Shown here one piece after another: positions 1-35,817 of a stretch of 35,817 bases of DNA. Position numbers and translations under genes: made by a program. The DNA lies in NCBI GenBank assembly GCA_965249275.1, contig CBDFLQ010000002.1:1-35817 (forward strand). Reading direction: 5' to 3'. The stretch comes from Dehalococcoidia bacterium. Lineage in GTDB: Bacteria > Chloroflexota > Dehalococcoidia > Plut-88900. The notes under the pieces were generated by a model, which saw only the letters and a list, made by a program, of their open reading frames with translations, was not told where the DNA came from and ran no database searches. The stretch's first letter is position 1. Each line of letters opens with the position of its first letter.

Positions 1-161
1 CCCGGGAACAGCTGGACGTTTTGGAACCCATCGGGGCAAAGGTATCGATTTAAGGTCAGGTACGGTAAGTGGATTGAATCGCCGTAACGCCATCGCTAGA
101 CTTAGTGCGTAGCGAGCTTCGCAAGTGACGGAACCAGACCTCACCGGGATGGCTTTAGAGA

Positions 162-1481
162 ATGGGTGTCGATATCAAACAACTGGTGGACATGGAGCGG
201 GGTCTGATCGACCGCAGGATATTCGCCGATCGGGAGATCTACGATCTGGAGTTGGAGCGGATTTTCGCCCGTTGCTGGCTGTTCTTGGGACACGAGAGCC
301 AACTGCCCAACCCCGGGGACTTCATCACAACCTACATGGGTGAGGATCCGATCATAGTGAGCCGAGATTGAGACGGGAAGCTGGGCGCCTTCATCAACAT
401 GTGCCGGCACCGGGGCAACCGGGTCTGCCGAGCGGACCGCGGGAACGCCACGTACTTCACCTGTTCCTACCACGGGTGGGTCTACAACAACGCAGGGACA
501 CTGGCCTCGGTGCCTAGTTGGAAAGAATCGTATTTCGAGGAGCTGGAGTTGTCCCAGTGGGGGCTGGTCCCAGTCGCACAGTTGGACACCTACAAGGGGC
601 TTATCTTCGCCACCTTTGATGTCGAGGCTCCCACGCTGCTGGAGCACCTGGGAGACATGGCCTGGTACCTGGACCTCATGCTCGACCGGCGAGAGGGCGG
701 CGTGGAGCTTATAGGAGGGGCTCACCGATGGGTGCTGGAGTCCAACTGGAAGGTATCCGCAGAAAACTTTGTAGGGGATATGTATCACGCATATCCCTCG
801 CATTAGTCCGCCATCAAGGCGGGCTGGAACTCCGGCGATGAGGCCGAGGGCCCCATCTTCCAAGGCTACCAGGTATCACCGGGCAATGGACACGGCCTGG
901 GGATATTCTACTTCCGGGAGGGTGAAGAGGTCTGGTCTCGCGGCGACTATCCTGATGATCGGGAATACGCTAAGGCCATCGTGGAAGAGGTGGAGGCGCG
1001 TCTGGGCCGGGTCCGGGCCCGCAAGATCAGACCCAATCACGGTACGGTGTTTCCCAACCTGTCGTTCCTTCCCAACGGCACCCTGCGCATATGGCACCCG
1101 CGGGGCCCGGGAAAGATGGAGATCTGGGCATGGACCTTTGTGGATAAAGCCGCTCCTCCCGAGGTCAAGGAAGCTCAACGGATTAATATAACGCAGACTT
1201 TTTCGACCGCAGGGACATGGGAGCAGGACGACATGGACAACTGGATGCAGGTTACCCGTTCCGGACGAGGCGCCGCTTCAAGACGAATACCCGCTAACTT
1301 CCAGATGGGTATTGGACACGAGACGACGCACCCGGATTTTCCGGGCAGGGTGGGGGAATTCTACAGCGACATCAACCAGCGCTCCATGTACCAGCGCTGG
1401 GCCGAGCTGATGGCTGCGGAGTCCTGGGGAGAAGTGAGTGATTCCGCTCTTAAAGTGGAGACAGCCCAGCATGTCGGATGA
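162..1481 (+). pseudogene. Rieske aromatic ring-hydroxylating dioxygenase alpha subunit, interrupted by in-frame TGA (369-371) and TAG (804-806)
   Basis: ORFs 162, 399 and 981 share one frame and read continuously across the stops (IIVSRD*DGKLGAFINMCRHRG; DMYHAYPSH*SAIK). Rieske CRH...CSYH, mononuclear-iron DxxH...H and EQDD motifs are present. Confidence 0.85.
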
Positions 1482-1977
1482 CCTGCGGAATGAGGTCGAA
1501 GACCTCCTGTACGAGGAGGCGGAGCTCCTGGATGAGCGCCGGTTCCACCAGTGGCTGGACCTGTTCACCGACGATCTACACTACTGGATGCCGGTGCGAG
1601 AGAACAGGAACAGCAGAGAGGTGGCGGAAGAGCTGTCCAAGCCCGGCGAAACGGCCTTTTTCAAGGACACCAAGGAAACCCTGCGGATGCGGGTCGCTCG
1701 TCTGGATACCGGGACCGCCTGGGCGGAGACCCCACCCTCTCGAACGCGGCATCTGATCTCCAACATCCGAGTAAAAGGCGCCAATGGGCACTCCGAGTTT
1801 GACGTACATTCCAACTTCCTGGTCTACAGGACCCGCCTGGACACCGACCAGGACATCTACGTCGGCACCCGGCAGGACACCCTCAGGCGGGTCGATGGCC
1901 GGCTGAAGATCGCCAAGAGGACTATCATTTTGGACCAGACGATACTGGATGCCAGAAATATCAGCATCTTCCTGTAG
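1471..1977 (+). CDS. Ring-hydroxylating dioxygenase beta subunit
   Basis: LYEEAELLD, WLDLF..D..YWMP, WAETPPSRTRHLISN and C-terminal NISIFL motifs. ATG 1471 overlaps the end of the alpha gene. Confidence 0.93.
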   Translation: MSDDLRNEVEDLLYEEAELLDERRFHQWLDLFTDDLHYWMPVRENRNSREVAEELSKPGETAFFKDTKETLRMRVARLDTGTAWAETPPSRTRHLISNIRVKGANGHSEFDVHSNFLVYRTRLDTDQDIYVGTRQDTLRRVDGRLKIAKRTIILDQTILDARNISIFL

Positions 1978-2022
1978 GAGAGGACAAAGAGGGCTTGCTC
2001 GAAGCAGGCGACGGAGGAGACT

Positions 2023-2490
2023 ATGGTCAAGCCCAAAAGACTCGGACACCTGGTGCTTTCGGTTCGCGACCTCGATACATCCGTCAGGTTCTACGAGGAT
2101 ATCCTAGGTCTTCACGTCACCAACGTATGGCCGGGCCGGGTGATATTCATGAGCTCAGGGGAGGACTCGTCCCACGAACTGGCTCTGATCTCCGTGGGGC
2201 CCGACGCCCCGGGCCCGGAGCAACGCCGCGTAGGGCTCAACCACTTTGCCTGGGAGATGGAGACTTTCGAGGACCTGCAGGAGCTGTATCTGGACTTGAA
2301 GCAAAAGGACGTGAAGGTCTCCATGGTGGACGATCACGGGATATCGCTCGGGGTCTATTTTTTCGATCCCGATGGAAACATGATTGAAGCCTTCAACGAA
2401 CTGCCCAGAGACCAGTGGCCCACCGAGGGCGACCTCTTCGGTGGCACGTTTCCCCACACTCTGGCGGAGCGAGCGGCCTCTACTCCATAA
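2023..2490 (+). CDS. VOC/glyoxalase-fold protein, probable small extradiol ring-cleavage dioxygenase
   Basis: LGHLVL, HELAL, GLNHFAW, DHG..VYFFDPDGNMIE motifs; GGAGGAG RBS; follows the dioxygenase genes. Confidence 0.8.
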   Translation: MVKPKRLGHLVLSVRDLDTSVRFYEDILGLHVTNVWPGRVIFMSSGEDSSHELALISVGPDAPGPEQRRVGLNHFAWEMETFEDLQELYLDLKQKDVKVSMVDDHGISLGVYFFDPDGNMIEAFNELPRDQWPTEGDLFGGTFPHTLAERAASTP

Positions 2491-2572
2491 CCACGCCGGA
2501 TGACGGTCTCATAGGGTGCGTGGACAATGCCGAGGTCGGCCTAAGCGGGTGGGTTATGAGTACAGTACGTGG

Positions 2573-2648
<76 letters not shown>

Positions 2649-2660
2649 AATCAGGGGTCG

Positions 2661-2689
2661 AATATAGCAGGGCTTTGATAGGGGGTCAA
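2661..2689 (-). promoter_or_regulatory. sigma70-type promoter of tRNA-Ala
   Basis: Minus strand TTGACC-17 nt-TATATT with TG extension, just upstream of the tRNA. Confidence 0.7.
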
Positions 2690-2765
2690 TTACAGGTGAG
2701 CACCCTCGTATAGTACTTCGGGAGACCCTTCGTGGGGTTTGAGGGAACGGGGAGAGAAGAGCTGC

Positions 2766-3188
2766 CTAATCGGCAGCCGGGCGGAAGTAAGGGAGGGTGA
2801 CGCCTGCCTCGACCTCTTCGAAGACAACTTCCACCCGCATCCCAATTCGCACGTCCTCTGCGGGGCAGTCAACGATGTGGCTTATCATCCTGACACTCTC
2901 GTCGAGGTCTACCATTATTACCGTCCACGGGACCCGGCCTCTCAGAGACGGGTGAATTGCCTGATGGGTCACCGTGTAGCTATACACCGTCCCCACCCCC
3001 GACACTTTCTTCCAACCCAACTCCTTACTCCGGCATCCTGGGCACATGGGCCTGGGGGGATGGCGCAGGGAGTCGCACTTTGGGCAGTGCTGGATGACCA
3101 ACTCGCCCCGGTTGCAGGCCTCCCAAAAGGCCCGGTTATCAATGGACGGGACGGGTATGGGGAGGGGTTGGAGAGTCTCTTCGGTCAT
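2766..3188 (-). CDS. DUF35 Zn-ribbon/OB-fold protein (ChsH2 C-terminal-like)
   Basis: FWEAC, CPKC..HPPRPMCPGC, GTVYSYT, IGMRVEVVFE; directly downstream of a thiolase-like gene. Confidence 0.92.
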   Translation of the reverse strand: MTEETLQPLPIPVPSIDNRAFWEACNRGELVIQHCPKCDSLRHPPRPMCPGCRSKELGWKKVSGVGTVYSYTVTHQAIHPSLRGRVPWTVIMVDLDESVRMISHIVDCPAEDVRIGMRVEVVFEEVEAGVTLPYFRPAAD

Positions 3189-3194
3189 TTCCAG

Positions 3195-4328
3195 TTACCT
3201 GCGGAGAATCATCGCGCCGACGCCCTCGCCGGTGTCTACCAGCACGAACTCGGCGTCCGAGACTTGTGCAGTGGAGCAGCCACGGAGCTGCCTGACGCCT
3301 TCGATAATATGGTTCACCGTGTGGACGTAAGCTTCCGATAGATGGCCGCCGGCGGTGTTGATTGGCAACTCGCCGCCAATCTCGATCCTGCCACCCTCAA
3401 CAAAGGCACCACCCTCCCCTTTGGCACAGAACCCGTAGTCCTCCAGGGCGAAGAGCACGAGTGCGCTGAAATGGTCGTAGATCTGGGCAGCATCGATGTC
3501 CTGGGGAGTTATGCCCGCCATGTCGAAGAGTCTCGGGCCCGAGACGGCAGCGACGGTCTGGGATATCGGCCCGTTCTCCAGGATCGGTGGGACTAGGCTC
3601 TGGGCAACGGCGGAAACGTATACGGGCCTTTGCCGCATGTCCTTCGCCCTCTCGGCGGAGGAGATGACTATCGCGGCGCCTCCGTCGGTCTCCAGGCAGC
3701 AGTCGAACAGGTGGAATGGATCATAGATCATTCGGGAGTTCTGGTGGTCCTCAATGGTCATGGGTCGGCCGTACATGATGGCTCTAGGATTCATGTTGGC
3801 GTGCTTCCGGCATGCGACCGATATGGCCCCGAACTGCGCACTCGTCGTGCCGTATTCGTACATGTGGCGTCGGGCGTACATTGCCAGTTGCTGGCCAGGG
3901 ACCAAGAGTCCGAAAGGCTCCATGAACGCCGCCTGACCCTGCCCTCGGCGCCCGGTTATCGCCCCAGACCCATACCGCTTCCCAGACCTCCCGTTCATCG
4001 CCCGGTAGAGCAGGACATTGTTGGCCATCCCGGTGGCCACCGCCATGCAGGCGTGGGCCACGAGCCCTCCGGCGGCGGTTCCCGTGTAGGCGAGCTCATC
4101 GAAGAAGGTGAGCTCGGGGATTCCGAGTGATGCGATGACCTCTTCTTCAGTGGTGGGGTCGACAACGAACCGGACCATGCCGTCGATGTCTTCGGGTTTA
4201 AGGCCTGCGTCATCTATGGCCTTCATGGAGGCGTCGATGACCAGGGACAGCTCGCTGCGTCCAGAGTCCTTCGAGTATTCGGTCTCACCGATGCCGACGA
4301 TAGCGCACTTATCTTTGAGTGTGTTCAT
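3195..4328 (-). CDS. Ltp2/SCPx-type thiolase-superfamily protein (probable aldolase)
   Basis: AIVGIGET, DCCLETDGG, IYDHF, NTAGGHLSEAY; no N-terminal thiolase Cys; paired with DUF35. Confidence 0.88.
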   Translation of the reverse strand: MNTLKDKCAIVGIGETEYSKDSGRSELSLVIDASMKAIDDAGLKPEDIDGMVRFVVDPTTEEEVIASLGIPELTFFDELAYTGTAAGGLVAHACMAVATGMANNVLLYRAMNGRSGKRYGSGAITGRRGQGQAAFMEPFGLLVPGQQLAMYARRHMYEYGTTSAQFGAISVACRKHANMNPRAIMYGRPMTIEDHQNSRMIYDPFHLFDCCLETDGGAAIVISSAERAKDMRQRPVYVSAVAQSLVPPILENGPISQTVAAVSGPRLFDMAGITPQDIDAAQIYDHFSALVLFALEDYGFCAKGEGGAFVEGGRIEIGGELPINTAGGHLSEAYVHTVNHIIEGVRQLRGCSTAQVSDAEFVLVDTGEGVGAMILRR

Positions 4329-4362
4329 CCGTTTTAGTATTGCGTTCGATTTAGGTCGAGGA

Positions 4363-5523
4363 TTACAAGACGCCCCGGCTGCGCAGGTCTTCGATCTTCT
4401 CGGGAGTCATGCTGGGCAAACGACCCAGGATTTCGCAGGTGTGCTCACCAGCCGCCGGAACCTTGCCTAAAGCGCCCTTGGTCTTGGAGAACTTAATGCT
4501 CAGGCCCGGGGCCATTATCTTTCCCTGGCCATCCTCAGTGGGCACCTCTACCATCATTTGACGCTCGGAGAGGTGGGGGTCTCGGGACATCTGGGCTGGA
4601 GTCTGCACAGGGCCGACGGGCACTTCGTTGGCGACGAGTTTCTCGGTTATATCGGCCACGTTATTCGAGGCGACCCATTCCGTGAGGAGTGCCAGGCGCT
4701 TGGCCTTCGAGCCTTCGTCGGCCTCGAAGCCAAGGATGCTGGGGTCTTCAGCAAGCTCGTGGCGACCCATAGCGATGAAGACTCGCGTCCAGAGGGTCCT
4801 GGAGGTAGCAGGGATGGTCACGTAGCCATCCTTGGCCTTATAGACGGAGGCGTAGTAGTCCTCGGGCCCTGCGCCTGTACCCATGTGGTGAGAGATGGGA
4901 ATTTCCATAAGGGTCACGCCCGTGTCCAGCAGGCTTACGTCGATCACCTGACCCTCGCCGGTAGCGTTGCGATGAATGACCGCCCCCAGGGTGCCAATGC
5001 AGGCATGGAGGGAAGTTATACGGTCGATGATCGGGGAGCCGGTAAGGACCGGGTGGCCTTCGTGGAGACCGGTTATCTCCATCAGCCCCGACATCGCCTG
5101 GCCGATGGGGTCGAAGGCAGGCCGGTTTCTGTAGGGACCATACTGCCCGAACCCCGACACTGAGGTCAGGATGATGTCGGGCTTGATCTTCTTGAGTTCC
5201 TCATAGGAGAAGCCCATCTTGGCGATGACGCCGGGCCTGAAGTTTTCGAGTACCACGTCGGCGGTCTTCACGAGCTCCCGGAAGATCTCCTTGCCCTCCT
5301 CGGTGCGCATGTTGAGGGTGATACTCTTCTTGCCTCGGTTGTAGACGGTGAAGTAGACGCTGGTGCCGTTAACCAGGGGAGCATGGGCTCGGGTCTCCTC
5401 ACCGCCGGGCTTTTCGACTTTGATGACCTCGGCGCCCATGTCGGACATAACCATGCCAGCCCGAGGCCCGGCTTGATACCGGGCGAGTTCCAGCACTTTT
5501 ATTCCGTCCAGACAGCCACTCAC
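4363..5523 (-). CDS. Family III (CaiB/BaiF) CoA-transferase
   Basis: LDGIKVLE, GAEVIKVE, NRGKKS, ENFRPG, GFGQYGPY; CAGGAGG RBS before GTG. Confidence 0.93.
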   Translation of the reverse strand: MSGCLDGIKVLELARYQAGPRAGMVMSDMGAEVIKVEKPGGEETRAHAPLVNGTSVYFTVYNRGKKSITLNMRTEEGKEIFRELVKTADVVLENFRPGVIAKMGFSYEELKKIKPDIILTSVSGFGQYGPYRNRPAFDPIGQAMSGLMEITGLHEGHPVLTGSPIIDRITSLHACIGTLGAVIHRNATGEGQVIDVSLLDTGVTLMEIPISHHMGTGAGPEDYYASVYKAKDGYVTIPATSRTLWTRVFIAMGRHELAEDPSILGFEADEGSKAKRLALLTEWVASNNVADITEKLVANEVPVGPVQTPAQMSRDPHLSERQMMVEVPTEDGQGKIMAPGLSIKFSKTKGALGKVPAAGEHTCEILGRLPSMTPEKIEDLRSRGVL

Positions 5524-5619
5524 CGCTCGGGCCTCCTGTAGTGAAATCTCACGAGACTGGGGTGCATCTTATCATATGGGGGTGGCTGGTCATCTGGCCG
5601 ATTCAATGTGCGATGTCAC

Positions 5620-6393
5620 CTACGAAAGGGATGCTAAGAAGTCCAGAAGTATCTTGTTGGTGGCCAGGGGTTGCTCTATGGACGGGTCGTGGCCGGCGTT
5701 TTTTATCCAGTGCACCTGTGAGCCAGATATGCCATCGTGGAGGGCCTGGGAGCCATCGACGTAAAGGTCTTCCTCGCCGCAGATCACGCAGGTCGGGACC
5801 TTTACATCACCGAGACGGGGCGCCTGGTTGAAAGCATTACACGCCTCCAGATCCCCGATCCCGACTGCCATTGGCGTCGATTTGTTGTTCCATTCATTGA
5901 GCTCAACAATGGCCCTCGGCGTGCTCTTCGAGAAGTTGCGCCCTGCGCTTTCTCTGACTGCCCGTTCGGGGTCGGTACGGTATATGTCAATGTAGTCTGA
6001 ATCGATGTTCCACTGGGGCGCCGAGCCGACGGGAATATAGGCCTCGACACCCGGGTAGTTCAGCGTAAAGTCCAACGCTATGGAGCCGCCCATAGAGTGG
6101 CCGGCTATCACGAAGCTCTCCAGCCCCAGGGCGTCTACAAAGGCCTTGACGAAGTCACGGTACTCCGAAACGTTCGTCGAACCCGATCCCTCGGAGTCTC
6201 CGTGGCCGGGAAGGTCCATCGCTATGGGCGTATGTCGGCGGGCAAGAGCCTGTAGCTGCGGCGCCCAAATCCGGTGATTGCTCCGCGCCCCGTGCACCAG
6301 TAGCACCGTCTTACCCCGGCGGTCACCGCCGGCCACATCATGAGGGGATGCGTAGAAGGCTCGTTTTCCATTTACCTGTATGTGTGTCATCAC
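5620..6393 (-). CDS. alpha/beta hydrolase
   Basis: LVHG, DLPGHG, GHSMGG nucleophile elbow, GEED and AGH triad residues. Confidence 0.92.
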   Translation of the reverse strand: MMTHIQVNGKRAFYASPHDVAGGDRRGKTVLLVHGARSNHRIWAPQLQALARRHTPIAMDLPGHGDSEGSGSTNVSEYRDFVKAFVDALGLESFVIAGHSMGGSIALDFTLNYPGVEAYIPVGSAPQWNIDSDYIDIYRTDPERAVRESAGRNFSKSTPRAIVELNEWNNKSTPMAVGIGDLEACNAFNQAPRLGDVKVPTCVICGEEDLYVDGSQALHDGISGSQVHWIKNAGHDPSIEQPLATNKILLDFLASLS

Positions 6394-6429
6394 TTCCCCC
6401 AGGACAGTTGGCTAATCTTCTATCGGTAG

Positions 6430-7203
6430 TCAGGACAGGGTGGCAAGATAGGCTCCAATGGCCTCGTTAAGCAAGGCGGGTTGCTCGATCATTACGGCGT
6501 GGCCCGCGGCAGGTATTATCTCGAAGGTCGTGTTCATAGCGCTGGCGTGGATCTGCCGCGAACCCTCTATCCACGTTTCCTCGTCGCCTGCGGCGACTAG
6601 GGCAGTGGCGCGAATCTCGCTAATTCGGCCTCCGAGATCGTATTTGTTGCAGTTCAAATAGTCCGCTATACAGGCCTCGGCGCTCTGACCCGCAAGCTGT
6701 TTGGCGTAGTCGTCCACTATCCGCTTGGGCGTCTTCTTCGAAACCAGGAGTCCGATGTTTGCGCTGTGGGCACTATCGGGGTCGGTCTTCCAGAGATCCA
6801 GGTCCCTTGCAGGCATCTCCCACTCGGGGCCCGCGCCAACAAGTATCAGCCCTTCGACATCTTCGGGATAGTGTATGGCGTAGTCTAACGCCATAGAACC
6901 ACCCATCGAGTGACCTGTGAAAACGAAGGGTGCCAGATCCATCACCTCTACGAAAGCCTTTATGAACTCTCGGAAGCGGGCCGGGTCGTCGATAGCCGGG
7001 CCTTGGGACTCGCCGTGGCCGGGCAGATCGATGGCCAGGGGAGTGTGATCCCTTTCGAGATAGGCATACTGGTGCATCCAGACACGGTGATTGTCAAAGG
7101 CACCGTGGACCATCAGGACGTTGTGTCCCTGGTGGACGCGGGCCTCGGCCTGTGCCGGAAATTGATAGTGGATGTTTCTGCCTTCGACCGTCGCGAAACC
7201 CAT
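6430..7203 (-). CDS. alpha/beta hydrolase (paralogue of the adjacent gene)
   Basis: MVHG, DLPGHG, GHSMGG, AGH; acid-residue region reads GDEE. Confidence 0.92.
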   Translation of the reverse strand: MGFATVEGRNIHYQFPAQAEARVHQGHNVLMVHGAFDNHRVWMHQYAYLERDHTPLAIDLPGHGESQGPAIDDPARFREFIKAFVEVMDLAPFVFTGHSMGGSMALDYAIHYPEDVEGLILVGAGPEWEMPARDLDLWKTDPDSAHSANIGLLVSKKTPKRIVDDYAKQLAGQSAEACIADYLNCNKYDLGGRISEIRATALVAAGDEETWIEGSRQIHASAMNTTFEIIPAAGHAVMIEQPALLNEAIGAYLATLS

Positions 7204-7240
7204 GGCTGTGCCTCGGCGTTGATGTGCTTAGGACAGGCTG

Positions 7241-7249
7241 ATTTTAGCA
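7241..7249 (-). promoter_or_regulatory. Extended -10 for the leftward hydrolase operon
   Basis: Minus strand TGCTAAAAT about 40 nt upstream of ATG 7203. Confidence 0.5.
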
Positions 7250-7319
7250 GACGGACGGGGTATACCTAAACCCTGTGTACTCGTTCGGTAGGTTAGTGAC
7301 ACACTGGCCTTTTCTTCAG

Positions 7320-7995
7320 TCCTCCAGAGGAGGATCTTCGATTGTGGGGTTTCGGTTTCCGTTCTGTCTGTTGGGTTTTGGGTTGGCGATGGAAGACGCT
7401 TGCTGGACGCTGCCCCTGTTCCTGTGCCTCGGGTGCTCCGACGCCCTGAGGCAAGGCCGCCGGCCCGCTTTTGCCGCTGCTGCGGCCTGTGGCCCTATAC
7501 ACGCTGGACACGGGCAGGGACCGTTAGGGCCACCAGGTCCGAGCCTGACTCCGTGGGGTTGGCTGCACCGCATAAGGGCGGCTAGGAGGCTCGCCCAGCG
7601 TCCGGGTGGAGCCTCTTGCAGGCGTAATATGTCCAAGTTTGCCGGTGCGACCCGGAGTGCAGGGACCACCGGCTCCCGGCTTGATTGAGCGGTCGGGGTA
7701 CCGAGAGTGCCTCGGCGCCGGGCCTATCCGACCGCTATTCCGCTTGAAGGAGCGGCTTCTCCGTTAGGAGCCTCACATGGAACGATAGCGAACCAGGGCG
7801 TCTTTCCATCGCCTGGGGGTCAGGGAAGGGTGCACGGGACCCGGTGGTGAGAGGAGATGGCGACTTTCGCTTGTGCCGCGGGCCTGCGCGGGGCCGTTGG
7901 GATGGGCTGAGGCGTTGAGTCCTCGGGTGGGTCGGGTGGGCTTCCCTAGTTTTTGATTCCTCCTTAAGGTGGTTGAGTGTGGTGGTCTAGACCTG
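7320..7995 (-). ncRNA. Candidate large structured non-coding RNA of unknown class (core 7385-7813)
   Basis: No credible ORF. A long terminal helix (7385-7426 with 7774-7813) encloses at least six hairpins. Near-consensus promoter at 8001-8030. Ends are approximate. Confidence 0.55.
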
Positions 7996-8000
7996 GCACC

Positions 8001-8030
8001 AATATAGAACATAAGTACTTGTAATGTCAA
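8001..8030 (-). promoter_or_regulatory. sigma70 promoter with a LexA-like (SOS) operator in its spacer
   Basis: Minus strand TTGACA-18 nt-TATATT. AGAACATAAGTACT at 8006-8019 is GAAC-N4-GTAC, one mismatch from GAAC-N4-GTTC. Confidence 0.65.
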
Positions 8031-8085
8031 GGGGCGAGATGTCACCCCTCTATGTGAACGGGATCACCCTGTCCACAATCGGCGA

Positions 8086-8094
8086 TGCTATAAT
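8086..8094 (+). promoter_or_regulatory. Extended -10 for the rightward CoA-transferase operon
   Basis: TGCTATAAT about 40 nt before TTG 8137. Confidence 0.6.
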
Positions 8095-8136
8095 CGCCCA
8101 CAATCCGGAAACCCCACCCTCACCTCGCGACCGACC

Positions 8137-9381
8137 TTGCTGGAACAGCAAACCCATAGTGCAGACTCCATTCTTCCATCCAAAGCCCTGGACGGCGTAA
8201 AAGTCCTGGACTTGGGCCACGGCATTCCTCCAGCACAAGCCACTAAACTGTTGGCTTGCTTCGGGGCGGATGTGATCAAGGTAGAGCCATTAGACGGGGA
8301 CCCGCTGCGGAGGTTGGGGCCATTCCCCAGTGACCTGCCCCACTCGGAGACCAGTGGGCTATTCCAGTATCTCAACGTCAACAAGAAGGGTGTGACGCTA
8401 AATCTCAAATCGGGGCACGGGCGTAAGCTCCTCATGGCCCTTCTGTCATGGGCCGATATTCTGGTAGAGGGGTTGGGGGCGGGGGTCATGGACGGCCTCG
8501 GACTCACATATGAGGCGATGGAGGCCGTCAATCCAGCGCTCGTCGTAGTGTCCATCACATCCTTCGGGCAGAACGGCCCGTACAAGGACTACAAGAGCTA
8601 CGAGATTCAGCCGTACGCCTTCGGCGGGCCGATGTACTTCACCGGCCAACCCGAACGGGAGCCGGTTAACTCCGCCAACAACGTGTCCGACCTACACACA
8701 GGGCTTGCAGCCGCAGCGGCGGGTATGGTCGCGTTTCGCAGGGCGGAGGCCTCGGGGGTGGGGGACTATATCGATATAGCGGCCTCGGAAGTGCAGATGG
8801 GTAACATAGACCGACGGGCTGCGAAGCTGCTGGCGTATTCGTATACAGGTGCGGTCGGGGCACGGAACCTGGACCATATGGGCATTGGGTCTGGGCCCTT
8901 CCCGTGCAAGGATGGATACGTGAACCTGCTTGGCGGGGAGTTCGGTTTCGACAGAGTCTGCTCACTCATAGAGCGGGAAGACCTGATGGATGAGCCCAGG
9001 TTCAACACGCCAGAAGGCAGGCGAGACCCGGCGAATATCGAAGAGATTACAGGCATTGTCATGTCCTGGCTCTATTCCAAGCCCAAGCTGGAAGCGTGGG
9101 ACATGGCACAGCACAAGCGGGTCCTTTCCGGGGTGGTGAACACTACGGAAGACTTGTTGGGGGACGACCATTTCTGGGAGAGGGGGATGTGGGCTTGCAC
9201 ACAACATCCCGTCGTCGGAGAGATGACAATGCCTGGAAGGCCGTTCAAGCTGTACCGAACTCCGTGGCGTCTCCATTCTCCAGCGCCGAGCCTCGGGCAG
9301 CACAACCGAGATGTCTACTGCGGGATGTTAGGCTACAGCCGGGAAGAGCTTGCCAAGCTCCGGCAATGGGGCGTCGTATAG
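8137..9381 (+). CDS. Family III CoA-transferase (possible subunit of a BbsE/F-like pair)
   Basis: LDGVKVLD, GADVIKVEP..GD, LNVNKKGVTL, FGQNGPY, APSLGQHN; start uncertain. Confidence 0.92.
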   Translation: MLEQQTHSADSILPSKALDGVKVLDLGHGIPPAQATKLLACFGADVIKVEPLDGDPLRRLGPFPSDLPHSETSGLFQYLNVNKKGVTLNLKSGHGRKLLMALLSWADILVEGLGAGVMDGLGLTYEAMEAVNPALVVVSITSFGQNGPYKDYKSYEIQPYAFGGPMYFTGQPEREPVNSANNVSDLHTGLAAAAAGMVAFRRAEASGVGDYIDIAASEVQMGNIDRRAAKLLAYSYTGAVGARNLDHMGIGSGPFPCKDGYVNLLGGEFGFDRVCSLIEREDLMDEPRFNTPEGRRDPANIEEITGIVMSWLYSKPKLEAWDMAQHKRVLSGVVNTTEDLLGDDHFWERGMWACTQHPVVGEMTMPGRPFKLYRTPWRLHSPAPSLGQHNRDVYCGMLGYSREELAKLRQWGVV

Positions 9382-9399
9382 AGGCAGTAGAGGGATAAA

Positions 9400-10701
9400 T
9401 TGGCGAAGCTACCCCTTGAGGGGATAAGGGTCCTGGAAATCACTGTCGTGTGGGCCGGTCCTCACTCCAGCCAGATATTGGCCGATTGGGGCGCGGACGT
9501 CATCCGCGTAGAGTCGACACAGTTTCTCGGCACGACGACGCGGACGGGCTTGATGAGACCCGAAAGAAACTATTTCAAAGTAATGATAGAGATGGGGTAC
9601 GGCTACGCGGGCCGGTACCCGGAGAGCCGGGCGTGGGACAGGGGCGCCCTTTTCAACACTCACGCCCGGAATAAGAGCAGCATGACGGTCGACGTGACGC
9701 GTCCGGAGGGGCTGGAAATCTTCAAAGATCTGATATCCAAGTCGGACGTGTTCATCGAAAACAATATGCCGGACACGATGAAGAAGCTGGGGTTGGTCTA
9801 CTCCGAGCTAAAGAAGCACAATCCCGGCCTGATAATGGTGAGGATGCCCGCCTTTGGGCTGGAAGGCAAATACCACAGGTACCGGTCCTGGGGTCAGCAC
9901 GTCGAAGGGGTAGCCGGCCATAGCTGGCTGAAGGGATACCGGGACACGGACATCTCCCAAAGACCTGAGTCCAACCAGAGTGATTCCGGGGCAGCCTACA
10001 GCGCCGTTCTTTCGGTACTGATGGCAATCAGGCATCGCAATCTAACGGGTGAAGGACAGCTCATCGAAATACCGCTGTGCGAGAACTTCATCCCCAGCCT
10101 GGCCGCTCCGATAATAGACTACACGATGAACGGCAGGGTGCGGTCGTCGTTGGGCAACGGGCATACGTCGATGGCGCCCCACGGTGTATACCGTTGCAAG
10201 GGCCCCGACTCATGGGTTGCGATTTCCGTAGGGAGCGACTCCGAGTGGGAAGGGCTGTGTAAGGCCCTGGGCAACCCGGAGTGGACCCGAGATAAAAGGT
10301 TCCGCACTGTGCTCGGGAGATGGAATAACCAGGAAGAGTTGGACCAAAGCCTAAACCAGTGGGCTCAAACCCTCACCCAGTACGAAGTGACGAGTCGGCT
10401 CCAGGGTGCCGGGGTGGCGGCTGCACCCGTCCTCGATGAAAAGGGCGTCCATACCGATCCTCACGTCAAGGCCCGCGGATTCTTCCAGTCCGTCAGTGAT
10501 CCCGATCTCGGTACTCACGATCATGTCGGGTTCATGTGGAAGATGGCCAGGACACCAAACGCCATTCGGAAGCCGCCCGCTCACCTGGGATACGGCAACG
10601 AGTACGTATACAAGGAGCTGCTGGGATACGACGCCGAGCGTTACGAACGGCTGGAGGAAGAGGGACACATAGGCACGGAGCCCGCTCCTCACATTCCGTG
10701 A
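9400..10701 (+). CDS. Family III CoA-transferase (second subunit)
   Basis: PLEGIRVLE..VWAGP, GADVIRVE, RNKSS, APHGVYRC..D.WVAI. Confidence 0.92.
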   Translation: MAKLPLEGIRVLEITVVWAGPHSSQILADWGADVIRVESTQFLGTTTRTGLMRPERNYFKVMIEMGYGYAGRYPESRAWDRGALFNTHARNKSSMTVDVTRPEGLEIFKDLISKSDVFIENNMPDTMKKLGLVYSELKKHNPGLIMVRMPAFGLEGKYHRYRSWGQHVEGVAGHSWLKGYRDTDISQRPESNQSDSGAAYSAVLSVLMAIRHRNLTGEGQLIEIPLCENFIPSLAAPIIDYTMNGRVRSSLGNGHTSMAPHGVYRCKGPDSWVAISVGSDSEWEGLCKALGNPEWTRDKRFRTVLGRWNNQEELDQSLNQWAQTLTQYEVTSRLQGAGVAAAPVLDEKGVHTDPHVKARGFFQSVSDPDLGTHDHVGFMWKMARTPNAIRKPPAHLGYGNEYVYKELLGYDAERYERLEEEGHIGTEPAPHIP

Positions 10702-10751
10702 CTGCGGTGAGGCTTTAACTATTGCCCCAAATAGTTTAAGGTTGTGGCGCT

Positions 10752-11975
10752 TTGGGAGCCCTTACTGACAAGTACTGCATCGTAGGGGTTGGAGAGACTC
10801 CCCACAGGCGTCCCTCCAACCGAACTACGCTTTCCATGGCCTGCGAAGCCGTGCGTAATGCTATGGCTGACGCAGGTCTCGACCATTCGGAGATCAGTGG
10901 GGTGACCTCCTACCAGGGCTTCGATTCCTGCGCCTCCAAGGACGTCGGTTCAGCACTGGGCATGCGCCTGGACTACTCCCTGGACATCCTGGGCGGAGGC
11001 TCCAGCACCGAGGCTCTCGTGGCCCACGCAATAGGACTAATCGAGGCGGGATATTGCCGCAACATGGTCATCTTCCGCTCCATGAACGGCCGCTCGGGGC
11101 GCAGGCCGGGGGGACAGGACCCAGGAGGCTCGGCCTCCGTGCCAGCCATCAGGGGGATCGGCGAGTTCGACAAGGCGTGGGGATTCACAACCCCTGCACA
11201 GCATCACTCCCTGACCTGCATGAGATACATGCACGACTATGGCCTGACTTCCCGGCATCTCGGCGAGGTGGCCGTGGCCCATCGCAAACATGCCAACCTC
11301 AATCCCAAGGCTGTCTTCTACAACAAGCCCCTGACAATGGATGACTATTTGAAAGGCCGCTGGATATCCAAACCATTCCGCCTGTTCGACTGCTGCCTGG
11401 AGACCGACGTTGCCGCAGCAATCATCGTCGCACCAAGAGAGTGGGCCTACAACCTGAGGCAGCCTCCCGTCTTTATCATGGGCGGCACGGCCCGGGTCCA
11501 GGCACCGGGGGCGTCGTTTCCCTGGGGAATGCCCAAGATTCACCACATAGGCGGCAACTATGGGCGCAAGCGGCTCTTCGGCATGTCGGGAGTTACGCAC
11601 GACGATATCGACTTTGTATCCGCTTATGACGCCTTCACCTTCACCTCTCTAATCCTGTTGGAGGCTTTCGGATTCGCACCCGAAGGGGAGATTGGACCCT
11701 TTGTCGAGGGTGGAACATTGCAGATCGACAACAAGCTTCCCTCCAATCTCTCCGGCGGCCACCTGTCGGAGGGCTACACCCACGGCATAGCTATGGTGAT
11801 AGAAAACGTACGTCAGCTGAGGGGTCGGGCCGATGACCTGTGCCCAGGGTGGAGAGAAGGAAAGCACACCTACGACCGGACCAAGGGATGCCGACAATTG
11901 AAGAAAGCAGACATAGCCGCCTGTTTAGCCTGGTCTTTCGAGGCACAGAGCAGCGCAATGATTCTCAGGAGGTAG
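10752..11975 (+). CDS. Ltp2/SCPx-type thiolase-superfamily protein, copy 1
   Basis: CIVGVGET, DCCLETD, AYDAF, NLSGGHLSEGYTH; TTG start. Confidence 0.88.
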   Translation: MGALTDKYCIVGVGETPHRRPSNRTTLSMACEAVRNAMADAGLDHSEISGVTSYQGFDSCASKDVGSALGMRLDYSLDILGGGSSTEALVAHAIGLIEAGYCRNMVIFRSMNGRSGRRPGGQDPGGSASVPAIRGIGEFDKAWGFTTPAQHHSLTCMRYMHDYGLTSRHLGEVAVAHRKHANLNPKAVFYNKPLTMDDYLKGRWISKPFRLFDCCLETDVAAAIIVAPREWAYNLRQPPVFIMGGTARVQAPGASFPWGMPKIHHIGGNYGRKRLFGMSGVTHDDIDFVSAYDAFTFTSLILLEAFGFAPEGEIGPFVEGGTLQIDNKLPSNLSGGHLSEGYTHGIAMVIENVRQLRGRADDLCPGWREGKHTYDRTKGCRQLKKADIAACLAWSFEAQSSAMILRR

Positions 11976-11982
11976 TGGCAGA

Positions 11983-13206
11983 GTGGGAGCATTAACGGAC
12001 AAATATTGCATCGTCGGCGTGGGGGAGACTCCCCACATGCGTCCTTCCAACCGGACCACCCTGTCCATGGCCTGCGAGGCCGTGCGAAACGCCATGGCCG
12101 ACTCCGGCCTTGATCCCTCGGACATCAGTGGGATGACCTCCTACCAGTATGGCGATTCATGCGACTCCGGACAGGTCGCCTCATCTCTCGGCATCCGACT
12201 CGATTACGCTGTCGACATCATTGGGGGTGGGAACAGCACCGAGACCCTTGTTGCCCACGCCATTGGCCTCATCGAAGCGGGTTATTGCCGGAACATGGTC
12301 ATATTCCGCTCGATGAACGGCCGCTCGGGGTTAAGGTTTGGGGGACAAGACCCGGACGGTCCGGCACCCGTGACCTCAGTATCCAGTATCGGGGACATGT
12401 GGGACACGTGGGGCTTCACGACCCCAGCACAGCACCACGGCCTGACCTGCATGAGATACATGCGCGACTATGGGCTCACCTCCCGGCACCTCGGCGAAGT
12501 TGCAGTCGCTCACCGCAGGCACGCCAACCTCAATCCCAAGTCCATCTTCCATGACCGGCCCCTGACCATGGACGACTATCTGAAAGGCCGATGGGTGGCC
12601 AAGCCCTTCCGCCTATTTGACTGCTGCCTGGAGACCGACGTTGCGGCTGCCATCATCGTAGCGCCGAGGGAGTGGGCCTATAACCTGAAACAACCCCCGG
12701 TCTTCATTATGGGAGGCACCGCACGAACACAGACGCCGGACGCGTCCTACAGGTGGAATAGGGAAAAGATTCACTACGTGGGCGCGAACTACGGGCGAAA
12801 GCGGCTGTTTGGCATGTCGGGAGTCACGCACGACGATATCGACTTTGTATCCGCTTATGACGCCTTCACATTTACATCCCTTATCCTGCTGGAAGGCTAC
12901 GGCTTCGCACCTGAGGGCGAGATCGGACCCTTCGTAGAGGGGGGTACCCTTCAGATCGATGGTAAGCTGCCGTCCAATCTCTCGGGAGGGCACCTTTCCG
13001 AAGGCTACACACACGGCATAGCCATGGTCATCGAGAATGTCCGCCAGCTAAGACATCGTACCGACGACTCGTGCCCCGGTTGGCGGGAGGGAAAGCACAC
13101 CTATGACCGAAGCAAGGGTTGCCGCCAGCTGAAGAAGGCTGAGATCGCCGCGTGTCTCGCCTGGGGCACGGAGACCGAGAGCAGCGCCATGATCATTAGG
13201 AGGTAG
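11983..13206 (+). CDS. Ltp2/SCPx-type thiolase-superfamily protein, copy 2
   Basis: Same 407-aa length and motifs as copy 1; GTG start. Confidence 0.88.
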   Translation: MGALTDKYCIVGVGETPHMRPSNRTTLSMACEAVRNAMADSGLDPSDISGMTSYQYGDSCDSGQVASSLGIRLDYAVDIIGGGNSTETLVAHAIGLIEAGYCRNMVIFRSMNGRSGLRFGGQDPDGPAPVTSVSSIGDMWDTWGFTTPAQHHGLTCMRYMRDYGLTSRHLGEVAVAHRRHANLNPKSIFHDRPLTMDDYLKGRWVAKPFRLFDCCLETDVAAAIIVAPREWAYNLKQPPVFIMGGTARTQTPDASYRWNREKIHYVGANYGRKRLFGMSGVTHDDIDFVSAYDAFTFTSLILLEGYGFAPEGEIGPFVEGGTLQIDGKLPSNLSGGHLSEGYTHGIAMVIENVRQLRHRTDDSCPGWREGKHTYDRSKGCRQLKKAEIAACLAWGTETESSAMIIRR

Positions 13207-13212
13207 GCTTCC

Positions 13213-13707
13213 ATGCCCGGACCCATCGACTATTCCCTCATCAACGTCAAGCCCGACCCCGACACCAAAGAGTGGTGGGACGGCACTAAGGAAAACCGAC
13301 TATTAGTCCGCCTCTGTAACGATTGCGGCCACAAGTTCTTCCCTCCCTTTCCCGCCTGTCCCGGTTGCACGTCCATGGACCTGGGGTGGCATCAAGCGGA
13401 GGGTAAAGGCGTAATCTACAGCTACAACGTTGTGGTACAGCCCATCCTCGCGCCCTTCGTCAACACAGTGCCCTACATAACCGCCGTCATCGACCTGCCC
13501 GACTGCGGCAACCCCGACGGTTCTCTTACCAGGATCGTAGGAGTTTTGGTGGACGATGAAGACGCCGTAGCTATCGGCAATCCCGTGGAGGTCGTGTTCG
13601 AGCGTTCGGAAGACGCCGAATACATTATGCCCAGGTGGCGAGTCACTGGGGTGGGTGAGAACGCCTGGAAGTTCACCGGCGAGGGCGGCGGGCCCGTAAA
13701 CGGGTAG
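13213..13707 (+). CDS. DUF35 Zn-ribbon/OB-fold protein
   Basis: WWDG, CNDCG..FFPP..CPGC, GVIYSY, IGNPVEVVFE. Confidence 0.92.
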   Translation: MPGPIDYSLINVKPDPDTKEWWDGTKENRLLVRLCNDCGHKFFPPFPACPGCTSMDLGWHQAEGKGVIYSYNVVVQPILAPFVNTVPYITAVIDLPDCGNPDGSLTRIVGVLVDDEDAVAIGNPVEVVFERSEDAEYIMPRWRVTGVGENAWKFTGEGGGPVNG

Positions 13708-13748
13708 TTTGCCCCCTTCCCAAAGTCACCGTGTGCTAAACTCCCCTT

Positions 13749-14105
13749 ATGGGCGTATTTAGCTGTCCTTTACGAATTTCCTCTCTCGACAACAGACGTT
13801 CGCGGGATATTGAGGCTACTGTAGATACCGCGGCCACCTACACCATGCTGCCTATCGACGTGCTGAATGAGCTGGGCATATCCCCAACCAGGAAGGGGAT
13901 ATTCGAAATGGCCGACGGCCACCGCGAAGAGCTAGACATTGGTGAATTGCGGATCACGATCAATGGGGCGTCTGCAGTATCTCCCGTTATATTCGGAACG
14001 GAGGAGGTAGCGCCCTTGCTCGGGGCTGTGACACTGGAAATACTGCTCCTTGCGGTAGACCCAGTTGGACAGAGATTGGCGCCAACCCACGCCCTCTTGT
14101 ACTGA
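13749..14105 (+). CDS. Small clan AA (retropepsin-like) aspartyl protease homologue
   Basis: ATVDTAATYTMLP (DTG-like), MADG flap, PLLGAVTLE..L.VDP. Confidence 0.8.
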   Translation: MGVFSCPLRISSLDNRRSRDIEATVDTAATYTMLPIDVLNELGISPTRKGIFEMADGHREELDIGELRITINGASAVSPVIFGTEEVAPLLGAVTLEILLLAVDPVGQRLAPTHALLY

Positions 14106-14195
14106 TGCGCCCACGGCGTATGGTCTTTGTTCCATACATGCAGGACACGAATTATATTTACCTTGCAGCCCACGTTATGAATTCAGGTTTAGGCA

Positions 14196-15245
14196 TTGGC
14201 AACAGTCAAAGAGATTAGACTCACCGAACTCGCTCACTGCGCGGGCTGAGCTTCCAAATTCAGCCCCGAGGACCTGGTCCAGGTCCTGAAGAGCCTCCCC
14301 AAAATAGACGACCCGAACCTTCTCGTGGGATCGGGCACGTCGGATGACTCTGCTGTCTACAGGCTGAACGATTCCATAGCCTTGGTGCAGAGTGTCGACT
14401 TCTTCCCTCCCATAGTTGACGATCCATACTGGTTCGGGGCCATAGCTGCAGCCAACTCCCTGAGCGACATCTACGCCATGGGTGCAACGCCCCTTATGGG
14501 ACTCAACATAGTGGGTTTCCCCATAGGCCTCCCCAAAGACATCCTTGGCAGCATCCTCAAAGGCGGCGCCGACAAGATGACTGAGGCGGGAGCCATTATT
14601 GCCGGTGGTCACACCATAGATGACGTAGAGCCAAAATACGGCATCGCCGTTACGGGGTTGGTCAGGCCCGGCGAGCAGGTCACCAATGCGGGCGCTCGGG
14701 TCGGGGATAAATTGGTGCTAACCAAGCCCATTGGCACGGGAATCATTACCACCGCCCTGAAGGCCGGAAAGTCCGACGAGGAGACTGAGCGCAGCGTGGT
14801 AAAGCTGATGGCGGAGTTGAACAAAGGCGCATCAGAGGCGATGGTTGGAGTCGGGGTGAACGCTTGCACAGACATCACGGGCTTCGGCCTTCTGGGGCAC
14901 TTACGTGAGATGGTGGAGGGGAGTGGGGTCGGGGCCCGGATAAACCTGAATGATGTGCCGCTTATTCCCGGGGCCCGTGCACTCGCCGAGCAGGGGATAG
15001 CCCCCGGTGGTACGCTCCGGAACTTGGACTCGTTGAGGGACAGCGTGGTCTGGAACGCAGAAATATCCGATCCGGTCAAGGTGCTGCTGGCGGATGCGCA
15101 GACTTCAGGGGGACTGCTAATTTCCGTGTCGGAAGAAAAGGCTGGTAGGTTAATGGCTGCATTGGTCGAGCATGGAGTATCCGGAGCCAGGGTGATAGGA
15201 GATATATTAGACACACCCAAGGGCACCATAGCGGTTACACGTTGA
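14196..15245 (+). CDS. selD: Selenide, water dikinase (selenophosphate synthetase), selenocysteine-containing; TGA 14247-14249 read as Sec
   Basis: From TTG 14196 it reads MATVKEIRLTELAHCAG-U-ASKFSP, in frame with ORF 14325. Motifs DDSAVY, VDFFPPIVDDP, AAANSLSDIYAMG, GGHT, TDITGFGLLGH, DAQTSGGLL. Confidence 0.93.
14250..14290 (+). promoter_or_regulatory. Candidate bacterial SECIS element
   Basis: Stem AGGACCTG (14269-14276)/CAGGTCCT (14280-14287) with a G-initiated loop 28 nt after the UGA. Confidence 0.6.
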
Positions 15246-15269
15246 CGAAAGAAAGCGGACAGGAATCCA

Positions 15270-15707
15270 TTGTTTAGACTCACTAAGCAGCACGCCGACG
15301 AGATGATCGCCCATGCTAAGGCGGACGCCCCCAACGAATGCTGCGGTATGCTGGCGGGTGTGGACGGCAAGGTTAAGCAGGTCTACCAGGTTCGAAACGC
15401 TGAACCCAGCCCGGTAAAATACGTCATGGACCCGGAAGCCCAGTTCCGAGTTTTTGAGGAGGTGGATGCCGAGGGCTGGGAGATCCTGGGCTTCTACCAC
15501 TCACATACGTTCAGCGAGGCGTACCCCTCGCCTACCGACGTAAGACTCGCCACCTACGTGGACGAGGCTACCGGCGAGAAACAGACCATTTGGCCGGGGG
15601 TCCTCTATTTTCTAGTTTCCCTCAGAGCGCCGGACAACCCGGAAATCCGTGCCTTCCACATAGTTGAAGGAGAGATCACGGAAGAGGAAGTGGCAATAGA
15701 GGGCTAA
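15270..15707 (+). CDS. JAMM/MPN+ (M67, Mec+-like) metallopeptidase
   Basis: PNECCG and YHSH...YPSPTD (E...HxH-x7-S-xx-D). Confidence 0.9.
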   Translation: MFRLTKQHADEMIAHAKADAPNECCGMLAGVDGKVKQVYQVRNAEPSPVKYVMDPEAQFRVFEEVDAEGWEILGFYHSHTFSEAYPSPTDVRLATYVDEATGEKQTIWPGVLYFLVSLRAPDNPEIRAFHIVEGEITEEEVAIEG

Positions 15708-15879
15708 GTGCCCCAACCTCTGGGAGAATAACCACCGGCGAAACTATTAAGTGCTGTCGCCGATCGCTAGTGGGTCAGTTGGGGATGGATTCACGCCTCG
15801 GCGCATCTTCGACCGGCTCGGGGGCCGGAATGACGGAGGGAGAGAGGGACATTCCGGTACGGTGGGCGGAGTCGGGGGT

Positions 15880-17484
15880 CTAGTCCTGGTTCTTGATCAG
15901 CCAGTATTCCAGGCTGTCCGCCATGGCCAACCAGCTTGCCTCTATGACGTTGGTAGAGCTTCCAACAGTCCGCCATTGACGCGTCCCGTCCGTTGACTCT
16001 ATGAGCACCCTGATGCTGCTCGAACTTCCTGAGGTTTCATCTACGATCCGCACCTTGTAGTCCGATAGCTCGACTACCGAGACTCGCGGGTAGAACTGCT
16101 TCAACGCTTTCCTGAGCGCGAGGTCGAGCGCGTTCACCGGGCCGTTGCCCTCGGCGGCGGTGTGGATGGTCTCTTCTCCTACCTTCACCTTTACCATTGC
16201 TTCGGCGAGCAGGTGGGGTTCAGCGTCCTGGGTCATGCTCGGGGAGCGTCGGCTGTTTTCGACGAGCACCATGAAGTCGACGAGCTCAAAGGGCGGCTTG
16301 TAGCTGCTGTGAGCCCGTCTGACGAGAAGCTCGAAGGAGGCCTCTGCCCCTTCGTACTGAAAGCCCTTGCTCTCCAAGTCTTTGATCCGGCCAAGCACTT
16401 CTCGGGTGCCCTCCGCCCCGAGTTCAACGTCGATACCTAGCTCCCGCACCTTATAAGCTATGTTGCCTCTCCCTGAAAGCTCCGATACAACAACCCGCTT
16501 GTTGTTGCCTACAAGCTCCGGTGGCACGTGCTGATAGCTTTCCTCCAGCTTGTTCACCGCAGCCACGTGCATCCCACCCTTGTGGCTGAAAGCGCTCATC
16601 CCAACGTAGGGCTGATGGTGGTCGGGGGGGAGGTTTACCAGTTCGCTGGCATAGCGGGAGACTTCCGTCAGGCGGGACAACTGCTCATCCGATATGCAGT
16701 CGATGCCCATCTTGATCTTCAAGTTACCAATGATGGAGACGAGGTTAGCGTTTCCGCACCGCTCTCCATAGCCGTTGATGGTGCCCTGCACCTGGACTAC
16801 ACCTTCGTTTACTGCGGCGATGCTGTTGGCGACGGCCATTTCGGCGTCATTGTGGGCGTGGATGCCGAGCTTTGCGTCGGTGGCCTCCCGGACCTGGCGG
16901 ATAATGTCCCCTATCTCAGATGGAAGCCGGCCCCCGTTGGTATCGCAGAGAACGGCGCACTCGGCGCCGGCTTCGTGGGCGGCCTTTATAGTCTCTATGG
17001 CGTAGTCAGGGTCTTCACTGAAGCCGTCGAAGAAGTGCTCTGCGTCGAAGATGACGCGCCGTCCCTTGTCACGAAGGTAGCGGATGGAGTCGGCGATCAT
17101 GTCCAGGTTCTCTTCAGGAGTGGTCTCCAGGATGGAGCGGACGTGAAGTGCGGAGCTCTTGCCGACCAGGGTGATCACCTCGGTCTCGGCTTGGAGCAGA
17201 GCCTCAATCTGAGGGTCCTTGTCCACGCTAACGTTGGCCCGGCGTGTTGCCCCGAAAGCGACGATAGTGGAATGTTGAAGTTCCAAGTCCCGGGCTCTTT
17301 CGAAGAATTCGGCGTCCTTGGGGTTTGATCCCGGCCAACCGCCTTCGATGAAGTCGACGCCCAGCCTGTCCAGCATACGCGTAATCTTGAGCTTGTCCTC
17401 CACCGATAGGGAGATGCCCTCCATCTGGGTGCCATCCCGCAGGGTAGTATCGTAAAGGGTGAGTTGCTTTGCCGTGGTAGCCAT
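15880..17484 (-). CDS. cimA: (R)-citramalate synthase
   Basis: YDTTLRDGTQ, IEGGWPGSNPKD, DAEHFFDG, LCDTNGG, AFSHKGGMH, EGAEASFEL, NVIEASW. Confidence 0.9.
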   Translation of the reverse strand: MATTAKQLTLYDTTLRDGTQMEGISLSVEDKLKITRMLDRLGVDFIEGGWPGSNPKDAEFFERARDLELQHSTIVAFGATRRANVSVDKDPQIEALLQAETEVITLVGKSSALHVRSILETTPEENLDMIADSIRYLRDKGRRVIFDAEHFFDGFSEDPDYAIETIKAAHEAGAECAVLCDTNGGRLPSEIGDIIRQVREATDAKLGIHAHNDAEMAVANSIAAVNEGVVQVQGTINGYGERCGNANLVSIIGNLKIKMGIDCISDEQLSRLTEVSRYASELVNLPPDHHQPYVGMSAFSHKGGMHVAAVNKLEESYQHVPPELVGNNKRVVVSELSGRGNIAYKVRELGIDVELGAEGTREVLGRIKDLESKGFQYEGAEASFELLVRRAHSSYKPPFELVDFMVLVENSRRSPSMTQDAEPHLLAEAMVKVKVGEETIHTAAEGNGPVNALDLALRKALKQFYPRVSVVELSDYKVRIVDETSGSSSSIRVLIESTDGTRQWRTVGSSTNVIEASWLAMADSLEYWLIKNQD

Positions 17485-17497
17485 TTAGACTTCGTTC

Positions 17498-18595
17498 CTA
17501 ACCTGCCACCTTCTCAGCTATGAGAGCTCCCATTTCAACGGTGCCCGTGGTCTCGGTCCCATCTTCGGCGATGTCAGGTGTACGGTATCCCTCTTCCAAC
17601 ACTCGCTCGACCGCGTCCTCAATCGTTTGGGCTTCCTCATCAAGGCCCAACGAGTACCTAAGCATCATCGCTACGCTGAGAACCATTCCGCAAGGATTGG
17701 CCTTGTTCTGTCCAACGATGTCGGGCGCAGACCCGTGGCACGGCTCGTAGACACCCACCGTTGCCTTCTCCGATTCCTCCATGTTCAAGCTCGCCGAAGG
17801 GAGCATTCCCATGGACCCGGAAAGGACCGCGGTCTCGTCCGTGAGTATGTCTCCAAAGGTGTTTTCGGTGACTATGACATCGAAGCGGGAGGGTTCGCGG
17901 ATCAAGTGCATCGCACAGGTGTCCACCAACAGGTGGTCGAGTTCTACGTCCGGGTAGGAGGGGGCCATTTCCAGCACGATTTGACGCCAGAGTCGGGACG
18001 ACTCCAGCACGTTGGCCTTGTCTACGGAGGTGAGCTTCTTACGCCGCCGCCCCCGAGCCATCTCGAAGCCGACGCGGACTATGCGCCGGATCTCGTGTTC
18101 GGAGTAGGACATCGAGTCCACGGCCCTTCGGCCCCTGCTGGTAGTCCATTGCCTTTTCGGTTTGCCGAAATAGAGGCCGCCCGTAAGCTCCCTGATGACG
18201 ACCATGTCCACACCGTCCAGGCGTTCGGGTTTCAAGGGGGTCGAGTCCCGGAGCTGAGGGTAGACCTTCACGGGACGGATGTTGGCGAACAGGTTGAGCT
18301 TCTTGCGCAGGGCCAATAGGCCCTGCTCGGGGCGGACGGAGGCCTTGGGGTCATCCCACTTCGGACCTCCGACGGCTCCGAACAGGACTGCGTCGCTCCT
18401 CTTACAGATCCTCAATGTTTCGTCGGGCAGGGCCGTGCCACATTCGTCTATCGCACGGCCACCAACAATGCCGTATTCCAAGCTGAACTCGTGTCCGAAC
18501 CGGGATTCGACGGCACGGAGGACGCGGACACCCTGCTCCATAACCTCGGGCCCGATCCCGTCCCCCGATATTACTGCTATTTTTGCTTTAGCCAT
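17498..18595 (-). CDS. leuB: 3-isopropylmalate dehydrogenase
   Basis: GDGIGPEV, GAVGGPKW, RELTGGLYFG, VDKANVL, ENTFGDILTDE, YEPCHGSAPD; start set at MAKAKIAV. Confidence 0.96.
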   Translation of the reverse strand: MAKAKIAVISGDGIGPEVMEQGVRVLRAVESRFGHEFSLEYGIVGGRAIDECGTALPDETLRICKRSDAVLFGAVGGPKWDDPKASVRPEQGLLALRKKLNLFANIRPVKVYPQLRDSTPLKPERLDGVDMVVIRELTGGLYFGKPKRQWTTSRGRRAVDSMSYSEHEIRRIVRVGFEMARGRRRKKLTSVDKANVLESSRLWRQIVLEMAPSYPDVELDHLLVDTCAMHLIREPSRFDVIVTENTFGDILTDETAVLSGSMGMLPSASLNMEESEKATVGVYEPCHGSAPDIVGQNKANPCGMVLSVAMMLRYSLGLDEEAQTIEDAVERVLEEGYRTPDIAEDGTETTGTVEMGALIAEKVAG

Positions 18596-18705
18596 GCTTA
18601 TCTCTTCAATAGGATCGAAGTATGGGCGCCGCGGGCGCAGGTCGTCTGACAATGACCGTGTCTCGGGGCCCAGTTCAGGGAAGAGCGCTCAGGACGGTAG
18701 TAGCC

Positions 18706-20244
18706 CTAGCCTACCGCCACCGTTTCCTTAGCCTCCTCCCGAGAGGCGATCATCCGGTTGAGAGCGTTCATGTAGGCCTTGGCGCTGGCCACGATGATAT
18801 CCGTGTGGGCGCCCCTGCCAATGAAGGACTGGTCCTCGCTTTCGATCCTGATGGTGACCTCGCCCAGTGCGTCGATGCCTTCGGTAACGGACTTGATGCT
18901 GAACTCGGTGAGCTTGTTGGGCACGTCTATTATGCGGTTAATCGCCTTGTAGACTGCGTCCACGGGGCCCGTGCCGACGGCCGCATCGGTTGAGGTGTGT
19001 CCCTCGGGACCCCTGAGCATCACGGTGGCTGTGGGTACTTCGTGGTCACCACAAGCGACCTGGACGTGCTCCAAGTGGTAGGTCTCGTTGATGGTACGGC
19101 GTTCTTCGCCCATCAGGGCCTCGAGGTCGCGGTCGGTGACCTCCTTCTTCTTATCGGCGACGTCTTTGAACGCCTTGAAGGTCTTGCGGAGCTCCTCGTC
19201 GGTCAGGGTGTAGCCGAGATGTTCCAGCCGGTTCCTCAGCGCGTGTCTACCGCTGAGCTTGCCCAAATAGAGGGTGGTCTGAGGCACTCCCACGGATGTG
19301 GGAGTCATGATTTCGTAAGTGATGGGGTTCTTCAGTATGCCGTCCTGGTGTATGCCGGACTCATGCCTGAATGCGTTGGCCCCAACCACCGCCTTGTTGG
19401 GCTGCACGGGCATTCCGGTGAGGTCACTCACCAACCTGCTGGTCCGATAGATCTGTGTAGAGTCGATGCCGGTATTGATTTCGTACAGGTCGTTCCGGGT
19501 ACGGATGGCCATGACGATCTCTTCCAGGGAGGCGTTGCCGGCCCTTTCGCCGATGCCGTTGATGGTGCACTCCACCTGTCTAGCCCCGGCCCGAATTGCG
19601 GCGATGCTATTGGCCACGCTCAGGCCCAGGTCATTGTGACAGTGGACGCTCACCATCGCCTTATGGATGTTGGGGACGTTGTTGAAGATGCCGGTGATCA
19701 GGTCGTAGAACTCCTCGGGGGTGGTATAGCCTACGGTATCGGGTATGTTTACGGTGGTAGCGCCGGCGTTGATGACCGATTCAAGAATCCTGTAGAGGTA
19801 TTCTCGATTCGTTCGGGTGGCATCCATGGGGGAGAACTCTACGTCGCTGAGGTAGCCTGCTGCCCGGCCCACCATCTCGGTGGCCAGCTCCAGAATCTCC
19901 TCGTGGTTCTTCTTGAGCTGGTACATGAGGTGTAAGTCGGAGCTGGAGAGAAATACGTGGACACGGGGATTCTCTGCGTTGCGAACGGCCTCGTAACAGG
20001 TGTCGATAGCCTTTGCGTGGGCGTGGGCCAATCCTGCAACGATCTGGCCCTTAACCTCCCTGGCGACCCTGCTCACCGCCTCGAAGTCGCCCGGCGAGCT
20101 GTAGGGAAACCCCGCCTCTATCACATCCACACCCAGCTTATTCAACTGGTGGGCTATCTCTACCTTTTCATCTACGTTCAGGGTAGCGCCGGGCGCCTGC
20201 TCTCCGTCCCTGAGCGTGGTATCGAATATCATTACTTTTTCCAT
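18706..20244 (-). CDS. leuA: 2-isopropylmalate synthase
   Basis: [48 protein letters not shown] regulatory domain. Confidence 0.96.
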
Positions 20245-20298
20245 CTCGAACCTCCCAATGTACCGGTCTGGTAGACGACGAACCCCCTAGCGCCGACC

Positions 20299-21306
20299 TT
20301 ATGTCGGCTTGTTAAGGAAGGACATCATCTCCCGCAATTCCCTGCCGACCACCTCAACCTTGTGGGTCTTGTCCTTCTTACGCATAGCGTCGAAGTTCGT
20401 GCGTCCTTCCCGGTTTTCGGCAATCCACTCCCTGGCGAAAGTGCCGTCCTGTATCTCCGTCAACACTTTCTTCATCGATGCACGCACGTGGTCGTCGATA
20501 ATCCTTCCGCCGCGGGAGTAGTCGCCGTACTCGGCGGTGTCGCTAACCGAATAGCGCATGTATTCCAAACCACCCTGATAAATCAGGTCGACGATGAGCT
20601 TGACCTCGTGGAGGCATTCGAAATAGGCGACTTCAGGCTGGTAGCCGGCATCGACGAGGATCTCAAAGGCGGACTTGATCAGTGAAGTGACGCCACCGCA
20701 GAGGACACTCTGCTCGCCGAAGAGGTCGGTCTCCGTCTCCTCCTTGAAGGTGGTCTCCAGCACACCGGCCTTGGTGCAACCCAAGCCCTTGCCGTATGCC
20801 AGCGCGACTTCCCTGGCACTGCCGCTGGCATCCTGATGGATAGCGATGAGAGCGGGCACGCCGACTCCCTCCGAGTAGAGCTCCCGGAGTCGGTGGCCGG
20901 GGGCCTTGGGTGCAATCATGCTCACGTCCACGAAGGAAGGCGGCACTACTTCCTTGTAGTGGATGTTGAACCCGTGGGCGAACATCAGGGTCTGCCCCGA
21001 CTTCAGGTTCTCGGCGATGTGGTCAGTGAAGACGCCGCCCTGACGTTCGTCGGGGATAGTCATCATCAAAATGTCGGCCTCTTTGGCCACGTCAGCCACC
21101 TCGGCGACCCGGAGGCCGGCCTGTTCGGCCTTCTCCCAACTCTTGCTACCCTGGTACAGGCCGACCATTACGTCACAGCCGCTGTCCTTCAGGTTCAGGG
21201 AGTGGGCGTGTCCCTGGCTACCGTAGCCGATCACACCGATGCTCTTCCCATCAAGGGCTGAGATGTCGGCGTCGGTGTCGTAGTAAACCTTTGCATTGAT
21301 TGCCAT
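20299..21306 (-). CDS. ilvC: Ketol-acid reductoisomerase
   Basis: [42 protein letters not shown]. Confidence 0.97.
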
Positions 21307-21310
21307 GTCG

Positions 21311-21856
21311 TTATACTCCTCCTATATCCTCGTAAACGACGGCCTCTTCGACGCCGTCCCCCCGCCGCCCAGCCACCCCACGAACCATTGCGACCTCGCC
21401 GGTGCGCATCATCTCCAGCACCCCAAAGGGCAAGAGCATGGAGTGCAGGGCTTCTATTTTGTCGGCGTCTCCAGTTGCCTGGATGACCATTGTGTCGACG
21501 TCCACATCGATGATGTCGGCCCTAAAAATGCCAATGACGTTAATTATGTCGTTCCGGTCTCTGGCCAATGCCCTCAGCTTGATCAAGGCCAGCTCCCGGG
21601 CCACGGTCTGCGATCCGGTGATGTCTTTGACCTCCATGACCCCCACCACCTTGCGTAGCTGCCGGGCAGCCTGTACCCGGACTCCCTCTCCACCCTCTAC
21701 CACGATGGTCATGCGGGACAGATTAGGCGTTTCACTGTGGCCTACGGCAAGGCTGGCGATGTTGAAGCCGCGGCGGCGAAACAACCCCGACACCCTATTC
21801 AGGACTCCGGGCTTGTCTTCCACCAGAGCTACCAATATATGTCTCGGTTGTGCCAT
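21311..21856 (-). CDS. ilvN: Acetolactate synthase small (regulatory) subunit
   Basis: [29 protein letters not shown] domain, RELALIK, RTG. Confidence 0.95.
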
Positions 21857-21868
21857 AGCTAGCGGTCT

Positions 21869-23563
21869 CTATCCCATGGCCTGGCTGACGTTTGGGTCTT
21901 CCACCATCGAGCCGACGGAGCCTCCAGGGGGTATGAACGGGTACACGTTCTCCTCAACCGGGACCACGAAGTCTACGATTACCGGGCCATTGTGGGCAGT
22001 GGCCTCCCGTATTGCGGGGACCACTTGGTCCTTCTCGGTCACTCTCAGTCCCATGCACCCGAAGGCATCTGCAAGTTTGACGAAGTCCGGGGCATGGACC
22101 TCGGTGGCTACGTAGCTCTTGTTGTAAAAGAGCTCCTGCCACTGCCGCACCATGCCGTGGAATCCGTTGTTCATTATCGCCAGCTTGACGGGTATTTCGT
22201 TCTGGACCATGGTCAGCACTTCCGACATTGTCATCTGAAAGCCGCCATCGCCGCAGATAGACCACACTACTCTGTCGGGGTTGCCCACCTGGGCTCCCAT
22301 AGCGGCCGGGACCTCGTATCCCATCGTCCCAGCGCCCCCGGAGGTGATGAACCTGCCAGGTTTGTCGGAGACAAATCGCTGTGCGGCCCACATCTGATGC
22401 TGTCCCACGCCCGTAACAATGATCGCTTCGCCAGCCGTCTCCCGGTTCAGATCGGACAGGATGTGTTGGGGCAGAAGGTCATTGGTTTCCCTTATTGTTA
22501 AGGATGGGTGGGTCCGGCGCCACTCGTCGATCTGACCGACCCACTCGGCGTGAATAGTGCGCTCCACAAGAGGGTTGAGCTCGTTGAGTACTTCCTTCAC
22601 GTCGGAGACGAGAGCCAGGTCCACGATCACGTTCTTAGCCACTTCCGACTCATCGATGTCGATGTGTATCTTTTTGGCCCTGGGGGCGAAGAGGTTTACG
22701 TTTCCGGTGACCCGGTCGTCAAACCTCATGCCGATGCCAATGAGCAGGTCCGCTTCGTCGATGGCCATGCTGGCCCAGGCAACACCGTGCATCCCGGGCA
22801 TACCCACGTTCAGCAGGTGGCTACCGGGTATCGATCCGAGGCCCAGGAGGGTGGTTATGACGGGGATCTGAGCCTTTTCCGCAAGCTCCAGAAGCTGGGC
22901 GTGAGCACCAGAGATGTTAACACCCCGTCCCGCTATGATAATCGGCTTCCTGGCGGCTTTTATCATCTCTGCAGCACGTTTGAGATCAGCAGCTTTGAGG
23001 TCCGAGCCGGGATTGTATGTGGGGAGCACCGCAGTCTCAGGATAGCCGTGGAACTCCACCTCTTCGGTCTGGACGTCCTTAGGAATGTCTACCAGCACGG
23101 GCCCCGGGCGTCCGGTGCGGGCCAGGTGGAAGGCTTTCTTGATAGTCATGGGCAGATCGTTGGTGTCCATGACCAGGTAGTTGTGCTTAGTTATAGGCAG
23201 GGTGATGCCCGTAACGTCCGATTCCTGGAAGGCGTCCTTGCCGATCATGGCCCGGGGCACCTGCCCGGTGATTGCGACTATCGGAGCGGAGTCCATCTGT
23301 GCGGTCATGATCCCAGTTACCAGGTTAGTGGCACCGGGCCCCGAAGTGGCCACGCAAACACCTACTTTGCCTGTGGACCGGGCGTAGCCGTCCGCGGCCA
23401 TTGCCGCGCCCTGCTCGTGCCGGACGAGGATGTGGCGGATCCCGGGGTACTCGGGGAGGGTCTGGTAGAAGGGCAGTATTGCCCCTCCGGGAAGGCCGAA
23501 CATCACGTCGACGCCCTCGGCTTTGAGGCATTCCAATACAATTTGAGAGCCGTTCAGTTTCAT
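21869..23563 (-). CDS. ilvB: Acetolactate synthase large subunit, biosynthetic
   Basis: FGLPGGAILP, RHEQGA, TSGPGATN, GMPGMHG, RFDDRVTG, VGQHQMW, GDGGFQM, GMVRQWQ. Confidence 0.97.
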   Translation of the reverse strand: MKLNGSQIVLECLKAEGVDVMFGLPGGAILPFYQTLPEYPGIRHILVRHEQGAAMAADGYARSTGKVGVCVATSGPGATNLVTGIMTAQMDSAPIVAITGQVPRAMIGKDAFQESDVTGITLPITKHNYLVMDTNDLPMTIKKAFHLARTGRPGPVLVDIPKDVQTEEVEFHGYPETAVLPTYNPGSDLKAADLKRAAEMIKAARKPIIIAGRGVNISGAHAQLLELAEKAQIPVITTLLGLGSIPGSHLLNVGMPGMHGVAWASMAIDEADLLIGIGMRFDDRVTGNVNLFAPRAKKIHIDIDESEVAKNVIVDLALVSDVKEVLNELNPLVERTIHAEWVGQIDEWRRTHPSLTIRETNDLLPQHILSDLNRETAGEAIIVTGVGQHQMWAAQRFVSDKPGRFITSGGAGTMGYEVPAAMGAQVGNPDRVVWSICGDGGFQMTMSEVLTMVQNEIPVKLAIMNNGFHGMVRQWQELFYNKSYVATEVHAPDFVKLADAFGCMGLRVTEKDQVVPAIREATAHNGPVIVDFVVPVEENVYPFIPPGGSVGSMVEDPNVSQAMG

Positions 23564-23637
23564 TTCCGATCACCAACTCGGGGCCCTGGGTTCGGGCCTC
23601 CGGGCAACTCGCCTATTTTCAATTTCCTGTGTCGGGT

Positions 23638-23668
23638 AAAAAAAATCCCCACCCCTAAAGGGGCGGAG
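23638..23668 (-). terminator. T-box attenuator terminator
   Basis: Minus strand CTCCGCCCCT-TT-AGGGGTGGGG followed by A and a T-run. Confidence 0.85.
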
Positions 23669-23878
23669 AATCCGCGGTACCACCCTTCTTCATCTCCCGG
23701 CATGCCGGGAGATCTCAGGACCTGTAACGGTTGTCAACCGGCCAAAATTACTTGCCGACTTACGGCTTTCGGATTGGCAGCTCTGAGGCGAGTTCGGGAA
23801 CCTACGACCGCCGGGCTTTCACCTTACCCCGGCTCTCTAGAGGTTTTCGGTATTCCTACTACTCCTCTTCTCAGCCTT
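23638..23878 (-). promoter_or_regulatory. T-box riboswitch, Leu specifier (CUC)
   Basis: Minus strand: stem I with AGTA, AGAGAG and GGTGAAA elements; specifier GAA-CTC (23792-23790); T-box AAGGGTGGTACCGCG; then a terminator. Confidence 0.95.
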
Positions 23879-23900
23879 TCATTTTTTGATTAGTCAGTGA

Positions 23901-23929
23901 AAGTTATCACTTTGCAGATTCGATGTCAA
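23901..23929 (-). promoter_or_regulatory. sigma70 promoter of the ilv-leu leader
   Basis: TTGACA-17 nt-TAACTT with TG extension, about 20 nt upstream of stem I. Confidence 0.7.
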
Positions 23930-24232
23930 GCAAAGCGATACGATTCAGGCACAAGAAGGCTTGCTCCCGAGATTATAGCGAGTTAAAGGCCTGGAAGGCG
24001 AGACCTGCTGAGCGACAGCCTTGGTAGTCTTTCACTTACATGAACTGGAGTAGAGCCTCATATACAAACGGCGCGTTAGTCACGGGTGGCGCTCTTTTGC
24101 CGTCCCTTTTCGACGAACTTGAAGCATGCTCAAGGGTATCAGGAAAGGCTTGGAGTCAGGTGTGATGGAACATTTTAGGCGAGGCAATCGTTATATGATT
24201 ATGGAAAGGGAGAATATGGCTGGAGGCGCGTT

Positions 24233-25864
24233 TTGAAGATACATCGATTGGCCTGGGCGTTATTGGTCATGGCAGCAACGATAGTTGTGGCTTTTGCCTC
24301 GGCTTGCGGGGCATCGGACTCCGGGGCGTCCTTATCGGACCCTGAACGGTCATTTGACATGTCCGACGAGTCCAACCAAGTTGCGATTATGGCCGAGCCA
24401 ACCGCGGTGCTGCTAATGATGAGGGATGGGGAGGCTCTAGAGGAGGAAATAGAGGCATTCGACGACTGGATGGACACCGACAGCGCCTCTATCGGCGACT
24501 CTTCCGAAAAAACCGAAGTTACAGTACAACTGACCTCATTCGCCCAGAACCGCATCATCGTCCACACAGGACGCATGTCCTTGGTTGTGAACGACGTGGC
24601 GGATGCGTTGTCCCAGATCACGGATGTCTCCACTGATCTCGGTGGCTGGGTGGTTGGCTCTAACCGAGTCTCTCAGCATAGCGGATCAATCGCCATTCGG
24701 GTCCCGGCGGGATCGCTGCAGGACGCTTTCAACATGATAGAGGCGCTGGCCCTTGAAGTGGCATCTCGGGAGATTACGAGCCAGGACGTAACGGATGAGT
24801 ATGTGGACATTGAATCGAGGCTGGTGAGCCTCAGGGCAACGAGAGACAGGCTCCTATCGTTCCTGGAGCAGTCGGGGACGATCGAGGATGCCTTGCTTGT
24901 CGAGAAGGAGCTTTCGGCGCTGGAGGAGCGGATAGAGGGGATGCAGGGAAGGATCAACTACCTGAGTCAGACATCGGCATTCTCGCTTATCGAGGTGAAC
25001 CTACAGGTCTCCCCAGTGCAAATCGAGGTTGACCCGGGGCCAGACGCATCGCTGAGGGTGGGTGAGAACGGCCGATTCCGCGCGTCATTCAGAGCGCCGC
25101 CGGGGATAGAAGAATTCTCATTCGTGTGGGATTTCGGGGATGGTACGTCGGCTGCCGGATCAGGAAGCACCCTTAGGCCTGACGGAACACGGCTGACGGC
25201 GACGGTAACGCACACGTATGAAGATGATCGAGATTCCCCATACATCGTCAGGGTTGACCTGACGGGAGCCGGTGAGGAGGGGTTAGCGGAAGGGTCGGCC
25301 TCCATGGAGGCGATAGTGCGGGAGGTCCCAACTATCGACGTGTTTGCCGGAGAGAGCCAGACGGTTGAAGAAGGAGACGAGGTCGACTACGTTGCGCGGT
25401 TCACCCGGCCGGCAGAACTGTGGGACTTCGAATACCAGTGGGAGTTCGGGGACGGGTCTCCGACGGTAACGGGCAGTATCGAAGATTCGGAAAGCCGCAT
25501 TGCAGTGTCCCACGAGTATTCGGACTTCAGGCCCAGGCCGTACGAGGTAGTCGTGACGGTAAGTGCGATGAGCGACGTGGGCCGGGTCAGCTCAACCGAC
25601 TCCTTTACAGTTCATGTCACCAAGGTCGAGGGGTTCGCGGTGGGTGGATGGGATGTGGGGGAGACGGCGAAGACGGCGGTCAGGGCACTGTCGGCGGTAG
25701 GAAAGGTGGCACTGGCCGTACTTATCTGGGTGGGGATATTCAGCCCGGTTATCCTGGTAATAGGCGCAGCCGTGATACTCATCAGGCGGTACGGGTCCCG
25801 GCTCCGCTCAGCGATGCGAGGTGGGCCGAGTCCTTCGGGGTCAAATCCCGGTGGTGAGACATAG
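24233..25864 (+). CDS. Lipoprotein, DUF4349-like domain with two PKD-like domains and a C-terminal membrane anchor
   Basis: Lipobox-like FASAC; IRVPA, DVTDEYVD..SRL, VEKELS..IE..QG..YL..SAFS; WDFGDG and WEFGDGS; hydrophobic C-terminus. Confidence 0.8.
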   Translation: MKIHRLAWALLVMAATIVVAFASACGASDSGASLSDPERSFDMSDESNQVAIMAEPTAVLLMMRDGEALEEEIEAFDDWMDTDSASIGDSSEKTEVTVQLTSFAQNRIIVHTGRMSLVVNDVADALSQITDVSTDLGGWVVGSNRVSQHSGSIAIRVPAGSLQDAFNMIEALALEVASREITSQDVTDEYVDIESRLVSLRATRDRLLSFLEQSGTIEDALLVEKELSALEERIEGMQGRINYLSQTSAFSLIEVNLQVSPVQIEVDPGPDASLRVGENGRFRASFRAPPGIEEFSFVWDFGDGTSAAGSGSTLRPDGTRLTATVTHTYEDDRDSPYIVRVDLTGAGEEGLAEGSASMEAIVREVPTIDVFAGESQTVEEGDEVDYVARFTRPAELWDFEYQWEFGDGSPTVTGSIEDSESRIAVSHEYSDFRPRPYEVVVTVSAMSDVGRVSSTDSFTVHVTKVEGFAVGGWDVGETAKTAVRALSAVGKVALAVLIWVGIFSPVILVIGAAVILIRRYGSRLRSAMRGGPSPSGSNPGGET

Positions 25865-25912
25865 TAAATGAAGGAGCCCTGCGGCTAATCGAGCTATTGT
25901 CCCGATTCAGGA

Positions 25913-26722
25913 CTAGTAGCGGACGAAGAGGCGGTCCAGCTCTGCGACCTGGTCGGGGGTGAGGTTCCAGCCGGAGGCTGCGCAGAATTCGAGGACGCGG
26001 GCTTCCTGGCTGGACTTGGGTATCGGGACCACGTTCTGCTTGGAGATGCACCAGTTGAGGGCCACCTGGGCGCTGGTCTTGCTCAATTCCCCGGCTATTC
26101 GCCTGAGGGCGTTCATGGCCTTGGTGCGCCAGAAGAAGGACAGGGACGCCAGCCGACCCTGGGCCAAGGGACTGAAGGCCAGTACGGTAATCCCGTTCTC
26201 CTGGCAGTATGGCAGCACTTCGTCCTCGATCTCCCGGTCGGCGAGGTTGTAGAGGACCTGGTTGGAGACGATGCGATTGCTCTTCAGGGAGTCCTGGGCT
26301 TCCTTCATCTGGTCGGCGGTGTAGTTGCTGACGCCGATGTACTTCACCTTCCCCTCGTCGACCAAGACCTCCATGGCGCTCATGGTCTCCTTGATGGGGA
26401 CGTTGGGGTCCTGCCAGTGGACCTGGTAGAGATCTATGCAGTCGACACCGAGCCTGGCGAGACTCTGGTTGGCGGCATCAATGACCTGGTCGTACTTGAC
26501 GTTGGCGCCCGAGACCTTCGTCGCGACTAACACGGAGTCGCGGCGACTGCGGACTGCTTCGCCTACCACCTCCTCGGTGCCGTAACGCTCGGCCGTGTCG
26601 AGGAGCGTTGCGCCGGCTTCTATGCCGCGCATCAAGGGCTCGAGGCCTCCGCTGTACTGGGAGGTCCCCAGCCCGATCTCCGGTATCTCGACACCCGTAT
26701 TACCAAGCTCTTTGGTCCGCAT
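25913..26722 (-). CDS. Aldo/keto reductase
   Basis: IGLGT, DTAERYG, ATKV, IDLYQVHW, IGVSNY, FSPL, IPKS; AAGGAG RBS before ATG 26722. Confidence 0.93.
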   Translation of the reverse strand: MRTKELGNTGVEIPEIGLGTSQYSGGLEPLMRGIEAGATLLDTAERYGTEEVVGEAVRSRRDSVLVATKVSGANVKYDQVIDAANQSLARLGVDCIDLYQVHWQDPNVPIKETMSAMEVLVDEGKVKYIGVSNYTADQMKEAQDSLKSNRIVSNQVLYNLADREIEDEVLPYCQENGITVLAFSPLAQGRLASLSFFWRTKAMNALRRIAGELSKTSAQVALNWCISKQNVVPIPKSSQEARVLEFCAASGWNLTPDQVAELDRLFVRY

Positions 26723-27006
26723 TCTTTCTCCTTCTTTGATTGTAATAATCAAAACGTCGTGCCTGTATGATTGTTCCAGGGAAAACCCCGCTGCGGTGGG
26801 CCCCCGAGATGGGGAAGGACGGTGCAGCCCACAGGGGAGTATTGAAGGGTTTTTCCATAGGGGGTAAAGGTAGTACATGGGGTGGGGCCGGGGCAAGGGG
26901 CTCGTGTCACACCCACTCGACAAACGGGTTGGGGCGGGGTTAAATGGCGAGGGGAGGGAGATGGGGGGCGGGGGCTGCTAATAACCGCGATATTGGAGGC
27001 AAAACC

Positions 27007-27849
27007 TTGGCTGGCAATACACTGACAATCGGAAATGTGACGGTGCTGTCGCTATCGGACGGGCACATGGATGGCGCGGTGCGGGATATGTACGGGGACG
27101 AGGTGACCCGGACGTGGGGGTGCGGCTGTGTGTCGCCCGAGGCGGAGCCCGAGTTCTCGACCAACTTGGGGTCTTTCTTGATCCGGTCAGGGGGGCAGAC
27201 CATTATGGTGGACACGGGGATGGGAGATGTGGAGGCTGAGGGCGTCGGAGGGGAGTGGGGCAGCTTGTTCGATGAGATGAAGGCGAACAAAGTGGATGCG
27301 GGGGACGTGGACATGGTGTTCATGACGCATCTGCACTTCGATCACACGGGTTGGAACATATCTCGGAACGGCGACGCCCCGGCTGTCCTGTTTCCCAAGG
27401 CCAGGTACGTGGCCCACGAGATCGACTGGGAGTTCTTCAGGAACGAGCCGGAGGCCAAGGAGAAGTATTTTTACGAAGCGGCCACCGTCGAGCCGCTTTA
27501 CGAGATGGGGAAGCTGGAGCTGGTGTCGGGTAAGGAGCGGGTGATAACCGACGAAATCACTGCGATTCACACCCCAGGCCATACACCGGGCCACATGAGC
27601 CTGCTGATCTCGTCTCAGGGCGAGCAGGGGTTGGTTTTAGGGGACGTGGCGCACCACCCGAAGCAGGTCCAAGAGACGGGATGGAAGGTCATTGCGGACT
27701 GCGATCACGACGTGGCGCGTGAGACGCGAGAGTCGGTGATGAAGATGGTGGAGGAGAAGGGGTTAAAGGTGGCTGCGGGGCACTTCCCGGCCCCGGGTTT
27801 CGGTCAGATTGTGAGGTTGGAGGGGAAGCGGGTGTGGCAGGTGCTGTAG
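27007..27849 (+). CDS. Metallo-beta-lactamase-fold hydrolase (AHL-lactonase/MPH-like)
   Basis: VDTG, THLHFDH, TPGHTPGH, GDVAH, GHFP; GGAGG RBS before TTG 27007. Confidence 0.9.
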   Translation: MAGNTLTIGNVTVLSLSDGHMDGAVRDMYGDEVTRTWGCGCVSPEAEPEFSTNLGSFLIRSGGQTIMVDTGMGDVEAEGVGGEWGSLFDEMKANKVDAGDVDMVFMTHLHFDHTGWNISRNGDAPAVLFPKARYVAHEIDWEFFRNEPEAKEKYFYEAATVEPLYEMGKLELVSGKERVITDEITAIHTPGHTPGHMSLLISSQGEQGLVLGDVAHHPKQVQETGWKVIADCDHDVARETRESVMKMVEEKGLKVAAGHFPAPGFGQIVRLEGKRVWQVL

Positions 27850-27859
27850 GGAGGTGGGG

Positions 27860-28201
27860 TCACCCTAGCCCTCTTACGCCAGAGGAGCACCTACGGCCCG
27901 CCGGAGGAGAGGGGCCAGTTCTTTCCCTCCACTCCCGGAATTAACCGGTTCCGGCCCACCTGACCTGTTTAATTGAACTATCGGCAATGCCGTACCGTGG
28001 CATTGCCGATAGTTCTTGGTAGAGGGAGGAGGGGAGGGCGGGCTGGACAAGCAAGGTGAGCGCGCAAGTCCTAGATTCCTCGCGGAGCCTCGGAATGACA
28101 GTGGAGGAGGGACTAGGTTGGAAGGTGGGGCGTACGCGACGGATTAACGGTACTTGGGCCGCCCCCACGCTCGACCCTTCGACTCAGCTCAGGATGAGCG
28201 G
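27860..28201. repeat. Cluster of REP-like palindromic elements between convergent genes
   Basis: CACCCTAGCCCTCT...GGAGAGGG (27861-27914); 17-bp perfect inverted repeat (27975-28015); AGATTCCTCGCGGAGCCTCGGAATGACA (28073-28100); CCCTTCGACTCAGCTCAGGATGAGCGG (28175-28201). Confidence 0.6.
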
Positions 28202-28266
28202 CCCAGCCCCGGGGAGGGCCACCACTAGGTATAGAGCCAAGTTCTCCGGTTAGACGGGACGTGTAG

Positions 28267-29409
28267 CTAGGCGCCGTTGATCATGCCGTAGAGGCGGGCG
28301 CAGTTGTCCCAGAGGATTTTGCGCTTGGAGTCGTCGGGGATGGGGAGTTTGAGGAACTCCTCGACGGCGTGGGGGTATTTGGAGTCGGTGTGGGGGTAGT
28401 CGGTGGAGAAGACAAAATTCTCGTCACCCGCCCAGTCAACGGCGTAAGCGGCGGGCTTTTCGTCGGCGTCGATGGAGACGTAGCCCTGGCGTTTAAAGTA
28501 CTCGCTGGGGGGCATGGAGATGTAGCCCTCGGTCCAATTGCGCCTCAACTCGTAGTGCTCGTCCATGCGCCAGAGCCAGAAGGGTATCCAGCTGGCGTTT
28601 CCTTCAAGGAACCCGACCCTGAGCTTGGGAAACCGCTCGAAAACGCCGCCTACACACATGCAGAGGCAGGCGTACATCTGCTCGATGGGGTGGCAGGCGA
28701 CGTGGGCCATGGTCCAGACCTTGTCCTGTTCCCGGAGGAACCTTTCGGCCATGGCCTGGGGAAGGTTGCTGCGGAAACCCTCATGAAAGATCATGGGCAC
28801 ATCCAAGTCTTGGCAGACGGCCCAAAGGGAATCGTAGACATCATCGTGCCAGTTGCGGTCGCGGAGGGGATTGGGTCGGGCGAAGACGCCCTTGAAGGCA
28901 AGGTCTTTGCGGGAGCGCTTAATCTCGGCAATGGCGTCGTCCACGTCCTCCAGGGTGATCATGGCCGCGCCATAGAGCCTGCCGGGGCCCTGGGAACAGA
29001 AGTCATAAAGCCAGTCGTTGTAGCCCCGTGAGACGGCGGAAGCCAAGGCCCGGTCGTTGAAATCTACGGCGCCTACGGCGAGGCCGCGGGTCGGGAGTAG
29101 GACGGCCGCTGTAAGGCCCTCGACGTCCATGGCGTGGACCTGGGAGACGGCGTCGAAGCCACGGGCTATGCCCTCGGGGAGCCTCTCGGACTGGAGTTTC
29201 TCGACTTCACGGTGAATTTGCTCTTCGCGGTTGTCCCTAACGCCTGTGTCCTGGGCGAAGCCTATGGGCTTGCCGTTGATCAGGGTGTTCATGTCCATCG
29301 GGTCTTTGGTGGCGCCGACGGGGGCTCGGTCCCGGAACTCGGGGGAGATGTAGTTGAGCCAGATGTCCCAAGGCTCGTGGACGTGCATGTCGCTGTCGAG
29401 AATCTTCAT
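28267..29409 (-). CDS. Amidohydrolase family 2 protein
   Basis: DSDMHVHEP, YNDWL, IFHE, FLEGNASW, FSTDYPH.D. Confidence 0.92.
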   Translation of the reverse strand: MKILDSDMHVHEPWDIWLNYISPEFRDRAPVGATKDPMDMNTLINGKPIGFAQDTGVRDNREEQIHREVEKLQSERLPEGIARGFDAVSQVHAMDVEGLTAAVLLPTRGLAVGAVDFNDRALASAVSRGYNDWLYDFCSQGPGRLYGAAMITLEDVDDAIAEIKRSRKDLAFKGVFARPNPLRDRNWHDDVYDSLWAVCQDLDVPMIFHEGFRSNLPQAMAERFLREQDKVWTMAHVACHPIEQMYACLCMCVGGVFERFPKLRVGFLEGNASWIPFWLWRMDEHYELRRNWTEGYISMPPSEYFKRQGYVSIDADEKPAAYAVDWAGDENFVFSTDYPHTDSKYPHAVEEFLKLPIPDDSKRKILWDNCARLYGMINGA

Positions 29410-29547
29410 AATCGTTACCCCCGATTCACTGCTAAGGGCCCCGAGGGAGTGGAGAGGGGAGGTAGTCGGGGCCTATCCGTTGCTTAATCGGCCAATGTAA
29501 TATAACGAACCGTGCGAAAGCCTACAGTTTTCGCCGGTGCAAGCCTC

Positions 29548-29988
29548 ATGCCCTATCAATACCACGAAGAGCTGCTGCTGCCCCACGCTCGGGAGCCGGT
29601 TTTCCACTTCTTAGCCTCTGCCGAGAACCTGAACCTCCTAACGCCACCGTGGGTCAGTTTTTCGATAGTGACGCCGACGCCGATAGAGATGGGCCTTGGA
29701 ACCATTATAGATTACAGGATCAGCCTATACCGGGTGCCGTTCAAGTGGAAGAGCGAAATCTCGGTGTGGGACCCTCCCTTCGAGTTCTGTGACTTCCAGG
29801 TCAGCGGGCCGTATCGGTATTGGCTGCATTGGCACACTTTCGAGGAGACGTCGGAGGGCACGCTGGTGACCGACCACGTCGACTATCGGGTGCCGTTCGG
29901 GTGGCCGGTCGAGCATCTATTCGTGGCGAAAGAGCTGCGTAGGATCTTCGGTTACCGGAGGAAGCGGCTGCTGGAGATATTTTCGTAG
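29548..29988 (+). CDS. SRPBCC family protein
   Basis: VFHF....ENL..LTPPW, GPYRYWLH.H.F, DHVDY..PFG, IFGYR; start could be GTG 29512. Confidence 0.85.
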   Translation: MPYQYHEELLLPHAREPVFHFLASAENLNLLTPPWVSFSIVTPTPIEMGLGTIIDYRISLYRVPFKWKSEISVWDPPFEFCDFQVSGPYRYWLHWHTFEETSEGTLVTDHVDYRVPFGWPVEHLFVAKELRRIFGYRRKRLLEIFS

Positions 29989-29997
29989 GGGGCGCTC

Positions 29998-31011
29998 TCA
30001 GGCGATCTGCTTTATCTTCTCTATAGCCTGCTTCACGCTATCGTCGGGCCCGTCCGGGAGGCCCAGGTCCACGCTGGAGGCCCATCCGCCGTACCGCTTC
30101 TCTATGAGGCCTGGAAGGGCGTCGTAGGAGCCGAATATGGCGAAGGCGTCGAGCATTTCGTCGGTAATGAGGGCGGTCATTTCTTGCCACATGCCCTTGA
30201 GGGATAGCCGGTGCAGCTCCAGGGTCACGTCTCCCCAGCCGTGGACGTCCATCACGGACTTGTAGGTGCGGGTGGAGGCGTAGAAGGCGATACGCTGACG
30301 TACGGCGGCGACTTGGGCATCGAGGTCTTTGCCGGGTGTCTCGGCGATTATGAAGCAGCCGCCGGTAACGGCCACGTCCTGCAGTGAACGGCCGGCCTTC
30401 TTAGCGCCCTCTTCGACCGTGGGCAACACAACCTCGTGGACGTATTTGGGGGTGCAGAAGCTGTGCAGCTGGACCCCGTCGGCCACCTCTCCACCCAATC
30501 GCAGCATGTATTTGTTCACGGCGGAAATGGAAATGGGGATGCGGGGCTGAGGGATGGGGCCGGGATCGAAGACGGGAATCATCAGGGTTAGGTTGTAGAA
30601 CTTACCGCGAAAGTTTAACGGCGTACCGTTCTGCCATGTGTCCCATACGGCCCTGAGTGAGGCGATGTACTCCTTGAGCCGGGGGCCGGGGGAGACCCAG
30701 GGGGTGCTGAAACGCCTTTCGTTGTGGCCCTTGACCTGAGTGCCAAGGCCCAGTTCGAATCTACCGCCTGCCAGTTGTTGTATGTTCCAGGCCATGTAGG
30801 CCGTGGTCATGGGGCTGCGGGGGAAGGCCACGGCGATAGCGGTCTTGATGCCGGCGTTTCGGGTGTGCTGTGCGGCCAGGGTGGAGGACAAGAAGGGGTC
30901 CAGGGTGAGTTCGGCGAGGGCGAGGGAATCGAATCCGAGGGCCTCGGCGCGGGTGGCCTGTTCAGCGATGTCAGAGAGTTTGTTGGTATCGAGGTGGGCG
31001 TTTACTTTCAT
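29998..31011 (-). CDS. LLM-class, probably F420-dependent oxidoreductase
   Basis: DPFL, IAVAFPRSP, ELGLGTQVKGHNERRFS, IAFYASTRTY. Confidence 0.88.
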   Translation of the reverse strand: MKVNAHLDTNKLSDIAEQATRAEALGFDSLALAELTLDPFLSSTLAAQHTRNAGIKTAIAVAFPRSPMTTAYMAWNIQQLAGGRFELGLGTQVKGHNERRFSTPWVSPGPRLKEYIASLRAVWDTWQNGTPLNFRGKFYNLTLMIPVFDPGPIPQPRIPISISAVNKYMLRLGGEVADGVQLHSFCTPKYVHEVVLPTVEEGAKKAGRSLQDVAVTGGCFIIAETPGKDLDAQVAAVRQRIAFYASTRTYKSVMDVHGWGDVTLELHRLSLKGMWQEMTALITDEMLDAFAIFGSYDALPGLIEKRYGGWASSVDLGLPDGPDDSVKQAIEKIKQIA

Positions 31012-31206
31012 GCTGGTTGGTCACCTAACACTAGGATAGAGCTAGAGGAAGGTTATCATGTCACGGGGGTAATGCAATCGGAGGGGGAGGGGCGTCGGAT
31101 TGACAGGCGACACCCCGTACGGGTAAGTTTTAGCGCGTAGAAGTGCGTGTAGACCATGTAGGTCTGATGCGAAGCCGGGTGCGGCGGCCACCGGCTAGAA
31201 GGTGCG

Positions 31207-31542
31207 ATGCAAGCTAAGATTGTTATAGAGCGCCATGTGCTGCCGGGCAGCGAGGCCCGGTCTCTGGATATCCTTGTGGAGATGAGGGCGATGGCAACCC
31301 GGCAGACCGGATATATTTCCGGAGAGACGCTTGTGGACGTGAGCAACCACGCGACGATGATAGTGGTAAGTACGTGGCGCAGTGTTCAGGACTGGCAGCG
31401 ATGGGCGGGGCACAGCGACCGCAGGCGTTTCGAAGACATGATACACCCGATGCTGGCCTCGTCCCCAATTGTTCACATTTGCGCCGACGCCGGTGAGTTG
31501 CGGGTCGGGGGTGGAGGGGCTTCGAGCCAACTCTTAATTTAA
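31207..31542 (+). CDS. Antibiotic biosynthesis monooxygenase (ABM) domain protein
   Basis: QTGYISGETL..., VVSTWRS..DWQRW; TTGACA-18 nt-TAAGTT upstream at 31100. Confidence 0.82.
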   Translation: MQAKIVIERHVLPGSEARSLDILVEMRAMATRQTGYISGETLVDVSNHATMIVVSTWRSVQDWQRWAGHSDRRRFEDMIHPMLASSPIVHICADAGELRVGGGGASSQLLI

Positions 31543-31600
31543 CGCCCCCGTCCTCCTACAGTACCTGACTTGCCCTTCTGATCCACCCAAAGGAACCCCC

Positions 31601-32350
31601 ATGGCCCTCAAAGACAAAGTGGTACTGATAACTGGTGCGAGCCGCGGGGTGGGGGAGGCCTTGGCGGTCGGGTTTGCGGCGGAAGGGGCGATAGTGGTTG
31701 CTACCGCCCGGACCCTGGCCCCGAACACGGGCGAGTGGCAAGGCTCTCTGGAAGAGACGGTTGAGCGGATTAAGGCGTCGGGGGGGAGGGCGCACGCGAT
31801 TGCGTGCGACGTCACCCAGGAAGCGGACGTGAAGTCGACGGTCGATAGGGTGCACTCGGAGATTGGGGCGGTGGACGTGCTGATCAACAATGCGGGCCTG
31901 TCGGTCAGGGGTTCGATAGTCGATATGTCGGTGGGCGATTTCGACCGGGTGATGACAGTGAACGTGCGTGGGCCGTTTTTGATGTGCAAATACATTGTTC
32001 CGACAATGCTCGAGCGGCGACAGGGAAACATCATCAACATCAGTTCAAGGAACGCTAATTGGAGTGAACCCAACCACATTGTTTACGGGGCGTCCAAGGC
32101 GGCGCTGGACCGGTTCAGCCTGAACATGGCCGAGGACCTGAAGCCCTACAACATAGCGGTAAACGCGATGAGCCCGGGGCTGGTGACTTCCTACATGACG
32201 CGCAACTGGAACCCGGACAACAATCCTCGGGGGCTGGTTATAGAGCCTGCCGAGGTTGTGGTGGCCTCGACGCTATGGTTGGCACAGCAGGACGCTTCGT
32301 TTACAGGCAAGGTGCTGCTGCGGAACGACTTCGGGAAGACTTGGCCATAG
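31601..32350 (+). CDS. Short-chain dehydrogenase/reductase
   Basis: TGASRGVG, NNAG, NISS, YGASK. Confidence 0.93.
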   Translation: MALKDKVVLITGASRGVGEALAVGFAAEGAIVVATARTLAPNTGEWQGSLEETVERIKASGGRAHAIACDVTQEADVKSTVDRVHSEIGAVDVLINNAGLSVRGSIVDMSVGDFDRVMTVNVRGPFLMCKYIVPTMLERRQGNIINISSRNANWSEPNHIVYGASKAALDRFSLNMAEDLKPYNIAVNAMSPGLVTSYMTRNWNPDNNPRGLVIEPAEVVVASTLWLAQQDASFTGKVLLRNDFGKTWP

Positions 32351-32360
32351 GGTTTCTACT

Positions 32361-32861
32361 ATGACCGCAAAACCGCAGGTTACTATTCACACCGACGGTG
32401 CCTGTATTGGCAACCCCGGGCGCGGTGGTTATGGAGTAGTGCTGCAATTCGGTGAACAGCGCAAGGAACTCAGTGGAGGATACCGCCTCACGACCAACAA
32501 CCGCATGGAACTGATGGGGCCGATAAAGGCCCTTCAGACTCTAAAACAGAGCTACGTCGTAATTCTCTACAGTGATTCCCGTTACGTCGTCGATGCCATA
32601 GAAAAGGGTTGGGTGGAGCGCTGGCGAGCCAAGGGTTGGATGCGCAACAAGAAGGACCGGGCCGTCAATCCAGACTTATGGAAGTGCCTCCTTGACCTCT
32701 GTTCAGAGCATGAAGTTGAGTTCCGCTGGGTACGAGGGCACGCCGGTAACCGCTATAACGAGCGTTGCGATCGGTTAGCAACGCAAGCCGCTCGTCAGAA
32801 GAATCTCCCGATAGATGAAGGCTACGAGTCACCGGTAATGGTACAACCTAGACTCCAGTAG
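32361..32861 (+). CDS. rnhA: Ribonuclease HI
   Basis: TDGACIGNPG, TTNNRMEL, SDSRYV, NPDLW, WVRGHAG...NERCD. Confidence 0.96.
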   Translation: MTAKPQVTIHTDGACIGNPGRGGYGVVLQFGEQRKELSGGYRLTTNNRMELMGPIKALQTLKQSYVVILYSDSRYVVDAIEKGWVERWRAKGWMRNKKDRAVNPDLWKCLLDLCSEHEVEFRWVRGHAGNRYNERCDRLATQAARQKNLPIDEGYESPVMVQPRLQ

Positions 32862-32965
32862 TCCTGTCTCCTGTCACAGAGAGTTCATTGCATCCAGTCG
32901 ATTCGTTACCTCCCGTACATAATCACCTATTCATTAAGAGTGATTCCCTTCTTTAGACCACTAAT

Positions 32966-32993
32966 TTGACACTGCCTACGCGGGTAGTACAAT
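32966..32993 (+). promoter_or_regulatory. sigma70 promoter of the amidohydrolase cluster
   Basis: TTGACA-16 nt-TACAAT. Confidence 0.6.
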
Positions 32994-33074
32994 CACCCTA
33001 TCCAATAGGTAAATCCCCCCATTTTGGGGCATTCCATATCAAGGCAGAGCGTCTGTTTTAGCCAGGAGGGCGAG

Positions 33075-34175
33075 ATGGCAAATTTGCAATTCATCTCCGC
33101 AGATTCCCACGTGCAGGAGTCCGATGAATTCATGATGAGGGTACCGGCACACTTTCGGGAGCGGCTTCCCCACAAGGAGATCATCGATGGGGGCGAGTAC
33201 GAGATAGTCGAGGGACGGAAGCCCAGGCGATTCGATGTGGCGGAGACCCGAATCAATGAGGATGATCTGAACCGCAATTTCCGAGAGGACCCGGATGGGG
33301 GGCGAAACATCAATCGGCGGCTCTCGGACCAGACCCGGGACAGCGTGGTGGGTGAGGTTATCTATTGCAACGCTCTTCTAACGTATCTCGGGTCTCCCGA
33401 CACGGAGTACCAGATGACGGTCGCCCGCACATACAATGACTGGGTGCACGAAATATTCGGAGAGCACCCCGACCGGTTCGCCCCAGCGGCCATCCTGCCG
33501 ACGCTAGACGTTCCCTCAGCGGTGGAAGAAGCCTACAGGCTGGCGAATATGGGGTTCAAGGTGGTCAGCAGCCCCATCGGCATCAAGAACCAGCCATACA
33601 ACCGCAAGGTGTACGAGCCGTTGTGGGATGTGCTGGAGGAGACCGGGCTGGTATTCAGCCTGCACTTCAACACAGGCACGGAGGACCACCTGCCGGACCA
33701 CGTGGGCGAGGAGGACGACGACAACGGATTCCTGCCCTATATGATCATCAGCATGGCGGAAGGGATTGAGCCCGTATCGCACATGCTGGCGTCGGGGGTT
33801 CCGATGCGGCACCCGGGGCTGGACTTCGTGGTGGTGGAGTGCGGGGCGGGGTGGTTGGCATGGGTGCTGTATGCGCTTGACGAGCAGTACCAGCGTAAGC
33901 ACATGTGGGTCGAGCCGAAGCTGGAGCTAGACCCGAGCGATTACTTCAAGAGGCAGGGCCATGCGACCTTCGGGGACGACCCGGTGGCGCTGGCGACACT
34001 GGACTACATCGGGGAGAAGGCGTTGCTCTGGGGCAGCGACTACCCGCACGACGAAGGCACATTCCCACACTCGAACGAGGTAATCGACCGGATATTCGAA
34101 GGGTATTCGGAGGACATCAAGCGCAAAGTAGTATTCCAGAACGCTGCGGAACTGTACGGGTTCCCGGTGAGCTAG
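33075..34175 (+). CDS. Amidohydrolase family 2 protein, copy A1
   Basis: AGGAGG RBS; ISADSHVQE, YNDW, SLH, VECGAGW, WGSDYPHDEGT. Confidence 0.93.
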   Translation: MANLQFISADSHVQESDEFMMRVPAHFRERLPHKEIIDGGEYEIVEGRKPRRFDVAETRINEDDLNRNFREDPDGGRNINRRLSDQTRDSVVGEVIYCNALLTYLGSPDTEYQMTVARTYNDWVHEIFGEHPDRFAPAAILPTLDVPSAVEEAYRLANMGFKVVSSPIGIKNQPYNRKVYEPLWDVLEETGLVFSLHFNTGTEDHLPDHVGEEDDDNGFLPYMIISMAEGIEPVSHMLASGVPMRHPGLDFVVVECGAGWLAWVLYALDEQYQRKHMWVEPKLELDPSDYFKRQGHATFGDDPVALATLDYIGEKALLWGSDYPHDEGTFPHSNEVIDRIFEGYSEDIKRKVVFQNAAELYGFPVS

Positions 34176-34186
34176 ACCAGACCAAG

Positions 34187-34340
34187 ATATCTGAGCTAAC
34201 CATAATCTCGGCCGACTCCCGTGCAATTGGGCCGGAGAAGACCTACGATCGGTTACCCGAAGAGTATCGTGCGAGTCCCCCGAACGAGGATGTTATGGAC
34301 GGGAAGTGTACCCTGGCATAGGACGGACATAGATTATCGC
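34187..34340 (+). pseudogene. Decayed 5' fragment of the amidohydrolase that starts at 35526
   Basis: ISELTIISADSRAIGPEKTYDRLPEEYRASPPNEDVMDGKCTLA*DGHR aligns without gaps to MPELAIISADSHSNEPEEIYDRLPAEYRARAPHEEVIDGKRYLVYDGQR. Confidence 0.85.
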
Positions 34341-34413
34341 CGTTCACTGGGGTATCTCGTCCATTAGGGCGTTCGCGTGAGGCTTGCGAGCCTCAAGTAT
34401 CGAGGAGGTAAGA

Positions 34414-35514
34414 ATGGCTGATTTGCGTTTCATATCCGCCGATTCCCACGTGCAGGAGAGCGACGAATTCAAGATGAGGGTCCCGGCCCAATTCCGGGAG
34501 CGGCTGCCCCACACGGAAGTCATCAACGGTGGTGAATATCAGATCGTGGAGGGGCGCAAGCCACGCAGGTACGACATTGCGGAGAGCCGGGTGGACGAAG
34601 ACGACATGAACCGGGAGTGGCGAGACGACCCGACGCAAGGACGGGACATCAAGCGCAGGCTGAAGGACCAGGACAGGGACACCGTGGCAGGAGAGGTGAT
34701 CTACTGCAACGACCTGCTTACCTACCTCGGGACTCCGGACACCGAATTCCAGATGACCGTGGCCCAGACTTACAACGACTGGATCCATGAGCTTTTCGGG
34801 AGCCGGGCGGACAGGTTAGCTCCTGCCGCGATCCTGCCGACCCTGGACGTCCCGGCAGCGGTAAAGGAAGCCTACAGGCTTGCCGAGCTGGGATTCAAGC
34901 TGGTCAGCAGCCCCATCGGCATCAAGAACCAGCCTTACAACCGCAAGGTGTACGAGCCGCTGTGGAAGGCGTTGGAGGAGACCGGGCTGGTATTCAGCCT
35001 ACACTTCAACACAGGCACAGAAGACCACCTGCCGGATAAAGTCGGCGAAGAGGACGATGACAACGGATTCCTGCCATACATGATCATCAGCATGGCCGAG
35101 GGTATAGAGCCGGTTTCCCATATGCTGGCATCAGGGGTGCCGATGCGGCACCCGGGGCTGGACTTCGTGGTGGTGGAGTGCGGGGCGGGGTGGCTGGCAT
35201 GGGTGCTGTATGCGCTGGACGAGCAGTACCAGCGCAAGCACATGTGGGTCGAGCCGAAGCTGGAGTTGAACCCGAGCGACTATTTCAAACGGCAGGGTCA
35301 TGCGACCTTCGGAGACGACCCCGTGGCCTTAGCAACGCTGGACTACATCGGCGAGACTGCGTTGCTCTGGGGCAGCGACTATCCCCACGACGAGGGGACA
35401 TTCCCCCACTCGGCGGAGGTCATCGACCGGATTTTCGAAGGGTATTCGGAGGACATCAAGCGCAAAGTAGTGTTTCAGAATGCCGCGGACCTGTACCGGT
35501 TCCCGGTGAGCTAA
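34414..35514 (+). CDS. Amidohydrolase family 2 protein, copy A2
   Basis: GAGGAGG RBS; same 1101-nt length and motifs as A1. Confidence 0.93.
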   Translation: MADLRFISADSHVQESDEFKMRVPAQFRERLPHTEVINGGEYQIVEGRKPRRYDIAESRVDEDDMNREWRDDPTQGRDIKRRLKDQDRDTVAGEVIYCNDLLTYLGTPDTEFQMTVAQTYNDWIHELFGSRADRLAPAAILPTLDVPAAVKEAYRLAELGFKLVSSPIGIKNQPYNRKVYEPLWKALEETGLVFSLHFNTGTEDHLPDKVGEEDDDNGFLPYMIISMAEGIEPVSHMLASGVPMRHPGLDFVVVECGAGWLAWVLYALDEQYQRKHMWVEPKLELNPSDYFKRQGHATFGDDPVALATLDYIGETALLWGSDYPHDEGTFPHSAEVIDRIFEGYSEDIKRKVVFQNAADLYRFPVS

Positions 35515-35525
35515 AGGAGACCCTG

Positions 35526-35817
35526 ATGCCGGAGCTAGCAATCATCTCGGCGGATTCTCACTCGAACGAGCCCGAGGAAATATATGATCGGCTGCCAGCC
35601 GAATACCGTGCCCGCGCTCCTCACGAGGAGGTAATCGACGGTAAGCGGTACCTGGTATACGACGGACAGAGGCCATCGCCCATGGAGGCGCCGCACCCGC
35701 TCAGTGAGGACGACATGCGTCGGTACTGGAGAGACGGGGAGGCACTGGGTCGCGTGCAGCACCGGGAAGGCGGGACACACATTCCGACACGCCTGGCGGA
35801 CCAAGTGGAAGACGGGG
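35526..35817 (+). CDS. Amidohydrolase family protein, truncated by the window end (absent from the ORF track)
   Basis: AAGGAG RBS, MPELAIISADSHSNEP...RLADQVEDG; open to the end of the window. Confidence 0.88.
   Translation, partial: MPELAIISADSHSNEPEEIYDRLPAEYRARAPHEEVIDGKRYLVYDGQRPSPMEAPHPLSEDDMRRYWRDGEALGRVQHREGGTHIPTRLADQVEDG

Follow-up and report, generated by a model that had tools for sequence, protein, structure and literature searches.

A predicted orphan large RNA in a Dehalococcoidia genome is the interior of a protein-less, non-autonomous DNA transposon

In a 35,817-nucleotide stretch of a Dehalococcoidia genome (the window, meaning the whole stretch of DNA that was analysed), positions 7320-7995 had been singled out as a candidate orphan large RNA class on account of a multi-hairpin fold. 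We asked what this fold belongs to. Rather than an orphan RNA gene, it proves to be the inner part of a single copy of a protein-less, non-autonomous DNA transposon. The element is larger than the unit originally proposed: it occupies 791 bp on the minus strand (7276-8066), as delimited by copy-to-copy similarity, end motifs, a target duplication and empty sites in two related genomes (G003 and G001). It represents a further variant of non-autonomous transposon, and any function of its RNA is putative. On balance, we lean towards a combined account in which a transposon found at promoter edges is mobilised in trans, benefits from a safe haven, is transcribed and has its transcript processed at a long internal stalk.

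Read in the minus sense, the element runs 5'-TGATCCCG...CGAGTACA-3' and thus has TG...CA termini (in short form, its end motifs are TGATCCCGTTC... and ...GAACGAGTACA). The 5' terminal inverted repeat (TGATCCCGTTCACATAGAGGGGTGAC, 8041-8066, minus strand), which was placed by matches to a 22-nt end motif, is imperfect relative to the reverse complement of the 3' end, where the last 26 nt (7276-7301, minus strand) form the second repeat. Comparison by eye shows the common blocks CGTTC, TAG and GTGACA, as in 5' TGATCCCGTTCACATAG..GTGACA set against the reverse complement of the 3' end, TGTACTCGTTCGGTAG..GTGACA. The 22-nt 5'-end motif is found at 19 places in the genome of the window (G000) when up to five mismatches are allowed, nearly all of them at element copies; two of these places, C6:525717 and C6:928805, were not compared with the element. 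Both ends are bordered by CCCTG, at 7271-7275 on the element's 3' side (plus strand; CAGGG in the minus sense) and at 8067-8071 on its 5' side, and this pentamer is single in the empty sites of G003 and G001. Of the elements with both subfamily ends, 17 of 28 show a perfect 5-bp duplication and six more agree at four of five positions, compared to 4% for shuffled partners. A 6-bp duplication was also considered and rejected, since it consists of the 5 bp plus the element's own T.

Comparison of orthologous loci confirms that the element inserts. The window locus is occupied in three of the nine genomes of the genus. G003 and G001 have precise empty sites, in which the two flanks lie 7 nt apart, and G004, G006, G007 and G008 have no 0.8-kb insert at this place. 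G005 and G002, in turn, carry elements with other interiors and the same duplication. A single metagenome contig (n=1) joins 7269 to 8066, which is weak evidence as its shorter side has 35 letters. The element is multi-copy and ends in TG...CA, 5-bp duplications flank it, and relatives lack it at the corresponding site. A non-autonomous mobile element, which the original prediction had kept as a fallback, is therefore borne out by the terminal inverted repeats, the duplications and the empty sites.

The locus is not an orphan either. G000 contains 54 copies of the element's frame, of which ten have the interior type of the window. BLAST returned 63 matches at 56 places, and nhmmer found 54 full 5' arms and 38 matches to the 3' arm. 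Strong matches are present in all eight other genomes of the genus, and a scan of genome contigs recovered at least 97 stretches with the element. Among the matches listed, all 80 loci lie on chromosomes annotated as 'MAG: Dehalococcoidia bacterium' (six records), and the core motif had no match in viral contigs. Copies are 699-902 bp long (about 0.7-0.9 kb), which exceeds the size of typical MITEs, usually under about 0.6 kb; by its length the element is thus nearer to a mobile insertion cassette. In nearly all paired copies, 336-501 nt lie between the arms, and the sole outlier (693 nt) is a weak match that belongs to another element family. Moreover, a search for gaps of at least 60 nt found no frame without an interior among 118 elements.

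Starting from its 5' end, the element is composed of a terminal inverted repeat, an inward sigma-70 promoter and a strongly conserved C-rich leader of ~150 nt, followed by a stalk of ~23 bp around an exchangeable, hairpin-rich domain of 0.3-0.5 kb, a C/A-rich tail and the second terminal inverted repeat. The C-rich core of the 5' arm (7814-7965, minus strand), defined by a 54-copy consensus and by BLAST coverage of 49-54 copies, is at least 90% identical in most of its columns. It begins with the Shine-Dalgarno-like AAGGAGGAA (7957-7965) and contains two tandem copies of the 9-mer CCCACCCGA (7923-7940). The 3' arm (7276-7384, minus strand), recognised by 38 matches in G000 and by its composition, comprises the C/A-rich tail, a small CCUCC/GGAGG hairpin and the 3' terminal inverted repeat. 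On the plus strand the arms show a GC skew of +0.27 to +0.36 and an AT skew down to -0.68, and both skews are about 0 in the interior, in line with the A/C-rich flanks that had been described for the minus strand.

The minus-strand promoter of the original prediction was recovered at 8030-8001. It reads TTGACA-18-TATATT, matches the sigma-70 consensus at 11 of 12 positions and points into the element. A TTGA[C/T] -35 hexamer together with a scored -10 hexamer is present in 114 of 118 copies (TTGAC in 113), and the upstream half of the spacer between them is variable (identity 0.36-0.5). No intrinsic terminator was found on the minus strand of the element. The promoter would give rise to a non-coding transcript of ~0.75 kb that runs, without an intrinsic terminator, toward the resident promoter and gene beyond the element. 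One idea is that transcription may stop at the C-rich tail in a Rho-dependent manner; Rho is present in all eight congeners and was not found in G000, an assembly that is 87% complete.

In an analysis of 49 3' flanks, exactly 5 bp separate the 3' end of the element from a -35-like hexamer downstream of it: the -35 score is 4.12 of 6 at offset 5, compared to 0.7-1.6 at the 13 other offsets. This hexamer is in turn followed by a -10-like one at a distance of 16-19 nt in 42 of the 49 flanks, and in 0-3 of 49 at shifted offsets. In G000, a co-oriented ORF of at least 100 aa, whose start lies 34-163 nt beyond, is found after 21 of 24 true 3' ends, and the downstream ORFs are diverse (54 ORFs in 43 similarity groups). 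Since the 3' end abuts a resident -35 hexamer, the promoter of the element and the resident promoter have the same direction, into the next gene.

In the window this gene encodes an alpha/beta hydrolase (6430-7203, minus strand); it is co-oriented with the element promoter and starts 72 nt past the element's end. Its resident promoter (7241-7270, minus strand; -35-like TTTAGG at 7265-7270, -10 TAAAAT at 7241-7246) directly follows the target duplication, and it recurs with the same sequence in G003 and G001, where the site is empty. On the 5' side of the element lies a divergent CoA-transferase family III gene (8137-9381, plus strand), to which an extended -10-like TGCTATAAT at 8086-8094 was assigned by eye. 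Landing at promoter edges would provide a safe haven in which no gene is disrupted. An apparent homing to promoters could, however, be mimicked by a TTGAC target motif combined with purifying selection. A limited literature search for IS elements that target the edge of -35 hexamers listed nothing that was relevant by title or abstract, which does not establish that they are absent from print.

We next consider the fold itself. The terminal helix that had been noticed at 7385-7399/7798-7813 exists, and a repeat search recovers its perfect 10-nt core (7385-7394/7804-7813). In the minimum-free-energy fold of the minus strand it continues inward at 7403-7411/7787-7796 and 7412-7419/7775-7783, and the predicted hairpins are seen at 7425-7453, 7473-7486, 7489-7533, 7586-7615, 7641-7673, 7688-7736, 7740-7755 and 7759-7770. 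CCTAACGG does occur twice on the minus strand (7521 and 7761), as had been pointed out, but two or more matches also arise in 27 of 100 shuffles of the window. The region 7380-7820 folds better than shuffled sequence on either strand (minus strand, z = -3.39; plus strand, z = -2.99; none of 100 shuffles was as stable). Much of this signal comes from the long closing helix, however: the 397-nt interior without it (16 nt removed from each side) reaches z = -1.0 in the sense and -2.2 in the antisense direction (30 shuffles).

The helix closes a variable domain, of which the type in the window (7400-7797, minus strand) is present in ten copies in G000. In all, 14 unrelated interior types are found in one and the same frame, and even copies at one orthologous site can differ in having unrelated interiors. 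The two largest types have interior-only z-scores of -1.8 and -0.9, and several types reach -4 to -6. Two other origins of the interior were considered and rejected. It is not invertible, as in phase variation, since none of 117 interiors matched another in reverse orientation at E-values up to 1e-6. Nor is it pieced together from REP-like palindromes or small nested MITEs, since seven interior hairpins gave 5-10 matches each, all within known elements and none outside of them.

The strands of the closing stalk (5' strand with the core GGCGAUGGAAG, 7798-7813; 3' strand with the core CUUCCAUCGCC, 7385-7399; both minus strand), identified by the repeat search and by stalk comparisons, surround the variable interior in 117 of 118 elements. 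The stalk is 19-26 bp long (median 23) and has at least 20 bp in 113 of the 117. In helix 1, seven of 15 pairs never vary, and the invariance of the core makes it uninformative on pairing, either way. Beyond the invariant core, stalk strands pair better with their own partners than with those of other interior types (-12.9 vs -9.6 kcal/mol; 14 own vs 182 cross-type pairs, p = 0.001), indicating that the stalk extension covaries with the type of interior. Such a universal, covarying stalk would be a feature of the RNA, most likely a site of double-strand processing or stability comparable to the RNase III stalks in rRNA precursors or in Correia elements. In this way it would separate the element RNA from the downstream mRNA or stabilise it relative to the latter. 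RNase III processing stalks require a duplex of about 20 bp or more; the stalk has this length and the RNase III gene is present in G000, and we infer from this that the enzyme might cleave there.

The strongest competitor of the combined account is a purely selfish non-autonomous transposon without any RNA function, which we consider unlikely, though it deserves serious attention. Its arms would be cis sequences for transposition and its promoter a relic of the transposase promoter of a parent IS; the stalk would consist of sub-terminal inverted protein-binding sites or a DNA hairpin, and the interior would be swappable filler. The 5' arm agrees with this explanation: hardly any structure is predicted for this most conserved part of the element (alifold -9.8 for both strands alike, with few pairs, all of them invariant), which points to a constraint at the level of sequence, on DNA or protein binding. 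The invariant core of the stalk, the unrelated interiors, the weak z-score of the window's interior alone and the nearly equal folding of both strands fit it as well. So does the polarity of wobble pairs, which is mixed, as had been noted before. Minority G-U is seen in 46 pairs and A-C in 33 (p = 0.18), so that wobble counts do not support pairing in the RNA made from the promoter strand.

Other observations argue against the purely selfish explanation. The -35 and -10 hexamers persist even though the spacer between them varies in its upstream half, and the stalk, whose extension follows the interior type, has at least 19 bp in 117 of 117 cases. In an alignment (A1) of 37 distinct copies of the interior from seven genomes, 20 pairs have changed on both sides, compared to 11.5 +/- 2.0 in shuffles, none of 500 of which reaches 20, and to 6-17 in slid controls. 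The compensatory changes in the interior hairpins thus exceed both controls, although the mixed wobble polarity and the weak z-score of the interior qualify the covariation. Differences in length of the interior moreover correspond to self-contained hairpins, and several interior types fold distinctly better than shuffled sequence, as described above. Taken together, the RNA evidence for the interior is modest, and a trans function of its RNA is not needed to explain the data.

A large RNA class had been suggested for the fold, and in a stronger form this would be a gene family that stands by itself and encodes a large, structured RNA acting in trans; the transposon would be no more than its vehicle, and frame and exchangeable domain together would confer different specificities. 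We regard this as doubtful. The strong promoter of its own, the conserved frame with its exchangeable, stalk-closed domain and some covariation speak for it, and no known RNA family fits. Within 7150-8200, no Rfam family reaches its gathering threshold, and in a search up to E = 10 the best match had E = 0.23 and 16.6 bits, against a threshold of 70 bits. This holds for GOLLD, ROOL, OLE, HEARO, group I/II introns, RNase P, tmRNA and 6S, in agreement with the reported lack of known RNA hallmarks. Against a trans-acting family stand the missing terminator and the placement of 21 of 24 copies directly ahead of a co-oriented promoter and gene, together with the weak interior z-score of the window copy and wobble pairs that do not give the strand. 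A single molecular function is moreover difficult to square with 14 unrelated interiors. What stands of the large RNA class is the conserved promoter, the absence of an Rfam match and some compensatory changes in hairpins, all within the interior and arms of a transposon.

A bolder variant, to which we attach equally little probability, sees mobile RNA genes that home to the upstream edge of sigma-70 -35 hexamers and whose stalk-closed, exchangeable RNA domain is under selection and active in promoter choice or rewiring, or as a trans-acting RNA family. Promoter choice could involve, for example, binding of RNA polymerase, a sigma factor or the transposase, and the different interiors would then represent different specificities.

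A cis-regulatory leader or riboswitch of the hydrolase operon is very improbable: the element does lie upstream of and co-oriented with the hydrolase gene, but the gene keeps its own promoter in between (as is the case for resident promoters in 42 of 49 copies), six of eight congeners have the same promoter and gene without the element, and copies precede many unrelated genes, so that this explanation, which the original prediction had also not favoured, is already refuted by the empty sites. Just as improbable is a decayed protein gene or a set of mis-called ORFs, since the ORFs of 53-137 aa that overlap the region lack start signals ahead of them, no start codon follows the Shine-Dalgarno-like sequence and none of the six internal ORFs (0/6) has a Pfam family over threshold, as expected for the non-coding stretch with spurious ORFs that had been proposed.

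The element carries no transposase gene and would be mobilised in trans, presumably by a DDE transposase of the rve type, IS481-like. A search of G000 (87% complete), the genome to which it was confined, found no autonomous copy with the terminal repeats of the element. The comparison covered the ends of the three rve IS groups of this genome (12, 8 and 2 copies), which have other ends and other targets; the DDE_Tnp_1 IS were covered by position alone. The IS481-like IS, present in 12 copies, shares with the element and with the IS481 family the TG...CA termini (TGT...ACA in the IS) and a short target duplication, here of 5 bp. Its best NCBIfam match is NF033577, with 187 bits under the cut-off of 224 bits. 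Its end sequences are partly, and only loosely, similar to those of the element (about 16 of 27 positions, by eye). In contrast to this resident IS, which targets GGAAT/ATTCC palindromes and not promoters, the element has no transposase gene.

How does the element relate to known systems? Correia elements measure about 0.1-0.15 kb (100-155 bp), duplicate TA and form their duplex from the terminal repeats. Correia elements (CREE/NEMIS) of Neisseria are reported to be multi-copy, protein-less, intergenic sequences with terminal inverted repeats, whose transcript forms a duplex that binds RNase III, and which affect neighbouring genes and can supply promoters (PMC2649163). Unlike these, the present element is 0.7-0.9 kb long (791 bp here), has a 5-bp duplication and an inward promoter, carries its stalk internally around an exchangeable 0.3-0.5-kb domain, and inserts at a fixed position relative to a -35 hexamer. 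With MITEs and mobile insertion cassettes, which are non-autonomous derivatives of IS elements (reviewed in PMC10969869), it shares terminal inverted repeats, target duplications, the lack of a transposase, many copies and presence/absence polymorphism. Compared to typical MITEs, however, it is larger, has a conserved promoter, a likewise conserved 150-nt leader and a modular interior of 14 types, and has no matching autonomous IS in G000. The concept of reused or mobile prokaryotic promoters (PMC3575422) likewise involves one promoter module ahead of many unrelated genes; in our case, in contrast, the promoter lies inside a defined transposon, 0.75 kb from a gene that retains its own. Finally, the element resembles ornate Rfam RNAs (GOLLD, ROOL, OLE, HEARO, raiA) in being large, multi-hairpin and non-coding, and differs from them in that it has no covariance-model match and the sequence of its structured part is not maintained from copy to copy.

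The eukaryotic retrotransposons Ty3, Ty1 and Tf1 insert at one defined position upstream of the regions where transcription starts, and such sites provide a safe haven in a compact genome. The present element belongs to a different kingdom and a different mechanism, and any tethering to the transcription machinery would be putative in its case. If its promoter-edge targeting is real, it would be a bacterial counterpart of this safe-haven targeting and a ready-made means of placing DNA at promoters. In these uncultured Dehalococcoidia, ~50 unrelated genes per genome would be preceded by an additional strong promoter and by folded RNA of ~0.75 kb, which could rewire expression genome-wide. The architecture itself is unusual: a conserved frame with a universal 23-bp stalk encloses interiors that are freely exchangeable. 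For annotation it follows that 'orphan large RNA' calls in these genomes should be treated with caution, since they are copies of one repeat family.

In a second ORF-less element family (family B), 'ORFs' of 216-409 aa were considered as a possible transposase and rejected, as they look like nonsense. Seventeen partial 5'-arm matches were found to represent a shared promoter module, which lies ahead of family B elements and of a few genes.

The intergenic spacer at 7204-8136, between an alpha/beta hydrolase gene (6430-7203, minus strand) and a CoA-transferase III gene (8137-9381, plus strand), contains the structure described in the original prediction. Its terminal helix (7385-7399 / 7798-7813) is present with a perfect 10-nt core, and folding the minus strand to minimum free energy reproduces the inward continuation and every hairpin it had named. 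For 7380-7820, z was -3.39 on the minus and -2.99 on the plus strand, and on neither strand was any of 100 shuffles as good. The A/C-rich flanks correspond to arms that are C/A-rich in the minus sense around a balanced interior, and the proposed minus-strand promoter reads TTGACA-18-TATATT at 8030-8001. Pfam gives no family over threshold for any of the six internal ORFs, and no Rfam family was matched in the spacer or came near threshold. The sequence is no orphan, however, since the spacer gives 63 matches in 56 places of its own 2.9-Mb assembly (G000).

In the minus sense the repeated element runs 5'-TGATCCCG...CGAGTACA-3' from 8066 down to 7276 (791 bp), with a copy of CCCTG on either side (7271-7275 and 8067-8071). 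We collected 118 elements from seven genomes, 28 of which have both ends of this subfamily; these include orthologous sites and represent 23 distinct flank pairs. Of the 28 elements, 17 have identical 5-bp flanks and six more agree at four of five positions, compared to 4% when flank partners are shuffled. At the window's locus, two other genomes of the genus, G003 and G001, have the two flanks 7 nt apart with a single ACCCCG/ACCCCA-type target copy, and four (G004, G006, G007 and G008) lack the 0.8-kb insert, whereas the site is filled in G005 and G002, which show the same duplication. One metagenome contig joins 7269 to 8066, which is weak evidence, as its shorter side has 35 letters and the likeness is 85%. 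The element is multi-copy and absent from the same site in relatives. It is a transposon of the non-autonomous kind that inserts at promoter edges; its promoter points inward, and its stalk is universal and covarying. Of the original prediction it is the fallback, a non-autonomous mobile element, that proved correct through duplications, empty sites and copy number; the orphan RNA did not stand.

Copy coverage in G000 is modular: 24-31 copies cover 7275-7407 and 49-54 cover 7793-8066, while the flagged middle has 10. With nhmmer we recovered 54 full 5' arms and 38 matches to the 3' arm. In a search of 41 genomes, G000 included, strong matches were found in all eight other genomes of the genus; outside it only four genomes had any match, all at just E = 2e-4 to 8e-3. 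A one-genome-per-species scan gave at least 97 matching stretches, and all 80 loci among the matches listed belong to six 'MAG: Dehalococcoidia bacterium' chromosomes. The viral contigs searched gave 0 matches. Two G000 copies (C4:6596-7440, on a 9-kb contig, and C7:585487-586268, on a large one) are the same element with identical flanks; the C4 copy could reflect either duplication during assembly or a recent segmental duplication.

A sigma-70-type promoter follows directly after the 3' duplication. In 49 flanks, the TTGACA match at offset 5 is 4.12 of 6, compared to 0.7-1.6 at 13 other offsets, and a -10-like hexamer lies 16-19 nt further on in 42 (0-3 at shifted offsets). In G000, a co-oriented ORF of at least 100 aa follows 21 of 24 true 3' ends, starting 34-163 nt beyond; a cruder ORF count gave co-orientation in 39 of 54. 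The downstream genes are diverse, the 54 ORFs forming 43 similarity groups. The window's resident promoter (TTTAGG, 7265-7270; TAAAAT, 7241-7246) is also found in the empty-site genomes and is therefore older than the insertion. Recognition of the target would proceed via TTGAC or via an RNA-polymerase-bound promoter.

The frame is constant. An inverted pair, GGCGATGGAAG ... CTTCCATCGCC, surrounds a 310-553-nt interior in 117 of the 118 elements, and by sequence these interiors group into 14 clusters. The stalk measures 19-26 bp (median 23; at least 20 bp in 113 of 117). Its 11-nt core is invariant, and the sequence beyond varies with interior type yet remains complementary: among type representatives, cognate halves pair at -12.9 and non-cognate ones at -9.6 kcal/mol (14 vs 182 pairs, Mann-Whitney p = 0.001). 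The most conserved part is the 5' arm, which has almost no predicted structure and carries a Shine-Dalgarno-like AAGGAGGAA without a start codon after it, and a tandem CCCACCCGA x2. A TTGA[C/T] -35 with a scored -10 is found in 114 of 118 copies (TTGAC in 113). Since these hexamers are conserved while the upstream half of the promoter spacer is just 36-50% identical, there are signs that promoter function is maintained. On the strand that is template for this promoter, a tandem TCGGGTGGG x2 (7923-7940, plus strand), conserved in nearly all copies, reads G3-N-G3-N2-G3-N-G3, which is a textbook G-quadruplex motif.

In the main rival explanation, the RNA is without function and the arms are conserved just for transposition. 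We took the minimum-free-energy structure of the window copy and mapped it onto an alignment of 37 distinct copies of that interior type (seven genomes, mean column identity 75%). In this alignment 89.0% of cells pair, and 20 pairs are changed on both sides, compared to 11.5 +/- 2.0 in shuffles (0/500 reach 20) and 6-17 in slid controls; 62 cells carry a two-sided change vs 28.4 +/- 4.3. The clearest compensatory cases are local hairpins (e.g., U-A 20 / C-G 14; U-A 22 / C-G 11), and interior length changes take the form of self-contained hairpins. Wobble polarity is mixed, as had been noted, and clearly favours neither strand: minority G-U and A-C number 46 and 33 at Watson-Crick-majority pairs (p = 0.18), and 51 and 47 for the plus-strand structure. 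Without the stalk, the interior of the window's type has z = -1.0 in sense and -2.2 in antisense; over 10 interior types the sense z-score ranges from -0.9 to -6.4 (30 shuffles each). The wobble counts and the stalk-free z-score weaken a strong RNA reading of the interior. No interiors in inverted orientation were found, and interior hairpins as copies of other repeats were ruled out.

A transcript of about 0.75 kb from the element's promoter would lead to the resident promoter and gene; it is predicted to read on into both because no intrinsic terminator was found on the element's minus strand. The C-rich tail may hold a Rho-dependent stop; 8/8 congeners have Rho, which a search of the 87%-complete G000 did not find. 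The 23-bp stalk could serve as a site of double-strand RNA processing or stability, by analogy to the stalks of rRNA precursors, and the genome encodes RNase III. Correia elements offer a second analogue for the stalk (PMC2649163). On the plus strand, a terminator-like hairpin with a T-run lies within the 3' terminal repeat (7290-7320) and would halt transcription coming into the element from the gene side.

At the window's site, the three occupied genomes carry three interior types (clusters 4, 7 and 2), the positional orthologues of the window copy rank 7 and 20 in arm similarity to it, behind non-orthologous copies, and G003, whose site is empty, has flanks closer to G000 (89/87% identity) than G002 (83/84%). 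One ancestral insertion with later interior swapping and one loss could also account for this, but given these three observations, the simplest reading is that insertion hit the same 5 bp more than once.

Transposition would depend on a DDE enzyme acting in trans. Transposase matches in G000 number 17 for DDE_Tnp_1 and 22 for the rve type; the latter form three IS groups, and a comparison of these three groups did not show the element's ends in any of them. The nearest IS (12 copies, e.g., C7:521651, C6:65607, C3:8058; about 1.1 kb) encodes a 320-329-aa transposase with a best match to IS481 (NF033577, 187 bits, under the 224-bit cut-off). It shares with the element 5-bp duplications and, by eye, about 16/27 end positions; its ends are TGTAAGTGTTAGGTAATTCGTTGACAG...TACA (TGT...ACA type), and it targets GGAAT/ATTCC palindromes inside REP-like palindromes, with duplications GGAAT/ATTCC. 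We infer that an IS481-like DDE transposase moves the element in trans. The other two rve-type groups (8 and 2 places, e.g., C5:21339, C7:248501; 401 and 381 aa) have ends TGTA..GACCGGGGACAT..GGTAACAG and sit within another REP-like unit (cccctctccc...gggagagggctagggtgagggtga); this unit also borders some element copies.

The element behaves like MITEs or mobile insertion cassettes and like Correia elements, but differs from both in size, duplication and architecture. Relative to what could be found, three features are new: the insertion point keeps a fixed register with the -35 hexamer, a single stalk closes interiors that can be exchanged within one frame, and a promoter module is common to a second ORF-less family. 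A limited literature search found nothing relevant on -35-edge targeting, which is no proof of absence from print. This second family has 13 copies in G000 (C7:724390, C6:128784, C5:272099, C5:735581, C6:57504, C7:453337, C6:946494, C6:841638, C5:156945, C5:169173, C6:141656, C6:222351 and C5:477200). It has the 5' end of the element and the same promoter module (GTGACA..CCCCTTGAC..TACTATATT), its body of about 0.7 kb is unlike the element's, and its 216-409-aa 'ORFs' look like nonsense. At C5:231918, the shared module is followed by a CAATCA repeat array.

Across the window, Rfam matched only a T-box leader (23656-23881, minus strand, 116.8 bits) and a tRNA gene (2576-2648, minus strand). Finally, the genes around the element form a paralogue cluster (4363-10701) of three CoA-transferase III genes (4363-5523, 8137-9381 and 9400-10701, the third assigned on its ORF alone) and two alpha/beta hydrolase genes (5620-6393 and 6430-7203).
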